Below, one piece after another: positions 1 through 64,000 of a stretch of DNA of 64,000 bases. Made by a program: the position numbers and the translations under genes. Source of the DNA: a virus; the IMG/VR virus record IMGVR_UViG_3300037427_002598, positions 5,120 to 69,119 of that record. One strand, written 5' to 3'. The stretch's first letter is position 1; every line of letters begins with the position of its first letter. The notes under the pieces were generated by a model. It was not told where the DNA came from. It saw only the letters and a program-made list of their open reading frames with translations, and did no database searches.

Positions 1-201
1 AAGATGTGGGTTGGTTTTAAATAAAGGTTTAAACGCATCTTTAATATGATCTACAGTTTTAAACTCTTTATGATTACGGCTAAAAGCACCGTCTTTTGTT
101 ATATAGCATCTAACCCCATCAAGTTTTGGTTGAATAAAAGAATCTACATTAAATTCTTTTTTTCCATAAGGGTGAGCTAGCATTACTTTAAAATCACTCA
201 T
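1..201 (-). CDS. lig: ATP-dependent DNA ligase, N-terminal part (continues beyond window edge)
   Basis: Manual translation MSDFKVMLAHPYGKKEFNVDSFIQPKLDGVRCYITKDGAFSRNHKEF contains the ligase motif I KxDGxR and the downstream SR motif; ATG overlaps the stop of the upstream ORF (ATGA). Not in the ORF track. Confidence 0.88.
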   Translation of the reverse strand, partial: MSDFKVMLAHPYGKKEFNVDSFIQPKLDGVRCYITKDGAFSRNHKEFKTVDHIKDAFKPLFKTNPHL

Positions 202-443
202 TTTTTGTATTTTTTATTAATTATTTCTATTTTTCTTTTAATAATAGCGGCTTTTTCATATTCTTCTTTGTCTTCATAACGTGACAAAAGACCATTAAGC
301 CGTTTTAATTCAATATCTATAACTTCATCTTCAGTCGGTCTGTATACTTCTAGAGTATCATGATTATCATAATATTCAGTAAAAGCTTTTAATACTCTAT
401 TAGCTATTTTATCTGCTAATCTATCTAATTCTCTTTCGTTCAT
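198..443 (-). CDS. Hypothetical protein with C-terminal UVR (UvrB/C)-like motif
   Basis: C-terminal EEYEKAAIIKRKI resembles the UVR coiled-coil motif; promoter-like motif directly upstream. Confidence 0.6.
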   Translation of the reverse strand: MNERELDRLADKIANRVLKAFTEYYDNHDTLEVYRPTEDEVIDIELKRLNGLLSRYEDKEEYEKAAIIKRKIEIINKKYKK

Positions 444-448
444 ACATA

Positions 449-473
449 TATATTATCTATATTAAACCGTATT
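449..473 (-). promoter_or_regulatory. Putative phage early promoter, copy 1
   Basis: Plus-strand TATATTATCT-N9-CGTATT, 6 nt upstream of the ATG at 443; one of six copies with identical spacing. Confidence 0.75.
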
Positions 474-926
474 TAGTTTATGATCTTTTATTTCATACTT
501 TTTAATCAATTGCTCAGCTGTACCTACAAACATGACATGCTTTTGCCATACATTATAGATAGATATATAAGTTGGTTCACCTTGTTTAGGATATAAAGTA
601 TAGATATATTCTTCTCCATAATCTCCAAGATCACCATTACATTCATAAAGATAAGTATATCCTACATCTTTTTTAAATTCCTGCACTATCTGAGCTGCAA
701 AACAACCCGGACCATTAGCATATTCACCTATTTTAACTGAACCTGAAATACCATTTATTATTTTAATTGGTTTTATAAATTCAGCTAATTTAACACCTAC
801 ATAAGATGGATAACCATCATATTGTTGGTACATATTTATGATTGACTTCTTGATCATCTCATGACCTTTGTCATAAGCAACACCTTCTTGTCTTGGTATT
901 ACTCTTGTTAAACTTCTAGTTCCCAT
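462..926 (-). CDS. Conserved phage early hypothetical protein (MGTR...YDGYP type)
   Basis: 154-aa ORF with MGTRS start and YQQYDGYPS motif typical of a widespread phage protein family. Confidence 0.7.
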   Translation of the reverse strand: MGTRSLTRVIPRQEGVAYDKGHEMIKKSIINMYQQYDGYPSYVGVKLAEFIKPIKIINGISGSVKIGEYANGPGCFAAQIVQEFKKDVGYTYLYECNGDLGDYGEEYIYTLYPKQGEPTYISIYNVWQKHVMFVGTAEQLIKKYEIKDHKLNTV

Positions 927-944
927 TTTATTATTTAAAGTTAG

Positions 945-1017
945 TTGCGAGGGGAGGATTCGAACCTCCGACCTTTGGGTTATGAGCCCAACGAGCTGGC
1001 CACTGCTCTACCTCGCT
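945..1017 (-). tRNA. tRNA-fMet (CAT), initiator type
   Basis: Reverse complement AGCGAGG TAGAGCAGTGGCCAGCTCG TTGGG CTCATAA CCCAA AGGTC GGAGG TTCGAAT CCTCC CCTCGCA A folds as a cloverleaf with CAT anticodon, three consecutive G-C pairs in the anticodon stem and a 1:72 mismatch; CCA is not encoded (followed by CTA). Confidence 0.93.
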
Positions 1018-1084
1018 ATAAGTAGGAAGTTGGAGAAAACTTGGCAAATCTTTTTATATTCTCTTTTTACGCCAGACATCCTTC

Positions 1085-1273
1085 CTATATATTTTCTGTG
1101 AGTCTATATATCTCACTTAATTTTTCTTCAGAATATTTAATTATTTTAGTTCCAACTCTTTCTCTATAATCTGAATCTTCTTCATGTTTTAATAAATATT
1201 CTAATTTTATTAAATCACCTTTTAAAATTCCTATCATATCTTGAATGTAAATCTTTGTGTTTTTTTTATTCAT
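1085..1273 (-). CDS. Hypothetical early protein
   Basis: 62-aa ORF directly downstream of promoter copy 2. Confidence 0.65.
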   Translation of the reverse strand: MNKKNTKIYIQDMIGILKGDLIKLEYLLKHEEDSDYRERVGTKIIKYSEEKLSEIYRLTENI

Positions 1274-1274
1274 T

Positions 1275-1309
1275 TATATTATCTTTATCAGCCCGTATTT
1301 ACTCTGTAT
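1275..1309 (-). promoter_or_regulatory. Putative phage early promoter, copy 2
   Basis: TATATTATCT-N9-CGTATT-N5-TGTAT on plus strand, abutting the ATG at 1273. Confidence 0.78.
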
Positions 1310-1562
1310 CTAATTCAACCAGTTTAGCAATATAATTCCAAGTATCAATTTGATTAATAGTTGCATTGATACATTTTTCTAATACTTCTGATGATACATT
1401 TCTTTTATTATCAGGATCAATTATAGCATTTTTAAGAGTTTCTAATTCTTCATTTAAACTAAATAATTTAGCAAATGCTTTATCAGAGGCTCTTTGGTTT
1501 AATGTTTCTGTATTTAGCTTAGGCATATCATCCAGCTTATTTTTTAGTTGTTTTAAATTCAT
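1299..1562 (-). CDS. Hypothetical early protein
   Basis: 87-aa helical ORF in a tightly packed minus-strand operon. Confidence 0.65.
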   Translation of the reverse strand: MNLKQLKNKLDDMPKLNTETLNQRASDKAFAKLFSLNEELETLKNAIIDPDNKRNVSSEVLEKCINATINQIDTWNYIAKLVELDTE

Positions 1563-1563
1563 A

Positions 1564-1776
1564 TTATATTTTTATCCAAGTTAAACCATTATAATTCAAC
1601 CATTTACTTACTCCATATATTTTAGTTTTTTCATATTCTTCTTTTTCTTCATTCCATTTCATATCTTCTTTAAACAGAAAAGAGAAAGTAGGAGGTAAAT
1701 CGCCTAATACATATCCTCTATAATACTTTTTATTTATAGATATTGTATTTTTATTAATTTTTTTTATTATGTTCAT
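1564..1776 (-). CDS. Hypothetical early protein
   Basis: 70-aa ORF, tightly packed with neighbours. Confidence 0.6.
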   Translation of the reverse strand: MNIIKKINKNTISINKKYYRGYVLGDLPPTFSFLFKEDMKWNEEKEEYEKTKIYGVSKWLNYNGLTWIKI

Positions 1777-1785
1777 ATTATAATT

Positions 1786-2007
1786 TTAAAATTCAAATCC
1801 ACTTGCATTCATTGCACTTCCAAACGTTTCGGGATTAGTAATAGCAGTAGCAAATACTACAATTATTCCAAAAATAGCAGTAATAGCTAATAGTCCAATC
1901 CAAGAATATACTAGTATTTCACTAATAGTTAAACCTTTTACAAAGTTATATTTTTTATTAACGTGAAATCCAATTCTAAATTTATCTTTTGTTGTTGTTA
2001 TTCTCAT
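1786..2007 (-). CDS. Hypothetical single-TM membrane protein
   Basis: Hydrophobic stretch ILVYSWIGLLAITAIFGIIVVFA; ATGA overlap with the upstream ORF. Confidence 0.65.
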   Translation of the reverse strand: MRITTTKDKFRIGFHVNKKYNFVKGLTISEILVYSWIGLLAITAIFGIIVVFATAITNPETFGSAMNASGFEF

Positions 2008-2219
2008 AATTTATTATATTTTATATTTAAAAAGTCTGTTATTGTTTTCATGATATCTTCTTTTTTATCTAATACCACTAATTTTCCTTCAATATTCACA
2101 TTCTCATCACTTTTATGATTCATATGAATTTCATATCTTTGATTATCTGCCCAGATATTTTCATCTGAGAGATTTATTATTTTAATAGTAATTTCATTGT
2201 TGGTTTTAAAATTTTCCAT
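2004..2219 (-). CDS. Hypothetical early protein
   Basis: 71-aa ORF with start/stop overlaps on both sides. Confidence 0.6.
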   Translation of the reverse strand: MENFKTNNEITIKIINLSDENIWADNQRYEIHMNHKSDENVNIEGKLVVLDKKEDIMKTITDFLNIKYNKL

Positions 2220-2428
2220 TATATAAATCTATTATATTTTAGCATATCAGCAACAGATCTATTAAATTCATTACATCTTTTTCTATAATTCTTATCCGTG
2301 AGCCATTTCACCCACCCATTTGTTCTAGTGCAAGTTCCAAATCTTTTTTGATGAGATAAAACCCTGTTAAGTTGTTCTTGCATTGATTCGATGCTTTTAT
2401 TTGTATGTTTATTATTAGTTATTGTCAT
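2219..2428 (-). CDS. Hypothetical early protein
   Basis: 69-aa ORF downstream of promoter copy 3. Confidence 0.65.
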   Translation of the reverse strand: MTITNNKHTNKSIESMQEQLNRVLSHQKRFGTCTRTNGWVKWLTDKNYRKRCNEFNRSVADMLKYNRFI

Positions 2429-2440
2429 ATTCTTATTTAT

Positions 2441-2475
2441 TATATTATCTATTTTTATTCGTATTTAGTTTGTAT
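2441..2475 (-). promoter_or_regulatory. Putative phage early promoter, copy 3
   Basis: TATATTATCT-N9-CGTATT-N5-TGTAT on plus strand. Confidence 0.78.
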
Positions 2476-2649
2476 TATTCTTCTCCACTTTGAAAAAGTT
2501 TATAAATTATAGCCATAAACAAAGCTACTAATAATAAAGTAATTATTGCTCCTTCCATTTATGTAATTTTATTATATTTATTCCAATATTCTCTTTCAAA
2601 TGCTTCAAATTCAGCACGAGAAAATTTAAACAATGTTATTCTTTTCGTT

Positions 2650-2985
2650 TTAGTCTTTTTTCTGTTGTATTCTTTCATAAATTTCTTCAGTTAAATTCAC
2701 ATTATTAAAAATGAGGTTATAAATAGCTGAATAAGCACATTGACTCCAATTATTATAAGGATAAAAGTCTTTTGTATCATCAAATATATCAAAATCTAAT
2801 TTATCTACTATTTCTTTAGCTTGTTGGGTATAAATTACCAAATTGTCTATTAATTCTGTAGTAAATTGGTATAATTCTTCTTCATCTGGAGTTAAATTAT
2901 CCATATAGATATATTCTTCTGCTACTTCATCTAATAAATCATTTAAAAGTGTTTTTTCTTCGTAATTTAAATCTGTATCTATCAT
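2650..2985 (-). CDS. Highly acidic early protein (possible DNA mimic)
   Basis: 111 aa, very D/E-rich, with IYT...A..I and aromatic residues reminiscent of Ocr-like helical DNA mimics; function is inference. Confidence 0.55.
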   Translation of the reverse strand: MIDTDLNYEEKTLLNDLLDEVAEEYIYMDNLTPDEEELYQFTTELIDNLVIYTQQAKEIVDKLDFDIFDDTKDFYPYNNWSQCAYSAIYNLIFNNVNLTEEIYERIQQKKD

Positions 2986-3152
2986 AATTCTATTTCTTTT
3001 ACTAATTTCTCAATTGATTCTACTTGTAATTTCAAAGGATTATCATCTGAACAAAATCCACTAATCATAGTCTTTAAGACATGCAATTTTCCTTCGATTT
3101 TTCCAAGTGTTCTACCATTTTTAAAATCCCATTTTGTGTTTTCTATTGTCAT
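2982..3152 (-). CDS. Small hypothetical protein (56 aa)
   Basis: Manual translation MTIENTKWDFKNGRTLGKIEGKLHVLKTMISGFCSDDNPLKLQVESIEKLVKEIEL; stop overlaps the next ATG. Confidence 0.55.
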   Translation of the reverse strand: MTIENTKWDFKNGRTLGKIEGKLHVLKTMISGFCSDDNPLKLQVESIEKLVKEIEL

Positions 3153-3258
3153 TTTATTTATTTTTATATATTGTTTCGTTTAATAGTTTGTCAATTATTA
3201 TTTCTTGATCAAATTCTTTTTCATCATAATACATCATATTATTTTATTTTATTGTTTA

Positions 3259-3300
3259 GTTGAGTAGTGAGAATCGAACTCACATAAACCATTTACTCAA
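3259..3300 (-). ncRNA. tRNA-like minihelix (acceptor stem plus T-arm only)
   Basis: Reverse complement TTGAGTA-AATGGTTTAT-GTGAG TTCGATT CTCAC-TACTCAA-C: perfect 7-bp acceptor stem, 5-bp T stem, canonical TTCGA loop, no D or anticodon arm. Confidence 0.6.
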
Positions 3301-3353
3301 TCATTCGTTAATATTTTTCAGAAGGCAACGAGTTTTATAAAACTTCTTTCAAT

Positions 3354-3378
3354 TATATTATCTATTTACTTTCGTATT
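3354..3378 (-). promoter_or_regulatory. Putative phage early promoter, copy 4 (upstream of minihelix)
   Basis: TATATTATCT-N9-CGTATT on plus strand; followed by non-coding sequence and the tRNA-like element rather than an immediate ATG. Confidence 0.72.
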
Positions 3379-3576
3379 CACTTCGTGATATAATTCTTCT
3401 AATACTCTTGTTTTTATATATTGTACTAATTCACAATATTCATCATTTTCTTTATCTTTAGAAAATTCTCCGTCAATTACCCACTCAATTGATTTTAATA
3501 AATCGTCATCAGTTTGTATTTTAACTCTATCAATCATTTCTCTTAATTCACTTGTTTTACTCATTTTCATATTCAT
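3358..3576 (-). CDS. Hypothetical early protein
   Basis: Acidic helical ORF of about 70 aa. Confidence 0.6.
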   Translation of the reverse strand: MNMKMSKTSELREMIDRVKIQTDDDLLKSIEWVIDGEFSKDKENDEYCELVQYIKTRVLEELYHEVNTKVNR

Positions 3577-3718
3577 TTATTAATCTTAATCTTATTTTTT
3601 GGGAAGTTTCTTCAGTAAATAATTCACTGTCATATCTATTTCTATATTCTTCAATTAAATCTTGTCTAGATATAATCTTATTGAAATCTACTATTTTTCC
3701 ATTTCTAATTTTCATTTA

Positions 3719-3859
3719 TTATTGTAGTTTATTATTAGTTTTTAATATTGAATCAATTTCTTTTTTATTTAAATTTAATTCTTTTTCATTTTCAAGATAG
3801 AAAAAGAAAGATTTAGTTATATTATTGTAGTCAGTTTGAGTTAATTTAATTGATTTCAT
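3719..3859 (-). CDS. Small hypothetical early protein (likely start MKSIKLTQ)
   Basis: ATG at 3859 lies just downstream of promoter copy 5; the track's longer start runs through the promoter. Confidence 0.55.
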   Translation of the reverse strand: MKSIKLTQTDYNNITKSFFFYLENEKELNLNKKEIDSILKTNNKLQ

Positions 3860-3874
3860 ATTATTATTATTTAT

Positions 3875-3909
3875 TATATTATCTATTAGACATCGTATTA
3901 ACATTGTAT
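3875..3909 (-). promoter_or_regulatory. Putative phage early promoter, copy 5
   Basis: TATATTATCT-N9-CGTATT-N5-TGTAT on plus strand. Confidence 0.78.
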
Positions 3910-4049
3910 TATACTATTGAATAATAAATTTCATCTAGATTATAATATTCTTTTATATTATTTTCTATCTCTTTTTTATTATTAATATTAGTTAAATACA
4001 TCTCGTCAATGTAATTATTATTGTCGTTATTGTAAATATATATAGTCAT
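3909..4049 (-). CDS. Small hypothetical early protein (46 aa)
   Basis: Manual translation MTIYIYNNDNNNYIDEMYLTNINNKKEIENNIKEYYNLDEIYYSIV, between promoter copies 6 and 5. Confidence 0.5.
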   Translation of the reverse strand: MTIYIYNNDNNNYIDEMYLTNINNKKEIENNIKEYYNLDEIYYSIV

Positions 4050-4063
4050 ATTTTATTGTTTAT

Positions 4064-4098
4064 TATATTATCTAATACACATCGTATTAAGATTGTAT
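4064..4098 (-). promoter_or_regulatory. Putative phage early promoter, copy 6
   Basis: TATATTATCT-N9-CGTATT-N5-TGTAT on plus strand. Confidence 0.78.
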
Positions 4099-4141
4099 AA
4101 AGGTGTAATTGTATTTGTATAATAAAAATGTTGAGTATGTA

Positions 4142-4512
4142 TACCACATGACATTGTGACATATAATAATAATTAATATGACAATATGGCATTGTGGTAA
4201 ATGAATTATAAATATAAATTATAATATAAGATAAAGAATTAGTTTTAGTTATATAGTCTAAACATTTTCATACATGTACAGAAAAAGCCGAAAACTTTTC
4301 ATAAAATTATGACAAAAAGGGGTCCGTGGGCCTAAATGAAAACCATTTTGGTAACTGGTTGATAATCAGGAGGATAGGTGAAATACAAAACCCCAATATA
4401 TCTTACAAACTAAATACGAGGTAAATAGTGACAATAGCTAATAAAGATAGGTTAAGTAGTACCCTAATGTCACACTTATGTAAATATACTGATTTATGCG
4501 TAAAAAATGACA
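4142..4512. repeat. Divergent non-coding region with imperfect palindrome and repeated TGACA
   Basis: TACCACA...TGTGGTA imperfect inverted repeat at 4142-4199; TGACA/TGTCA at 4149, 4157, 4179, 4310, 4429, 4468 and 4508. Confidence 0.5.
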
Positions 4513-4556
4513 ATTTCGTGTGAATATAGTAAGTATACACTTTAAATATAACAAAC

Positions 4557-4937
4557 ATGAAAGAACAACCACCTTTTTATAAGACTGGAACATCTCGTTC
4601 TCCTTTTAATAAACATGAACCAGGACATGAAGAACTACCTAAGCATCATGTAAAAGAAATGCAAAAGAATAAAAAATTTGTTCCAATTATAAATACTCCA
4701 GACCCTACAATATTAAATAAACATAAAGTAGATAAGACTAGAGCTTTAATGAAAAGCTTTTCAGGAGGAAAATATCAGGCAACGAGATTGGATATTCATA
4801 GAGATGCACCAAAACCACGTGGTGTAATTAAACCTAAAATTACAGCTTCCACAGAAATAAAACCATTACAATACAAGAGAGAAGGAGCTTTGAGAACAAG
4901 TAAGCATGTTAGCTTGAGCTCTACAAAAAAATCATAA
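4557..4937 (+). CDS. Basic low-complexity protein with SPF tag (putative internal head protein)
   Basis: First late-strand ORF; K/H/P-rich; PPFY...SPFNKH motif. Confidence 0.6.
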   Translation: MKEQPPFYKTGTSRSPFNKHEPGHEELPKHHVKEMQKNKKFVPIINTPDPTILNKHKVDKTRALMKSFSGGKYQATRLDIHRDAPKPRGVIKPKITASTEIKPLQYKREGALRTSKHVSLSSTKKS

Positions 4938-4940
4938 ATC

Positions 4941-5045
4941 ATGGCAGTAGATATTAGATTAGGGAGTTTAACTCCTACTGGAGTTTTCATAGGATCCCAA
5001 ACAGTAGTAAAAATATATTTAGGCGATATAGAAGTATATTCATAA
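4941..5045 (+). CDS. 34-aa fibre-associated peptide (IxLG...VxKIYLGxxxVY type)
   Basis: Manual translation MAVDIRLGSLTPTGVFIGSQTVVKIYLGDIEVYS; fills the gap exactly between two ORFs. Confidence 0.65.
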   Translation: MAVDIRLGSLTPTGVFIGSQTVVKIYLGDIEVYS

Positions 5046-5048
5046 AAT

Positions 5049-7841
5049 ATGGCAATAATAGATAAGTACCCGGCAGGAACACTCACAGCCTCTGATTATT
5101 TAATCGGTGTAGATGTTAGTGAGAAAAATGTCACAAGAAACATTCCAGTTAGTGAGATTTCTGCTGTTATACTTGCCGCTAAAGGGGTAAGTACGGTATC
5201 ATCTATTAAAACCACGAGTTCACCATTTGTAAATTTAGGACTTACCAAAGGCGGAATTGCAATACCAGCAATTACAACAACGGGTGTTATTACCCCTGTT
5301 ATATCCGCTACTGGTACCGCTTCAAGAAATACTTATTTAAGAGGTGATGGCACATGGTCTACACCCGGACCAGTACCTGAAGAACTTCCAATTAGAAAGG
5401 AAGGTTTCGATATTACAACAGTGGGTGGAGGAGCAGTAACTTTAGACTTTACAGACGGCGGAGTTGTTGCTTCAAATTTTTTAGATGCTGTCACAGTTAA
5501 GATCGAAGGGCCAAATGCAGTTGCAAATAATATAATACCTGGGGGTGGAATCTCAACGAGCGGACCCACTGGTGCAGTTACAATTACAAATGAAGGAGTA
5601 ACACAAGTTCAAGCGGGAGGTAATATAACATTAAGTGCAACAAGTGGTGATAATGTGAAAATTAGTTCAACTGCAAATCCTGGTACTGTTACTGGATTTT
5701 CAAGTGGTCCTGGCTTAACTGAACCTGTATTGGGTAAATTAGCAGTATCTTACTCAGGAACTGGTAATATTATAGAATCAATAGGTAGCAATGCACATAT
5801 TGGTCTTAATGATGAAATATCATTTAATCAAACAACTTCTAGTATTGTAAAAAATACACAACCAAGAGATTTTACCCAAGACATGTTAGTCAAGGTTAAG
5901 GAAGATATAGACAGTGGAGATGAACATAAAGTATTAAATAACAATGACACTTATAACACTACAGCTGTTGCTAAATATGCAGTTACTTTAACTCAATCTC
6001 AATATAATACAATACCTACTAAAGATCCTAATACTTTATATATAATAATTGGGGAAACAGGGGAATTTACAGTTACAGCAGAATATGATGTTTCAGGTTT
6101 AATAGTAAATGGTGGACCATGTGATAGTTCTTATAGTTTTGATCCTCCCCTGCCACAATCAATTACAGGGCCTACTGGCACACCTTATGATTTTTTAACT
6201 ACTTTAATTTTTGCTCCAGGTACTAGTTACAGTGGTATGGGTCCTGCTTTTGGGACGGCGGGAAGTATAGGTTCTGCAAATTCTACAGCTACTATAGCAA
6301 TAACTGGTACAATTACTTGCCCTGTTATTCCAAGTGTAAGAGCTTTACTTGACATTAATTTACAAGGAAATATCACAGATGGATTAAATACAGTTTGGGA
6401 ATATGATACATCACACGCATTACCTGGCGCTTTTGATCCCGCAAGTGGATATTCAACAACACTTCCATATAATTATTCATTTGGACCACTTATAAAAATA
6501 AAAGATACAAATACATATAAATGGAGTGTAAATCCAACATATGATGGGGGAGCATGGGGAGCAGCGTGGGCCAGTGGATCAATTACAACAACCGCACCTT
6601 CTACTACTATCACTGTTACTCACAATATTGATGCTACTTGGGATTATGTAGAATATCCTGCAAATATTGTAGTTGATACTTCAAGAATAACACTTGATAC
6701 AACAGGTAGTTGTCAAGGATCAGGCGTAGCTCCAGCTGACTCTTATAATTTAAGTCCAATGATAGTAGCTACTCCAACTAGATTAGCAGGACAAGGAGAT
6801 AATGTAATAGCTAGATATAATGAAACTGTTACTTGGGGAGTTCAAACATTAACAGCTAGTTCTCCAGATTATACAATTACATCAGCACTTACGTATGAAG
6901 ATGCATCAGGCGCTGCATTAACACCCGCAGATTTAAAAGTTATTGCTACATTAACAACTGGTAATACAGTTACTGTATATGCAAAAGCTTTACTATGTAA
7001 TGATCCAGCTGCTAAACCTCTTGAATATAGAATGCTTGATGCTTATACTGCGGCATCAACAGGAGTTACTTTTAGCGGTGGTTTTAATCCCGTAAGTATA
7101 GCTAATTTAACAATTACTCCAAACGCTCCATGTTCTTTTGCGCCGGCCTGTACTGCGGGTCAACAAAAAATTAACGGGGCTATAGGAGAAAGTTATAGTT
7201 ATGCTCCAATTAGTGTTGTTAACGACGCTGGAACTTTTTGGAATCAAGCAAGTAATACATATACTATTACTCCTGGTGCTACATTAAGCGGAACTTTTGG
7301 TACAACGCCTGCAGCTTCAGGAACCGGTACTCAAGGTGATCCAAAAGTAGAAACATTATCAATTACAGGGCCGTTATCTCGTAGCAGTGCACGTTTAACA
7401 GTAATTTCTAGTTTAGGACAAGTAGTAGATGGAGGTGATGTAGAAAATATTACATATGAAGTATATATAAAAGGATTAAATTCAGATGGAAGTTATTTAG
7501 ATGGCACTGGTTCTAGTTCTGGACAAATGAGTATTACTCAAACCACTCCTGGCACAACAAGTCCTAGTTTTTCTATTCAATATGGAGATGCTGGAGCAGT
7601 GGAATGGATAATTACCAGAACATCACCTGCTCAAACTGAAGCAGCTTTTGATGGGTATTTTAAATTTTCTGTTTCAGATGATGGCATTAGTTATACAGAA
7701 GTAAAAAATATACCTTTTTTAGCAACACAAGATATACATAATTTAGATGGCACAGGAGGTTGGCCAACTTATACTTTCACAGGGCTTGTAAGGACATTTG
7801 CAACAACAAAATATATGAAATTAGAAATATCAGAAATATAA
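5049..7841 (+). CDS. Tail fibre / virion fibre protein 1
   Basis: 930 aa, G/T/S-rich beta repeats (GVTQVQAGGNITLS), YLRGDGTW motif, LTQSQYNTIPTKDPNTLYII motif; N-terminus paralogous to the next two ORFs. Confidence 0.8.
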   Translation: MAIIDKYPAGTLTASDYLIGVDVSEKNVTRNIPVSEISAVILAAKGVSTVSSIKTTSSPFVNLGLTKGGIAIPAITTTGVITPVISATGTASRNTYLRGDGTWSTPGPVPEELPIRKEGFDITTVGGGAVTLDFTDGGVVASNFLDAVTVKIEGPNAVANNIIPGGGISTSGPTGAVTITNEGVTQVQAGGNITLSATSGDNVKISSTANPGTVTGFSSGPGLTEPVLGKLAVSYSGTGNIIESIGSNAHIGLNDEISFNQTTSSIVKNTQPRDFTQDMLVKVKEDIDSGDEHKVLNNNDTYNTTAVAKYAVTLTQSQYNTIPTKDPNTLYIIIGETGEFTVTAEYDVSGLIVNGGPCDSSYSFDPPLPQSITGPTGTPYDFLTTLIFAPGTSYSGMGPAFGTAGSIGSANSTATIAITGTITCPVIPSVRALLDINLQGNITDGLNTVWEYDTSHALPGAFDPASGYSTTLPYNYSFGPLIKIKDTNTYKWSVNPTYDGGAWGAAWASGSITTTAPSTTITVTHNIDATWDYVEYPANIVVDTSRITLDTTGSCQGSGVAPADSYNLSPMIVATPTRLAGQGDNVIARYNETVTWGVQTLTASSPDYTITSALTYEDASGAALTPADLKVIATLTTGNTVTVYAKALLCNDPAAKPLEYRMLDAYTAASTGVTFSGGFNPVSIANLTITPNAPCSFAPACTAGQQKINGAIGESYSYAPISVVNDAGTFWNQASNTYTITPGATLSGTFGTTPAASGTGTQGDPKVETLSITGPLSRSSARLTVISSLGQVVDGGDVENITYEVYIKGLNSDGSYLDGTGSSSGQMSITQTTPGTTSPSFSIQYGDAGAVEWIITRTSPAQTEAAFDGYFKFSVSDDGISYTEVKNIPFLATQDIHNLDGTGGWPTYTFTGLVRTFATTKYMKLEISEI

Positions 7842-7847
7842 AAACAC

Positions 7848-9410
7848 ATGGCAATAATATATAGTTATCCACTCGAAGGAACACCAACAACTTCAGATTT
7901 GTTATTAGGAACTTCAATAGGTAATGATAGTAAACCTACAAAAACATTTACCATTGGTAGTTTAGCAGCTTTAGTTACAGCAGATGCAAATGATGGAACT
8001 GTAACTGAGGTTTCAACAGCAAATTCTACTTTTATAGATATGGCGGGCGGTCCTATTTTGAATTCTGGCACATTAATAGCTTCCTTATCTGCAACAGGTA
8101 CTCCATCTAGTAGTACATTTTTAAGAGGAGATAATAAATGGATGCCTGCTTCTACATCTGGAGTAATTACTTTACCTGTATTAGATGAGGGTAGTGTAAT
8201 AACCAATGAAGTAAGTTCATTTAATTTTACAGGTGCAGGAGTAACAGTAACCAATGATGGAAGTGATAATATAACAATTCAAATACCAGCAGCTACAGGA
8301 GGTGTATCTAGTATTTTAGCAGGAACAGGGATTGGAATTGATGCAACAACAGGTGATGTAACTGTTTCAAATACTGGCGTAAGATCTTTAGTTGCTGGAA
8401 CCAATGTAACTTTAGCACCAACAACCGGCGTAGGGAATGTTACAATTAATGCCACAAATAATCCTGGTACTGTACAGAGCATAATTCCAGGTGATGGTTT
8501 AGTATTAGATTCTGGAACTTTAACTACTAATCCAGTGATCGGTGTTTCATATAGTGGATCTAATAATTACATTTTAAATTCATCTTCTCTTACTTTAGCT
8601 ACTTCAGATGATATAATTGCATTTAATAAAATATCATCAAATGATGTAAAAACAACTACGCTTGGTGAAATTCCTATAAGCGCGCTGCCTAAAGTACAAA
8701 AATATATAGATGATGCGGATGAGCCTGCGCTAAAAAACAATACTGATACTTATACTACTACTGCAAAAGTTATGAATGTAGTGAGTTTACAAAATTCTGA
8801 ATATCTTGCTTTACCTACTCCAGATCCTAATACATTATATATTATAGCAACTGGACCAGTTAGTGCTAATGATGTTGTATTAACTACAATTACTAATGGC
8901 ATTGTAAGTCCAGATGGAACAGGTACAGGTACAGGTTATATTTTAAGTGGAGATACACCAGCACCTAAAACACAAAGTGGTATTGAAGGTGAACCTTATT
9001 CATTTGAAGTAATAGCTACTCCTCAAGCGGGATATTATTTTTCTACTCCTGTAAGTGGAAATGTAACAAGTGGTACAATACCTTCTGCAGCTTCTACAAA
9101 TGTTACTATGACATTAGCTGGGGAAGTTGTGGCAGTACCAACCCCGGAAATTAAAGCTACTCTTTTAGTAGTAACAGATATTCAAGGAGGACCAGCTTCA
9201 GCATATAATCTAACAGGTGACGTAACAGGTGCAACACAATCAACGCTTGTAGCATCATCTTTAACATATAGTTTTACTACAGCAATTTCTATTGTAGATC
9301 CAACTGCTTACTCGTGGGCAGCAGGACCTACAATTGTACAAGCAGCAGGAACTATAAATGGTTCTCAAACAGTAGTAACAACAATAACAGGAACATTACA
9401 ATTAATATAG
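7848..9410 (+). CDS. Tail fibre / virion fibre protein 2
   Basis: 520 aa; MAIIYSYP N-terminus, FLRGDNKW, repeated GVxSxxAGTGI, EYLALPTPDPNTLYII; paralogous to the first ~330 aa of fibre 1. Confidence 0.8.
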   Translation: MAIIYSYPLEGTPTTSDLLLGTSIGNDSKPTKTFTIGSLAALVTADANDGTVTEVSTANSTFIDMAGGPILNSGTLIASLSATGTPSSSTFLRGDNKWMPASTSGVITLPVLDEGSVITNEVSSFNFTGAGVTVTNDGSDNITIQIPAATGGVSSILAGTGIGIDATTGDVTVSNTGVRSLVAGTNVTLAPTTGVGNVTINATNNPGTVQSIIPGDGLVLDSGTLTTNPVIGVSYSGSNNYILNSSSLTLATSDDIIAFNKISSNDVKTTTLGEIPISALPKVQKYIDDADEPALKNNTDTYTTTAKVMNVVSLQNSEYLALPTPDPNTLYIIATGPVSANDVVLTTITNGIVSPDGTGTGTGYILSGDTPAPKTQSGIEGEPYSFEVIATPQAGYYFSTPVSGNVTSGTIPSAASTNVTMTLAGEVVAVPTPEIKATLLVVTDIQGGPASAYNLTGDVTGATQSTLVASSLTYSFTTAISIVDPTAYSWAAGPTIVQAAGTINGSQTVVTTITGTLQLI

Positions 9411-9423
9411 TAAAAAATTAACA

Positions 9424-11895
9424 ATGGCAATAATTTATAGTTATCCCAGTGAAACCAATATACAAGGTACAGATCTTTTAGTAGGAACTTCTACGGTTGA
9501 GGTTAATGGCAAAAAGAAAAATACAACTAAAAGCTATTCGATAGATAATCTTATAGCATATATTAAAAGTGTAGGTGGGATTGGAGTTACATCTATTCAA
9601 TTTACAGCTCCATTAACTGGTGGCACTATAACTGGGAGCGGTACAGTGGGAATTCCACAAGCTGGTTCTACTTCTGATGGTTATTTATCCTCTACTGATT
9701 GGACTATTTTTAATAGTAAATTAGGAGGGCTTGCAGGGAGTACTGATAAAATACCTATATGGACTAGTACTTCAACTCTTGGTAATTCATCTTTTGAAGA
9801 AACTTCAGGAGGTACTACCATAACTTCTGCTAAAACTTTTGCACCATTTGCAGATGCAACTTATGATTTAGGCGTTACAGGAACAGGTAGATGGAAAGAT
9901 TTATTTTTATCAGGTACAGCAACTTCTACTAATCTTGTTATAACAGGAACTCTTAGCGCTAATGGAGGTCCGGGTACAGCTGGTCAAATATTACAATCAC
10001 AAGGTGCAGCAGCGGTACAATGGGTAAATTCTACTTCAGTTGGAGATACATATGATATTAATGCAAGTGATGCAGGTGGTGGTAATGTAGCGCTTAATTT
10101 AACAGCTACTACTGGATCTTCATCATTAGTACAATTAACTGCCGGTACAAATATTGGTTTAACTAGATTAGGTTCAGGAGAAATAGAAATAGTAGCAAGT
10201 TCTCCTACATCAGGAACAGTTACCGATGTAAGTAGTGGTGACGTAAATACTATTACTATTACAGGTACTCCAAGCGTAAGTCCAGTAGTTAATGCAATTA
10301 CTGGTGACCCAACTGCTAATAGTGGAAATAATTTAGCTAAAGGTAGTGATATAACAGCATACGTTACTGGTCTTGGAATTAATGCTTTATCAGCAGCAAG
10401 TGGTTCATATAGTATGGGTAGTAATATAATTGAAAATGTTACTGATCCTACTAACCCACAAGAAGCTGCAACTAAAAATTATGTAGATACATCTATAACA
10501 GGTTCAGGTACTTTAATTTATCAAGGTGGTTATAATGCAAATACTAATGTACCAGATTTAACAACTAGTCCTAATAGTATAAAACAAGGATTTACTTATG
10601 CTGTTACACACGCGGGTACTGCAACTGGATTTTGGACAATTACTTTAGAACCAGGAGATTTATTAATTGCTAATACAGATAATCCTACAACAGAGGCAGA
10701 TTGGACAGAAATTCAAAGAAATGTAGATCTTGCAACAGCTAATACTTCAGCGCTAGCGGTTATTGGTATTGCAGGATTTGATAATACTTATTTTACAGAT
10801 AATGGATCTGGTTGGATATCTCTTCCAGCTGGTGGTGTTGCGGGTCAATATTTAGATGGAACAGGTTCATGGATTGCAGTTCCAAGTGGTGTTGCACAAT
10901 ATTGGGTATTAGAAGGTGATAATGCAACAACAGTTAATGTAACAAATACATTAAGAGTAGAATATGAAGGAGGAACTGGTATAGGTACTACTGTAACAGC
11001 TGGAACACCAAATAAACTAACAATTGAAAATACAGGGGTAACTCAAGTTGCTGTGGGTACAGGACTTACAACATCTGCTGGAACAGGTAATATAACAATT
11101 AGTCCTGATTTTGCGGGAACTGATAATATTGTTTTAGCACCTGCTACTACTATAACTGCAGCAGCCGATGGAGATAGCATGCTTATTAGTGATGCTGATG
11201 ATAACAATGTTAAAGATATTGCATTATCTGATCTTAAAACTTATTTTCAAACCGGAGCTGCTGGTACTGTAACATCTGTAGGTATGGATGTAAGTGCTTT
11301 TGGAGCATTTTCTATTACAGGTAGTCCAATTACTAGTTCTGGTACTTTAACTTTAGGTATATCTGGTGGAGTTGCTGGACAATTTTTAAAACAAGATGGA
11401 ACTTGGGCTAATGTACCAGCTGCTTATGATTGGACATTACAAGCAGATTCTGGCGCTAATTTAACTGTAGATACAGCAGCTACAGTAGATATTGCCGGTG
11501 GTACAGGAATAACAACAACTTTAACAGGTACAACAGCAGCACCAAATGTAGAAGTAAAATTAGACGATACAGTAGTAACTCCCGGAAGTTATACTACTGC
11601 AGATATAACAGTAGATCAACAAGGTAGAATAACAGCTGCTAGTAGTGGAACTGCTGGTGGAGGTGTGACAAGAGGAGTTGAAGTTAAAACAGGAGATGGT
11701 CTAAATAATATTTTTACAGGTGTAACAGGTGCTTTAACTGTAGGTAGTAAAGATAATATTGATATTTATATATCCGGTGTATATCAACAAAAATCAACTT
11801 ACTCTTATACTGCAGCCGCAAGTGGTACCGTAACATTCACAGCAATTCCACCTGTAACAGCTGCTAATGGAATAGAATTTGTAACAACAGTATAA
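9424..11895 (+). CDS. Tail fibre protein 3
   Basis: 823 aa; MAIIYSYP N-terminus, DPTNPQEAATKNYVD and ITVDQQGRITAAS fibre motifs, C-terminal beta-sandwich (VYISGVYQ-like). Confidence 0.8.
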   Translation: MAIIYSYPSETNIQGTDLLVGTSTVEVNGKKKNTTKSYSIDNLIAYIKSVGGIGVTSIQFTAPLTGGTITGSGTVGIPQAGSTSDGYLSSTDWTIFNSKLGGLAGSTDKIPIWTSTSTLGNSSFEETSGGTTITSAKTFAPFADATYDLGVTGTGRWKDLFLSGTATSTNLVITGTLSANGGPGTAGQILQSQGAAAVQWVNSTSVGDTYDINASDAGGGNVALNLTATTGSSSLVQLTAGTNIGLTRLGSGEIEIVASSPTSGTVTDVSSGDVNTITITGTPSVSPVVNAITGDPTANSGNNLAKGSDITAYVTGLGINALSAASGSYSMGSNIIENVTDPTNPQEAATKNYVDTSITGSGTLIYQGGYNANTNVPDLTTSPNSIKQGFTYAVTHAGTATGFWTITLEPGDLLIANTDNPTTEADWTEIQRNVDLATANTSALAVIGIAGFDNTYFTDNGSGWISLPAGGVAGQYLDGTGSWIAVPSGVAQYWVLEGDNATTVNVTNTLRVEYEGGTGIGTTVTAGTPNKLTIENTGVTQVAVGTGLTTSAGTGNITISPDFAGTDNIVLAPATTITAAADGDSMLISDADDNNVKDIALSDLKTYFQTGAAGTVTSVGMDVSAFGAFSITGSPITSSGTLTLGISGGVAGQFLKQDGTWANVPAAYDWTLQADSGANLTVDTAATVDIAGGTGITTTLTGTTAAPNVEVKLDDTVVTPGSYTTADITVDQQGRITAASSGTAGGGVTRGVEVKTGDGLNNIFTGVTGALTVGSKDNIDIYISGVYQQKSTYSYTAAASGTVTFTAIPPVTAANGIEFVTTV

Positions 11896-11901
11896 TATAA
11901 A

Positions 11902-14046
11902 ATGGCTTTAACCAAAATATCAACCGATACTATAGATCTTAGCGCGGATACAAATGCGTTAAAGATGCCTAAAGGTACTACAGCTGAAAGACAAATAGAA
12001 TATTTAGTTGTTGCTGGTGGTGGCGGAGGTGCTGGTAATTCTTCTGGTGGCGGAGGTGGTGGTGCCGGTGGTTTACTAAGTGGAACTACAGATATGATTG
12101 CCACTACAAATTTAACTATAACTGTAGGAACTGGAGGGGCAGGTACAATTGGTGAAGGAAGTACCGATGTTGGAGGTAATGGGACTGATTCTGTTTTTGA
12201 CAATATAACAGCTACAGGAGGTGGGGGTGCTGGAAATACAGGTGCTGGAAATAGTGCTAATGGTGGATCTGGCGGTGGTGCTTCAGGAGGAACTGCTGTT
12301 ACCCCTGGAAATGGTATTCCCCCACAAGGAAATAATGGAGGTACAGGTTCTGATCCAAGTGATATTGGTGGTGGTGGCGGAGGCGCCGGAGGAGTTGGTC
12401 AACCAGGTGGTAGTTTAGGATCTATTCCATCAAGTGGAACATTTACTGGAACTGATGGTCAAGGTGGCGCTGCTTTATCTAATAGTATAACTGGAACCGC
12501 AGTATTATATGCTGGTGGAGGTGGTGGTGGTGTTTGTGATTTTGTTTATAATGTTGGTACTCCTGCTACTACTGGTCTTGGAGGTGCTGGAGTTGCTGGA
12601 ACTGGAGGAAATGGTGGTCAAAGTGATGGGTCTACTACAGCTGCTGTTAATGGGGGTAATGGAACTGCTAACACTGGAGGTGGTGGTGGTGGTGGTTCAA
12701 GAAGTGCTAGTGGATCATGTAATGGAGGTGATGGAGGTTCTGGTATAGTTATTTTAAGATATGCATCTAAGTATACTTTAGTTGCCAGTGCAGGATTAAC
12801 AACTGGAGTTTTAAATGGAACTGTTGGAGATGATAAATATACAACTTTTACTGCAGGAACGGGAACAATTAGTGGCCTTAATTTGGATATTGCTATAGGT
12901 ACTATGAGAGAAAATACTACAACCGGTAACATGGAAATATATACTGGCGCTAAAGGTTGGAGAGCTTTACAACAAACTGGGCAAGATGCAGGTGTGGTAG
13001 CATCAAATGGTTTTGGTACAGCATTATATACTGGAAATGGAGGAGCAGATAATATAAATTTAAATTTTCAACCCGATTTAATTTGGATAAAAGGTAGAGA
13101 TACAAACGGAAAATTTAATGCTGTATATGATTCTGTAAGAGGTGCTACAAATATGATTTCAACTAACTCAACAGATTATGGTAGTTGGAATCCTTATGGA
13201 AGTGTAACGCCTACTGCTAGCGGTTTTGAAATAGGTTCAGCTTCTGCTGGTGATGTAAATGCTAGTGGAGAAGAATATGTTTCGTGGTCATGGAAAGCTG
13301 GTGGAAATTCTAATACTTTTAATATAGATGGTGTAGGTTATGCAACAGCTGCTGCAGCAGGAATGAATGCAGGTAGTATTTCACCTAATGCATGTTCAGT
13401 TAGCACAGAGTATGGGTTTTCTATTACTAAGTATGACTCTGGAATTTGTGGTACATCAAATCCTCCCTGTTTTAATTGGTCTCATGGTTTAAATCAAGAA
13501 CCTGATTTTGTAACAAATAAAATGCTTAATTATAGTTATGGATGGGATAGTATATTTAAACCAGCAGGTTATAGTGGAGGTTCAAATACCGGTGGTTGGC
13601 AATATCTTCAATTAAATACCACCGCAGCAATGGCTTCTAGTCCTCATTACTCCGCAGATAGTACATTAATATATGAAACTATGAGTTCTGGTGCTAGTTA
13701 TCCTTTAGTTACATATGCTTGGCATTCAGTTCCAGGTTATTCACTAATAGGAAGTTATACTGGAACAGGTAGTGCTACTGACTCACCGAAAATTTATACA
13801 GGCTTTGAACCGGCATGGTTAATGACAAAACCGGTTTCTACAACTGGATGGTGGTATATATTTGATAATAAAAGAAGTACGAACAATCCAAGAGATATAA
13901 TATTAGGTGCTAATTCATCTGATTCAGAATATACTAGTTCTAATTATGATGTTAATTTTTATAACGATGGTTTTCAATATAGAAATAGTACTATATGTTG
14001 TAATGATGCTGGGGTTGAATATTTATTCATGTGTTTTGCATCTTAA
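11902..14046 (+). CDS. Fibre/receptor-binding protein with glycine-rich domain and C-terminal YTGNG/FQPDLIWIK repeat domain
   Basis: MALTK start; IEYLVVAGGGGG...GGSGIVILRY glycine-rich domain; C-terminal FQPDLIWIKGR and FEPAWLMTK repeats common in marine phage fibres. Confidence 0.8.
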   Translation: MALTKISTDTIDLSADTNALKMPKGTTAERQIEYLVVAGGGGGAGNSSGGGGGGAGGLLSGTTDMIATTNLTITVGTGGAGTIGEGSTDVGGNGTDSVFDNITATGGGGAGNTGAGNSANGGSGGGASGGTAVTPGNGIPPQGNNGGTGSDPSDIGGGGGGAGGVGQPGGSLGSIPSSGTFTGTDGQGGAALSNSITGTAVLYAGGGGGGVCDFVYNVGTPATTGLGGAGVAGTGGNGGQSDGSTTAAVNGGNGTANTGGGGGGGSRSASGSCNGGDGGSGIVILRYASKYTLVASAGLTTGVLNGTVGDDKYTTFTAGTGTISGLNLDIAIGTMRENTTTGNMEIYTGAKGWRALQQTGQDAGVVASNGFGTALYTGNGGADNINLNFQPDLIWIKGRDTNGKFNAVYDSVRGATNMISTNSTDYGSWNPYGSVTPTASGFEIGSASAGDVNASGEEYVSWSWKAGGNSNTFNIDGVGYATAAAAGMNAGSISPNACSVSTEYGFSITKYDSGICGTSNPPCFNWSHGLNQEPDFVTNKMLNYSYGWDSIFKPAGYSGGSNTGGWQYLQLNTTAAMASSPHYSADSTLIYETMSSGASYPLVTYAWHSVPGYSLIGSYTGTGSATDSPKIYTGFEPAWLMTKPVSTTGWWYIFDNKRSTNNPRDIILGANSSDSEYTSSNYDVNFYNDGFQYRNSTICCNDAGVEYLFMCFAS

Positions 14047-14056
14047 ATAATAAAAT

Positions 14057-16606
14057 ATGGCGATAACAAAAGTAATTAACGATCTTGCCGATTTAAATCA
14101 ATTAGGTTCTACCAACGCTTTAAAAGGATGTGCTGGTACAACTGCTCAGCAACCAGTAGTTTCTTCATCTATTGAATATGTAATCGTTGGAGGAGGCGGT
14201 GGAGGTGGTACTAATGGTTCAGCTACCGGTGATGGTCTTGGTGGTGGTGGTGCTGGGGGTTATGTTACGGGTACAACTACAGTTTATCATGGAACACCTA
14301 CTGTTCTTACCGTAGGAGATGGTGGTAACGGTGGTACAACAACTAATGGTTATGATGGAATAAACGGTGATGATTCCGGGTTTAATGGTATTAGAGCTAT
14401 CGGTGGCGGTGGCGGTGGTGCTGGAACAGGGTTTGGTATAGATGGAGGTTCTGGTGGTGGAGGTGGAAGAAATGGCGGTGCTGCAGGAAGTTCTTTAAAT
14501 AGTCAAGGAAATGCTGGTGGAACTGGCGGAACTGGAAGTACATATTATAATTCTACTGGTGCTGGTGGTGGTGGTAGTGGTGAACCATTCTTAGACACTA
14601 ATGGAACGGGTGGTAACGGAGCAAATAGTCCCTCAGGTAATGGTGGATCTGGAGGTTCTGGTACAAATATAAATGGATTTATAGATTATACTAATGCAAC
14701 CACAGCAGGTATAGGGGATATATCGGGAACTGATGTATATATTTCTGGTGGTGGCGGTGGTGGTGCTTATAGTGGTACTAAAGGAACTGGAGGAGATGGC
14801 GGTGGCGGTGCTGGTGGTCAATCAGGAACTACTGCTACAAGTGGAAGTGATAATACTGGTGGTGGCGGTGGTGGAGATGGTAATGCTGAATCGCTTGGTG
14901 GAGGTGGAGGATCTGGTGTTGTAATTTTACAATATGATAATAACGAAGTAACTGGATATACAATTACAGGGTCATTAGTTGGAGGTGTAAATACCGCGGA
15001 TAATTCTGCTGTCGTAGATTTTCCCGCAGGAGCAGGATGCCAAGCTTTATATCAATTTGAGAATAATACAAATGATTCAAGTAGTAATAGCTATAATCCA
15101 ACTTCTGAGGCTAATACAAGTTTTCCAACATCATCTCCTGCTCCAAAATTTGGTACTTATTCTTTATCTCTTAATGGTTCAACTACTTATGTTAATGGCA
15201 TTCCCTCAGGATTAACGACTAAAATAAGGACAGCTGGACAATTTAGTATTTCTGTCTGGATAAATCCAAAAACTAGACCATCGGGAAGTGGATATTCTGG
15301 AGGAGATAACTTTATTAAGCTTCTAGATGATATTTATCTATCAATTTTTCTTGATAAAGAGTTAACATTAAATTATTCGGTAATTCCTAGTCCAGGCGTA
15401 TATATTGAATCTCCACAAACTACGTCTGTAAGAAGAATTAATTTAAATGAATGGTCTCATATATGTCTTACAGGAAGTGCTACTAATGGTATAAAGTTTT
15501 ATATAAACGGACAACAAGAAACATATAATCCTTCTTGGCCTGGAACATTTATTACTTATACTGATAGTAACTATAAAACTAACGGTCTTACGGCTAATTA
15601 TCCTAGTTTGCCAGGAAATCCTACTAAAGTATTAGATGGTAATTTAGATAATCTTAGAGTTTATGATAATGAACTAACAGCTTCACAAGTGTTAGAACTT
15701 ACTAACACTAATTTAACAACTAAATTTGTAGACAGTCCAACTGTTGGTACTGATACATTAGTATTTAAAGGAGGAACAGGAAATATATCCTTTGAAAATA
15801 GTGGACCTCCAGGAGGAGAAATAGGTATGTTAAGGTACAATAGTACTTTAGGTCAAATGGAACATTTTAATTCCGGTGGTTGGAAAGATTTTACTGATTG
15901 CACAACTTCTGTATGTAATTATCCTACTACAGCTCGATGTTTATACACATTTGACGGAAATATTATAGATTCGTGTGGAAATACAACACCTGATCTTATT
16001 CAAAATATTTATTATAATTCCACAGGAAAATTTGATCAACGAGGATGGACTGCACTTGGAACATCCAGTTCTTTAGGTTATAGTAAACTTGGTTGGTCTT
16101 CCGGATTAGGAGTTAATTATAATACTTCAGATTTTAGTATTTCTTTATGGTTAAAACAAGATTCTTATGCAAGTTATAGTGCGTGTAGTAGTAATCCTTT
16201 ATGTTATGGATATATATGGTCAGGATGGTCAAATTCATATTGGACATTAGCTACAGATCACCAACTCGCAGGTAATACAATAGCATGGAAAAGTTGGGGA
16301 CCTGGAGCAGGACAAATTCAAACAGCTGAAAGTGGAATAGTAGATTTAAATACGTGGTATCATATTGTAGCTACAAGAAGTACAACAGATGGTATCCAAT
16401 TATGGTTAAATAATCAACTAGTTGCTAGTGTAAGTGGATCATTTACCGCAGGAACAGCGTCGGTTTATGATATGATGGGAGGGTATGGAGATACAGGTTA
16501 TACTAGACAAGGATTGAATGGGTCGATTAGTCAATTTAGACTTTTTGAATCTGTATTAACTTCAACTCAGATATCACAATTATATAATGAAATTTCATGT
16601 CCTTAA
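14057..16606 (+). CDS. Fibre/receptor-binding protein with glycine-rich domain and two LamG/ConA-like domains
   Basis: Gly-rich domain, FSISVWINP...WSHICLT...FYING...GNLDNLRVYD and a second WYHIVAT...GSISQFRLF LamG signature. Confidence 0.82.
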   Translation: MAITKVINDLADLNQLGSTNALKGCAGTTAQQPVVSSSIEYVIVGGGGGGGTNGSATGDGLGGGGAGGYVTGTTTVYHGTPTVLTVGDGGNGGTTTNGYDGINGDDSGFNGIRAIGGGGGGAGTGFGIDGGSGGGGGRNGGAAGSSLNSQGNAGGTGGTGSTYYNSTGAGGGGSGEPFLDTNGTGGNGANSPSGNGGSGGSGTNINGFIDYTNATTAGIGDISGTDVYISGGGGGGAYSGTKGTGGDGGGGAGGQSGTTATSGSDNTGGGGGGDGNAESLGGGGGSGVVILQYDNNEVTGYTITGSLVGGVNTADNSAVVDFPAGAGCQALYQFENNTNDSSSNSYNPTSEANTSFPTSSPAPKFGTYSLSLNGSTTYVNGIPSGLTTKIRTAGQFSISVWINPKTRPSGSGYSGGDNFIKLLDDIYLSIFLDKELTLNYSVIPSPGVYIESPQTTSVRRINLNEWSHICLTGSATNGIKFYINGQQETYNPSWPGTFITYTDSNYKTNGLTANYPSLPGNPTKVLDGNLDNLRVYDNELTASQVLELTNTNLTTKFVDSPTVGTDTLVFKGGTGNISFENSGPPGGEIGMLRYNSTLGQMEHFNSGGWKDFTDCTTSVCNYPTTARCLYTFDGNIIDSCGNTTPDLIQNIYYNSTGKFDQRGWTALGTSSSLGYSKLGWSSGLGVNYNTSDFSISLWLKQDSYASYSACSSNPLCYGYIWSGWSNSYWTLATDHQLAGNTIAWKSWGPGAGQIQTAESGIVDLNTWYHIVATRSTTDGIQLWLNNQLVASVSGSFTAGTASVYDMMGGYGDTGYTRQGLNGSISQFRLFESVLTSTQISQLYNEISCP

Positions 16607-16616
16607 TTAATATAAT

Positions 16617-18155
16617 ATGTCACTAACAAAGATAACAACACCAGAACTTTTAGATTTTCCAAATGACACTACAACAAGTATTAATACATCTGGTACTGTA
16701 ATACCTACAGGCTATATAGCTTCATGTACATTTCCGGATACTGCTAGTAATGTAGCTTTATATACTATGTTTCTTTCGGGTAATGATTCATGTAGTGGTT
16801 CATTAAATTTAACAAATAATAATGGGGTACCATTTGTTGCTAATTCGCCTTTTGGTGGTGTATCCTTTTCTGCTGATTTTGATCCCGCAGCATCTCCTAG
16901 TGAATATTTAAGTATTACATCTGGTTTAGGATCCGTACAAGACAGAACTAGATCTTTATGGATTTACTTAGACGCTATACCTAGTGTTTTTGCAACAGTT
17001 TTATATATTGGTTATGCTGGACTTCCTAATCAAAACTATGAAGTGTTAAGCGTTAGTTCTGCTACTACAGGACACGTAAGATTTCAATCAAGATATAGTA
17101 CTAGTACTGATGCTGCTATAGAAAGTTTAAGCGCATTAAGTACAAGTACTTGGTATCATGTTGCTTGGGTTTATCAAGGTGCTTCAATTTATTTATATAT
17201 AGATGGAGTTTTACAAGGTTCTACAACAAACACTGTAACAGATACTAGTAGTTATCCCGCTTTTTTTGGGGCTTGGCACGACGGAGATACTCAATTTGAT
17301 GGACAAATAGCTCAAGCGAGGTTTTATAATCAAGCTTTAACTAGCGATCAGATAGTTGATTTATATAATGAAACTAAAACTATAGATTATAGGCCTACAA
17401 CTAGTTTAAATGCAGGTGAATTTAGATATAATGAACAATTAGGGTATGTAGAATACTATGATGGTAGTATTTGGCGCCAAATAGCAGATGAATATATAAC
17501 TGGTCAACCTACTACTTGTATATGTAACTATCCTACTCAAGGAGTTTCCTTGTATGAATTTCAAGATAATGCTAATGATGTTTGCGGATTTTATCCTTTA
17601 ACAGAAGTTGGAAGTCCTTCATATGTAACTGGTAAATTTGGTAAAGCAATACAGTTTAATGGAACTTCTCAAGGCGTTACAAGTACATCTGCAGTAATTC
17701 CTAATCCAGCAACAACTATTTCCTTGTGGTATAATGGAAACGGTACAGCTTTAACTGAATTTTATATTATTGGAGCAGGTGTTGGTGGTGGAAGTTATGG
17801 GCTTGATATACATTATTATGATTCAGGTTTTTGGGCTGGGGTGGTAGATGGAGGTAGTTTTGAAGGAGTTGGTGGTGGAGTAACTACAGTTAATACAAGT
17901 ACTTGGTATCATCTGGCTTTAACATGGGATGGATCAACAACAACAAATTCTCTGAAACTTTATTTAAATGGTGCTTTAGAAACTAATATTACTCCTACTG
18001 TTGCAGCTTCTAGTCTTACTTATAGTTCTTTTGGAATTGGAAAAACCGCAACAGCAACTTATGCCCCCGGAATAGTAGATCAAGTAAGAATATTTGATAG
18101 TGTTCTTACGCCTACGCAAATAACAGAATTATATAATGAAGTAATATGTAATTAA
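16617..18155 (+). CDS. Fibre/receptor-binding protein with two LamG/ConA-like domains
   Basis: WYHVAWVY...LYIDG...GQIAQARFYN and WYHLALTWDG...LYLNG...GIVDQVRIFD. Confidence 0.82.
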   Translation: MSLTKITTPELLDFPNDTTTSINTSGTVIPTGYIASCTFPDTASNVALYTMFLSGNDSCSGSLNLTNNNGVPFVANSPFGGVSFSADFDPAASPSEYLSITSGLGSVQDRTRSLWIYLDAIPSVFATVLYIGYAGLPNQNYEVLSVSSATTGHVRFQSRYSTSTDAAIESLSALSTSTWYHVAWVYQGASIYLYIDGVLQGSTTNTVTDTSSYPAFFGAWHDGDTQFDGQIAQARFYNQALTSDQIVDLYNETKTIDYRPTTSLNAGEFRYNEQLGYVEYYDGSIWRQIADEYITGQPTTCICNYPTQGVSLYEFQDNANDVCGFYPLTEVGSPSYVTGKFGKAIQFNGTSQGVTSTSAVIPNPATTISLWYNGNGTALTEFYIIGAGVGGGSYGLDIHYYDSGFWAGVVDGGSFEGVGGGVTTVNTSTWYHLALTWDGSTTTNSLKLYLNGALETNITPTVAASSLTYSSFGIGKTATATYAPGIVDQVRIFDSVLTPTQITELYNEVICN

Positions 18156-18232
18156 AAATTCACTTAAAAACCAAGAAAAACAAGTAACTATATATTTATA
18201 AACCTAATGTCAAACAATTAAAACCAAAACCA

Positions 18233-18520
18233 ATGACACTATTTTACCAGACTCATTCGTGGAGTAGTCAACCACAAATTTCAGAAAAAACCCAAAACCT
18301 TTGGAAGCATATTGCTCAAAAGAAAAATTGGCGGATAACCCAATTACCTAATGGTTTTTATCAAACTGAATACCAAGATCCCGAAGCTCAAGAGTGGATG
18401 GATGTAACCCGTAGAGAAACACTTGAAGGTGCTGAAGAAGCTGTAATAGCTTCTGTAAAGCATTACGAGAAAAAAATAGAGTTCTTAAACGGTCCAAAAG
18501 TCGTTAAGACCTTTAAATAA
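18233..18520 (+). CDS. Hypothetical protein
   Basis: 95-aa ORF with A-rich leader, directly upstream of groEL. Confidence 0.7.
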   Translation: MTLFYQTHSWSSQPQISEKTQNLWKHIAQKKNWRITQLPNGFYQTEYQDPEAQEWMDVTRRETLEGAEEAVIASVKHYEKKIEFLNGPKVVKTFK

Positions 18521-18547
18521 AATAAATCAAATCAAATTTAATCTAAT

Positions 18548-20098
18548 ATGTCAGACTTAATAGTCAAAAATCTTAATTTTGGGCAAGAAGCCCAAAGTCA
18601 AGTATTTAAAGGAATCGATAAACTCACACAAGCTGTTAGCTCTACTTTAGGGGCTAGTGGCAAGTGTGTTTTACTAGAAGATGATAAAGGAACTCCTGTT
18701 ATTACTAAAGATGGTGTTACTGTTGCTAATTCAATTGTTTTATTAGATCCTGTAGAAAATATGGGGGCTACTCTTTTAAAAGAAGCAGCAAGAAAAACAG
18801 TTTCCGAAGCAGGTGATGGCACTACAACAGCAACAATACTTGCTCATGCTATATTAGAAGAAGCTAAAGATATTAATATTAATTCAAGAGAATTAAAAGA
18901 AGGTATTCAAAGTGCTGTTAAAAAAGTAATTAAATATTTAGAAAAAATAGCTATTCCAGTAAAAGGAGATATGATTGATCAAATAGCTACAATTTCAACT
19001 AATAATGATGCTAAGCTAGGAAAAATTATCGGGGATGCATTTAGATCTGTTGGTGAAACAGGCGTAGTAATGATGGAACATTCTTCCTTACCGGAAACAG
19101 AAGTTGAATTAGTTGACGGTGTACAATATGAAAAAGGATTGACAAATCCGCATTTTATTACTAATAAAGCAAAAAAGACCGCAGAACTAGAAAACCCCGC
19201 AGTATTACTTATAGAATCTCCAGTAGAAAATATAAGACAAATTCAATCAGTATTAGAGTATGTTATAAAGAATAATACACCTTTACTTATAATAGCAGAT
19301 GTAGAAGCTCCTGTTATGGCTACACTTGCTATGAACAAAACAAAGGGTAATATAAAAATAAATATTATAAATGCCCCTACATTTGGAGTTAACAAAAGAG
19401 AAACTTTAGATGATTTAGCAATGCTTACCGGGGCTACTGTCATAAATGAAGATCTTGGTGATGATATGGATTTAATACAACCTGAATTATTAGGTAGTTG
19501 TTTAAAATCTATAACTGATGAAAAAGATACGATTTTACAAGTTGAAGAGCAGAGTGAAACGGTTTTAAATACAATAGAAACTGTTAAAGAAGAATTAGCC
19601 AATAAACCTAATCCAGCTCATTTAATAAGACTTGAGAAAAGATTAGCTAGATTATCAGCAAAAATTGCAATAGTAAAAGTTGGGGCAAATTCTGATATAG
19701 AACTAAAAGAAAAATCGGATAGAATAGAAGATGCTATTTGTGCGACAAAAGCCGCTATAAAAGAAGGAATTGTTCCAGGAGGTGGAATAGCGTTATTAAA
19801 CGCGGCAACTAATATAAAAGAAAATAATAAAGCAGAAGAAGTATTAACAAAAGCAATTTTATCACCGTTTACAACTATTTTAGATAATGCGGGTATTAAA
19901 GTTAAACTTCCTACTGAAACAGGAATTGGGATAAATGTAGTAAGCGGTAAAGAAGTAAATATGCAAAAGGCTGGTATTATTGATCCATTACTGGTTACTA
20001 AAAGTGCCCTTATAAACGCCGCTTCAGTAGCTACTACAATATTGTCGACAGATTGTGTAATCAATAATTTAAGAATTGATGAAAGCAATAGGAAATAA
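18548..20098 (+). CDS. groL: Chaperonin GroEL (group I), phage-encoded
   Basis: ITKDGVTVA, AGDGTTTAT, EKRLARLS, EGIVPGGG and GIIDP motifs; lacks the C-terminal GGM tail. Confidence 0.96.
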   Translation: MSDLIVKNLNFGQEAQSQVFKGIDKLTQAVSSTLGASGKCVLLEDDKGTPVITKDGVTVANSIVLLDPVENMGATLLKEAARKTVSEAGDGTTTATILAHAILEEAKDININSRELKEGIQSAVKKVIKYLEKIAIPVKGDMIDQIATISTNNDAKLGKIIGDAFRSVGETGVVMMEHSSLPETEVELVDGVQYEKGLTNPHFITNKAKKTAELENPAVLLIESPVENIRQIQSVLEYVIKNNTPLLIIADVEAPVMATLAMNKTKGNIKINIINAPTFGVNKRETLDDLAMLTGATVINEDLGDDMDLIQPELLGSCLKSITDEKDTILQVEEQSETVLNTIETVKEELANKPNPAHLIRLEKRLARLSAKIAIVKVGANSDIELKEKSDRIEDAICATKAAIKEGIVPGGGIALLNAATNIKENNKAEEVLTKAILSPFTTILDNAGIKVKLPTETGIGINVVSGKEVNMQKAGIIDPLLVTKSALINAASVATTILSTDCVINNLRIDESNRK

Positions 20099-20339
20099 TA
20101 TTATTATAAAACCTGAAAAAGTATCTACACAAAAAACTAAAGGTGGATTGCTTATAATAGAAAAAGATAGAGAAGATATTAGATATCAACAAGGAACGAT
20201 TGTTTCAGTAAGTAATGAAATAAAATTTCTTAAAGAAAAAGACGTAATATTTTACGATAAGCATGCTGGGCATGGAATTGAATTTAATAAAGAAAAATTT
20301 ACTATAATTAAAATACAAGATGTTGTTGTGGTTTTATGA
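20076..20339 (+). CDS. groS: Co-chaperonin GroES
   Basis: KAIGNNIIIKP...KTKGGLLI mobile loop, GTIVSV, KEKDVIFY...G; overlaps the end of groEL. Confidence 0.9.
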   Translation: MMKAIGNNIIIKPEKVSTQKTKGGLLIIEKDREDIRYQQGTIVSVSNEIKFLKEKDVIFYDKHAGHGIEFNKEKFTIIKIQDVVVVL

Positions 20340-20788
20340 GAAAATTAAACGCAGCAGATATAAAAAAATTAAATTTATTAAAACATTATCGATTAATAAG
20401 AAAGTGGGCTTGTAGAAATAATAATTTAAATGATGCCGATTTAGAATTACTTATTTATTTTGATTGTATGGAGTTATTTACTAAGCAAGACTTTAAAGTC
20501 GGTACTTATGCATATAGTTGGGACAACAGACGCTGGAACAAAATGATAAAAAACAACTGGATTGTGGTTTGGAGAAATCGAAACAGAACAAGTCAAAAGT
20601 ATAATATCTATAAAGTTTCTTTCAAGTGTAAACAACTAATTGCTAGAATGTACCGAATTATGCTAGGAGAAGAAGATGTTCCCACAAGTAAAAGAAGAAA
20701 TTCAATTATGCATGGAAAAACTTATACAGATAAAGTTTTAATAACAGCTATTAAAAATGTTAACAAAGATAAAAATAGATATGAATAA
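20336..20788 (+). CDS. Hypothetical basic protein (possible winged-helix DNA-binding)
   Basis: 150 aa, LNDADLELLIYF helix and a late beta-hairpin; coupled to groES by ATGA overlap. Confidence 0.55.
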   Translation: MRKLNAADIKKLNLLKHYRLIRKWACRNNNLNDADLELLIYFDCMELFTKQDFKVGTYAYSWDNRRWNKMIKNNWIVVWRNRNRTSQKYNIYKVSFKCKQLIARMYRIMLGEEDVPTSKRRNSIMHGKTYTDKVLITAIKNVNKDKNRYE

Positions 20789-21641
20789 AAGTCCATTAAA
20801 TCATAACCAACCCAGAGGTAATAATAATCCCAATGCTTTAAACAACGTACGAACTTTAGCTAAAAAAGGAGGTATACATGGTGCGGCAAGAAGAATTCGA
20901 GCTTTACAACAAAGTGGAGGTGATGCTATTAATAATGCAAATGCAATGCAAAATGAGGCTTTAAATAATGTAGAAAACACTGGTGTAGTTAATCCTATTG
21001 ATATACAAAAAAATCAAGTAGCTGAAGCAAGTGGTTTAACAGCTTTAACAGAAGGACCGGCAAGTGCAGGGTCATCAATTATTCCACAAAAACCAGGCAC
21101 TTTAGCTGATCAACAATATAATACTATCTTAGGAGGTTTAGGTAGTAATTCAAGTTTTGCAAATAAAAGTCCATTAAAATTAGCTGAGGTTAATTCTAAA
21201 GATTTTAGTGAATATGGAGGTTCTTATAGTCAAGGAGGAGATCAAGGAGTTTTTTCCCCTGATAGTGATAACGATGGTATTAGTGATGATACAGAAGCTG
21301 TTGTAGATACGGCTAATTCTTTATCTCAAAATGCTTATAATATAATATCTAGTGCGCAAAATAATAAAGGAAAAGAAAAAACCACTAGAAAACAACGTAT
21401 TCAATCAAAAATAGATTCAACTGATAATCCTGCTAAGAAAGAAAGAATGAAAGGAAGATTAGAGAGAATTAATATGAGACAAGAAGGAAGAGCTGCTAGG
21501 GGTGAGAAAAAAAATGAACTTAAAGGTAAGTTTGTACAAGGTATACAGGATTTTAAAAATAAACTCTGGGACGTTGAAGTAAATGATGAAACTGAAGAAA
21601 TACATCAACGTGATTTAAATAAAAGCTTGGGTAAAATATAA
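20781..21641 (+). CDS. Low-complexity protein with two NKSPL tags (putative internal head protein)
   Basis: Likely start MNKSPLNH at 20781; second NKSPL with an exact 17-nt repeat (AATAAAAGTCCATTAAA) at about 20784 and 21162. Confidence 0.65.
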   Translation: MNKSPLNHNQPRGNNNPNALNNVRTLAKKGGIHGAARRIRALQQSGGDAINNANAMQNEALNNVENTGVVNPIDIQKNQVAEASGLTALTEGPASAGSSIIPQKPGTLADQQYNTILGGLGSNSSFANKSPLKLAEVNSKDFSEYGGSYSQGGDQGVFSPDSDNDGISDDTEAVVDTANSLSQNAYNIISSAQNNKGKEKTTRKQRIQSKIDSTDNPAKKERMKGRLERINMRQEGRAARGEKKNELKGKFVQGIQDFKNKLWDVEVNDETEEIHQRDLNKSLGKI

Positions 21642-21658
21642 TATTAAAGAACAATAAC

Positions 21659-21901
21659 ATGAAAAGTAATTCACCATTTTTAAAAAAGACTATTTCAGAA
21701 ATAAGGGAAGAACCAGGTATGTCAAATGCTGGTAAATATCCTAATGTAAAAAAATCAGATTTTTGTGGTCCTAAAGGAACATATCCTGTTAATACAGTAG
21801 AAAGAGCAAAATCAGCACTTAAATTAGCTCATAATGCTAAAAATCCTGGAAAAGTTAAAGCTTGTGTATACAGAAAGTATCCAGAGCTAAAAGATGACTA
21901 A
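21659..21901 (+). CDS. Small basic protein, SPF tag plus YPVNT..RA.SAL module
   Basis: MKSNSPFLKK; FCGPKGTYPVNTVERAKSALKLAH resembles modules in phage head-associated proteins. Confidence 0.65.
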   Translation: MKSNSPFLKKTISEIREEPGMSNAGKYPNVKKSDFCGPKGTYPVNTVERAKSALKLAHNAKNPGKVKACVYRKYPELKDD

Positions 21902-21969
21902 TGAGTAGTTATCTAATTGCTGGTATAATTATATTTTTATTTATAATTATATTAGAGAATGCACTATAA
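21901..21969 (+). CDS. 22-aa hydrophobic peptide
   Basis: MSSYLIAGIIIFLFIIILENAL; TAATG coupling to the upstream stop. Confidence 0.4.
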   Translation: MSSYLIAGIIIFLFIIILENAL

Positions 21970-21986
21970 CAATAAAAAAAATCATC

Positions 21987-22211
21987 ATGCACGAAGATAA
22001 AGCATATAATAAAGCAAGTAAACAAAAAAAAGTTGGTATTGTTGGAGAATCTCATATATGGGATGGTCCTTTAAACCAAGTAGGAAGAATCCATCAAGTT
22101 GGATCTAGTTCAGGTATAAAAGGTATGCAAGTATCTAAATACCCAAACTCTAAAGTGGATATGCAAGTAAAATATCCAATTACCGCTATTGCGCAAGGTA
22201 AAAAAATATAA
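21987..22211 (+). CDS. Small basic hypothetical protein
   Basis: 74 aa; contains the GPLNQ variant of the SPL tag. Confidence 0.6.
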   Translation: MHEDKAYNKASKQKKVGIVGESHIWDGPLNQVGRIHQVGSSSGIKGMQVSKYPNSKVDMQVKYPITAIAQGKKI

Positions 22212-22242
22212 AAACAAGTAATAAATCATTATAAGTATTAAT

Positions 22243-22569
22243 ATGGAAAAAGGACATTTTGGAGAATATTCTGGCAACGCTAGACATTCTCGTACACCAG
22301 TAACTAAACATAATGTACATGCTGCAGAACGAGATGATGCTGCACATATAGATTATCTTAAAAGAGATGTTCTTTGGGATGATAAGCATGGACATAGTGA
22401 TATCGATATGACAGCTGATGAAAAACATATATCTAAATTAGCTGGAGATATGAAATACGACAAAAAACATCATTCACCTTTACATAAGGAAGGAGACTGG
22501 AGAAAAGACCTTAAGAAAAAACAAGTAGGGACAAATCCTGATGGTACAAAATATAAAATTAAGGACTAA
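22243..22569 (+). CDS. His/Asp/Lys-rich protein with SPL tag
   Basis: 108 aa; internal repeat DAAHIDYLKRDV / DEKHISKLAGDM; HHSPLHKEG. Confidence 0.65.
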   Translation: MEKGHFGEYSGNARHSRTPVTKHNVHAAERDDAAHIDYLKRDVLWDDKHGHSDIDMTADEKHISKLAGDMKYDKKHHSPLHKEGDWRKDLKKKQVGTNPDGTKYKIKD

Positions 22570-22640
22570 TAAAACAGAATAGAACTGTATAAATCTAACC
22601 AAAACAAAACCAATAACAACAACAAAAACAATAACAAAAA

Positions 22641-22991
22641 ATGGCAAAATTTATAAAATTTAACATTACTGCAACTGATGTTGCAAATGCACCTAAATCT
22701 GTACTTATCCCTTTGGATGATATTACAGGAGTAGTTGTACAAGCTAATAATGTATTAGACATTCACTGTGTTGGAGCTCACGCGGCTACTCAATTATGGA
22801 AATGTACTCCTACAACTGATCAAGGAGGTTCTGCTGCACCAACTATTACTGACGGAGATTCAGTTTATGATGCACTTATATCAGCTATGACAGCTAACCC
22901 AGGTGGTGTTGCTTCAAGTGTAATTTTAGGAAAAGATCAAGCAGCTACTCCAGTTCAAATGTATTGGAGATCTGTAGCATTTACTGCATAA
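22641..22991 (+). CDS. Putative structural protein
   Basis: 116 aa, A/T/V-rich; long A/C-rich leader suggests strong translation. Confidence 0.6.
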   Translation: MAKFIKFNITATDVANAPKSVLIPLDDITGVVVQANNVLDIHCVGAHAATQLWKCTPTTDQGGSAAPTITDGDSVYDALISAMTANPGGVASSVILGKDQAATPVQMYWRSVAFTA

Positions 22992-23001
22992 TAATTAGTT
23001 G

Positions 23002-23163
23002 ATGAAATCACGAGGATTAGGCGATTCTATTGAAAAGTTTACTACTAAAACAGGTATTAAGACCATCGTGGATTCGGTCTCCGAAGGTCTTAATATTCCT
23101 TGTGGATGTCAACAAAGAAAAGATGCACTAAATAAAATGTTTCCATATTCAACAAAAAAATAA
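23002..23163 (+). CDS. Small GLGD...CGC...RK..LN protein (53 aa)
   Basis: Manual translation MKSRGLGDSIEKFTTKTGIKTIVDSVSEGLNIPCGCQQRKDALNKMFPYSTKK; TAATG-coupled to the next gene; below the track cutoff. Confidence 0.7.
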   Translation: MKSRGLGDSIEKFTTKTGIKTIVDSVSEGLNIPCGCQQRKDALNKMFPYSTKK

Positions 23164-23489
23164 TGGCTTTTAAACTAAATACTCCTCCTTACGTAGCAAC
23201 AGCTCCAGTTCATGAGATTGATATGGAAGATGGTGTACTTGGTAAAGCTGATAAAAATGGAAACATATTAATTAATAATAAAATAACAGATTCTAAACAA
23301 AGACAAGAAGTTATTAATCATGAACAAGTTCATATTAATGATATTCAATCTGGTCTTTTATATTATGATGATGAAAACGTATATAGTCGTAAATCAGTAA
23401 ATGATAAATGGCAAATTCATTCTCGAGCTAATATGAAAGAAGGTAGTAAGTCTTTGAGTTGGGAGAAAAAAGCACATAAACATTCATAA
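23163..23489 (+). CDS. Small zincin-type metallopeptidase (HExxH)
   Basis: GVLGKA...ILIN...VINHEQVH and a downstream WEKKA Glu as candidate third ligand. Confidence 0.72.
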   Translation: MAFKLNTPPYVATAPVHEIDMEDGVLGKADKNGNILINNKITDSKQRQEVINHEQVHINDIQSGLLYYDDENVYSRKSVNDKWQIHSRANMKEGSKSLSWEKKAHKHS

Positions 23490-23501
23490 AAAACAAATAA
23501 A

Positions 23502-23882
23502 ATGGGAAAAGGTAAAAAAATGGCTGGTGGTTCATTCATGAGTAAACATGCTAAAAATCTATTGAACTATATGCCTATTGATGACAGAGCTGGTTCAGGT
23601 TCAGATTCAGATTTAAATTATAATGGTAGTCCGTTACATGATAAAGGGCATGGGGGCGCAGAAGGTCATACACACTCTACTATGTCAAATGTAAAAAATT
23701 ATATTCAAAATAGTTCATTTAATAATTTTAGAATAAAAGGTGGAGGAGACTTACAAAGTCAAAGACGCCCTGCAAACACAAAACCTTTTGGAGAAAGTCG
23801 ACAACAAAAATTCAACAGAGAAGAAACGCGAAAAAAGAATTTAGCTCGTAAAGCTGAAATAAATGCTTTAAAAAAAGGATAA
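23502..23882 (+). CDS. Basic low-complexity protein with SPL tag
   Basis: G/K/H-rich; NGSPLHDKGH. Confidence 0.6.
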   Translation: MGKGKKMAGGSFMSKHAKNLLNYMPIDDRAGSGSDSDLNYNGSPLHDKGHGGAEGHTHSTMSNVKNYIQNSSFNNFRIKGGGDLQSQRRPANTKPFGESRQQKFNREETRKKNLARKAEINALKKG

Positions 23883-23888
23883 AAATAA

Positions 23889-24308
23889 ATGAGTAAAAAA
23901 AAAGCCTTTAAAGATACAGGTGTAGGTAAATTTCTTATTGAAAAAGCACCTAATATCTTAGGTATTGTTGGAGATGCAATATTACCAGGTAACGTTATTT
24001 CAGAATTAATAACAGGTAATAAAGATTTATCTACTGAAGATAAAGAAGTTGCTTTACAAAAACTAACAATAGAAAGGGCTGAAATTGATGGAACAACAAG
24101 GCGGTGGGTCGCGGATGCTCGTTCAGGGGCGTGGCTTGCTGCTAATGTTCGTCCATTAACTTTAATATTTTTAACAATTAGTTACGTAGTAGGATGGTAT
24201 TTACACTATCCACTTGACTCTATAACTGGACTTCTTTCTATAGTAATAGGAGGTTATTTTGGTTCTCGTGGAGTTGAAAAAGTATTCGGAAACAATAAAC
24301 ATAAATAA
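23889..24308 (+). CDS. Holin (GTA 3TM-holin-like)
   Basis: RWVAD...WLAANVRPLTL followed by TM helices and GGYFGSRGVEK. Confidence 0.75.
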   Translation: MSKKKAFKDTGVGKFLIEKAPNILGIVGDAILPGNVISELITGNKDLSTEDKEVALQKLTIERAEIDGTTRRWVADARSGAWLAANVRPLTLIFLTISYVVGWYLHYPLDSITGLLSIVIGGYFGSRGVEKVFGNNKHK

Positions 24309-24314
24309 ATAAAA

Positions 24315-25025
24315 ATGGGATTTTATCAAAAAAATTTAAGCGATGGGTCTACTCATGCTGTAGCAATTGAAACGGTTGCTACATTAAGGGCTCCTGGAGC
24401 TTCAGCAGATGGTATACCTGTAGGGCAATTTACAGATACTACTGCAAATATAGCTGCAACCGCTCAAGTTGTTACGGCATATGCTTCTGGAGGTACTTTT
24501 TTAGGTTCAGCTGCTAATGTTCAAAATAAACAATGGGGTGCATATTATACTATTGAAGCAGATGGTACAGGAGCTATAACAAAAGTAAGAGTTGTACAAA
24601 CACGACCTGATGGATTAAATCAAGGAGCTGCACCAGGTGCACCTGCTAATCCAGGAGCTGGTCCAAATATGGCGGTTGCTACACAAACAATTATTTTTAG
24701 CGCATCAGATTTAAATACAGCTTTTGGCCAAACTAATATAACAGGTACATTAGAAATAGCTTTAGCTGGTACTGATCTTCAAGCACCAACAACCGGTGCT
24801 GATGCTGGTACAAACGCAATATATGAAGCAGACCCGGGTTATAGTGGTTTTGGATTATATGTAGGCGGTACAGGTGATATTAAATTAGAATTTGCTGCTG
24901 CTCCACCAAATCAAACAGTAACAATACAAAGTATTCCAGCAGGAACTACTTTAAATATGCTAGTAAGAAAAGTATACACAAATGATGGTACTACAACTGC
25001 ATCAGAAATGGTTGCATTATATTAA
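24315..25025 (+). CDS. Structural protein with head spike-base-like C-terminal domain
   Basis: LYVGGTGDIKL...IPAGT.L..LVRKVY...TTASEMVALY resembles the RcGTA Rcc01079 spike-base family. Confidence 0.6.
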   Translation: MGFYQKNLSDGSTHAVAIETVATLRAPGASADGIPVGQFTDTTANIAATAQVVTAYASGGTFLGSAANVQNKQWGAYYTIEADGTGAITKVRVVQTRPDGLNQGAAPGAPANPGAGPNMAVATQTIIFSASDLNTAFGQTNITGTLEIALAGTDLQAPTTGADAGTNAIYEADPGYSGFGLYVGGTGDIKLEFAAAPPNQTVTIQSIPAGTTLNMLVRKVYTNDGTTTASEMVALY

Positions 25026-25052
25026 TAATTAAATTAAATTAAATTAACTCTA

Positions 25053-25322
25053 ATGAAAAAAGAAGAAAAAGAATTAAAAGTTACAGAAGAACAACTATCA
25101 AAAATTAAACAATCACAAGAAGATATTGCTACATTATTAAGAGATGTAGGGTTTTTAGAAACACAAAAACACGCTATATTACATAAATATGCAGGTGTAG
25201 TACAGGATTCAGAAAACTACAAAGCAGAATTAGAAAAAGAATATGGTGCAATAAATGTTAATCTTGAAGATGGTAGTTATACTATAATAAAGACTGAAGA
25301 TAAAGATAAAGATAGTGAGTAA
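25053..25322 (+). CDS. Coiled-coil hypothetical protein
   Basis: 89 aa; LEKEYGAINVNLEDGSY C-terminus. Confidence 0.65.
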   Translation: MKKEEKELKVTEEQLSKIKQSQEDIATLLRDVGFLETQKHAILHKYAGVVQDSENYKAELEKEYGAINVNLEDGSYTIIKTEDKDKDSE

Positions 25323-25542
25323 CATTATAAGAAAAATCAGTGTTGGACCTGATTATAAAAATGATGCTATGCACTATGCCGTAGGGCAACAAGTGTATGG
25401 TGGTCATACTATTTCTCATATTTTAAATAATGAAGAAGAACAATCTTATAATATTTTTATTAAAAAAGATAATGAAGTTTTGCCTTGGAAAAAATTTAAT
25501 TCTAATATGGCTATTTCAGTAGAATATGATTTAGAATATTAA
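25315..25542 (+). CDS. Hypothetical protein
   Basis: 75 aa with GTG start overlapping the upstream gene; IIRKISVGPDYKNDAMHY. Confidence 0.65.
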   Translation: MSNIIRKISVGPDYKNDAMHYAVGQQVYGGHTISHILNNEEEQSYNIFIKKDNEVLPWKKFNSNMAISVEYDLEY

Positions 25543-26147
25543 TGAATAGTATTTATCAATTTATTATAAAACCTATTGGTGAAAGATATAAAAATAAAAT
25601 AAACATAGAAGGAAAAGAACTTTTAGTAAATACTAGTATATCTAATCATAAATTTATAAATAGAGAAGCTGAAGTAATAAGTATTCCACTTAATTATAAA
25701 GGTAATATAATAAAAGGAGATAAAGTTATAGTTCATCATAATTTATTTAGAAGATATTATAATGTAAAAGGTAAATCAGTAAATAGTAGTAAGTATTTTA
25801 AAGATGAATTATATTTTGCTATACCTTCTCAAATATATTTATATAATAAAAATAATGAATGGTGCACACATGAAAATTTTTGTTTTGTTAAACCAATTAT
25901 AAAAAATAGTAAGTTTAAGAAAGAAAAATTACAAAAGCATAAAGGAATACTAAAATTTGGTAATAATACCTTAGAGGCACTTCAAATTACTCCTGGGGAT
26001 GTAGTAGGGTTTAAACCCAATAGAGAGTTTGAGTTTATTATAAATAATGAACTTTTATATTGTATGGAATCTAATGATATTGTAATTAAATATGAACACG
26101 AAACAAACCAAGAAGAGTATAATCCAAGCTGGGCAAAAAGCTGTTGA
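25542..26147 (+). CDS. Tandem GroES-like domain protein
   Basis: Two repeats of a GroES-like pattern: FIIKP...EVISIP...IIKGDKVIV and FCFVKP...GILKFG...ITPGDVVGF...LYCMESNDIV. Confidence 0.6.
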   Translation: MNSIYQFIIKPIGERYKNKINIEGKELLVNTSISNHKFINREAEVISIPLNYKGNIIKGDKVIVHHNLFRRYYNVKGKSVNSSKYFKDELYFAIPSQIYLYNKNNEWCTHENFCFVKPIIKNSKFKKEKLQKHKGILKFGNNTLEALQITPGDVVGFKPNREFEFIINNELLYCMESNDIVIKYEHETNQEEYNPSWAKSC

Positions 26148-26364
26148 AGAATTAATTAAAGTAGCTAAAGAAAAAATAGTTGATTCAGAAGATGATGTTT
26201 CAGCTGATAGATTAAAAAATGCTGCAGCTACAAAAAAATTAGCTATTTTTGATGCTTTTGAGATTTTAACACGTATAGAAGAGGAAGAAAATATGTTAAA
26301 AGAAATAAAAGATGAAAACCGCGGAAATAATTTTAAAGGTTTTGCAGAAGGTAGATCAAAATGA
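26092..26364 (+). CDS. Putative terminase small subunit
   Basis: 90-aa helical protein directly upstream of and coupled to terL. Confidence 0.55.
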   Translation: MNTKQTKKSIIQAGQKAVEELIKVAKEKIVDSEDDVSADRLKNAAATKKLAIFDAFEILTRIEEEENMLKEIKDENRGNNFKGFAEGRSK

Positions 26365-28586
26365 TATATAATCAAACTTTATTTAAAGTATTACCTAACT
26401 ATATTAGGTCAAGTATAATAAAAAGAAACAATAGATATAAAAAGTGGAAATATGGGTACGATCAAGAACATGATATCGTGGTTATTAGTAAAACTGGGAA
26501 AATTGGTGAAATATATCAAATACAAAATCTCACAATTGCTTTACCATTAGAAGAAAATACATACAAAAGATCTAAAAAGAAAGATGAACAATATTGGGAA
26601 GTATTTGAATATCCTAAAATATTATCAAAACTAAAAACAGTTTTTGATTGGAATAATACTTCTCTAGATTTTAAAAACAAATGGTATGATTATATTGATG
26701 AAGAATTTAAAAGACGTGAAGAAGGTTTTTGGTTTTATAACCAAGGCAGTAGCACTTATCTTACTGGTTCTCATTATATGTACTTGCAGTGGACCAAGAT
26801 TGATGTTGGGAAACCAGACTTTCGAGAGTCCAATAGACTTTTCTTTATTTTTTGGGAAGCGTGTAAAGCCGATAACCGGTGTTACGGAATGTGCTACCTT
26901 AAGAACCGTAGATCTGGATTTTCTTTCATGGCATCCTCAGAATTGGTACACCAAGCCACTATATCCTCGGATTCACGATATGGAATATTATCTAAAACTG
27001 GAGCTGATGCGAAGAAAATGTTTACTGACAAAGTGGTACCAATATCAGTTAACTATCCCTTCTTTTTCAAACCAATCCAGGACGGTATGGATCGCCCCAA
27101 GACGGAACTCGCGTATAGAGTCCCTGCCTCGAAACTTACCAGAAAAAAGTTGGACCAGAATAGTCAAATCGAAGACATCCAGGGGTTGGATACAACCATC
27201 GATTGGAAGAACACGGGGGACAACTCCTACGATGGGGAGAAGTTACAAGTCCTTGCCCACGACGAATCAGGGAAATGGGAGAGGCCGGATAATATCCTCA
27301 ACAACTGGAGAGTCACGAAAACGACGTTAAGATTAGGAAGTAGAATAGTAGGAAAATGTATGATGGGTTCTACTTCAAACGCTTTAGATAAAGGAGGAGA
27401 TAATTTTAAAAAATTATATGAAGCTTCAGACGTTACAAAACGAAACCGCAACGGACAGACTAATTCAGGACTTTATAATTTGTTCATTCCTATGGAATGG
27501 AACTACGAAGGATACATTGATTCTTATGGCGTACCTGTCTTCGAAACTCCAAAAAAAGCGGTTAAAAGTATTGATGGATCCCAAATTAACATCGGAGTTA
27601 TCTCACATTGGGAAAATGAAGTAGAAGGTTTAAAAACTGATCAAGATAGTTTAAATGAATTTTATAGACAATTTCCCAGAACTGAAAAACATGCCTTTAG
27701 AGATGAGGCTAAACAGTCTCTTTTTAATCTTACTAAAATATACGAGCAGATAGATTATAATGAAGATTTAAAACACTCTAATGTTTTAACACGTGGAGGT
27801 TTTCAATGGGAAAATGCAATAAAAGATACTAGAGTTGTTTTTGTACCTCATAAAACTGGGAGATTTTTAGTTAGTTGGGTTCCTCCTGCCCGTTTACAAA
27901 ATAGATATATAATAAAAAATGGAATACGGTTTCCTGGTAATCCGGACTGTGGGGCTTTTGGTTGTGATCCATACGATATTTCAGGAACAGTAGATGGAAG
28001 AGGTTCAAAAGGATCTTTGCATGGTTTAAGTAAATTTACTATGGAAGACATTCCTCCTAATATGTTTTTTTTAGAATACATTGCACGACCTCAAACTGCA
28101 GAAATATTTTTTGAAGATGTGTTAATGGCTTTAGTTTTTTATGGAATGCCATTACTTGCAGAAAATAATAAACCAAGATTATTATATTATTTAAAACGTA
28201 GAGGATATCGGGGATATTCTATGAATAGACCAGATAGAATTTATAATAAATTATCTGTTGCGGAAAGAGAAATAGGTGGTATACCTAATTCAAGTGAAGA
28301 TATAAAACAAGCTCACGCCGCTGCTATAGAAGATTATATAGAAAATTATATAGGATATACAGAAGATAGATATGGTGATATGTATTTTCAGAAAACTTTA
28401 GAAGATTGGGCAAGTTTTAATATTAATAACAGAACTAAGCATGATGCGGCAATAAGTTCAGGTTTAGCAATTATGGCTTGTAATAAAAACAGATATACAC
28501 CAGTAGTGAATAGAACAATAACACAAGTTCCTTTAGGTTTTAAAAAATACGATAATAAAGGGGTAAATTCAAAAATTCTAAAATAG
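26361..28586 (+). CDS. terL: Terminase large subunit
   Basis: Walker A-like KNRRSGFS, Walker B LAHDESGK, coupling motif MMGST, nuclease GCDP and ENN motifs. Confidence 0.92.
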   Translation: MIYNQTLFKVLPNYIRSSIIKRNNRYKKWKYGYDQEHDIVVISKTGKIGEIYQIQNLTIALPLEENTYKRSKKKDEQYWEVFEYPKILSKLKTVFDWNNTSLDFKNKWYDYIDEEFKRREEGFWFYNQGSSTYLTGSHYMYLQWTKIDVGKPDFRESNRLFFIFWEACKADNRCYGMCYLKNRRSGFSFMASSELVHQATISSDSRYGILSKTGADAKKMFTDKVVPISVNYPFFFKPIQDGMDRPKTELAYRVPASKLTRKKLDQNSQIEDIQGLDTTIDWKNTGDNSYDGEKLQVLAHDESGKWERPDNILNNWRVTKTTLRLGSRIVGKCMMGSTSNALDKGGDNFKKLYEASDVTKRNRNGQTNSGLYNLFIPMEWNYEGYIDSYGVPVFETPKKAVKSIDGSQINIGVISHWENEVEGLKTDQDSLNEFYRQFPRTEKHAFRDEAKQSLFNLTKIYEQIDYNEDLKHSNVLTRGGFQWENAIKDTRVVFVPHKTGRFLVSWVPPARLQNRYIIKNGIRFPGNPDCGAFGCDPYDISGTVDGRGSKGSLHGLSKFTMEDIPPNMFFLEYIARPQTAEIFFEDVLMALVFYGMPLLAENNKPRLLYYLKRRGYRGYSMNRPDRIYNKLSVAEREIGGIPNSSEDIKQAHAAAIEDYIENYIGYTEDRYGDMYFQKTLEDWASFNINNRTKHDAAISSGLAIMACNKNRYTPVVNRTITQVPLGFKKYDNKGVNSKILK
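26686..27330 (+). CDS. Putative overprinted (+1 frame) membrane/lipoprotein inside terL
   Basis: 214 stop-free codons in the +1 frame; local GC rise ends exactly at its stop; basic N-terminus, hydrophobic core and Cys. Confidence 0.5.
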   Translation: MIILMKNLKDVKKVFGFITKAVALILLVLIICTCSGPRLMLGNQTFESPIDFSLFFGKRVKPITGVTECATLRTVDLDFLSWHPQNWYTKPLYPRIHDMEYYLKLELMRRKCLLTKWYQYQLTIPSFSNQSRTVWIAPRRNSRIESLPRNLPEKSWTRIVKSKTSRGWIQPSIGRTRGTTPTMGRSYKSLPTTNQGNGRGRIISSTTGESRKRR

Positions 28587-30980
28587 ATGGTTAAGATTAA
28601 CTACAATAGTGCTTTCCCAGATCAGGTGGTACCTGAAGAAGAGAAAAAATCTAAAGAATATGGTTTACAAGTAGCACAAGCCATTGAAGGAGAGTGGTTT
28701 AAAAATTCAAGTGGCAGAAATAGATTTATTAATAATTTTCAAAATTTTAATAGATTAAGATTATATGCTCGTGGAGAACAACCTGTTCAAAAATACAAAG
28801 ATGAATTAGCTATAAATGGTGATTTATCATATTTAAATTTAGATTGGAAACCCGTACCTATTCTTTCTAAATTTGTAGATATAGTAGTTAATGGTATGAC
28901 TGATAAAGGTTATAAAGTTAACTCCTTTGCAACAGACCCTTTTGCAATGAAACAAAGAACACATTACGCATCAACTGCATTAAGAGATATTCAAAGTAAA
29001 GCTGAAATAGATGCCTTAGCTCAAGCCACTGGTCGTAATTTTTATTCTTCTCCAAATCCACAGTCATTACCAGACAACCCAGAGGAATTAGATCTTTATA
29101 TGCAATTAGATTATAAACAGAGTGTAGAAATTGCAGAAGAAGAGGTTATAAATAATGTATTAGATTTTAATAAATACGAAGAAACAAAAAAAAGAATAGC
29201 CTACGATTTAACTGTTTTAGGTATTGGATGTGTAAAAACTAATTTTAATTTAGCAGAAGGAATTACAGTAGATTATGTAGATCCAGCTAATATAGTTTAT
29301 TCATATACAGATGATCCAAACTTTGAAGATATTTATTATGTAGGGGAAGTAAAAAATATGTCATTATCCGAAGTTAAAAGACAGTTTCCTTACTTAACAG
29401 ATAGTGATTTAGAAGAAATACAAAAATATCCAGGAAGAAATTCATATGTAAATAACACTTGGTGGGGACAAGAAGCACAAGATCAAGTTCAAGTTTTGTT
29501 TTTTGAATATAAAACATATCAAAATCAAGTATTTAAAATAAAAGAAACTGATCAAGGATTACAAAAAACTTTAGAAAAACCCGATACTTTCAATCCTCCT
29601 GAAAATGATAATTTTGAAAGAGTAAGTAGAGCAATAGAAGTATTATATAGTGGGGCTAAAGTTTTAGGATTGGGAGGAAATTTATTGCAATGGGAATTAA
29701 GTGCTAATATGACTAGGCCGTTTAGCGATACTACAAAAGTTAATATGAATTATGCAATAAGTTCTCCTAGAATGTATCAAGGAAGAATTGAATCTATTGT
29801 AAGTAAGTGTGTTGGATTTGCTGATATGATACAATTAACACATTTAAAATTACAACAAGTACTTGCTAGATTAGTACCAGATGGAGTTTATTTAGATGTA
29901 GATGGTTTAGCAGAAGTAGATCTTGGAAATGGAACTAATTATAATCCAGCTGAAGCATTAAACATGTATTTTCAAACTGGTAGTATAGTAGGAAGATCTT
30001 TAACACAAGATGGGGAATTAAACAGAGGTAAAGTACCTGTACAAGAGCTACAAAGTTCATCTGGAATTTCTAAGATACAATCGATGATCCAAACATATCA
30101 ATATTATCTACAAATGATTAGAGATGTTACGGGACTAAACGAAGCTAGAGATGGTAGCACTCCGGCAAAAGACTCTTTGGTAGGTCTTCAAAAACTTGCT
30201 GCCGCTAATTCAAATACAGCAACAAAACACGTTCTTCAGTCTCTTATGTATCTAACTGTTCGTGCGTGTGAGAATATAGCATTAAGAGTATCTGATATGT
30301 TGCAGTTTCCTTTAACAAAGAATAGTTTATTAAACAGCATTAACACATTTAATGTTAACACTTTAAAGGAACTAGAACATTTGCACTTGCATGATTTTGG
30401 TATATTTTTAGAATTAGAACCAGAAGAAGAAGAAAAAGCTGAATTAGAAAAAACAATTCAAATAGCTTTACAAGCAGGTAATATAGGATTAGAAGATGCA
30501 ATAGATATAAGAGAAATTCAAAACATCAAACTTGCTAATCAACTTTTAAAAAATAGACAAAAGAAAAAACAAGAAGCAGAAAGAGCTGCTCAACTAGAGA
30601 ATATTGAAGCACAAGCCGCTGCAAATGCAGAGGCCGCTGAAAAGGCAGCTTTATCTGACGTACAAAAACAACAAGCAATTGCACAAACTGAAGTACAAAT
30701 AGAACAAGCAAAGTCGCAATTTGAAATTGAAAGGATGGAGCAAGAGGCAATTATAAAGAAACAATTAATGGCAGAAGAATTTAATTATGATATGCAATTA
30801 GCTCAAATTCAGGCTCAATCACAACAACAAAAAGAAGCTGCTATAGAAGATCGTAAAGATAAACGAATAAAAATACAAGGTACACAACAAAGTGAACTTA
30901 TAGATCAACGTCAAAATGATTTATTACCTAAAGATTTTGAATCTACTGGTAGTGATAGTTTAGTGGGTTTTGGATTATAA
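28587..30980 (+). CDS. Portal protein
   Basis: 797 aa directly after terL; PVPILSKFVDIVVNG, IRDVTGLNEARDG and Q/E-rich C-terminal barrel, as in crAss-like portals. Confidence 0.88.
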   Translation: MVKINYNSAFPDQVVPEEEKKSKEYGLQVAQAIEGEWFKNSSGRNRFINNFQNFNRLRLYARGEQPVQKYKDELAINGDLSYLNLDWKPVPILSKFVDIVVNGMTDKGYKVNSFATDPFAMKQRTHYASTALRDIQSKAEIDALAQATGRNFYSSPNPQSLPDNPEELDLYMQLDYKQSVEIAEEEVINNVLDFNKYEETKKRIAYDLTVLGIGCVKTNFNLAEGITVDYVDPANIVYSYTDDPNFEDIYYVGEVKNMSLSEVKRQFPYLTDSDLEEIQKYPGRNSYVNNTWWGQEAQDQVQVLFFEYKTYQNQVFKIKETDQGLQKTLEKPDTFNPPENDNFERVSRAIEVLYSGAKVLGLGGNLLQWELSANMTRPFSDTTKVNMNYAISSPRMYQGRIESIVSKCVGFADMIQLTHLKLQQVLARLVPDGVYLDVDGLAEVDLGNGTNYNPAEALNMYFQTGSIVGRSLTQDGELNRGKVPVQELQSSSGISKIQSMIQTYQYYLQMIRDVTGLNEARDGSTPAKDSLVGLQKLAAANSNTATKHVLQSLMYLTVRACENIALRVSDMLQFPLTKNSLLNSINTFNVNTLKELEHLHLHDFGIFLELEPEEEEKAELEKTIQIALQAGNIGLEDAIDIREIQNIKLANQLLKNRQKKKQEAERAAQLENIEAQAAANAEAAEKAALSDVQKQQAIAQTEVQIEQAKSQFEIERMEQEAIIKKQLMAEEFNYDMQLAQIQAQSQQQKEAAIEDRKDKRIKIQGTQQSELIDQRQNDLLPKDFESTGSDSLVGFGL

Positions 30981-31028
30981 AACAAAATTCCTAGCTAATA
31001 TTTATTATTAATTTTATATTATTTTATT

Positions 31029-32324
31029 ATGTCAAAAAAAGAAGAAGAAACAATAAAAGAAAAAGTATTGGAAACAGTACAAAAATCTAAAACCGCTGCA
31101 GAAACTAATAGCAATGAACCAGCTAAGGAAGAAGGTAGTTTTAAAATAAAAAAGGTTACTAAACCAAAACAACTAGGGGATAATAAAGTTCCTAATCTTA
31201 TAAAGGTAGATTTATCAAAACCTGCCTCACAAACTAAAAACAAAGAAAAAGATGCCGTTCCTACACAAGAGACAAATGTGGGCGATGCTACTCTCGAAGA
31301 GCAAAAAGACAGTGGCGACAGCGAAAAAGTGGTTAGCGAAGTACGGTCCACCGACGAAGAAGTAAAAGAAGAATCAGATTCACCAATAGAAGAAATTAAA
31401 AATGAAGACGATAATACTGACACGCCAGGAGTGGCAGGAAGCGATGAAACTACCACTACCACACAAAAACAAGAAGAAATATTACAGGAAGACAAAACAC
31501 AAGAGCTTCCGGAAAATGTAGAAAATTTAGTAAAATTCATGAAAGAGACGGGAGGAACCGTTGAAGATTATGCTCGTTTAAACGCTGATTATAGCGGAAT
31601 TAGTAATGATGCATTATTACATGAATATTATAAACAAGCTAAACCTCATTTGAATGCTGAAGAAAGAAACTTTATTATTGAAGATTCATTTCAGTATGAT
31701 GAAGAGGTGGACGAGGAGCGAGATATAAAAAAGAAAAAACTCGCTTACAAAGAAGAGATAGCTAAAGCCAAAAACTTTTTAGATGATCTTAAAGACAAGT
31801 ATTATGCCGAAATCAAGTTGAGACCCGGTGTTACTCAAGAACAACAAAAAGCAATGGACTTTTTCAATCGCTATAACGAAAATCAAGAAGTAAATAAAGC
31901 TAAGCACGAAAGATTTATATCTGCTACAAAATCTATTCTTAACGAAGATTTCAAAGGTTTTGATTTTAAATTAGGAGACAAAAAATTCAGATATGGAGTA
32001 AAAGATCCTTCAAGCTTAGGTGAAAGTCAAAGTGATATATCTAACTTTATTAAGACGTTCTTAAATAAAGAAGGTGAGGTAGAAAATCCTAAAACTTATC
32101 ATAAAGCTTTATATGCTGCACGAAATGTAGATACTATAGCTAATCATTTTTACGAGCAAGGTAAAACCGACGCAATTAAAGAACAGATAGCAAAATCTAA
32201 AAATATTAGTACTGAACCCAGAAAAACAGGTTCAGGAGAAGTATTTGTAGGTGGATTAAAGGTAAAAGCAATTAGTGGCCTTGATTCTTCAAAACTGAGA
32301 ATAAAAAAGAAAACGTTTAATTAA
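31029..32324 (+). CDS. Capsid scaffolding-like protein
   Basis: Acidic disordered N-terminus, helical C-terminus, between portal and MCP. Confidence 0.75.
   Translation: MSKKEEETIKEKVLETVQKSKTAAETNSNEPAKEEGSFKIKKVTKPKQLGDNKVPNLIKVDLSKPASQTKNKEKDAVPTQETNVGDATLEEQKDSGDSEKVVSEVRSTDEEVKEESDSPIEEIKNEDDNTDTPGVAGSDETTTTTQKQEEILQEDKTQELPENVENLVKFMKETGGTVEDYARLNADYSGISNDALLHEYYKQAKPHLNAEERNFIIEDSFQYDEEVDEERDIKKKKLAYKEEIAKAKNFLDDLKDKYYAEIKLRPGVTQEQQKAMDFFNRYNENQEVNKAKHERFISATKSILNEDFKGFDFKLGDKKFRYGVKDPSSLGESQSDISNFIKTFLNKEGEVENPKTYHKALYAARNVDTIANHFYEQGKTDAIKEQIAKSKNISTEPRKTGSGEVFVGGLKVKAISGLDSSKLRIKKKTFN
31252..31365 (+). CDS. Putative overprinted 37-aa basic peptide (MPF..K.Q...AKKW type) inside scaffold gene
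   Basis: +1 frame MPFLHKRQMWAMLLSKSKKTVATAKKWLAKYGPPTKK; A-rich leader; locally raised GC. Confidence 0.5.
   Translation: MPFLHKRQMWAMLLSKSKKTVATAKKWLAKYGPPTKK
31402..31521 (+). CDS. Putative overprinted 39-aa basic peptide with ArfA-like motif inside scaffold gene
   Basis: +1 frame MKTIILTRQEWQEAMKLPLPHKNKKKYYRKTKHKSFRKM; A-rich leader; locally raised GC. Confidence 0.45.
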   Translation: MKTIILTRQEWQEAMKLPLPHKNKKKYYRKTKHKSFRKM

Positions 32325-32341
32325 AAATTAATAAATAAATT

Positions 32342-33796
32342 ATGGGAATTTTAACTCCACAATTTGGTTCAATAGTTCCTGCTCCTAATCAGCAGCTATT
32401 AGCCAGTAACTACCTATCTTTTACAGATGGTACAAGTGATTTTGCTCAGCAATATCTACCTGAAATATATGAACAAGAAGTAGAGAGATATGGAAATAGA
32501 ACTCTATCTGGTTTCTTACGTATGGTAGGTGCTGAAATGCCTTTAACTTCAGATCAAGTTGTTTGGTCAGAACAAAATAGATTACATATTTCTTATGACG
32601 GCGTAGCTAATGGTTGCCCTGGTAATTGTGATACTCTTACAATACCTGCTCCAACAGCTCCAGGCGTTACTAGAAATGTAATTTCACCGGGTCAAACTAT
32701 TGTTGCAATGGATGATGTTGGTAATGAATTAAAATGTGTTGTCTTAACTTCACAAACAGCTACAGGTGTACTTACTGTTGCTCCTTATACAGCTCAAACA
32801 TTAGCTACTTTAGGTGCGACTGTAAAAATATTTGTATTTGGTTCAGAATTTCAAAAAGGCGCTGCAACAAGTAATGCAGTTGCTGGTTTACAAACAGGGA
32901 ATTTAGCTAACCAACCACAAATTACTATTACTCCAGCTTTTCAACAATATAACAACTCACCAGTTATTATCAGAAATGTTTATACAATAAACGGATCAGA
33001 TATGGCTCAAATAGGTTGGGTTGAAGTTGCTACAGAAGATGGAACTACTGGTTATCTATGGTACTTAAAAGCAGAATCTGAAACTAGATTACGATTTGAA
33101 GATTATCTTGAAATGGTATGTGTTGAAGGAGAACTTGCTGCAAATATTGGAGCTGGTGATGCATTCGCTGCTGGTTACAAAGGTACTGAAGGTCTTTTTG
33201 CTGCTATCTCTTCAAGAGGTAATGTAGAAGTTGGATTTGCTGGCGCTGCTGGTATTGATGATTTTGACGAAATACTTAAAAACCTAGATACTCAAGGTGC
33301 TATTGAAGAAAATATGTTGTTCTTACAAAGATCAACTGCATTAGAATTTGATAACATGCTTGCTAATGTATCTTATGGTGCAAACGGTGGTACTGCTTAT
33401 GGGTTATTTGAAAACTCAGAAGAAATGGCTTTAAATCTTGGATTTAGCGGTTTCAGAAGAGGATCTTATGACTTTTATAAAACTGATTGGAAATACTTAA
33501 ATGATGCTTCTACAAGAGGTGCTATTTCAGGTACACAATCAATTGAAGGTGTTTTAATACCAGCAGGTACTTCAACAGTTTACGATCAAATTTTAGGTAC
33601 TAACATCAGACGACCATTCTTACACGTTAGATATAGAGCTTCTCAAACAGAAGACAGACGTATGAAGTCTTGGTTAACTGGATCAGCTGGAGGTGCTTAC
33701 ACTTCTAATCTTGATGCAATGGAAGTCAACTTCCTTTCAGAAAGATGTCTTGTAACTCAAGCTGCTAATAACTTTGTGTTATTTAAAGGTATTTAA
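32342..33796 (+). CDS. Major capsid protein
   Basis: 484 aa after the scaffold; QQYLPEIYEQEVERYGNRT...WSEQNRLH; strongly biased codon usage; followed by a hairpin. Confidence 0.88.
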   Translation: MGILTPQFGSIVPAPNQQLLASNYLSFTDGTSDFAQQYLPEIYEQEVERYGNRTLSGFLRMVGAEMPLTSDQVVWSEQNRLHISYDGVANGCPGNCDTLTIPAPTAPGVTRNVISPGQTIVAMDDVGNELKCVVLTSQTATGVLTVAPYTAQTLATLGATVKIFVFGSEFQKGAATSNAVAGLQTGNLANQPQITITPAFQQYNNSPVIIRNVYTINGSDMAQIGWVEVATEDGTTGYLWYLKAESETRLRFEDYLEMVCVEGELAANIGAGDAFAAGYKGTEGLFAAISSRGNVEVGFAGAAGIDDFDEILKNLDTQGAIEENMLFLQRSTALEFDNMLANVSYGANGGTAYGLFENSEEMALNLGFSGFRRGSYDFYKTDWKYLNDASTRGAISGTQSIEGVLIPAGTSTVYDQILGTNIRRPFLHVRYRASQTEDRRMKSWLTGSAGGAYTSNLDAMEVNFLSERCLVTQAANNFVLFKGI

Positions 33797-33825
33797 TCCT
33801 GTGAAACCAAAAGGGATTTAATATC

Positions 33826-33866
33826 AGTAAAGACGGGGCATCTTTATGGTGCTCCGACTCTTTACT
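33826..33866 (+). terminator. Stem-loop downstream of MCP
   Basis: AGTAAAGA-CGGGGCATC-loop-GGTGCTCCG-AC-TCTTTACT imperfect hairpin followed by T-rich sequence. Confidence 0.55.
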
Positions 33867-33890
33867 TTAACTATTTAATTATATTATATC

Positions 33891-34715
33891 ATGGCAAAAA
33901 AAATAAAAAATGAAGAGGTTGTTTTAGAAGAATCTATACAAGTTGAACAACCAAAAAAACCAACAAATACTCCTAATAATACTTGGGAAGCAAAAGATAG
34001 AACTTATATATTAGCTGGAAATAAAACTCCATTAACTTATAAAATTCCATCAAGACATACTACTAGACACGCTCTTTTGTGGTATGATCCAAAATCACGA
34101 GAGCAAAGAGAAATTAGATATGCTACTAATCAAAACTCTCCTTTCAAAGATGAACAAAAAGGCGAAGCAACTCTAGGACATATAGTGTTTAGAGATGGAG
34201 CGTTGCTTGTAAAAAAAGAAGAAGAAGTATTACAAAAAATATTATCTTTATATCATCCTTTAAAAGGTAAAAGATATAGAGAAGTAGATGAAGTTGTACA
34301 AGCTCAAGATGAGTTACAAGATTTAGAACTTGAAATAGATGCTTTAAATGCTGCTAGAATTATAGAAATAGATCAAGGTGAAGCAATTTTAAGGGTTGAA
34401 TCCGGTTCTAAAGTATCGGAGATGAGTTCTAAAGAGATTAAAAGAGATTTATTAGTATTTGCTAAGAAAAACCCTAAACTCTTTTTAGATTTAGCTAATG
34501 ATGAAAATGTACAACTACGGAACTTTGCTATTAAAGCTGTAGAGGCTGGAATAATAAAACTTAGTTCTGACCAAAAAACATTTTTATGGGCATCTAATAA
34601 AAAGAAACTAATGACAGTTCCTTTTGATGAACATCCATATTCTGCTATGGCTCAATTTTTTAAAACCGATGAGGGATTAGAAATATTTAAATCAATAGAG
34701 AAAAAACTTTCTTAA
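33891..34715 (+). CDS. Conserved protein following MCP (crAss gene 75-like position)
   Basis: 274 aa; syntenic position after the capsid gene. Confidence 0.6.
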   Translation: MAKKIKNEEVVLEESIQVEQPKKPTNTPNNTWEAKDRTYILAGNKTPLTYKIPSRHTTRHALLWYDPKSREQREIRYATNQNSPFKDEQKGEATLGHIVFRDGALLVKKEEEVLQKILSLYHPLKGKRYREVDEVVQAQDELQDLELEIDALNAARIIEIDQGEAILRVESGSKVSEMSSKEIKRDLLVFAKKNPKLFLDLANDENVQLRNFAIKAVEAGIIKLSSDQKTFLWASNKKKLMTVPFDEHPYSAMAQFFKTDEGLEIFKSIEKKLS

Positions 34716-34722
34716 TATAAAT

Positions 34723-34753
34723 TAATAAGGGAGGCTCTACGCCTCCTTTATTA
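34723..34753 (+). terminator. Intergenic hairpin
   Basis: TAATAAGGGAGGC-TCTAC-GCCTCCTTTATTA near-perfect inverted repeat. Confidence 0.65.
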
Positions 34754-34769
34754 TAATAACACAATACAA

Positions 34770-35501
34770 ATGGCTATAAACGTAAATACGGTATATCAAA
34801 CTGTTTTACTTATCTTAAACAAAGAGCAAAGAGGATATATTACTCCAACTGAATTTAACAGTTTAGGAACACAAGTACAACGAGAAGTTTTTGAAAAATA
34901 TTTTGATGATATAAACCAACAACTTCGTATTCCTCAAACTAACACAGACTACGCAGACAGGGTTGAAAATTTAGACGAAAAAATAGCTATTTTTAAAACA
35001 TTTGGTAACGCTAGTTATGTTACTTTTAATAACCTTTCTTACTGGGTACTTCCTAATGCAACCGCTTATGGCGATGGGGCAACGTTTTATCGTTTAGGTA
35101 CAGTACTTTATAATAATGAAACTGAGGTCCAACGTCTTGACCGTAAAGATTTTTATCAAATAGATAAATCATTATTAACAAAACCCTCAACTACTTTTCC
35201 TGTATATTTATATGAGAATGAAAAACTGTTTATTAAACCTACCACTATTACTACAGCGGGAGATATACAGATAGATTATTTACGTACACCGGTTAACCCA
35301 GTGTGGGGATTTACTACAGGTAGTTTAGGTCAATATATATATGAAACCTCAAGTTCTACTGATTTTGAACTTCATATTTCTGAACAAACAAATGTAATTT
35401 TACAAGTATTAAAATATGCTGGGGTAATAATAAAAGATCCTGAAATTATACAAGTAGCTGCTCAAGAAGTTGCTATGAATGAACAAAACGAAAAAATATA
35501 A
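34770..35501 (+). CDS. Head-tail ring/adaptor protein
   Basis: LILNKEQRGYITPTEFN N-terminus and YLRTP motif resemble crAss-like ring proteins. Confidence 0.7.
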   Translation: MAINVNTVYQTVLLILNKEQRGYITPTEFNSLGTQVQREVFEKYFDDINQQLRIPQTNTDYADRVENLDEKIAIFKTFGNASYVTFNNLSYWVLPNATAYGDGATFYRLGTVLYNNETEVQRLDRKDFYQIDKSLLTKPSTTFPVYLYENEKLFIKPTTITTAGDIQIDYLRTPVNPVWGFTTGSLGQYIYETSSSTDFELHISEQTNVILQVLKYAGVIIKDPEIIQVAAQEVAMNEQNEKI

Positions 35502-35507
35502 TAAATC

Positions 35508-36731
35508 ATGCCACAACCCGACGGAGGACTATTAACCGAAACAAATTCGCAATATTACGCAGGATCTCAAGTGTTTATCGCAACGGCTGATCAAACTACC
35601 TTTACAGCTACATTTAATACAGATATAAGTTTTGGTAGTTATGATCCTACAGAATCTGAATATAATAATAATAACTTTAGATTATATACTAGTGCTACAG
35701 GTGCTCCTGCTTCTTTTACAGAATATATAACTAGCTATACGGTTGTAAATAATGTATTTACTTTACCAGCACAGGCAGATGGTACATATGTAGTAATTCA
35801 GCTTTTAAATCAGTATGGAGGAGAATATGGTAATCGCGATGCTTTTGGTAAAGTAGTAGAAAAAAATTACAATAGTTATTCTTATATAAAAGTACAAGAT
35901 TTGGTTAATAATTTTCTTGTAGCTTATGTAGGAGCAGGTAAGTTAATTCCTAGTGTAAAACGTACAGATGTAATTTTTCACACTAAACGAGCATTACAAG
36001 AGTTTAGTTATGATACTCTTAAAAGTATAAAGTCACAAGAGTTAAATATCCCTCCTAGTTTAAGTGTTCCTATTCCACAAGATTATGTAAATTATGTTAA
36101 CGTGTCTTGGGTAGATGAATCTGGGCAAACACATATTATATTCCCTAATCGGTTAACAACTAATCCATATACTAAACCCGTACAAGACGCTCAAGGAATT
36201 CCAACTCAAGATAATCAAGGAAGTGATATTACAGGCACATCCTTAACAGAAGAAAGATATAGAGATCAAAATAATGCTATTTTAAAAGAACTAAGAGACG
36301 AAACAACAGGAAGATTAATTTCAGATGGGTTATATGGTTTTTGGGGAAATTACTTATGGGGTTATGGTCAGAGATATGGAATGCAACCAGAGTTTGCTCA
36401 AATGAATGGATGGTTTACTATAAATGAAAGAGATGGTAAGTTTTCTTTTTCAAGCGATCTTAAAGATAAGTTAATAGTATTAGAATATATTTCAGATGGA
36501 TTATCTTATGATCAAGATATGAAGGTACCTAAACTAGCTGAAGACGCTGTATATTCTTATATTAGTCACGCTATATTAGCTAGTAGAATAAATCAACCTG
36601 AGTATGTAGTTCAACGTTTACGTAGAGAAAAAAGTGCAAAATTAAGAAACGCAAAAATAAGATTATCAAATATAAAGTCTGATGAATTTATTCAGGTGAT
36701 GAGAGGTAAATCTAAATGGATTAAATTTTAA
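35508..36731 (+). CDS. Tail ring protein with N-terminal accessory domain
   Basis: VIFHTKRALQEFSYD...IPQDYVNYV...VLEYISDG...VPKLAEDA pattern of tail tubular/ring proteins. Confidence 0.65.
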   Translation: MPQPDGGLLTETNSQYYAGSQVFIATADQTTFTATFNTDISFGSYDPTESEYNNNNFRLYTSATGAPASFTEYITSYTVVNNVFTLPAQADGTYVVIQLLNQYGGEYGNRDAFGKVVEKNYNSYSYIKVQDLVNNFLVAYVGAGKLIPSVKRTDVIFHTKRALQEFSYDTLKSIKSQELNIPPSLSVPIPQDYVNYVNVSWVDESGQTHIIFPNRLTTNPYTKPVQDAQGIPTQDNQGSDITGTSLTEERYRDQNNAILKELRDETTGRLISDGLYGFWGNYLWGYGQRYGMQPEFAQMNGWFTINERDGKFSFSSDLKDKLIVLEYISDGLSYDQDMKVPKLAEDAVYSYISHAILASRINQPEYVVQRLRREKSAKLRNAKIRLSNIKSDEFIQVMRGKSKWIKF

Positions 36732-36735
36732 ATAA

Positions 36736-39700
36736 ATGGCGGAAGTTAAAAATGCTTTTATTAAGTCTAAAATGAATAAAGACCTGGATGCCAGGTTGTT
36801 ACCCAATGGGGAATATCGTGAAGGAGTTAATATACAAGTAAGTAAGTCAGAAGGTGCCGACGTTGGAGCGTTAGAAAATGTATTAGGAAACAACAAACTG
36901 GTTGATTTTACAGCGTTAACTGGTGTCAATGATTTATATACTGTTGGTCTTTATACTGATGAGGTAAACAATAATATTTATGTATTTTTAACTGATTATG
37001 ACGACACTAAGTTAACTGACTCTAGTGGTAACAATATATATAACAGTCAACTTTTAAATTATTCTCCTACAGCTAACAACTTTGTATATGTATATAACAT
37101 TGCAACACAAGAACCGATCCAACTACTACAAGGATCGTTTTTAAACTTTTCCATTAATTTTCCTATCCATTCTATTAATTTAGTAGAAAATATATTATTT
37201 TGGACAGACAATCGTAATCAACCTAGAAGAATAGAAGTTGACAAAGCTGTTGAAGTTTCCAATTATTACACTACAGAAGATCAAATTTCAGTAGCGTCGT
37301 ATTCTCCGTTTCAACCTATTGAATTATATTATAAATTTGAAGGATTTTATAAAAATGCTGATGGAACCGTTATTCCAGTTAATGCAAATGGAGGAAAAGG
37401 TATAACAAGCGGTATAACAACAGCTGGAGCAACTACTATTTTATTAACATCAAATGGGTTTGCAGGAATAGATATTAGTGGGGCAGGTAATAAAAATTTA
37501 GTTGGATCTACCATTATAGCTGCGGATGCTAGTACAGGATTACCTATAGATCCATCACCAATCCCTGTTAATACAGTATTATTAAGTTATACTCCTACTA
37601 CTATTGAACTAGGAGATGCTTCTGGGGCTACAGTTGCAACAACAATTGATATTCCTGATGGTTCTATAATATATTTTAATTATAATAGTTTAATAGGTAA
37701 CGATGAATATGTTACAAGCATGCTAGACGTTAGTAGCAAAATGAATCCTGGGGGTACATATGATGTAGCTAAACCCGGAATGACTACTAATACTAATTTT
37801 AATCCAAATTATAGTGGAGATCCTGATTTTTTAGAAGATAAATTTGTACGTTTTAGTTATAGGTTTAAATATGAAGATGGTACGAATTCTATTATGGCCC
37901 CTTTCACGCAAGCCGCATTTATTCCACAGCAAGATGGATATTTTATGGGTCAAGGAACATTAACAGGAATATCCTTAGATGAAGAAGCAACGTACCGTAG
38001 TACAGTTGTTGGGTTTATGGAAAATAAAGTTAATAATATTTTATTACAAATTCCATTACCTTTAGATAGTGCTAATAATGGGATAAATGCAAGTAGTTTG
38101 TTTAGTAAACTTAAAGTAGATGAGATTGAAATTTTATATAAAGAATCTGATAGTTTAGCAGTTCAAGTAGTAGATTCTATACCGAGAACTGGAAACACTG
38201 GTTATGAAAGATTTGGAAGTGATACGGTAATAGAATATAATTACCAAGGTACTAAACCATATAAAACTTTACCAGAAAATGAAATAGTTAGAGTATATGA
38301 CAAAGTACCAGTAAGAGCTCATGGTCAAGAAATTATAAGTAATCGAGTGGTATATAGTAACTTTCAAAATAAACATACTCCCCCTGAGTCTTTAGATTAT
38401 AATGTAACAATATCAGATAAATATACAAACTTTGTAGTAGATGAACCTGGAAATCCTATATTACCACCATTGGAAAAAACAGTTTCTCGAGAATACCCAA
38501 TGCACACGGTAAAGCAGAATAGAAACTATCAAGTAGGAATTGTATTGTCTGATAGATTTGGTAGAAGTTCTACTACCCTTTTATCTTCTTCTAAAACACA
38601 GAGTACTAATGCCGACGATTTAATATTAGATGGTGATACTATATATTTTCCATATAACGATGTTACTCAAGATAGTAGTAATAGCATACATTCATGGCCT
38701 GGTGACTCAATTAAAATATTATTTAATAGTCCGGTACCAGAAAACATAGCGGCTAACGTTAGTACAGGTTGGCCAGGACTATACAATGGAAATCCTGCAT
38801 TAAGTAGCTACAACCCTTTGGGTTGGTATTCTTATAAAGTTGTTGTAAAACAAACAGAACAAGAATATTATAATGTATATTTACCTGGTTTAATGAATTT
38901 TTATCCTAATATTCCAGTTACCCCACCAGACCCAACCGGAACTACTTCTTTTATTACTTTGTTAAATGATAACATTAATAAAGTGCCTAGAGATTTAAGT
39001 GAAGTTGGTCCAGAACAAAAACAATTTAGAAGTTCAGTGGTATTATATGGTAGAGTAGCACCAGAAAATGATGCGGTCACTCCTAATCCTACTTTTAATT
39101 ATCAATTTAACCCCACTCCGTCCGCTGTAAATATTGCTATTCCAGATACAGTATCTACTATTTCAACACAAAATGATATGTTTAATAATCCTGCTGCTGA
39201 TCCAGGAGGTGCCAGTCAAACAGTTGAGTATAGTTCTATTTATCAAACTTTATCTAATCCTTTATTAGCTAGAGTAAGTATTGGAGGAAATACTATTGGA
39301 TCTTATATTCCTGCCGCTGTAACCACAGCTTATAATACGTGGTTAAGTGTTTATGAAACTGCTCCGGTAGAATCTCGATTAGATATTTATTGGGAAACTA
39401 CTTCTAGTGGGACTATTTCACAATTAAATGAAGCTATAAAAGAAGGAACTTCTAATATCAAAGGCTTTACAACAGAAGATTCACCAACAGCGCCAGAAAC
39501 ATGGACATTTAACCTTTACGAAGATATAACTCCTGGAGCATCACCCACTGCTTCTTATAACACCGGCACATATACAGAAGTTAGATTCTTTCCTTATGTT
39601 GAAGATAGCAGTGGAACTATTTCAGCCGTTAAAAGAAGCAATATTGAAACAAGTGGATTTAGTGTAAGAAATGGAAATAATACAGTTGTAACAGATAAAT

Positions 39701-42291
39701 TTATTTTAAATAAATATCCGGCCCCTAGTACTTCTAGTGATCCAGATAAATATTCTATTACAATAGCAGCTAATACCTTCTTTTATTTTAACGAAAAATC
39801 TGATGTAGAAGGTTCTTATACTTTTACTTTTGAAGTAGAAAATTTAGATGGAACTCCTGGAGCTGTAGGCTCACAATATGGGCAAAAAACTAAAGTTGCT
39901 TTAACTGAAAAATTAAGTAATATAAAACCATCTATAGATAATTGTGAAACAAATATAGTAGTATTACCCGGGGCAACTTCTGTTTATACATTTACTGGGG
40001 TAAACGGTAGTGCTGATACTAGTAGAAACACCGATGATTTAACCTGGTCAATGACTCAAAGTCCAGCTGCTGATGGTGGTACTATTCCTCAATTATCAAT
40101 AAACGCTCAAACAGGGGAAGTAACTGTTGATGAAGACGCGTTGATTGATCAGTCAATAACTATGACGGTTGTTTTAAGAGATGCTGGCAATGACTCAAAC
40201 ACTTATAATGCTCCTAATAGTTATGCACAGTGTATAACTGCTATAAATGGAAAATTAGGTTATGAAACTTTTGATTTAAATGAAGATTTTTACAGTGTTA
40301 AAAATATGTGTATTAACCAAGGGCCGGAAAGTTCTGGATTTTATTGGGCAACAGTTGATAATAGCAGTACACAAAACCCTGCAGATACTGGACCTTACCC
40401 TAGCGCAAGTAGCGGACCTGGAGGTTCTCCGGTAAACAACGACAATAGAGTTCCTGTTAGTGGATCAGGGAAAATTACTGAAATTGATCCAGGAACTGGA
40501 GTAACTAGTGTTTCAGTAAATACCGCTAATAGCGCGTGTAATACTGCTGGTTGGAGATGGGCAAATACAAATAGAAATGGAACAGTGCAATTTACTGCAA
40601 ACAATTCTGGGTTTGAAACTGAAAATGGAAGAGTTGATGCTACTACTTCAAGAAACACTTATAGTCAACCACAAGCGTGGCTTAAAGAAGGTACCACAGA
40701 ACAACCAGGGGGAACTGCTTATATTATTGTAGATTTTGAATTTACTAATCCTACAAGTTATGATACTACTTTAGGACCACCCTCTGATAGACCTGAGGTT
40801 ATTTGGCCAGTTTATTTACAATATAGACCAACAAATGTTTCGGGGGTTCCCATTGGACCTTGGGAAACTGCTAAGGATATTGAAGGTAATGAAATACGTT
40901 TTGGCGGTACACAAGGAAATAATTATCAAATGCAGGTACCCGCAAATGAAAATGATAAACCAAAATTTGGCCCTAATCCTTTTACAACTGATACAGGTGT
41001 GTTAGATAAATTATCAGAAGCTAAAACACCAGCTACTACTTCAGTAAGTCAAATTAACCCTTTCCCTGCTAAAGAAGATTGTTTTGATGCTTGGTTTGAT
41101 GGTATTTCAGCTACAGGTGAACAAGGGCTTAGTTCTGTTGGTAGAAAAATGTTTTGTATAGGTAGAAATCAAGGATATAGAAATGCTTCAACTGGAATAC
41201 CAGATTCTCCAGATATGTTTGGAGAATATAGATTATTAACTCGTTATCCTTATAGTAATAACATTGAGGTTAATACTAATAATAAAGTTTTACCTACTTT
41301 AACACCTGATGGCTGTCCTACTTCAGCGCCATATAATAATCCTCTAACCGCTCAAGTAACACAAAAAGTTTATTTAAGTTTTGGGGATTTTTATAATCCA
41401 GTTCAATTAAGAAATACATATAATAATAATACACTTGTTTCTACTGGATCTCTTGAGCGTGCTTATCAGTATAATATTAGTCCTCCTAAAGATACTAGAA
41501 CAGAAGCAGAACAAGCTTATCCTACTCCGCAATCTGGGGGAGTTGGAGGAAGAACAGTGTGGGCTAAAGAATGGGGTTTTAAATATGTTACACAATTTTA
41601 TAAAGATTCAGCTTTAAGTGAAATATTTAGACCTAGTGAAGAATGGCCAGCAATTGGCACAGATACTAAATATTATTCCTACGCCACAACAGGTGATTAT
41701 TTAAATGCTGATTGGGGAAATGATAATGCTAGCACTAGAAACGGTTCACCTATTTGGACAGATTCTACTGGGTATGTATTTGGACAAAACGTAACAAATA
41801 AAAATCAAGATAGAAAATGGACTGCTCAATTTGATTATTTAGGAGAAAAAATTATAAGTACAGCCCAACCTTGTGCAGCGAATTTAGTAACCCCTGACCC
41901 AGGGCCCACTCAACCTTCTAATACCTATAGTTTTGGAGTAACCGTACTAGAACAAAGTGGATCCTTTTTTACAGTAAATTTTGAAAGTCAAATATATCAA
42001 GCAGCGGCTTTCTCATTAAATATGCTTGAACAATTAACAGGAGGAAAAACTGGAAACGGGGTTCCTCATTACATGCAAAAATCTGTTATATCTATTTTTC
42101 AACCGGAGGCACCATATACACTTGTAGGAGAAATTAGAAATACTGGATCAGCTACAATACTGAGAACAGAAAATTATATTTCAGGATCATTTGCTATTAT
42201 TCAATTAGCTTTTAGAAATATAAGTGGAACACTACCTTTTCAACCAGGTAAAAAATACTTGTGGACTTGGCCGGGTATTACTAGTCCATAA
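36736..42291 (+). CDS. Tail muzzle/stabilisation protein, large subunit with C-terminal Ig-like extensions
   Basis: KMNKDLDARLLPNGEYR...GALENVLGN N-terminus, LFWTDNRNQPRRI, RFSYRFKYEDG, YQVGIVLSDRFGR. Confidence 0.75.
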   Translation: MAEVKNAFIKSKMNKDLDARLLPNGEYREGVNIQVSKSEGADVGALENVLGNNKLVDFTALTGVNDLYTVGLYTDEVNNNIYVFLTDYDDTKLTDSSGNNIYNSQLLNYSPTANNFVYVYNIATQEPIQLLQGSFLNFSINFPIHSINLVENILFWTDNRNQPRRIEVDKAVEVSNYYTTEDQISVASYSPFQPIELYYKFEGFYKNADGTVIPVNANGGKGITSGITTAGATTILLTSNGFAGIDISGAGNKNLVGSTIIAADASTGLPIDPSPIPVNTVLLSYTPTTIELGDASGATVATTIDIPDGSIIYFNYNSLIGNDEYVTSMLDVSSKMNPGGTYDVAKPGMTTNTNFNPNYSGDPDFLEDKFVRFSYRFKYEDGTNSIMAPFTQAAFIPQQDGYFMGQGTLTGISLDEEATYRSTVVGFMENKVNNILLQIPLPLDSANNGINASSLFSKLKVDEIEILYKESDSLAVQVVDSIPRTGNTGYERFGSDTVIEYNYQGTKPYKTLPENEIVRVYDKVPVRAHGQEIISNRVVYSNFQNKHTPPESLDYNVTISDKYTNFVVDEPGNPILPPLEKTVSREYPMHTVKQNRNYQVGIVLSDRFGRSSTTLLSSSKTQSTNADDLILDGDTIYFPYNDVTQDSSNSIHSWPGDSIKILFNSPVPENIAANVSTGWPGLYNGNPALSSYNPLGWYSYKVVVKQTEQEYYNVYLPGLMNFYPNIPVTPPDPTGTTSFITLLNDNINKVPRDLSEVGPEQKQFRSSVVLYGRVAPENDAVTPNPTFNYQFNPTPSAVNIAIPDTVSTISTQNDMFNNPAADPGGASQTVEYSSIYQTLSNPLLARVSIGGNTIGSYIPAAVTTAYNTWLSVYETAPVESRLDIYWETTSSGTISQLNEAIKEGTSNIKGFTTEDSPTAPETWTFNLYEDITPGASPTASYNTGTYTEVRFFPYVEDSSGTISAVKRSNIETSGFSVRNGNNTVVTDKFILNKYPAPSTSSDPDKYSITIAANTFFYFNEKSDVEGSYTFTFEVENLDGTPGAVGSQYGQKTKVALTEKLSNIKPSIDNCETNIVVLPGATSVYTFTGVNGSADTSRNTDDLTWSMTQSPAADGGTIPQLSINAQTGEVTVDEDALIDQSITMTVVLRDAGNDSNTYNAPNSYAQCITAINGKLGYETFDLNEDFYSVKNMCINQGPESSGFYWATVDNSSTQNPADTGPYPSASSGPGGSPVNNDNRVPVSGSGKITEIDPGTGVTSVSVNTANSACNTAGWRWANTNRNGTVQFTANNSGFETENGRVDATTSRNTYSQPQAWLKEGTTEQPGGTAYIIVDFEFTNPTSYDTTLGPPSDRPEVIWPVYLQYRPTNVSGVPIGPWETAKDIEGNEIRFGGTQGNNYQMQVPANENDKPKFGPNPFTTDTGVLDKLSEAKTPATTSVSQINPFPAKEDCFDAWFDGISATGEQGLSSVGRKMFCIGRNQGYRNASTGIPDSPDMFGEYRLLTRYPYSNNIEVNTNNKVLPTLTPDGCPTSAPYNNPLTAQVTQKVYLSFGDFYNPVQLRNTYNNNTLVSTGSLERAYQYNISPPKDTRTEAEQAYPTPQSGGVGGRTVWAKEWGFKYVTQFYKDSALSEIFRPSEEWPAIGTDTKYYSYATTGDYLNADWGNDNASTRNGSPIWTDSTGYVFGQNVTNKNQDRKWTAQFDYLGEKIISTAQPCAANLVTPDPGPTQPSNTYSFGVTVLEQSGSFFTVNFESQIYQAAAFSLNMLEQLTGGKTGNGVPHYMQKSVISIFQPEAPYTLVGEIRNTGSATILRTENYISGSFAIIQLAFRNISGTLPFQPGKKYLWTWPGITSP

Positions 42292-42326
42292 TAGTAATAA
42301 TATTAATAAATATGCAATTATAAAAT

Positions 42327-43802
42327 ATGGCGGCAACTATAGAAGTTAAATTTTTCAATAGCTTTATTTTACGTAAAACTGTAGATAGTACTAATGAACC
42401 AAAATGGAATGGGTCTAGAGGGGATGGTACATACCCTCAATCTGCCGTTGCTGGTACCGCTTATTATAATGATTGGGCTGTAGAAGAAGCGCGAATCAGA
42501 GGTGGTTATAATAATACATATGTGGGTCAAGGAGTAAAAGCATATTTAGTAGAAGATAATCCAAATGCTTCTAATAGAATAAACTCTATGATTTATTCAG
42601 GTATTTTTAATTCAAGAACTGGTATTAATGATACAAATGTATTTTCTGTTGGGCAAGATATAACTAAAAGTGTTGATCCTGCTAATGGAAGTATACAAAA
42701 AATATATGCTGAAGATTCATATTTGATTATTTTTCAAGAGAAAAAAGTAAGTAGAGCTCCTATTGATAAAGATATTATATACACAGCAGAAGGTAGTCCA
42801 ACTTTAACAGCAAGTAATATGGTAATAGGTAGTGTTCAACCATATGCTGGTAACTTTGGAATTAGTAAAAATCCAGAAAGTTTTGCTGTTTATGGAAGAA
42901 GAAAATATTTTGCTGATAAAGATAGAAGTGCAGTAATGCGTTTATCAAATGATGGACTAACAGAAATATCTCAGTACGGGATGATAGATTTCTTTAGGGA
43001 TCAGTTTGCTAGTTTAGGTAATGGTAAATTAACGGGAGGATGGGACATTTATAACAAACAATATGTTTTATCTATACAACCAAAAGATTTGTCTGTACCT
43101 TATAAAACATTATCTTTTGATGAGCAAATTAATGGTTGGACTAGTTTATATTCATATAAACCTGGAATGATGTTGAGTTTAAAAAATAAATTTTATACTA
43201 CTGGTCCATCTACCGTAGGAGAAACAAACACAGCTTCTTTATACCAACACTATGTAGCATCACAGCCAAGAGGTAATTTTTATGGTGCTCAATATAAAGC
43301 TTCAATTGAATTTATATTTAATCCAAGTGTTAGTGTATCCAAAGTATTTAAAACTATTAACTATGAAGGAAGTAATGGATGGCAAGTAGATAGTTTTATA
43401 TCAGATTCAACTGGAGTTGGTTCTCCCGATATCGCAGTTCCTGATTATGCAACACTTAATACTAATGATTCTACAGCTGTGGTTTATAGTTATAATGAAG
43501 GTTCTTATGATAATTTTGGAAATACCTTTGCTGACGTATCAGTTACACCAATAGTAGCTAATACAACTGCTTTAATTCCTCCTTTAAACCACGCGGGATT
43601 TGCACGTAAAGAAAATAAATATATGGCTAATCTAGTTAATAATAGTGTAGCAACTCCAGGAGAAATAGTATTCGGAGATCAAATGACCGGTATAAAAGGT
43701 TACTACGCAACAGTTAAAATATCTACTGATACATTAACAGATCCAGGTGGAATGAAAGAACTTTTTGCAGCTTCATCGGATTACGTCGAATCAGCATATT
43801 AA
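42327..43802 (+). CDS. Tail stabilisation (P22 gp10-like) protein, C-terminal half as a separate gene
   Basis: GSIQKI...FGISKNPESFA...YFADK.R.AVMRLS.DG.TEIS..GM; KVFKTINYEG; RKENKY. Confidence 0.72.
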   Translation: MAATIEVKFFNSFILRKTVDSTNEPKWNGSRGDGTYPQSAVAGTAYYNDWAVEEARIRGGYNNTYVGQGVKAYLVEDNPNASNRINSMIYSGIFNSRTGINDTNVFSVGQDITKSVDPANGSIQKIYAEDSYLIIFQEKKVSRAPIDKDIIYTAEGSPTLTASNMVIGSVQPYAGNFGISKNPESFAVYGRRKYFADKDRSAVMRLSNDGLTEISQYGMIDFFRDQFASLGNGKLTGGWDIYNKQYVLSIQPKDLSVPYKTLSFDEQINGWTSLYSYKPGMMLSLKNKFYTTGPSTVGETNTASLYQHYVASQPRGNFYGAQYKASIEFIFNPSVSVSKVFKTINYEGSNGWQVDSFISDSTGVGSPDIAVPDYATLNTNDSTAVVYSYNEGSYDNFGNTFADVSVTPIVANTTALIPPLNHAGFARKENKYMANLVNNSVATPGEIVFGDQMTGIKGYYATVKISTDTLTDPGGMKELFAASSDYVESAY

Positions 43803-43808
43803 AAAAAA

Positions 43809-44102
43809 ATGATAAAAATAAACGAACAAACAGAATTTCAACTTTCGCTTAAAACATTAATAGGAATAGCAGTAGGAATATTTACTTTGGTAGGAATGTG
43901 GTTTGCTCTTCAAGAAGATATTGAAGAAGCAAAGCTTTTACCAGAACCTCCAATTTCTCGAACAGAATATGATTTAAAAGATGAATTAGTTAGAGAAACA
44001 ATAATGAATACTCAAGAGAAAGTAAACGAAAATGGAGATAAATTAGATATAATTGAAGAAAGATTATATGATTTAAATACTAATTCAAAAAAGAAACGAT
44101 AA
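43809..44102 (+). CDS. Single-TM coiled-coil protein
   Basis: TM LIGIAVGIFTLVGMWFAL followed by a coiled coil. Confidence 0.65.
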   Translation: MIKINEQTEFQLSLKTLIGIAVGIFTLVGMWFALQEDIEEAKLLPEPPISRTEYDLKDELVRETIMNTQEKVNENGDKLDIIEERLYDLNTNSKKKR

Positions 44103-44452
44103 TGAAATATTTATTTACTTTAATACTTACTTTATTTTTAACTTATACTTTTGCTCAAAATCCTAAAATAGAAGTTCTTCAAATTAATGCAAATTGGAAT
44201 AAACACAACGATATACTTTTAAATCGTATACCTAAAAACTATAAAGGGTATTTTATAGAAGTTAAATATGCTTTAATTGAAGATCAAGGTCCAGAATTTA
44301 AAAAAAGTTTTGCAAGTAAACCTTTACCTATAGTTGTATTAAGAGTTGGAAATAATACTAAATACCAATGGACAGCGGATTTATCTTTTAAATTAAAATT
44401 AGGGGCACATGATGTTTTAGGTACTATTGATAAGGTATTAAATCTTAAATGA
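44102..44452 (+). CDS. Secreted thioredoxin-fold-like protein lacking CxxC
   Basis: Signal peptide MKYLFTLILTLFLTYTFA-Q; VLQINANWN...LPIVVL pattern. Confidence 0.5.
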   Translation: MKYLFTLILTLFLTYTFAQNPKIEVLQINANWNKHNDILLNRIPKNYKGYFIEVKYALIEDQGPEFKKSFASKPLPIVVLRVGNNTKYQWTADLSFKLKLGAHDVLGTIDKVLNLK

Positions 44453-44934
44453 AAGTACAAGATATAAATAAAATAAAAAAATTCCGTAAAGTAGTAATGG
44501 AGTTTGAACAGGCTTTAGGTAAAACAGAAGGAGCTTTAAAAGGTATAGATGAATGTACAACTAAAAATCCTGTTAAATCTACTTTTGTTGGAGGATGTTA
44601 TATTAGAGAGATTTTTATGCCTAAAAATCAAACTATAACATCTCAGATACATAAAAAAGAACATCCTTATTTTATATTAAATGGGGATATAACTGTAATA
44701 TCACCAGATGGGATTCAAAGAATAAAAGGACCATATCATGGTATTACTCAACCGGGAACTAAACGCGTTATAATTACGCATGAAGATACCACATTTATAA
44801 CTGTTCATGCTACTACAAAAACAACTGTGGAAGATGTAGTAGAAGAGGTAATTGCAAAAGATTTTGATGATCCCTTAGTAGCTTTACCTAAGCTTAATAA
44901 TACAAATAAAACAATAACTAATAAAACTAAATAA
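44449..44934 (+). CDS. Cupin-fold protein
   Basis: YIREIFMPK...IHKKEH..FILNG...PGTKR...HEDT.FITVH; sits directly before the ejection genes. Confidence 0.65.
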   Translation: MKVQDINKIKKFRKVVMEFEQALGKTEGALKGIDECTTKNPVKSTFVGGCYIREIFMPKNQTITSQIHKKEHPYFILNGDITVISPDGIQRIKGPYHGITQPGTKRVIITHEDTTFITVHATTKTTVEDVVEEVIAKDFDDPLVALPKLNNTNKTITNKTK

Positions 44935-44936
44935 TT

Positions 44937-45662
44937 ATGGCATATGCAGCTATTGCGAGCGGCGTTGTTGCAATTGGTGGAGCGGTATTCGGCTCTCTCA
45001 GTGCTCGTAAAAGAGAAAAAAAAGCAGAGCGCAAAGCTAAAAAATTAAAAGCAGAAATAAGGCATCTTGAAAACACAAGGCAAGAAGTAATAAACCCATA
45101 TGAAAATGTTTCGGATTTATCTTCAATGATACAAGATGTAAGTGGCATGGCATCAAATCCCACTTTAAATTTATCAGTTGCTACACAAGCTGCAGAAATG
45201 CAAGCTGAAGAAGCTGATATAGCTTTAGCTAACACACTAGATACTTTAGCAGCAACAGGCGCTTCTGCTGGTGGCGCTACTGCTTTAGCACAAGCTGCAT
45301 TAAAAAGCAAGCAAGGAATTTCAGCAAGTATTGAACAGCAAGAGTCTAGAAATCAAGAGCTTTCCGAGAAAGCTAGAGTTCAAGGAGAACAAAGGCTGCA
45401 AGATATTGGAATGGCAGAATCAAGAAGAGTGCAAGCAGGTAAAATGGGTGAAGCCCAAAGATTACAAGATGCTGAAATAAGAGGAAGTGCTTATGAATGG
45501 GAGGCAAGTGAAAGAAGAGAAATGCAAAAACTAAACAGAAGATCAGCAGAATTAACACAACAACAAGCTGCCCAGTCTCAAGCAAGTTCAGACAAAACAG
45601 CAGCAATTATGGGTGGAGTATCAGCGGTAGGTAATATTGCAGGTTCTGCTCTTAGTGCTTAA
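44937..45662 (+). CDS. Ejection/pilot protein 1
   Basis: Hydrophobic Gly/Ala termini, A/Q-rich coiled coil, GASAGGATALAQAA. Confidence 0.7.
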   Translation: MAYAAIASGVVAIGGAVFGSLSARKREKKAERKAKKLKAEIRHLENTRQEVINPYENVSDLSSMIQDVSGMASNPTLNLSVATQAAEMQAEEADIALANTLDTLAATGASAGGATALAQAALKSKQGISASIEQQESRNQELSEKARVQGEQRLQDIGMAESRRVQAGKMGEAQRLQDAEIRGSAYEWEASERREMQKLNRRSAELTQQQAAQSQASSDKTAAIMGGVSAVGNIAGSALSA

Positions 45663-45680
45663 TATTAAAACAATTATAAT

Positions 45681-47399
45681 ATGAGTTATCAAAATCCACC
45701 GTGGCAAGCATTGATAGCCGGCCGCGCATCAAACATTGCTGGTAATTTCCTAAAAAAATTTGGAGAAGATTGGAAGATTAGAAATGATAGAGCAAATCAA
45801 CATAAATCTCAACAACAAAAAGCCTCTGATGCTAGACTAGCTAAATATCAAGAAGAATTAAAGAAAGATAAATATACTCTAAGACAAAACTTTCAAAAAG
45901 CTGGTTTAAAAAATGATGATTTTTTTAAATTAATGACAGGTTTAATTGATGAAAAGGGAGCTATTGAAATAGCCTTACCTACTATGTCTCCAGAAGAGCA
46001 GGTTGTTGCTAACGCTAGACTAGATCTAATTAAAGAACGATTAGTAACAGGTACGGATGATATTAAAACAATTGATAGTGGTATAAAAAGTGTAATTGCT
46101 CAAGAAATGGGATCTGATGTAGATGATATACCGGGTTTAAATAAACCAGGAGGATTAACAGGTGTTGGAAATGAAGAGTGGTGGAACAGAGTAAATGCAT
46201 TAGAAGGAAAAGCATTTGATGAAGATGGTAAAGTTCTTCCAATGCCAACGTTTGGATATCAGAAAGGTGGAACCGAGATATGGGCAACGAGATGTATCAA
46301 AGCAGATGCAGAAGGAAAATGTGTGGGTAAAACAGATTCTTTTAATATAAAAGAACTTTTGTCAGAACAAAGCAGGCCCGGTACTATATTAACTATAGGA
46401 ACTGATCAAAATAAGTTATGGGATAATATGAAAATAACCAATGATCAAGGAAAAGTATCTGATAGATTTTTATCACCAAAAGTATTTGGAGCAACAAGCG
46501 ATGATGGCAAAAACACATTTGATGTTCAACCAACTAATTACTCTAAAATACTTAATGATTACGGTGGAGAACTTGTAAAGCAAGTTGCTATATTATTAGA
46601 TTCTGAAGACGCAAAAGATATAAATGCCGCTTGGTTTTATTATGGTGGAGAAAGAGCATCTAAGCATGGAGCTATTCCTGAAAAAAATGGTAAGATAGAT
46701 TTAAATAGCGATGGTGCTTTGTTATTTCAAGATATGTATATTGAAATGGCCTTAAGTAACAACGTGCCTTTATATCAATTAGAAAATATTCAAGAGGTAA
46801 TTCCTTCAAGCGTAGATGAAGAAGCTTTACGAGAAGCTGGAGTATCAGATAAAGAAATAAGTAGAAGACAACAACTACAAAAAGATACAAGTTGGGAAGG
46901 TGAAGGAAATATAAAACAAGATAGAAAAAAATATCAGGCCCCAATTCAAGCTGAGCAAAAAAGTAATATTAAACCTGTTAAAGGTGGTGAAAGTAAATCA
47001 AAGAATAAATCTATAAATCAAATAACTAGTTTAATTAAAAATGCTGGAGTTAAAATACGAAAAGATAAATTAGGTGGTAATGCTATTTTAAAAATGATTC
47101 AAGAAAACCCACGACAATATGGGTTAACAGGTACTCAATTAGAAAAAATACTTACAACAGCTAAAGTAGCTAATCCTAAAAATAAAAGTAAAAATAATCC
47201 ATATGGATTAAATACAAGTGGAAACTCTGTAGAAGATATTAAAAGAGTATTAGAATTAATTCCTTCTATAAAAAAGGTTCTTAGTCCTCAAGAAGTATCT
47301 GATTTAGTAGATCAACAATTTAAGAAAATTGAACCATCGGAACAACAAGTTAATGAAGTTCTTGATGAACTTCGCGCAATGGTAGAAAACAGAAAGTAA
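45681..47399 (+). CDS. Ejection protein 2 (putative)
   Basis: 572 aa, between the pilot-like gene and the giant gene. Confidence 0.55.
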   Translation: MSYQNPPWQALIAGRASNIAGNFLKKFGEDWKIRNDRANQHKSQQQKASDARLAKYQEELKKDKYTLRQNFQKAGLKNDDFFKLMTGLIDEKGAIEIALPTMSPEEQVVANARLDLIKERLVTGTDDIKTIDSGIKSVIAQEMGSDVDDIPGLNKPGGLTGVGNEEWWNRVNALEGKAFDEDGKVLPMPTFGYQKGGTEIWATRCIKADAEGKCVGKTDSFNIKELLSEQSRPGTILTIGTDQNKLWDNMKITNDQGKVSDRFLSPKVFGATSDDGKNTFDVQPTNYSKILNDYGGELVKQVAILLDSEDAKDINAAWFYYGGERASKHGAIPEKNGKIDLNSDGALLFQDMYIEMALSNNVPLYQLENIQEVIPSSVDEEALREAGVSDKEISRRQQLQKDTSWEGEGNIKQDRKKYQAPIQAEQKSNIKPVKGGESKSKNKSINQITSLIKNAGVKIRKDKLGGNAILKMIQENPRQYGLTGTQLEKILTTAKVANPKNKSKNNPYGLNTSGNSVEDIKRVLELIPSIKKVLSPQEVSDLVDQQFKKIEPSEQQVNEVLDELRAMVENRK

Positions 47400-47409
47400 T
47401 ATACTATAC

Positions 47410-50400
47410 ATGGAGCCAATTGAAAAAATTATAAAAGACTTACTTGCTCAAGGTAAAAGCAAAGAAGAGGTGAATAAATATATACAAAATAATTATTCCC
47501 CTGAAGAAATTAAGTCTTTTGTTGGAACTGTTGGTAAAAGTACTACAAAACCTTCTACTTCTAGTTCAACTAATTTGTCTCAACAATTTGGTGTACCCTC
47601 AATTACTAAAGAACAAAAACAAAAAAAAGAAGGGGAAATTAAAAAGCGTAATATTGAAGCGGCTGAAGTAAGAAAAAACATTATAGATCAAACAGTAGAA
47701 ATGCCCGATAGTGAAATGGCATATGATATGTTTAAAACTTCTTACTTTGATTTAGTTAACAGAGGTCAAAAATGGATAGCAGATACTACGCCTTCTCGTT
47801 TAGGCCCTAAAGCAGGTCAGTATGTAGACACGCCAATGAAAGAGTTTTTAGATGAGGAAAAATTTAAACAGTGGGAAGAGTTTAATGAATTAGATGAAAA
47901 TGGGGAAATTAAAGGATGGGATAATGTAACTCCTATTGATGATGAAAACGCTTTAAATATTTCCAAGTTTAAAACACAGGCACAGAAAAGTGCTAGAATA
48001 CAAAAAACTCAAGATCTTACAAGAGAATTATCTGAAGACACTCAAATTGCTTTGAAGCAAGATAAAGAAGCTGGTTCTCCTATATTCAGTGAAAAATACG
48101 GTACAACTAAAGATGCTGAATTAGGTTTAAAAGAAATAGAAAATACATTTAAAATTTCACAACAAAAATTAACTAATCTAGCTGAAGAATGGGAAGAAAA
48201 AGGTGGAGATGAATTAACTAAAACATTATCGTCATATCAGAATACTTTAAAACAATTAACTGGAGATGATGGGGTAATGGATCCATTAGATTCCCCTGCT
48301 AGAATTCAAGAATATAATGAATTAGTAGGAAAATATAATAATGCCTTAGCTCAATATGAAAATATAGGTTTACAACTTATATCTAATGGAATAATAAAAG
48401 AACAACAAACTTTAGAAACAACATTAAATGACTGGCAAAATAAATCTAAAGAATTAGATACAAGAAAATCAGCTGAGCAAGCTGTTGGTTTGGATTATAG
48501 TTTTTTAACCCGTACCGGTATAACTTTAGAAGAATTTTTTGCAGGTGGAGCATATAATACAGCTTTATTAACTGGCCAAACTTATTTAAAATTTGAAAAA
48601 GCAAAACAAAAAGGTTTGCAGAAAGTTTTAAATCTTGTAGGGTTAAGTAATACAGACCATTTCGATCCAACTGAATTTGATAGTGCTATTAATTATCTTA
48701 GTAATACAGCACAAAATTATAATTACAGATTAGCGGCTAATAGAGAAAAAACGTTACCAGTTGCGCTTAAATTAGATGATATAGGTAGAGGAGAGATTGA
48801 TTTTTTTGATTGGGCTACTGATGCATTTGCAGAAAATTCAGGATCACTTGTTACAATGGCTATACCTGGTAGCGCAATAGGAAGAAGTGCTGTAGCTTTG
48901 AGAGCTCTTCGTGGTAAAGCACTAAAAAATATTGGGGATAAAACAGTTACTTCTGCATATGCAAAAAGTATAAAAGCCCATAGAAATCTTCAGCAAGGGG
49001 TATTAAGAACAGCAGAAGCCACCTTTTTTACAGCAGAAACAGGTATGGCGTATGGAGATATAGAATTAGATGTTTACAACGCAAAGAAATTAAGTGCCTC
49101 GATAAGAGAACAGTTGAAAACTACACCTGTAGAAGACGTTGAAACTTTTAAAGAATATTATGATTTATTAAATGAAGCAGATAGAATTACAAACTATAGC
49201 GTAGCTCAAAAGGCTTTTACATCTTATTTATCTGGAGGGATTGCTCTACTAGCTGAACGAGGTGGATCTTTAAGATTTATTAGAGGAACAGGTGATGTTA
49301 TAGCTAAAACTGGTAAAAAAGAATTTGAAAAGAAATTTGTGGACAGTGGGTTTAATTGGGCTGTGAATACCACTGGCGAAACATTATCAGGTTTAGGTAA
49401 AATTACAGTTGCTGGTACTACTATCAATCTTTTAGAAGAAGGAATTACTAAAATGGGCCAAAATCTTACAAAAATTGGAATTTTAGAAGAAGATATAAGC
49501 ATGTTTGAAGGAATCGATAAAGATTTTTTTGGAAATACTATTATTACCACGGGAGGCATGATTGCCCCAAGAGGCGCAACACATATTATTAATACATGGA
49601 AATCAGAAGTTAGAACCAGAGCCGAAGTTATAAATAATCAAAAATTAATTAAAGAATTAATTGATTTAAATGAAGAGAGTAAAAATTTAAAAGGTGATGC
49701 TCTAACAAAATCATTAAAAAAGAAACGAAAAATTATTAAAAAACTTGGTTTACAAGATGTATTATCTTTACACAAATTAAGATACTTGTCCCCAGAAGAA
49801 ATTAAAGAAGTTGGAGAAGTTAATCGAAGAATAAGATCTATTGCCGCTGACGGATATGGTAATTTGTATGAAATAGGAGATCCTAATTCACAAGAATATA
49901 AAGATACTAAAGAAAAACTAGATAAACAATTATATAGTTTGTGGGAAGAAAGAGATAATATTTTAAATAAAGGAAAAAAATACACTCAACAACAGGTTAA
50001 AGATTTAAGAGAAGAATATAAACAAAGAGCAAATAATCCACAACTACAAGAAATGATAGGGTTGCTTAACTTTGCTCACGATTTGGCAATTAGTGGACTT
50101 GGAACCAAGGGAGAATATATAGTTTTAACTGATGAAAAAAAATTGGACGAACAATTATCAAAATATGACAAAAAAACTATAAATAATATTAAAGAAAGAT
50201 TTCGTAAAGGAGATGTTTATGGAACGGTTGAAGGGAATGATATAATAATATTTGAACCTACTATTCACCGTATTATAGCAACTCAAGCTGCTGATGCTTC
50301 TTATGCTGCGATTGCCCCTATTGAAGAATTATTTCATCTTTATAATAAAAATAAACCTATTTATAATGATAAAGGTGAATTAAAAGAAGATGCTAGATTA

Positions 50401-53400
50401 GCTATAGATCAAATGATAGAAATGTTAAGGTCTAAAATTGGTGATAAAAAACAATATGAGCAACTAATTGCGCGGTTAAATTCATATAAATTACAAGGGG
50501 AAAAAGGTAAGGTTGTTACAAAAGAAGGCAAAAGAGGAGAAGCTCAAGCAGACTATGAAGAATTATTAACTCAAATTAGAAACGCTGTTCAACTAGGGTT
50601 ATTAGATGAACAAGATTTTAGTGAAGTCCCTTCGTTAATGCAATATATTAATAATGCTATTAAGGAAGCTTTTGGAGATGCTAGTTGGATATATCAAATG
50701 AATACTCCTGCCGACGTATTTAAATATATTCAAAGATTTAATACTAGTCTTAAAAAAGGTACTATTTCAATAGAAGGAACTGAAGAAGACGAAAGAATAG
50801 ATAAAGAATCAAAAGTTGTATCTGATAAAATAGATTCATACGTCGGACCTCTCGCTTCAAATCAAAGTAGATATATAATGTCTAAAGAGGAATGGGATAA
50901 TACAGGTATTAACAAGGCTTATAGAGAATTAATTATTGGAGACGCGTTAGAGCCTCTTATTAATAAAGGTATTTTTGGTCAAAGTATACAAGGACAATCA
51001 CGAGAAACGTTTGTACAAAGCGTTAAAGATAAAATAGCGGATGAACTTATTAAATTTAATCCTGAAGTAAATAACAGTTTGTCAGGATTTATTAATAGTC
51101 GGTTAGGGTTTAGAAAAGGAGATGTTTTAAAAGAAATAAAAAAAGATAAAAGTCAAAGTCTAGAAGATACAAGTGTTAAACTACAACCTAAGGCTGAAGA
51201 AGGATCTATAATAGTTGATGAAGAAAAAGTTGCGTCTGAGCTTAGACCAGCTTTAGCTATAGAAGAAGGAGATAAAGTATATGATGCTGTAAAACAAGGT
51301 GTTAGAGATATATTAAAAGGAAAACTTCCTGCTCCAACCGATAAAGGTTTTGTAAGTACTGTAAATAAAGAGGCAAGAGATAGATTATTTGATGTGGTAG
51401 AAAAGTTAGTTGTAGGAGAAACAGACGCTATAGATCCTGATTTTATAACACAAAAAGTTCCTAATATCATAAAAGCTTTACCTGTAAAAGATTTAGTAAA
51501 ATTAGAACGATTAGAAAAAAATAAAATATTTGCTAAAGATTTAGGAAGATTAAGTCCTACAGAAACAGATAAAGCGATAGCTGAAAACAAACTTCCTAAA
51601 ACAACTAATAGATTATCAGGTCCTAGACTTTGGGAAAAAATGCCTGTTACAGAAGAACAGTTAAAAAACTTTTTTACTCAAGAAAGAAAAGCGGCTTTAG
51701 TTGGTGTTATTGCAGAAAATCTAATTAAAGATGCAATGCCTGAAACTCAATTAGAGCCTGAAACAAAAAAACGTAGAAAAGTTGCTGAACAAAGTCAAGG
51801 TAGAAAAACAGATGAAACAGATAGAGCAAATATATTAAGTGTAATAGATAGAGATCCTTATCTTAAGTTTTCTAAAGCAGTACTTACTCCTGATCAAAGA
51901 ATTGAGTTTAATAAAAAAGGTGTAAATATTGTTTCAGGTATAAACAACGCTATAGATAATCAAGGATTATCTGTATTCAAAGCCACTTTATTTTCTTTAA
52001 CAGAAAACTTACGTGATTTAAATATTCCACAAGAAGCATTAATTAAATTTGCTAAAAAATATGCTCCCGCAGTTAAAAAATTTATTAAAAATTTAAATAA
52101 AAATCTTGTTTCAAAATCTGAATTTGGTAAAGTAACTCAAGAAGATGTTGAAAAAACTTTATTAAGTTATGCTCTAGGAGATGCGTTGGGTTTATCAGAA
52201 ACAGCAGGAAGCTTGTTTGATAATAAAAAATCAATGAAAAAATACGACAATAGAACTCATGTGGAAGAGTTTAGACGTATTTATATAGGCTTCGCATTAG
52301 ATCGAATAAATAAAAAAGGAGATTTACCTGGATTAATAGATATATTGAAATTTTATAAAGATTTTAATACTACAGCAGGTAAAATTGGCTCGGGTAAAGG
52401 AGGTACAAATAGATATCAAGCTTTTGAAGGGTCTAAAGATTTCTTTGATTTTATTAATGAAAATTTAAAAGATAAAGGTATTGAAATAATAATCAATAAA
52501 ACAGGAACTGGTTGGGTTCCTGTAAATATTGAAATAAATGGAGTAAAACAATTTGAAAATACAAAAGAACTTAATAAGGTATTAAAATTAAGACCTCAAA
52601 AAAATAATCTTGCTGAATCTGAAATTGAAAAAAATTATTTATTAGGGGAAAAAGAAGCAGGACAAGCTTTTGATGCTATGGTAGATTACCTTGGTTATGT
52701 AAAAAAGAACGGGGATAAAGCACAATTTGGCATGTCTTTAATGGCCCTTAAATCTAATATGAGTGCTTTAGGAAAACGTGTTGCTTATCCTAAATATTTT
52801 TATGTGGGCAAAGCTAAAGGACCAATAAGATTTGAACACATGTATCCTTCTCTAGTTTTAGCTAAAGATATGATTGATTATTTTTATAGTGACAAAAAAG
52901 TTGATCTAGAAACAATTAAAAAAAATCAATTAGTTGCAATGATTCCTATTGAAATGGATACAAGAATAAATATTTTGCATCAAGATTCTTTTCCTTCCTG
53001 GTGGAATATAAAAATGGGTGTTTTACCAAGGTATTATAATGCATTGAATAAAGGTTATAGAGATATGTACGCTTTAAAGTCTTTAGGTGGAAAAGATAAA
53101 GGGAAAATATATGGAAAAGAGTTTTTACCTTTAAATAAATCTATTCAAAAAGCAACTATTAGTAATAAAGAAAAACTTCCAAAGCTTGTTAAATTTAGTA
53201 AAGCTGTAATAAATCAAGAGGTATTAAATGAAATGGCTGTTCTTGACACTGAACAGTCAGAGGCTCAAATGAAATATAGTAAAGTTGTTGGGCTAAATGA
53301 AGAGTTTAATAAAATATTAGAAAATAAAACTGGTATTGGTGCTGATAAAGTTTATTCAGATGTTAAAGCTCAAGTAGTTGGTGCTAATAAAGGTAATTTT

Positions 53401-55263
53401 AATTTCTTTGTTCCTCCATCTGCTGAAGATTTTGTAGGGTTATTATATAAAACTTTAGGTAAAGGAAAACTTGGGGATGCTCAAATGGCTTGGTATAAAA
53501 AGAATTTATTAGATCCTTTTGCAAGGGCTATGGATAATATATCAAGAGATAGAATAGCTCTTATGAATGATTTTAAAACTCTTAAAAAAGAATTAAAAAT
53601 TGTTCCTAAAAATTTAAAGAAAAAATTACCTGGTGAACCATTTACCCAAGAACAAGCTATAAGAACTTATATTTGGAACAGACAAGGAATGTCACCAGAC
53701 GGTATGTCTAAAGCAGATTTAAAAGAACTTATAGATTTTGTAGAAAGTAAACCAGAATTAGTTGCTTTTGCTGATCAATTAATTGCAATGCAAAAAGGAG
53801 ATCAATATCCGGCTCCTAAACCTGGGTGGTTAGCGGGAAATATCACTACCGATTTAATGGATGGAATTAATACTATTAAAAGAGGTAAATATTTAGAGCA
53901 ATGGCAATACAACGTAGATGAAATATTTAGTAAAGCTAATTTAAATAAACTTGAAGCTGCTTATGGTAAAGGATATAGAACTGCGTTAGAAAGTATATTA
54001 AAACGAATGCGTACTGGTAGAAATAGAGAGTTTACTTCTGATTCTTTAACAGGTAGAGTTACTGATTGGTTAACTAATTCTATTGGTGCTATTATGTTTT
54101 TTAATACAAGATCAGCTGTTCTTCAAACAATATCTGCTGCAAACTTTATAAATTTTGAAGATAATAATATATTTGCTGCTGGTAAAGCATTTGCAAATCA
54201 ACCTCAGTTTTGGAAAGATTTTATTACACTTTTTAATAGTGACTTTTTAGTAGATAGAAGAAACGGATTAAGATTAAATGTTAATGAAGCAGATATAGCT
54301 GATATGGCTAAAAAAGGTGGAGTAAGAGGAGTTATAAGCGAATTGCTTAGAATAGGATTTCTACCTACTCAAATAGCAGATAGTTTTGCTATATCTTCTG
54401 GTGGTTCTACTTTTTATAGAAATAGAATAAAAAAATATACAAAAGAAGGAATGTCTAAAGCTGAAGCGGAGAATCAAGCTTTTATAGATTTTAGAGAAAT
54501 AGCAGAAGAATCTCAACAATCAAGTAGACCTGATAGAATTAGTATGCAACAAGCTGGGCCATTAGGGCGTGTTATATTAGCTTTTGCTAATACTCCAATG
54601 CAATATACTAGATTGATTAAAAAAGCCGCTAGTGATCTTAAGAATGGTCGAGGTAATCCATTAACTAATATATCTAAAATATTTTATTATGGATTTGTAC
54701 AAAATTTATTTTTCAATGCAATGCAGCAAGCTTTATTCGCTATAGGCTTTGGAGATGATGAAGAAGAAACAGAAAAAAGAGAAGAAAAATATGTTAATAT
54801 AGTAAATTCTATGGCTGATAGTATATTAAGAGGCTCTGGTGTAGGTGGTGCTATATTTTCCGTATTAAAAAATACAGCTATAAAATTAAGTAGAGAAGCT
54901 GATAAAAAATCACCTAAATTTCAAGATGTATTAGTAAAAGAAATAGCACAGTTATCTCCTCCTATATCTTCTAAATTAAGTAAATTAAGAGCGGCTGGTA
55001 GATCTTATTCTTGGAACAAAAAAGAGATGATGGAAAAAGGATTTTCTTTAGATAATCCTGCATATTTAGCAGCAGGTCAAGTTATAGCTGCTACTACAAA
55101 TGTTCCACTGGATAGGGCATTTAAGAAAATTGATAATATAAGAAAAGCTAGTAGCTCAGATTATGAAGCGTGGGCTAGAATTGCTATGCTTGCTGGGTGG
55201 TCTGATTGGGAATTAGGTGTTAAAAAATCTGAATCAAATAAAAAAGATAAAGTTATTTATTAA
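47410..55263 (+). CDS. Giant ejection / large polyvalent protein
   Basis: 2617 aa; helical C-terminal region typical of ejection proteins; internal degenerate zincin (EELFH), sigma-r2-like and HNH-like segments. Confidence 0.75.
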   Translation: MEPIEKIIKDLLAQGKSKEEVNKYIQNNYSPEEIKSFVGTVGKSTTKPSTSSSTNLSQQFGVPSITKEQKQKKEGEIKKRNIEAAEVRKNIIDQTVEMPDSEMAYDMFKTSYFDLVNRGQKWIADTTPSRLGPKAGQYVDTPMKEFLDEEKFKQWEEFNELDENGEIKGWDNVTPIDDENALNISKFKTQAQKSARIQKTQDLTRELSEDTQIALKQDKEAGSPIFSEKYGTTKDAELGLKEIENTFKISQQKLTNLAEEWEEKGGDELTKTLSSYQNTLKQLTGDDGVMDPLDSPARIQEYNELVGKYNNALAQYENIGLQLISNGIIKEQQTLETTLNDWQNKSKELDTRKSAEQAVGLDYSFLTRTGITLEEFFAGGAYNTALLTGQTYLKFEKAKQKGLQKVLNLVGLSNTDHFDPTEFDSAINYLSNTAQNYNYRLAANREKTLPVALKLDDIGRGEIDFFDWATDAFAENSGSLVTMAIPGSAIGRSAVALRALRGKALKNIGDKTVTSAYAKSIKAHRNLQQGVLRTAEATFFTAETGMAYGDIELDVYNAKKLSASIREQLKTTPVEDVETFKEYYDLLNEADRITNYSVAQKAFTSYLSGGIALLAERGGSLRFIRGTGDVIAKTGKKEFEKKFVDSGFNWAVNTTGETLSGLGKITVAGTTINLLEEGITKMGQNLTKIGILEEDISMFEGIDKDFFGNTIITTGGMIAPRGATHIINTWKSEVRTRAEVINNQKLIKELIDLNEESKNLKGDALTKSLKKKRKIIKKLGLQDVLSLHKLRYLSPEEIKEVGEVNRRIRSIAADGYGNLYEIGDPNSQEYKDTKEKLDKQLYSLWEERDNILNKGKKYTQQQVKDLREEYKQRANNPQLQEMIGLLNFAHDLAISGLGTKGEYIVLTDEKKLDEQLSKYDKKTINNIKERFRKGDVYGTVEGNDIIIFEPTIHRIIATQAADASYAAIAPIEELFHLYNKNKPIYNDKGELKEDARLAIDQMIEMLRSKIGDKKQYEQLIARLNSYKLQGEKGKVVTKEGKRGEAQADYEELLTQIRNAVQLGLLDEQDFSEVPSLMQYINNAIKEAFGDASWIYQMNTPADVFKYIQRFNTSLKKGTISIEGTEEDERIDKESKVVSDKIDSYVGPLASNQSRYIMSKEEWDNTGINKAYRELIIGDALEPLINKGIFGQSIQGQSRETFVQSVKDKIADELIKFNPEVNNSLSGFINSRLGFRKGDVLKEIKKDKSQSLEDTSVKLQPKAEEGSIIVDEEKVASELRPALAIEEGDKVYDAVKQGVRDILKGKLPAPTDKGFVSTVNKEARDRLFDVVEKLVVGETDAIDPDFITQKVPNIIKALPVKDLVKLERLEKNKIFAKDLGRLSPTETDKAIAENKLPKTTNRLSGPRLWEKMPVTEEQLKNFFTQERKAALVGVIAENLIKDAMPETQLEPETKKRRKVAEQSQGRKTDETDRANILSVIDRDPYLKFSKAVLTPDQRIEFNKKGVNIVSGINNAIDNQGLSVFKATLFSLTENLRDLNIPQEALIKFAKKYAPAVKKFIKNLNKNLVSKSEFGKVTQEDVEKTLLSYALGDALGLSETAGSLFDNKKSMKKYDNRTHVEEFRRIYIGFALDRINKKGDLPGLIDILKFYKDFNTTAGKIGSGKGGTNRYQAFEGSKDFFDFINENLKDKGIEIIINKTGTGWVPVNIEINGVKQFENTKELNKVLKLRPQKNNLAESEIEKNYLLGEKEAGQAFDAMVDYLGYVKKNGDKAQFGMSLMALKSNMSALGKRVAYPKYFYVGKAKGPIRFEHMYPSLVLAKDMIDYFYSDKKVDLETIKKNQLVAMIPIEMDTRINILHQDSFPSWWNIKMGVLPRYYNALNKGYRDMYALKSLGGKDKGKIYGKEFLPLNKSIQKATISNKEKLPKLVKFSKAVINQEVLNEMAVLDTEQSEAQMKYSKVVGLNEEFNKILENKTGIGADKVYSDVKAQVVGANKGNFNFFVPPSAEDFVGLLYKTLGKGKLGDAQMAWYKKNLLDPFARAMDNISRDRIALMNDFKTLKKELKIVPKNLKKKLPGEPFTQEQAIRTYIWNRQGMSPDGMSKADLKELIDFVESKPELVAFADQLIAMQKGDQYPAPKPGWLAGNITTDLMDGINTIKRGKYLEQWQYNVDEIFSKANLNKLEAAYGKGYRTALESILKRMRTGRNREFTSDSLTGRVTDWLTNSIGAIMFFNTRSAVLQTISAANFINFEDNNIFAAGKAFANQPQFWKDFITLFNSDFLVDRRNGLRLNVNEADIADMAKKGGVRGVISELLRIGFLPTQIADSFAISSGGSTFYRNRIKKYTKEGMSKAEAENQAFIDFREIAEESQQSSRPDRISMQQAGPLGRVILAFANTPMQYTRLIKKAASDLKNGRGNPLTNISKIFYYGFVQNLFFNAMQQALFAIGFGDDEEETEKREEKYVNIVNSMADSILRGSGVGGAIFSVLKNTAIKLSREADKKSPKFQDVLVKEIAQLSPPISSKLSKLRAAGRSYSWNKKEMMEKGFSLDNPAYLAAGQVIAATTNVPLDRAFKKIDNIRKASSSDYEAWARIAMLAGWSDWELGVKKSESNKKDKVIY

Positions 55264-55278
55264 TTTAAGATTTAAAAA

Positions 55279-55695
55279 ATGATTAAAAACGGAGTTGCAA
55301 AAGAAATACGCCATTATACCGGCGCAATAGGTATATTCTTGTTTGTTGTAGGGATACTTGTATTTTTATCATACAATGAAATTCCAAATATGAATAAAGA
55401 CGTAGTAGTTTCAATCATTGGTATGATTGTAGGTTCATTATCTGTTGTAATTATGACGGTTATTGGTCGTAATCCAGATGAAGTAAACGAACTTAAAAAA
55501 CAAAATGAAGGTTTAAATTCTAAAGTAGATCATCTTGTTACTCAAAAAGATGAACTTGAAAAAATGTTAATTAAAATTCAAACAAATATGATTGATCAAT
55601 TAACATTATTAGGTGCCAATGCATTTGATACTATGTATAGTAAAAATAAAAAATGCACTTGTGGTGAAAACAATTGTAAATGTAAAGGAAAATAA
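55279..55695 (+). CDS. Two-TM membrane protein with coiled coil and Cys-rich tail
   Basis: Two hydrophobic helices, heptad region, C-terminal CTCGENNCKC. Confidence 0.65.
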   Translation: MIKNGVAKEIRHYTGAIGIFLFVVGILVFLSYNEIPNMNKDVVVSIIGMIVGSLSVVIMTVIGRNPDEVNELKKQNEGLNSKVDHLVTQKDELEKMLIKIQTNMIDQLTLLGANAFDTMYSKNKKCTCGENNCKCKGK

Positions 55696-55696
55696 T

Positions 55697-55984
55697 ATGA
55701 AAAGTAATAGCTCTTTTAAAATAACAGACGCAGCTTACGAAAAGCAAAATAGAAAAATGCGTAGTAAGCATAAAAGTCAAACTGGTAAAACATTAGGATC
55801 TAGACAAACTAGTGGTAAAGGTAAAAGAAGAATATCTTTTGCTTGTAGATTTGCTGGTATGGCAGGCGCAATGAAAGATTCTAAAGGACAACCTACAAAA
55901 AAAGCAATAGCTTTAAAAAAATGGGGATTTGGCAGTGTTGGTGCTGCTAGAAATTTTTGTAATTCAAATAAAGAAAAAAAATAA
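55697..55984 (+). CDS. Small basic protein with RRxSFxxR..GM...KA.AL.KWG module
   Basis: Likely start MKSNSSFK at 55697; the module is common in small phage head-associated proteins. Confidence 0.65.
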   Translation: MKSNSSFKITDAAYEKQNRKMRSKHKSQTGKTLGSRQTSGKGKRRISFACRFAGMAGAMKDSKGQPTKKAIALKKWGFGSVGAARNFCNSNKEKK

Positions 55985-55986
55985 TC

Positions 55987-56124
55987 ATGGGATATTCACA
56001 AACTAATTCACCTTTTGCTAAGAAAAAAACATCTTGTTGGAAAGGTTATAGTAATATAGTTAAAGGTAAAAAAACTTATAAAAAGAAAGGTGGAAAAATG
56101 GTTCCCGACTGTAAACCTATATAA
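55987..56124 (+). CDS. 45-aa basic protein, SPF tag plus CWKGY...VPxC module
   Basis: Manual translation MGYSQTNSPFAKKKTSCWKGYSNIVKGKKTYKKKGGKMVPDCKPI. Confidence 0.7.
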   Translation: MGYSQTNSPFAKKKTSCWKGYSNIVKGKKTYKKKGGKMVPDCKPI

Positions 56125-56125
56125 A

Positions 56126-56479
56126 ATGCAATACTTTAACATTACCGAGTTTGATTCACCCGATGAAATGGGTAGCGGACGAAATATGAATGTGGAAATG
56201 CTAGACAAAATAGATCTAGTACGATCTAAGTTTGACAGAGCAATCCATATAAACAGTGGTTATCGAACTAAAGAACATAATAAAAAGGTTGGAGGAAAAA
56301 AGAATTCCTCTCATCTTAAAGGTTTAGCAGTTGATATCCATTGTATAAACTCTAGAGAAAGATATGATCTTATAAACTGTTTATTAGATGTAGGATTTAC
56401 TCGCATAGGAATTGCAGATACATTTATTCATGTGGACATGGATCCTGATAAAGATCCTGATGTAATATGGACATATTAA
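56126..56479 (+). CDS. Endolysin, peptidase M15A family
   Basis: YF...EF, INSGYRT..HN..VGG...SSHLKG.AVDI, FIHVD; likely start at MQYF. Confidence 0.88.
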   Translation: MQYFNITEFDSPDEMGSGRNMNVEMLDKIDLVRSKFDRAIHINSGYRTKEHNKKVGGKKNSSHLKGLAVDIHCINSRERYDLINCLLDVGFTRIGIADTFIHVDMDPDKDPDVIWTY

Positions 56480-56523
56480 AAAAGGGAACACGATAAAATG
56501 GGCTTCCACCCCCAACGTTCCTG

Positions 56524-56566
56524 AAAAAAGGGATATTACAATTAAGTAGTATCCCTTTCTTTTTTT
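56524..56566. terminator. Bidirectional rho-independent terminator at convergence point
   Basis: AAAAAAGGGATATTAC-AATTAA-GTAGTATCCCTTTCTTTTTT hairpin flanked by A and T tracts. Confidence 0.8.
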
Positions 56567-56699
56567 ATATAAATATTCCAATTAATACGCCTGAAATTAA
56601 TCCAGCTAATGGGCCTAAAACTGCCCAAACTTTATACCACCGAATTAATTGATTTTCTTTAGAAGTATAAATATTGTCCGTTGTATCTAATTTTTTCAT
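56565..56699 (-). CDS. 44-aa membrane peptide
   Basis: MKKLDTTDNIYTSKENQLIRWYKVWAVLGPLAGLISGVLIGIFI. Confidence 0.5.
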   Translation of the reverse strand: MKKLDTTDNIYTSKENQLIRWYKVWAVLGPLAGLISGVLIGIFI

Positions 56700-56712
56700 A
56701 AAAAAGTTTTAA

Positions 56713-58461
56713 TTATCCATCGCAACTTAAGCAATCCGGGTCCATTGCGTTCGCTGCTATATCTCCCCGTAATACAGACTCAGTCCGCATATAATATAAA
56801 GTTTTAATCCCTCTTTTCCAAGCTTCAATATGTACTTGATTAATCCATCTAGGTATTGCTTCAGAGGGAAAAGCTAAATTTAAACTTACTGATTGATCTA
56901 TATAATCAGTTCTAATTCCTGCTTGGTTTATTAATTCTAATTGATTTATTTCTTTAAATGTTTTAAATACATTTTTAATAGGTTCATGATCTTGCGATTC
57001 TTGGGTTACTCTTCCTAAATGATCATAATAATATCCTTCTAGTTCTTTTAAATCTTGAACCGATCCTTCATCTTTTAAAATTTTATCCCATATATCTTTA
57101 TTATCTAATTTAAGTTTTCTTAAAATTTTTTGCAATTCTTTATTTTTTCTAATAAAAGTTCCTTTAGCTGATTGATCTGTAAAAACATTTGCTGCCCAAG
57201 GTTCAATTCCAGGTGATACATTTCCAGCTAATTTGCTATTTGATACGGTGGGTGCTATCGCTCTTAAATGTGTATTTCGCATTCCAGTACCTACACACCA
57301 TAAAGGTTCACCATATGTCTCCGCAAGAGCTCTAGAGGCTCTTTCTGTCTCTATTTTAATCTTAGAAAATATTTCTCTTGTTTTAAATTGTGCCAATAGC
57401 CCTTCAAAAGCAATTCCATTTTTTTGTAACAAACTATGCCATCCTAAGACTCCTAATCCTAGTGCTCTTCCTTTTACTGCAGATCTTACAGAATTATCAA
57501 ATCCTTTCATATTTTTAGCCCGTTGTATAAACTCTTCTAATACACCATCTAAAAACCATGTTGCATCATAAATTAAATTAGAATTTTTCCATTCATCATA
57601 TTTATCTAAATTAACTGAAGATAAACAACATACAAAGCTATGAGACTCATCTGTATGTAATACTATTTCACTACAGATATTTGTCATATAAACTTTTAAG
57701 CTGTTCGACTTATAAGCATCTGGGTTAGCTTTGTTTGTATTTCCTTTAAAGAGAATATACGGCTCTCCAGTAGCTTTACGTTTTTGGAGGAGTTTTCCCC
57801 ATCTTTGTCTAGCTTCTGGATCTCCAGCTTCGAGTTTTCGCATAAACTTATCACCAACGACAGCACACTGATGTAGGTTAAGAGATTGCCTATTGACGTC
57901 CCCTTTAGGTTCTCTAATTTCCAGCCAGTCATAGAAATCAGGGTGTTCGATATTAATATTAACGGATGCAGCCCCTCTACGTACTGATCCTTGATTGGTT
58001 GCGAGTATAGTCGAGTCATAGACTTTGCAAAAAGGGACAACTCCATCTGATGTTCCATTACCTGTTATTTTAGCGCCGGCAGGACGAATCATATTAACTC
58101 CGATACCTACTCCCCCGCCGTGTTTAGCAAGTAACATCATTTCTAAATTTTTATTTCCTATATCCATTATACTATCGGCTACATCTATACCAAAACAACT
58201 TATAGGTAATCCTCTATCAGTGCCGGTATTGGATAAAACAGGGGATGCTAAGCATAGCCATCCTTTCCAAATATAATCAAAAAATTTATTTGCCAATTCT
58301 GGTTTAAATAATCTTTTAGCAACAGTTTTAGATACTCTTTTATAAGCTTCCTTAGGGGTTTCACCATTAAATAAATAGCCACCACTAATAGTTTTTTTAT
58401 AAACATCAGTATCTCCCCAAGAAGGGTAATCTTTACCTTTTATCCAATCATTATTCCACAT
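56713..58461 (-). CDS. nrdA: Ribonucleotide reductase class I alpha subunit (no ATP cone)
   Basis: LPISCF, GGVG, NQGSVRRGA, TNICSEI, CCLSS, APTVSNS, DQSVSLN, KTLYY and C-terminal CxxC (CLSC). Confidence 0.95.
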   Translation of the reverse strand: MWNNDWIKGKDYPSWGDTDVYKKTISGGYLFNGETPKEAYKRVSKTVAKRLFKPELANKFFDYIWKGWLCLASPVLSNTGTDRGLPISCFGIDVADSIMDIGNKNLEMMLLAKHGGGVGIGVNMIRPAGAKITGNGTSDGVVPFCKVYDSTILATNQGSVRRGAASVNINIEHPDFYDWLEIREPKGDVNRQSLNLHQCAVVGDKFMRKLEAGDPEARQRWGKLLQKRKATGEPYILFKGNTNKANPDAYKSNSLKVYMTNICSEIVLHTDESHSFVCCLSSVNLDKYDEWKNSNLIYDATWFLDGVLEEFIQRAKNMKGFDNSVRSAVKGRALGLGVLGWHSLLQKNGIAFEGLLAQFKTREIFSKIKIETERASRALAETYGEPLWCVGTGMRNTHLRAIAPTVSNSKLAGNVSPGIEPWAANVFTDQSAKGTFIRKNKELQKILRKLKLDNKDIWDKILKDEGSVQDLKELEGYYYDHLGRVTQESQDHEPIKNVFKTFKEINQLELINQAGIRTDYIDQSVSLNLAFPSEAIPRWINQVHIEAWKRGIKTLYYMRTESVLRGDIAANAMDPDCLSCDG

Positions 58462-58718
58462 TATATTTCTAATTTTTTTTCTTTATCACAATCTTTACAA
58501 TCTTCAGGTTTGTCTTTAAGGACATCTTGTGCTTTTAATTCTTCAATAATTCTATTCCATTCTTTTTCACCCATAAATGTTTTTAAAGATGTTAAAGTTC
58601 CTTGTGCTAAATTTTCTACATTACCTAAATCTTGTATTATTTTACGCAACACATTAGTAACAGCCGCCATTTGGGTTTCTAATTTATTAAATTTTTCTAT
58701 TAATGTTTTTTCTTTCAT
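58461..58718 (-). CDS. Hypothetical protein
   Basis: 85-aa coiled coil, coupled to nrdA. Confidence 0.65.
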   Translation of the reverse strand: MKEKTLIEKFNKLETQMAAVTNVLRKIIQDLGNVENLAQGTLTSLKTFMGEKEWNRIIEELKAQDVLKDKPEDCKDCDKEKKLEI

Positions 58719-58927
58719 TATAATATATTTTTATTTAATATAATTGGAGACGCATCAATGTGATTTTTAACTTCTATATGATTTTCTTTAATTAAAACTA
58801 TAGGCTCTAAATCAATAAATTGTCTTCTTGTTATTTTACCTTTACTATCTCTAGTTATAGTTTTTTTAATAAAATTTCTTTTATAATTTTTAAGTACATA
58901 TTCTTTTATTTTTTCTTTATCCTCCAT
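58718..58927 (-). CDS. Hypothetical protein
   Basis: 69-aa ORF in the operon. Confidence 0.6.
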   Translation of the reverse strand: MEDKEKIKEYVLKNYKRNFIKKTITRDSKGKITRRQFIDLEPIVLIKENHIEVKNHIDASPIILNKNIL

Positions 58928-59276
58928 TATATAACATATAAATTAAGTAACCAATTGTTACGTTTAAATTAACTAAAACTAAATTCCATTGTTTTGCAAC
59001 CCATACTTGTGGTATACATACAATGCCTCCAATAACATATGTAATAGCCCCTATATTTCCGTACGGTAATAAATAAGGACTAATCATTATAAAAGCAGTT
59101 CCAAAATACCCAAGTCTATTAGCTAATCTTTCTTTAGCAGATAATCTTCTATCTTGAACTAATAATCTTAAAAAAGATCTTTTCCATCTAAACTCACATC
59201 TTTTGCAAGTTTTTTTGCCTAGATGTTTAAATTTAGAATCTTTTTTTTTCTTTTTACATATATTGCAAGTTTTCAT
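58917..59276 (-). CDS. Zinc-finger plus multi-TM membrane protein
   Basis: CNIC...TCKRC followed by three hydrophobic helices. Confidence 0.65.
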   Translation of the reverse strand: MKTCNICKKKKKDSKFKHLGKKTCKRCEFRWKRSFLRLLVQDRRLSAKERLANRLGYFGTAFIMISPYLLPYGNIGAITYVIGGIVCIPQVWVAKQWNLVLVNLNVTIGYLIYMLYNGG

Positions 59277-60245
59277 CTACCAAATATCTTCAAAATCCTC
59301 TCCTTCATTTGCTTTGGAATAATCAGTCGGACGAATAGCAAAAAAATCAGTATGAGTATGGCCCCCGGTAAGATGGTAGAACCAATCAAGATTTTTTGCT
59401 GCTTCTTTGTCAAACTCAAAGTATTCCCGTTTGTCTGCGTAACCAAGTTCAATGATTTTTTCATTAAGTCTTTTTCGTATAAAGTGTTTAAGGTCGTAAG
59501 CTTTAAGGTTTTCGATGTCTCCCAGTTCAAACATTTTATTAATGTAGTTTTCTTCGGCTTTAAGCATTGTTTCTGCTGCATCTAATATATCTTTTTTAGA
59601 TTTATTTAATAATTGCGGATCTTCTTGACACATATGTCTAAAAAGTTGACAACCCATTTTAGAATGTAATGATTCATCTCTTACACTCCATTTCATTTGT
59701 TGTCCTACTCCTTTTAAAAGATTTCTGAGTTGAAAACTATATAAAACAGCAAAGGCAGAATAAAGACTAACACCTTCAGCAAAGGCACTAAAGATAGCAA
59801 GGCTTCTTGCAATTCCAGTGGGGTTATTTCCATCATAACTAATTAAATTATCAAAGCGCTCCATTGTTGCCTTGTCTTGTAAGAACGCTTCAAAATTTTC
59901 CAAGCCAAGAGTTTCATTTAAATAAGAATAAGCTACAGCATGGATAGTTTCTTGTGATCCAAATATCATAGCCATTTGTTGTATTTCATGTTTAGGAAAC
60001 CATGATACAACTTTTTGTGTCCAGTAATCTGATACTGCACATTCTGTCTGAGCAAAACCTAGTAAGATATTACCTACTAGGTTCTTTTCTTTTTTTGTTA
60101 ATATTTCGTTCCAATCTTTAACATCACTTGACATTGGTATTTCAGTATGTAACCAAAACGCTTGAGCTTGTTTAAGCCATCCATCGTTATAATATTCGGG
60201 ATATTCAAAAGGTTTGTATGGTATTCTTTCGTCAAATAATCCCAT
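59277..60245 (-). CDS. nrdB: Ribonucleotide reductase class I beta subunit
   Basis: FWLHTEI, ETIHAVAY, EGVSLYSAF, RDESLH di-metal ligands. Confidence 0.95.
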   Translation of the reverse strand: MGLFDERIPYKPFEYPEYYNDGWLKQAQAFWLHTEIPMSSDVKDWNEILTKKEKNLVGNILLGFAQTECAVSDYWTQKVVSWFPKHEIQQMAMIFGSQETIHAVAYSYLNETLGLENFEAFLQDKATMERFDNLISYDGNNPTGIARSLAIFSAFAEGVSLYSAFAVLYSFQLRNLLKGVGQQMKWSVRDESLHSKMGCQLFRHMCQEDPQLLNKSKKDILDAAETMLKAEENYINKMFELGDIENLKAYDLKHFIRKRLNEKIIELGYADKREYFEFDKEAAKNLDWFYHLTGGHTHTDFFAIRPTDYSKANEGEDFEDIW

Positions 60246-60572
60246 TTATTTCTTTTTTAGTTGTTCTTTTATGCTGTATTTTTTATTGTCAAAAATATAT
60301 TGTCTATAAGTAATATTAAATTGAGGTTGTAGAAGATCCCATCCTCTAGCTTTTCCGATCTCACCATATTGTAAGTTGTCATGGTGTGAGTTTACCCCTC
60401 CCATTGTTCTTACTTTACTTATATCTTTTTCAATATCACTTAAAGTAACTTGTCCTTTATGATTAGTAGGTAAATTGTAAGTACTTCTTACTTCCAGAAA
60501 TAATTGACCTCCTTTACATGAGGTTAGTAAAATTAGCATTACTGCTAAAGATAAAATTAAATAGTTTTTCAT
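60246..60572 (-). CDS. Lipoprotein
   Basis: Signal peptide ending in LLTSC lipobox. Confidence 0.7.
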   Translation of the reverse strand: MKNYLILSLAVMLILLTSCKGGQLFLEVRSTYNLPTNHKGQVTLSDIEKDISKVRTMGGVNSHHDNLQYGEIGKARGWDLLQPQFNITYRQYIFDNKKYSIKEQLKKK

Positions 60573-60596
60573 AATATTAAATTTTTTTAAATTGTG

Positions 60597-60740
60597 TTAA
60601 TCTTTATATATCTCTAAACAAATATCTATAAAAGGTAAATAGATAACGTGTTGAGTTGATCCGGTGTGTGGGTAACTTCTCATACCTATTAATATACCGG
60701 GGTATAAACCTAAGGTGAGTTCCCAACTTTTTTCATTCAT
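60597..60740 (-). CDS. Small hypothetical protein (47 aa)
   Basis: MNEKSWELTLGLYPGILIGMRSYPHTGSTQHVIYLPFIDICLEIYKD. Confidence 0.55.
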   Translation of the reverse strand: MNEKSWELTLGLYPGILIGMRSYPHTGSTQHVIYLPFIDICLEIYKD

Positions 60741-60741
60741 A

Positions 60742-60912
60742 TTAATAATATTTTATATTAAATTTATCTTGCATTTCTACAAGATCTTTGTAAAAGACAT
60801 ACCCTTTTACTTTAATTCTCCAATTAACCCATTTATCTATTTGACGTTCTGCATATTTTTGTCTTGCTAATTGTTTTTGGACTCTAATATCAGTTTTATT
60901 GTTTCGTCGCAT
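60742..60912 (-). CDS. Small basic hypothetical protein (56 aa)
   Basis: MRRNNKTDIRVQKQLARQKYAERQIDKWVNWRIKVKGYVFYKDLVEMQDKFNIKYY; overlaps the end of the endonuclease gene. Confidence 0.5.
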   Translation of the reverse strand: MRRNNKTDIRVQKQLARQKYAERQIDKWVNWRIKVKGYVFYKDLVEMQDKFNIKYY

Positions 60913-61334
60913 TCTTTTTGATTTTGGGGTTTATATAATTTTATTCCAGGTAAATGCTTAGATACGTAGTTTTTAAACATTTTCCAACGTAAAGGAAAAC
61001 TTTCATTAGCTCTTCCTTTTGTTTCTATAATAAATCCTTGTCCTATAAAATCTGGTGTATATTTAATATTAAGGATTTTTTTGTTTCCTCTATTTTTATA
61101 TTCTCCTTTTCCATTACCACACCGTTCATAAGATCCGTTAGGAAAATTAAAACCCGGGAATATTTCAAATGTTTGGCCTTCATAAACAGTTTGTATTTTA
61201 GCTTTTTTTAAAGCTATATACATATATTTTTCTAATCCCGAAGAAAAAATAATTCCATCGTGAGTTATTTTTTTACTATTAACAGGCCCTCGTTTTTTTC
61301 GTTTGAATTTAGTCCTCATTGTGATGTCCTTCAA
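60867..61334 (-). CDS. T7 endonuclease I-like Holliday junction resolvase
   Basis: FSSGLE...YEG...YTPDF...IIETKG PD-(D/E)xK signature. Confidence 0.8.
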   Translation of the reverse strand: MKDITMRTKFKRKKRGPVNSKKITHDGIIFSSGLEKYMYIALKKAKIQTVYEGQTFEIFPGFNFPNGSYERCGNGKGEYKNRGNKKILNIKYTPDFIGQGFIIETKGRANESFPLRWKMFKNYVSKHLPGIKLYKPQNQKECDETIKLILESKNN

Positions 61335-61590
61335 ATTCTTGTGATGTATTACTTCTTCTTATCATTGCTTCTTCTATTTCATTTGTTAAACACCTTTTTG
61401 CTGCTTCTAAATATAAAATAGAATCCATCATCTCTTCTTGTATATCTACCATAAAACGATACAAATCTTTTTTTTCTCCTTTTATTTCTTCCATCATAGT
61501 TGCTCCATACTTTTTTTGGCCAACTAAACTACGTTCATCCATTTTCTTTAAAACAGATTGAACAATCTCATCTTTTGTATTAATTTTCAT
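61309..61590 (-). CDS. All-alpha NTP pyrophosphatase-like small protein
   Basis: RSLVGQKKYG...DIQEEMMDSILYL (EExxD) pattern. Confidence 0.55.
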   Translation of the reverse strand: MKINTKDEIVQSVLKKMDERSLVGQKKYGATMMEEIKGEKKDLYRFMVDIQEEMMDSILYLEAAKRCLTNEIEEAMIRRSNTSQEFEGHHNED

Positions 61591-62353
61591 CTTTAACAAA
61601 TGTTCCGTTAATCATTTGACCTGTACGTCCTTTTATTTCATTATAAGCTGAACTAATACAAGTTTCTATATGTGTTCCTCTTTGATGAGCTAAGTTAGTT
61701 AAAACAACCACTATATCTCCAATAGCATCTATAACTTCTGGTTGATCATCTTTTAATAAAGCTTTAGCTAATTCTCCACATTCTTCTTGAAGTTTTACAT
61801 ACTGTGTAGTAGTATTTCCATTATCGTATAAACCTCTTTCTTGTGCCCAATCTCTTATTTGTTGAAACATTTTTAAAGGTTTTTTATTACATTTTTTAAC
61901 AGTTTCTTTAATACAGTTTTCGTAAAAAGCTTTGTTATATATATAAGATCTGTTAGGATTATACATAGAAACCTGAACGTTAGATAATATCCATTTAATA
62001 TTATTATCTGTTAATTTAAATGTACCAAACTGAGTTTCCCATATCATTCCATTATGTTTATTAAGAGCGTCTTTCAACTCGTTTATTGGGTGTGGAAAAG
62101 TTGATGTTTGTTCCGTTGCATTTATTTTCATGTCATTCGATTTATTATACAATTGATTATATTTACGTCTATCTACTTTATAGCCGTAAGACTTTTGAAG
62201 TTCTATTTCTCGATCAGATATATAATTAATATCTTCACTTGATTCTAGAACTTCGTACTCTCCTTCTTTATACCCTTGTATAAGCGTGACTCTTGTATTA
62301 AGATTACTTGTAACGCCTATTTTTTTACCAGGTATGTGGTATAAATAATACAT
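61580..62353 (-). CDS. Fusion: GIY-YIG-like N-terminal domain plus MazG-like NTP pyrophosphohydrolase
   Basis: YYLYH...KIGVT...R...E pattern; C-terminal WAQERGL...KLQEECGELA...DAIGD; likely start MYYLYH at 62353. Confidence 0.7.
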   Translation of the reverse strand: MYYLYHIPGKKIGVTSNLNTRVTLIQGYKEGEYEVLESSEDINYISDREIELQKSYGYKVDRRKYNQLYNKSNDMKINATEQTSTFPHPINELKDALNKHNGMIWETQFGTFKLTDNNIKWILSNVQVSMYNPNRSYIYNKAFYENCIKETVKKCNKKPLKMFQQIRDWAQERGLYDNGNTTTQYVKLQEECGELAKALLKDDQPEVIDAIGDIVVVLTNLAHQRGTHIETCISSAYNEIKGRTGQMINGTFVKDEN

Positions 62354-62360
62354 ATTTATT

Positions 62361-63014
62361 TTATTTAATTTTATTGTTATACAAATGGAAATTATGGGCA
62401 AAATGATAATAATTTCCTAGTTTAATAGACAGTCTCTCTGCAATCATTTTTTGTAACATAACAAAACAATACTGATCATTACAAAAGCCGTACCAGAGAT
62501 CATTAGATCGCATCATAACAGCCATATTTAACTTGTTATTTAACACAGTAAACTGTATTGCATAGGTACAGGGAGTATCTTTAGCATATGTGTTTATTTC
62601 TTTTCCATCATAAATAGATATTGCAGCATGTCTTGTATCTTTTACATTTTTTAATTTAGCTACAACATAATCAATTTGATGGTTTCTATTCCATTGCCAT
62701 CCATAATTAGATCTACACTTTCTTTGTGAATCAGCCATTCTATCCCATATTGGAGGTATTTTTCCATATATTTCTCCTAGTTTTTCTACACTAGGGTCTC
62801 CTGATAAATACCATTGCCATTCAGCTTCCGCATAATCTTTATTCCACTTTCTGTGTTTATCTGTTATGTTTATTTCTAATGGTTTTTTTATATAAAATCC
62901 TACATTAAACAAAGCTTTTGTGTCTCCAAAATTTACTCCATATTCTTTTATATAAGAATAGAAATATTTAAAAACTTCATCTGCATTTTTAAAATTATTT
63001 TTCACGTTTGTCAT
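62361..63014 (-). CDS. Thymidylate-synthase-fold enzyme, probable dCMP hydroxymethylase/methylase type
   Basis: AEWQWY, NYG, catalytic PC, MRSNDLWYGFCND, HFAHNFHLY; likely start MTNVK at 63014. Confidence 0.8.
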   Translation of the reverse strand: MTNVKNNFKNADEVFKYFYSYIKEYGVNFGDTKALFNVGFYIKKPLEINITDKHRKWNKDYAEAEWQWYLSGDPSVEKLGEIYGKIPPIWDRMADSQRKCRSNYGWQWNRNHQIDYVVAKLKNVKDTRHAAISIYDGKEINTYAKDTPCTYAIQFTVLNNKLNMAVMMRSNDLWYGFCNDQYCFVMLQKMIAERLSIKLGNYYHFAHNFHLYNNKIK

Positions 63015-63273
63015 AATAATATTTACACATTTGATAATAAGAAGTACAAAAATTGTCTTTAGTATATATACCAGGAGACAAGTGTGGTGTTTCACTTCTT
63101 TTATATTCACCAATATTAATACCTATTTTCCATAATCCTATTTCTCCACTAACAGGTATAGGGAATATTCTAATGTCATTATCTACACAATAAACATACC
63201 AGTTTCTTTCATTTCCACTTGGTGAATAACTTGGTAATGGGTTGGTTTTCTTTTTTCTATTTCTTATTCCCAT
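62995..63273 (-). CDS. Hypothetical protein
   Basis: 92-aa ORF overlapping both neighbours. Confidence 0.6.
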   Translation of the reverse strand: MGIRNRKKKTNPLPSYSPSGNERNWYVYCVDNDIRIFPIPVSGEIGLWKIGINIGEYKRSETPHLSPGIYTKDNFCTSYYQMCKYYYDKREK

Positions 63274-64000
63274 GGCATCACTTCATTTATAACTTGTTGA
63301 TCTTCATGAGGTATAAAACATCCAGATTTAGGTTCCCATTTAAAGTATGCTTCTGCTCCGTTTTCTCCTAAATTTTGAAATTTGACTTTTAAAACTTTAG
63401 CTTTAACTGTTTTAGCCTCATAATCTCTATGAACTAATATACCATGATAAGAAGCATCATACCATTCTCCACCACCTTTTATGTTATACATATTAGGCTC
63501 TTCAATTTTGCCATCTTTATCTTTATACATTTTAGTAGGGTGAGCTACAATAAAAACTAATACATCAAACTTTTTTGCAAAGGTTTCTATTTTAGTAAGA
63601 TATTCCATTGTATATCTATTAACATCATCTGTATGAGAATCAACATCTCTGATCTTATTAAATGGGTCAATTACTAAACATTTAATTCCCTTACGTTTTA
63701 CAAGTTCAGCTCCTTTACGTAATACAGATTCAAGTGTATATCTTTCCATATCAATAAAAAAGAAATTATCATTTACGTGATCTGCTACTTGATTCCATTT
63801 ATTATTATTTATATCTCCCGGTGTTGGCATTCCTTGCCAAACTTTCCTCATTAATTTATGAGCATGAAGATAAGTAGGGGCGTTTTCTGGTGATGCGAAT
63901 GCTGTTTTCCATTTATAGTTTAAATTATATCCAATAACCATTTGATCAACAAAATCAGATTTTCCAGAAGAAGGTATGCCAGTAACAGTAATAAACTGAC
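63264..64000 (-). CDS. DnaB/Twinkle-like (SF4) primase-helicase, C-terminal part
   Basis: Open to the window edge; Walker A TGIPSSGKS upstream of the track's start, LVIDPFN, IVAHPTK, IKGGG, KVKF. Confidence 0.88.
   Translation of the reverse strand, partial: QFITVTGIPSSGKSDFVDQMVIGYNLNYKWKTAFASPENAPTYLHAHKLMRKVWQGMPTPGDINNNKWNQVADHVNDNFFFIDMERYTLESVLRKGAELVKRKGIKCLVIDPFNKIRDVDSHTDDVNRYTMEYLTKIETFAKKFDVLVFIVAHPTKMYKDKDGKIEEPNMYNIKGGGEWYDASYHGILVHRDYEAKTVKAKVLKVKFQNLGENGAEAYFKWEPKSGCFIPHEDQQVINEVMPWE

What the first reader, a model, noticed from the sequence alone, without database searches (positions are those of the whole stretch)
26686..27330. Overprinted 214-aa ORF hidden in the terminase ATPase domain
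Seen: the +1 frame stays open for 214 codons in a genome where TTA/ATA/GTA codons normally close that frame quickly. Here terL switches to CTC/ATC/GTC and other C/G-ending codons, most clearly at 27060-27330, and reverts to AT-rich usage right after the +1 stop. The product has a basic N-terminus, hydrophobic core plus Cys (LILLVLIICTC), a W/Y-rich middle and an R/S/T/G-rich tail. Inference: a real nested membrane or lipoprotein gene, possibly a lysis accessory or superinfection-exclusion protein. Caveat: +1 frames of T-ending codons are hydrophobic by default.
Basis: partly seen in the sequence, partly recalled or inferred. Interest (0 to 1): 0.72.

Follow-up and report, generated by a model that had tools for sequence, protein, structure and literature searches.

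The report
Hidden membrane-protein gene inside phage terminase
A second, out-of-frame gene for a small membrane-anchored protein lies hidden inside the DNA-packaging (terminase) gene of a group of marine phages, and its relatives show such a gene being kept, varying in length and being lost.

Summary
ORF 26686-27330 (214 aa, +1 frame of terL 26361-28586) sits in a 220-codon stop-free run, the longest off-frame run in the window. It coincides with the strongest GC3 anomaly in the window (up to 0.70, against a mean of 0.14).

The comparative evidence points to a real overprinted gene:
- Among 81 TerL genes (74-88% aa identity, synonymous sites near saturation), 57 have no +1 stop in a fixed 136-codon core. 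The other 24 have 1-7.
- In a sister clade (60-65% identity) 0 of 80 are open, although its GC3 there averages 0.44.
- Only the +1 frame is depleted of stops.
- A hydrophobic helix is kept by T-ending terL codons (one Thr codon is ACT in 57 of 57).
- The composition shift follows each lineage's own ORF end.
- Site-specific synonymous constraint is limited to the first ~60 codons.

The product looks like a single-pass membrane protein with a basic, disordered, fast-evolving tail. No canonical lipobox is present. No family or fold was found, and no free-standing copy in the DNA fetched. Parsimony gives about 12 changes of state, mostly losses, so the gene is accessory. Its function (lysis accessory or exclusion) is untested, and translation has not been shown directly.

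The parts
26361..28586 (+). terL (terminase large subunit, 741 aa), the older host gene
   Evidence: Matches phrog_6681 at E 1.8e-162 over residues 30-738. A portal gene follows at 28587. 160 homologues were fetched.
26686..27330 (+). Overprinted +1-frame gene (214 codons plus TAA). It overlaps TerL residues 109-324.
   Evidence: ORF listed. Stop-free in 57 of 81 homologues over the fixed core. 86 gene-caller-predicted relatives and 158 representatives at 50% identity.
26665..26667 (+). Last upstream +1-frame stop (TAG), which bounds the open run
   Evidence: In relatives the open run begins anywhere from alignment column 57 to 116, so nothing upstream of the ATG is conserved as open frame.
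26686..26700 (+). Candidate start codons: ATG 26686-26688 (from TerL Tyr-Asp, TAT GAT) and ATG 26698-26700 (from TerL Asp-Glu, GAT GAA)
   Evidence: The first ATG lies at or before alignment column 115 in 55 of 57 ORF-bearing sequences, mostly at column 110 or 114/115, and at column 129 in 2 of 57. The same ATGs occur in many ORF-lacking relatives, so they are a by-product of TerL residues and AT-rich codons.
26728..26787 (+). Hydrophobic helix (ORF residues 15-34), the predicted transmembrane anchor, ending in the C-T-C-S-G motif (26779-26793)
   Evidence: Third positions over alignment columns 130-140 are A 0.02 and T 0.73 in ORF-bearing sequences, against A 0.34 and T 0.50 in ORF-lacking ones. 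Thr column 136 is ACT in 57 of 57. Hydropathy is 2.44 against a null of 1.21. AlphaFold2 places a helix at residues 2-35, the only part with pLDDT 55-72.
26715..26894 (+). Stretch with site-specific synonymous constraint in terL that is specific to ORF-bearing lineages (alignment columns 120-179)
   Evidence: Excess codon identity is 0.223 in ORF-bearing and 0.022 in ORF-lacking sequences. 0 of 1000 label permutations reach this difference, with the stop-bearing columns removed.
27106..27327 (+). Basic, S/T/G/P/R-rich tail (ORF residues 141-214), predicted disordered. It holds the GC3 peak of terL.
   Evidence: Composition. pLDDT is 34-40 with no secondary structure. GC3 is 0.57-0.73. No site-specific constraint. 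Length varies by lineage, with ORF ends at columns 251-334.
27328..27330 (+). Stop codon TAA of the nested gene, made by TerL Leu-Arg (TTA AGA)
   Evidence: The same position is a stop in all sequences shown, followed by further stops.

Best explanation
This is a genuine overprinted gene. A newer protein-coding frame was laid over the 5' third of terL, across its Walker A- and Walker B-like motifs, in a clade of marine, probably Flavobacteriia-infecting, podophage-like viruses.

Shown by sequence comparison:
- The +1 frame is kept free of stops.
- An N-terminal hydrophobic helix is kept by terL's synonymous codon choices.
- terL's third positions are pushed from A/T towards C/G exactly as far as each lineage's ORF runs.

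Inferred:
- Ribosomes start inside the late terL mRNA at AUG 26686 (or 26698). A Shine-Dalgarno sequence is not expected, because Bacteroidota do not use one.
- The product is a 214-aa single-pass membrane protein. It has a short basic N-terminus in the cytoplasm, a helix at residues 15-34, a conserved juxtamembrane C-T-C-S-G segment, and a basic, disordered, fast-evolving tail of about 75 residues at the end of the roughly 180 residues outside the membrane.
- The shift to C/G is the cost of making a stop-free, non-hydrophobic tail from an AT-rich gene. T at terL position 3 gives Leu/Phe/Ile/Val in the +1 frame, and A gives stops or charged residues.

The gene is accessory: parsimony gives about 12 changes of state, mostly losses. 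My best guess for its role is an envelope function late in infection. I put a lysis accessory that helps breach the outer layers (spanin- or disruptin-like) at about 0.3, superinfection exclusion or receptor masking at about 0.25, and something else for the rest.
For: 1. Conservation of the open frame.
- 57 of 81 TerL genes (74-88% aa identity) have 0 stops in the +1 frame over alignment columns 115-250. The other 24 have 1-7, so the distribution is bimodal.
- Shuffling each sequence's own codons predicts a mean of 2.86 stops, with a median P(0) of 0.007. ORF-lacking sequences match their own shuffles.
- The 57 fall into 23 clusters at a synonymous-codon difference below 0.30.

2. Natural control. 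0 of 80 sister-clade genes (60-65% identity) are open. They carry 2-10 stops, although GC3 in the patch averages 0.44. MW202828 and a Flavobacterium elemo phage also lack the ORF.

3. Frame specificity. The observed-to-expected stop ratio is 0 for the +1 frame and 1.00-1.10 for the other four alternative frames.

4. Protein-level signal.
- Over the helix, third positions are A 0.02 and T 0.73, against A 0.34 and T 0.50 in ORF-lacking relatives.
- Thr column 136 is ACT in 57 of 57. Columns 140-144 use TAC, TAC, TTG/CTG and CAG against the AT bias, which gives T-C-T-C-S.
- Hydropathy is 2.44 against a null of 1.21. ORF-lacking sequences give 1.29 against 1.22.

5. Composition tracks the ORF end. 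In columns 251-332, long-ORF lineages have C3 0.36 and G3 0.19. Short-ORF lineages have 0.11 and 0.09, close to ORF-lacking ones (0.09 and 0.06).

6. Synonymous constraint specific to ORF-bearing lineages in columns 120-179: 0.223 against 0.022, reached by 0 of 1000 permutations.

7. Restricted distribution with an older host gene. The outgroup-rooted tree puts one gain at the base of the clade.

8. AlphaFold2 gives an N-terminal helix and otherwise coil.
Against: - There is no direct evidence of transcription start, translation or protein. The public runs that hold the sequence are contigs only, and an RNA library may contain DNA.
- Two thirds of the ORF (columns 180-332) show no site-specific synonymous constraint. 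Columns 180-250 are even less constrained than in ORF-lacking relatives, 0.084 against 0.143.
- Given its own composition, the tail's openness alone is weak evidence: 0.96 stops expected, P(0) 0.32 per sequence.
- Among the closest pairs, synonymous divergence in the core is not consistently lower than in the flanks. Ratios run from 0.3 to 2.0.
- The AlphaFold2 model is poor: pLDDT 42, pTM 0.16.
- No family, fold or protein-atlas relative was found.
- 2 of 57 ORF-bearing sequences have no ATG before the helix.
- The start codons and upstream context are equally present in ORF-lacking relatives.
- The ORF-bearing group is defined by having no stops, so part of the contrast between groups is built in.
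- The sequences are related, and the trees are FastTree trees with moderate support.
- Only the best 80 of at least 600 matching stretches were examined in each of the two scans.
Confidence: 0.8

Rival explanations
1. The open frame is a by-product of a GC-richer patch, either a recombined segment from a GC-richer relative or local biased conversion. Nothing is translated from it.
For: The ORF coincides with the GC3-rich patch, and it ends where AT-rich usage resumes. Any GC-rich patch would produce that coincidence. Given its own composition, the tail is open with P about 0.32. ORF-bearing and ORF-lacking sequences are interspersed on both trees, which could reflect exchange of the patch between lineages.
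Against: - Sister-clade genes with the same or higher GC3 (mean 0.44, up to 0.67) have 2-10 stops in the core, and 0 of 80 are open.
- Shuffles that keep the patch's own usage still predict 2.9-5.9 stops.
- Over the helix the shift is towards T and away from A, not towards G/C.
- The state is held in 23 clusters near synonymous saturation, against an AT-biased background.
- blastn of the patch against the 50,697 phage records found only one distant match at 67.5% identity, so no GC-rich donor is visible in that collection.
Confidence: 0.04
2. The patch is a nucleotide-level element, such as a structured RNA, a packaging signal or a binding-site array. Its composition happens to leave the +1 frame open.
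For: terL does carry at least one stretch of strong synonymous conservation of unknown cause, at 27411-27536, shared by all lineages. Nucleotide-level constraints therefore do occur in this gene.
Against: - The patch RNA folds less well than its shuffles (-149.8 against a mean of -161.7 kcal/mol, z +2.04, all 20 shuffles fold at least as well).
- Only one of five alternative frames is depleted of stops.
- Most of the patch has no site-specific conservation, which an RNA or DNA signal would need.
- The conserved part spells a hydrophobic helix in the +1 frame.
- Element length varies between lineages in step with the ORF end.
Confidence: 0.04
3. The +1 frame is read not from its own start but by ribosomes that shift out of the terL frame. 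That would give an alternative TerL N-terminus fused to the +1 tail, or a frame kept open to tolerate slippage.
For: The start codons are by-products of TerL residues and are not specific to ORF-bearing lineages. In some lineages the open run reaches far upstream, to columns 57-64.
Against: - 21% of ORF-bearing sequences have a +1 stop at column 113, directly before the Met at column 114/115. The window has one 7 codons before its ATG. Any shift would therefore have to occur in about 12 codons before the helix.
- I saw no conserved slippery motif there in the aligned sequences (inspection only, no formal search).
- A basic segment followed by a hydrophobic helix at the very start of the ORF is the layout of an independent membrane protein.
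Confidence: 0.05
4. It was a real gene, but it is now decaying or nearly neutral in the window's own lineage.
For: Parsimony suggests about ten losses. Two relatives, L034 and L058, carry a single stop while GC3 is still 0.36, so they look like fresh losses. Most of the protein is unconstrained site by site.
Against: The window's copy is intact, with the start, helix and full-length tail, and it has the highest GC3 of the genome. That composition would decay under the genome's AT bias. Its nearest relatives, L001-L004, all keep a 220-265-codon open run. Near-identical contigs recur in 4 of 4 runs laid, dated 2016-2025, with 0-2 differences in the long pieces.
Confidence: 0.05

Closest known systems
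Lambda Rz1 (o-spanin) embedded in Rz
   Same: It is wholly embedded in the +1 frame of a larger phage gene and targeted to the cell envelope by an N-terminal hydrophobic segment followed by Cys. Gene callers usually miss it: Kongari et al. 2018 (PMC6139136, passages read) found 196 o-spanin genes with no annotated CDS and describe 182 embedded spanin systems.
   Different: The host gene is terL, not an i-spanin. The product is 214 aa rather than the roughly 60 aa I recall for Rz1. The canonical lipobox is absent in 0 of 57. The tail is basic and S/T/G/R-rich. No partner gene was identified.
phiX174 lysis protein E, embedded in gene D (features recalled, not read here)
   Same: An overprinted +1 gene inside an essential morphogenesis gene. 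It has an N-terminal transmembrane helix that carries the conserved information, followed by a basic and poorly constrained C-terminal part.
   Different: E belongs to a 5-kb ssDNA phage that has no holin or endolysin. This 69-kb dsDNA phage has a holin-like and an endolysin-like gene. There is no sequence similarity, and no family hit of any kind.
Class III holin T of T4 (features recalled)
   Same: Similar size (about 218 aa) and layout: a short cytoplasmic N-terminus, one transmembrane helix and a large C-terminal part outside the membrane.
   Different: T has a folded periplasmic domain. Here the C-terminal part is predicted disordered and varies in length from 146 to 266 codons. The window already has a holin-like gene, phrog_3427.
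Small phage exclusion proteins anchored in the envelope (T5 Llp, Cor, lactococcal Sie; recalled)
   Same: Small, accessory, envelope-anchored, fast-evolving, and often gained and lost.
   Different: Those are free-standing genes, usually expressed early or from a prophage. This gene lies inside a late gene. No similarity was found.
Overprinted genes of viruses in general (Pavesi 2021 review PMC8227390; Willis and Masel preprint 10.1101/229690; search listing and abstract starts only)
   Same: The newer frame has a narrower distribution than the host gene, an unusual composition and high predicted disorder.
   Different: Most documented cases come from small RNA or ssDNA viruses. A 645-nt fully embedded gene in the hallmark terL gene of a large tailed phage did not turn up in my searches.

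Membership tests
Overprinted (de novo) overlapping protein-coding gene | A long ORF in an alternative frame of an established gene, longer than chance allows | tested here: met
   220 stop-free codons. 18 of 20,000 own-usage shuffles and 0 of 20,000 background-usage resamplings do as well. It is the longest off-frame run among 46 ORFs.
Overprinted (de novo) overlapping protein-coding gene | The open frame is conserved in diverged homologues beyond what composition explains | tested here: met
   57 of 81 have 0 stops in the fixed core, against 2.86 expected. 0 of 80 are open in the sister clade with matched GC3. Only the +1 frame is depleted.
Overprinted (de novo) overlapping protein-coding gene | Narrower phylogenetic distribution than the host gene, so the newer frame can be identified | tested here: met
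   Absent from the 60-65% clade (0 of 80) and from the relatives at 62% and 44% identity. The rooted tree places the gain at the base of the 74-88% clade. No free-standing copy in 822,109 bases of loci.
Overprinted (de novo) overlapping protein-coding gene | Reduced synonymous variability of the host gene across the overlap | tested here: inconclusive
   Met for columns 120-179 (0.223 against 0.022, 0 of 1000 permutations). Not met for columns 180-332. Ratios for close pairs are scattered, 0.3-2.0.
Overprinted (de novo) overlapping protein-coding gene | Evidence of translation (ribosome footprints, peptides) | not testable with these tools
   Only assembled contigs of public runs could be laid. 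They show that the DNA or RNA is present, not its start, strand or translation.
Bacterial lipoprotein / o-spanin | Lipobox [LVI][ASTVI][GAS]C at the end of the signal peptide (consensus as quoted in PMC6139136) | tested here: not met
   0 of 57 loci. The tetrapeptides before the Cys are LITC 29, LTTC 12, LIIC 7 and LTIC 6. 1 of 68 database relatives matches, at residue 61. TerL's residues allow only Thr or Ile at position -1, and ORF-bearing lineages prefer Thr (0.77 against 0.41).
i-spanin (Rz-like) | An N-terminal transmembrane helix plus a periplasmic coiled-coil domain and a partner o-spanin gene | tested here: not met
   The helix is present. The rest is predicted coil apart from one weak helix at residues 99-117. 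No partner gene was identified, and no dedicated search for one was made.
Holin families in PHROGs and Pfam | A match to a holin profile | tested here: not met
   0 families for the ORF. 0 holin families among the 68 relatives scanned. A separate gene, 23889-24308, matches the holin family phrog_3427 at E 4.7e-12.
Single-pass (bitopic) membrane protein | One hydrophobic stretch of about 17-20 residues, with flanking charges that set the orientation | tested here: met
   The best 17-residue Kyte-Doolittle mean is 2.44 across the 57 (minimum 1.74). AlphaFold2 gives a helix at residues 2-35. The N-terminal flank has 5 Lys and 1 Asp, read from the sequence. No dedicated topology predictor was available.

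The most novel reading that the evidence does not exclude
A protein-coding gene was born de novo inside the terminase gene of tailed phages, and the family records several of its states. The frame is closed in the sister clade. The earliest-branching ingroup lineage carries a form of about 150-185 codons. Other lineages carry forms of 200-266 codons, whose added tail is paid for by recoding terL's third positions to C/G. About ten decayed copies have returned fully to background composition. In this reading the product is a new kind of envelope-active phage protein: a membrane-anchored cationic disordered tail that helps breach the Bacteroidota outer layers at lysis, or blocks superinfection. 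That would fill the gap left by the lack of recognisable spanins in these phages.
Probability: 0.25. Interest if true: 0.85.

Novelty: new member of a known kind. Interest (0 to 1): 0.72.

Why it matters
terL is the hallmark gene of tailed phages. It is used as a phylogenetic marker and is generally assumed to encode one protein. A 645-nt gene hidden in its ATPase-coding part has several consequences.

1. Annotation pipelines that forbid embedded genes miss real phage proteins.
2. terL trees and codon-usage or GC3-based inferences for this clade are distorted by a second layer of selection.
3. The family offers a replicated natural series for studying how overprinted genes arise, vary in length and die. 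It covers a closed frame, a short form, a long form and about ten losses, and it shows what such a gene costs its host gene.
4. Phages of marine Flavobacteriia lack recognisable spanins, so an envelope-targeted accessory protein made late in infection is a concrete candidate to test.

Silent knockouts are possible because the start codon can be removed without changing TerL.

Tried and rejected
- Promoter or start context. I aligned the 90 nt around the start in all sequences. It is equally conserved in ORF-bearing and ORF-lacking lineages because TerL fixes it, so it neither supports nor argues against an internal promoter. I make no promoter claim.
- Family, fold and atlas searches for the product. 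Pfam and PHROGs on the ORF gave 0 families. On 68 relatives the only hits were chance or chimeric: Mucin 1, PAP2_3 1, and the terL PHROG 1. The ESM Atlas gave no usable hit. AlphaFold2 gave pLDDT 42, so I ran no fold search.
- PDB sequence search with TerL, meant to place the ATPase domain: 0 hits at E up to 1.
- Pairwise synonymous divergence of close pairs. The result is noisy and confounded by the different codon bias of patch and flanks, so I did not use it as support.
- RNA structure of the patch and of the second conserved stretch: z +2.04 and +0.03, so no support for structure.
- Free-standing copies. tblastn of the 57 +1 products against 164 sources (822,109 bases) found hits only inside terL.
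- Public runs. 20 of 24 listed rows hold the stretch, from 15 studies, all labelled marine or seawater metagenome. 6 are on record as RNA. I laid four of them. All are contigs, so they say nothing about transcript ends, strand or expression. Coverage in the oligo-dT RNA library X2 may be DNA carry-over.
- The high GC at 12-15 kb was checked as a possible second patch. It comes from Gly-rich protein sequence, not from GC3.
- Literature. Five searches listed nothing about a gene embedded in terL. That covers only the held open-access library. Supplementary tables of PMC6139136 could not be seen and might list odd spanin locations.
- Rows dropped. L034 and L058, which have exactly 1 core stop, were left out of both groups. 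They were counted as ORF-lacking in the parsimony counts. Only 10 of the 80 sister-clade sequences were used as outgroup.


Full report
WHAT IS THERE

The window is bases 5120-69119 of a 69,119-bp IMG/VR virus record. Its relatives in the phage collection are podophages of Flavobacterium, Cellulophaga, Tenacibaculum and Maribacter. All but one of the 87 matching records lie below 60% TerL identity, with the listed elemo phages at 44%. An uncultured phage, MW202828, lies at 62%.

terL is 26361-28586 (phrog_6681, E 1.8e-162) and is followed by the portal gene. It lies in a 220-codon stop-free run, whereas the rest of terL has a +1 stop about every 12 codons. It is the longest off-frame sense run among 46 ORFs of the window. 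The next longest are 122 and 101 codons.

The codon switch is real and extreme. GC3 is 0.33-0.73 across 26721-27350 and 0.13 in the next 30 codons. The 12 GC3-richest of 1721 forty-codon windows in the whole window all lie here.

Shuffling synonymous codons within the patch still predicts 5.9 stops. 18 of 20,000 shuffles do as well as the real sequence.

RELATIVES

A scan of viral contigs gave 80 terL loci at 74-88% TerL identity. These are the best 80 of at least 600 matching stretches. I built a codon alignment of the 81 genes.

In a fixed core (alignment columns 115-250, 136 codons), the number of +1 stops is bimodal. It is 0 in 57 sequences and 1-7 in 24. Each of the 57 would be expected to carry 2.86 stops under its own local codon usage, with a median P(0) of 0.007. 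The ORF-lacking sequences match their own shuffles.

Synonymous sites are close to saturation between most pairs. The 57 fall into 23 clusters at a synonymous-codon difference below 0.30. Only the +1 frame is depleted of stops. The other four alternative frames have observed-to-expected ratios of 1.00-1.10.

THE CONTROL THAT DECIDES AGAINST 'JUST A GC-RICH PATCH'

A second scan, seeded with the TerL of MW202828, gave 80 genes of a sister clade at 60-65% identity to the window's TerL. Their GC3 over the homologous stretch averages 0.44 (range 0.20-0.67), the same as or higher than in the ORF-bearing genes. Yet 0 of 80 are open. They have 2-10 stops in the core, and their longest +1 run anywhere in terL is 35-110 codons. 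MW202828 itself and a Flavobacterium elemo phage are also closed.

PROTEIN-LEVEL SIGNALS IN THE +1 FRAME

Over the hydrophobic segment (columns 130-140), ORF-bearing genes have third positions A 0.02 and T 0.73. ORF-lacking genes have A 0.34 and T 0.50. This is a shift towards T, not towards G/C.
- T at terL position 3 is the middle base of the +1 codon and gives Leu/Ile/Val/Phe.
- One four-fold Thr codon (column 136) is ACT in 57 of 57, against ACA 0.55 in ORF-lacking genes.
- Columns 132, 133 and 138 are NCT in 0.82-0.96.
- Columns 140-144 use TAC, TAC, TTG/CTG and CAG against the genome's AT bias. This spells T-C-T-C-S after the helix.

The best 17-residue hydropathy is 2.44 in the 57, against 1.21 for the same TerL residues recoded with flank usage. 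ORF-lacking genes give 1.29 against 1.22.

Downstream of the helix the shift reverses: T and A fall, and C and G rise. The shift also stops where each lineage's ORF stops. In columns 251-332, long-ORF lineages have C3 0.36 and G3 0.19. Short-ORF lineages have 0.11 and 0.09, close to ORF-lacking ones (0.09 and 0.06).

Site-specific synonymous constraint specific to ORF-bearing lineages is confined to columns 120-179 (window 26715-26894). There it is 0.223 against 0.022, and 0 of 1000 label permutations reach the difference even with stop-bearing columns removed. The rest of the ORF shows none. Given its own composition, the tail's openness is only weakly surprising per sequence, with P(0) 0.32.

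The picture is therefore a conserved membrane anchor plus a tail that is selected for composition and openness, not for sequence.

THE PRODUCT

The window's protein has these parts:
- a basic N-terminus;
- the helix FGFITKAVALILLVLIICTC at residues 15-34 (26728-26787);
- a middle part;
- a tail (residues 141-214) that is 61% S/T/G/P/R, with 17 K+R and 3 D+E.

AlphaFold2, run with 68 sequences, gives pLDDT 42. It predicts a helix at residues 2-35, a weak helix at 99-117 and coil elsewhere.

No Pfam or PHROG family matches the product, and the protein atlas gave no usable hit. Gene callers have nevertheless called this ORF often: 86 clusters at E down to 6.6e-121 and 158 representatives at 50% identity. 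No copy outside terL exists in the 822,109 bases I hold.

The canonical lipobox is absent in 0 of 57. TerL's conserved His-Tyr-Met-Tyr allows only Thr or Ile before the Cys, and ORF-bearing lineages choose Thr. A divergent subgroup in the database (P0055, P0061, P0068) has its hydrophobic stretch further upstream, ending in I-G-S-C. That is only a near miss to the consensus.

I therefore read the product as a signal-anchored single-pass membrane protein. Lipidation is unproven.

HISTORY

ORF-bearing and ORF-lacking genes are interspersed both on the tree of TerL outside the patch and on the tree of the patch. Parsimony gives 10-11 changes.

With 10 sister-clade genes as outgroup, parsimony gives 12 steps and an ORF-bearing root for the clade. 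The first-branching subclade (16 genes, support 0.987) has only short ORFs, ending at columns 250-289. ORFs that end at columns 300-334 occur only in the other subclade. Elongation and truncation cannot yet be told apart.

Two genes with a single stop and GC3 still at 0.36 look like fresh losses. After older losses the composition is back at background. This shows that the anomaly is held by selection.

HOW IT PROBABLY WORKS

Shown: selection for an open +1 frame, for a hydrophobic N-terminal helix, and for a non-hydrophobic tail.

Inferred: internal initiation on the late terL mRNA at AUG 26686 or 26698. Bacteroidota start translation without Shine-Dalgarno pairing, tuned by mRNA structure and nearby bases (PMC6847099; only the start of the abstract was seen). 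The patch RNA is less structured than its shuffles.

The window also encodes a holin-like protein (23889-24308, phrog_3427, E 4.7e-12) and an endolysin-like peptidase (56090-56479, phrog_894, E 2e-28). No spanin was recognised among the proteins I scanned. In a survey of 677 phage genomes, 91 had no spanin, and embedded o-spanins were mostly unannotated (PMC6139136, passages read).

A membrane-anchored cationic tail made late in infection could help break the outer layers, or could mask receptors or exclude superinfection. I rank these at about 0.3 and 0.25. Neither was tested.

RIVALS

- A recombined or GC-biased patch is excluded.
- An RNA or DNA element is unsupported.
- Access by frameshifting is unlikely, because +1 stops sit directly before the start in many lineages.
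- Decay in the window's own lineage is unlikely.

LIMITS

- There is no expression or translation evidence. Public runs are contigs only.
- The ORF-bearing group is defined by its lack of stops.
- The trees are approximate.
- Each scan kept only the 80 best loci.

VERDICT

The nested gene is very probably real (0.8) and encodes a single-pass membrane protein with a disordered basic tail. Its function is open. It is a new member of a known kind, the overprinted phage genes, in an unexpected host gene.

Noticed in passing
window 27411-27536 (terL alignment columns ~360-401): Very strong synonymous-site conservation, shared by ORF-bearing and ORF-lacking lineages. Excess codon identity is +0.56 and +0.45 at columns 380-399. 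Examples: Pro CCT 81/81, Phe TTC 77/81, Tyr TAC 79/81, Gly GGA 72/81. The +1 frame is open there in 78 of 81 (runs of 43-86 codons; the window ORF 27418-27624 is 68 aa), but there is no conserved start codon. RNA folding gives z 0.03. The cause is unknown. It could be accuracy-driven codon choice at a catalytic motif, a DNA-level signal or a second small ORF.
   Followed up: partly
window 23889-24308 and 56090-56479: A holin-like gene (phrog_3427, E 4.7e-12) lies 2 kb upstream of terL. The endolysin-like peptidase (phrog_894, E 2e-28) is 32 kb away. There is no compact lysis cassette, and no spanin was recognised among the proteins scanned.
   Followed up: partly
window 25542-26147 and 26092-26364: A GroES-like co-chaperonin gene (phrog_13932, E 9.5e-26) lies just upstream of terL, as it does in the Flavobacterium elemo phage. 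A 90-aa ORF with no family overlaps its 3' end by 56 nt and overlaps terL's start by 4 nt. By position it might be the small terminase subunit.
   Followed up: no
window 12202-13101 (ORF 11902-14046) and about 14000-15000 (ORF 14057-16606): The peaks of GC (0.44-0.45) and G-skew (0.41-0.42) come from Gly-rich, low-complexity protein sequence (checked by translating 12202-13101), probably fibre-like. GC3 there is only 0.12-0.13. No tandem DNA repeat was found.
   Followed up: yes
proteins P0055, P0061, P0068 (database relatives of the nested ORF, 236 aa): In this divergent subgroup the usual helix position is polar. A hydrophobic stretch lies further upstream and ends in I-G-S-C. It looks as if the membrane-targeting segment moved while the feature itself was kept. 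Their DNA context could not be seen.
   Followed up: no
L034 and L058 (terL loci): Each has a single +1 stop in the core while patch GC3 is still about 0.36. They look like recent inactivations of the nested gene.
   Followed up: partly
window 56713-58461 (-) and 59277-60245 (-): The ribonucleotide reductase genes hold the next-longest +1 open runs of the window (122 and 101 codons), with mildly raised GC3 (0.33-0.40 in places). I did not examine them in relatives.
   Followed up: no
window 26361-28586 in public runs X2, X4, X7, X10: Near-identical contigs (0-2 differences in the long pieces) occur in all four runs laid, dated 2016 to 2025. One of them is an oligo-dT RNA library. 20 rows from 15 studies hold the stretch. 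The genotype appears widespread and stable in seawater samples.
   Followed up: partly
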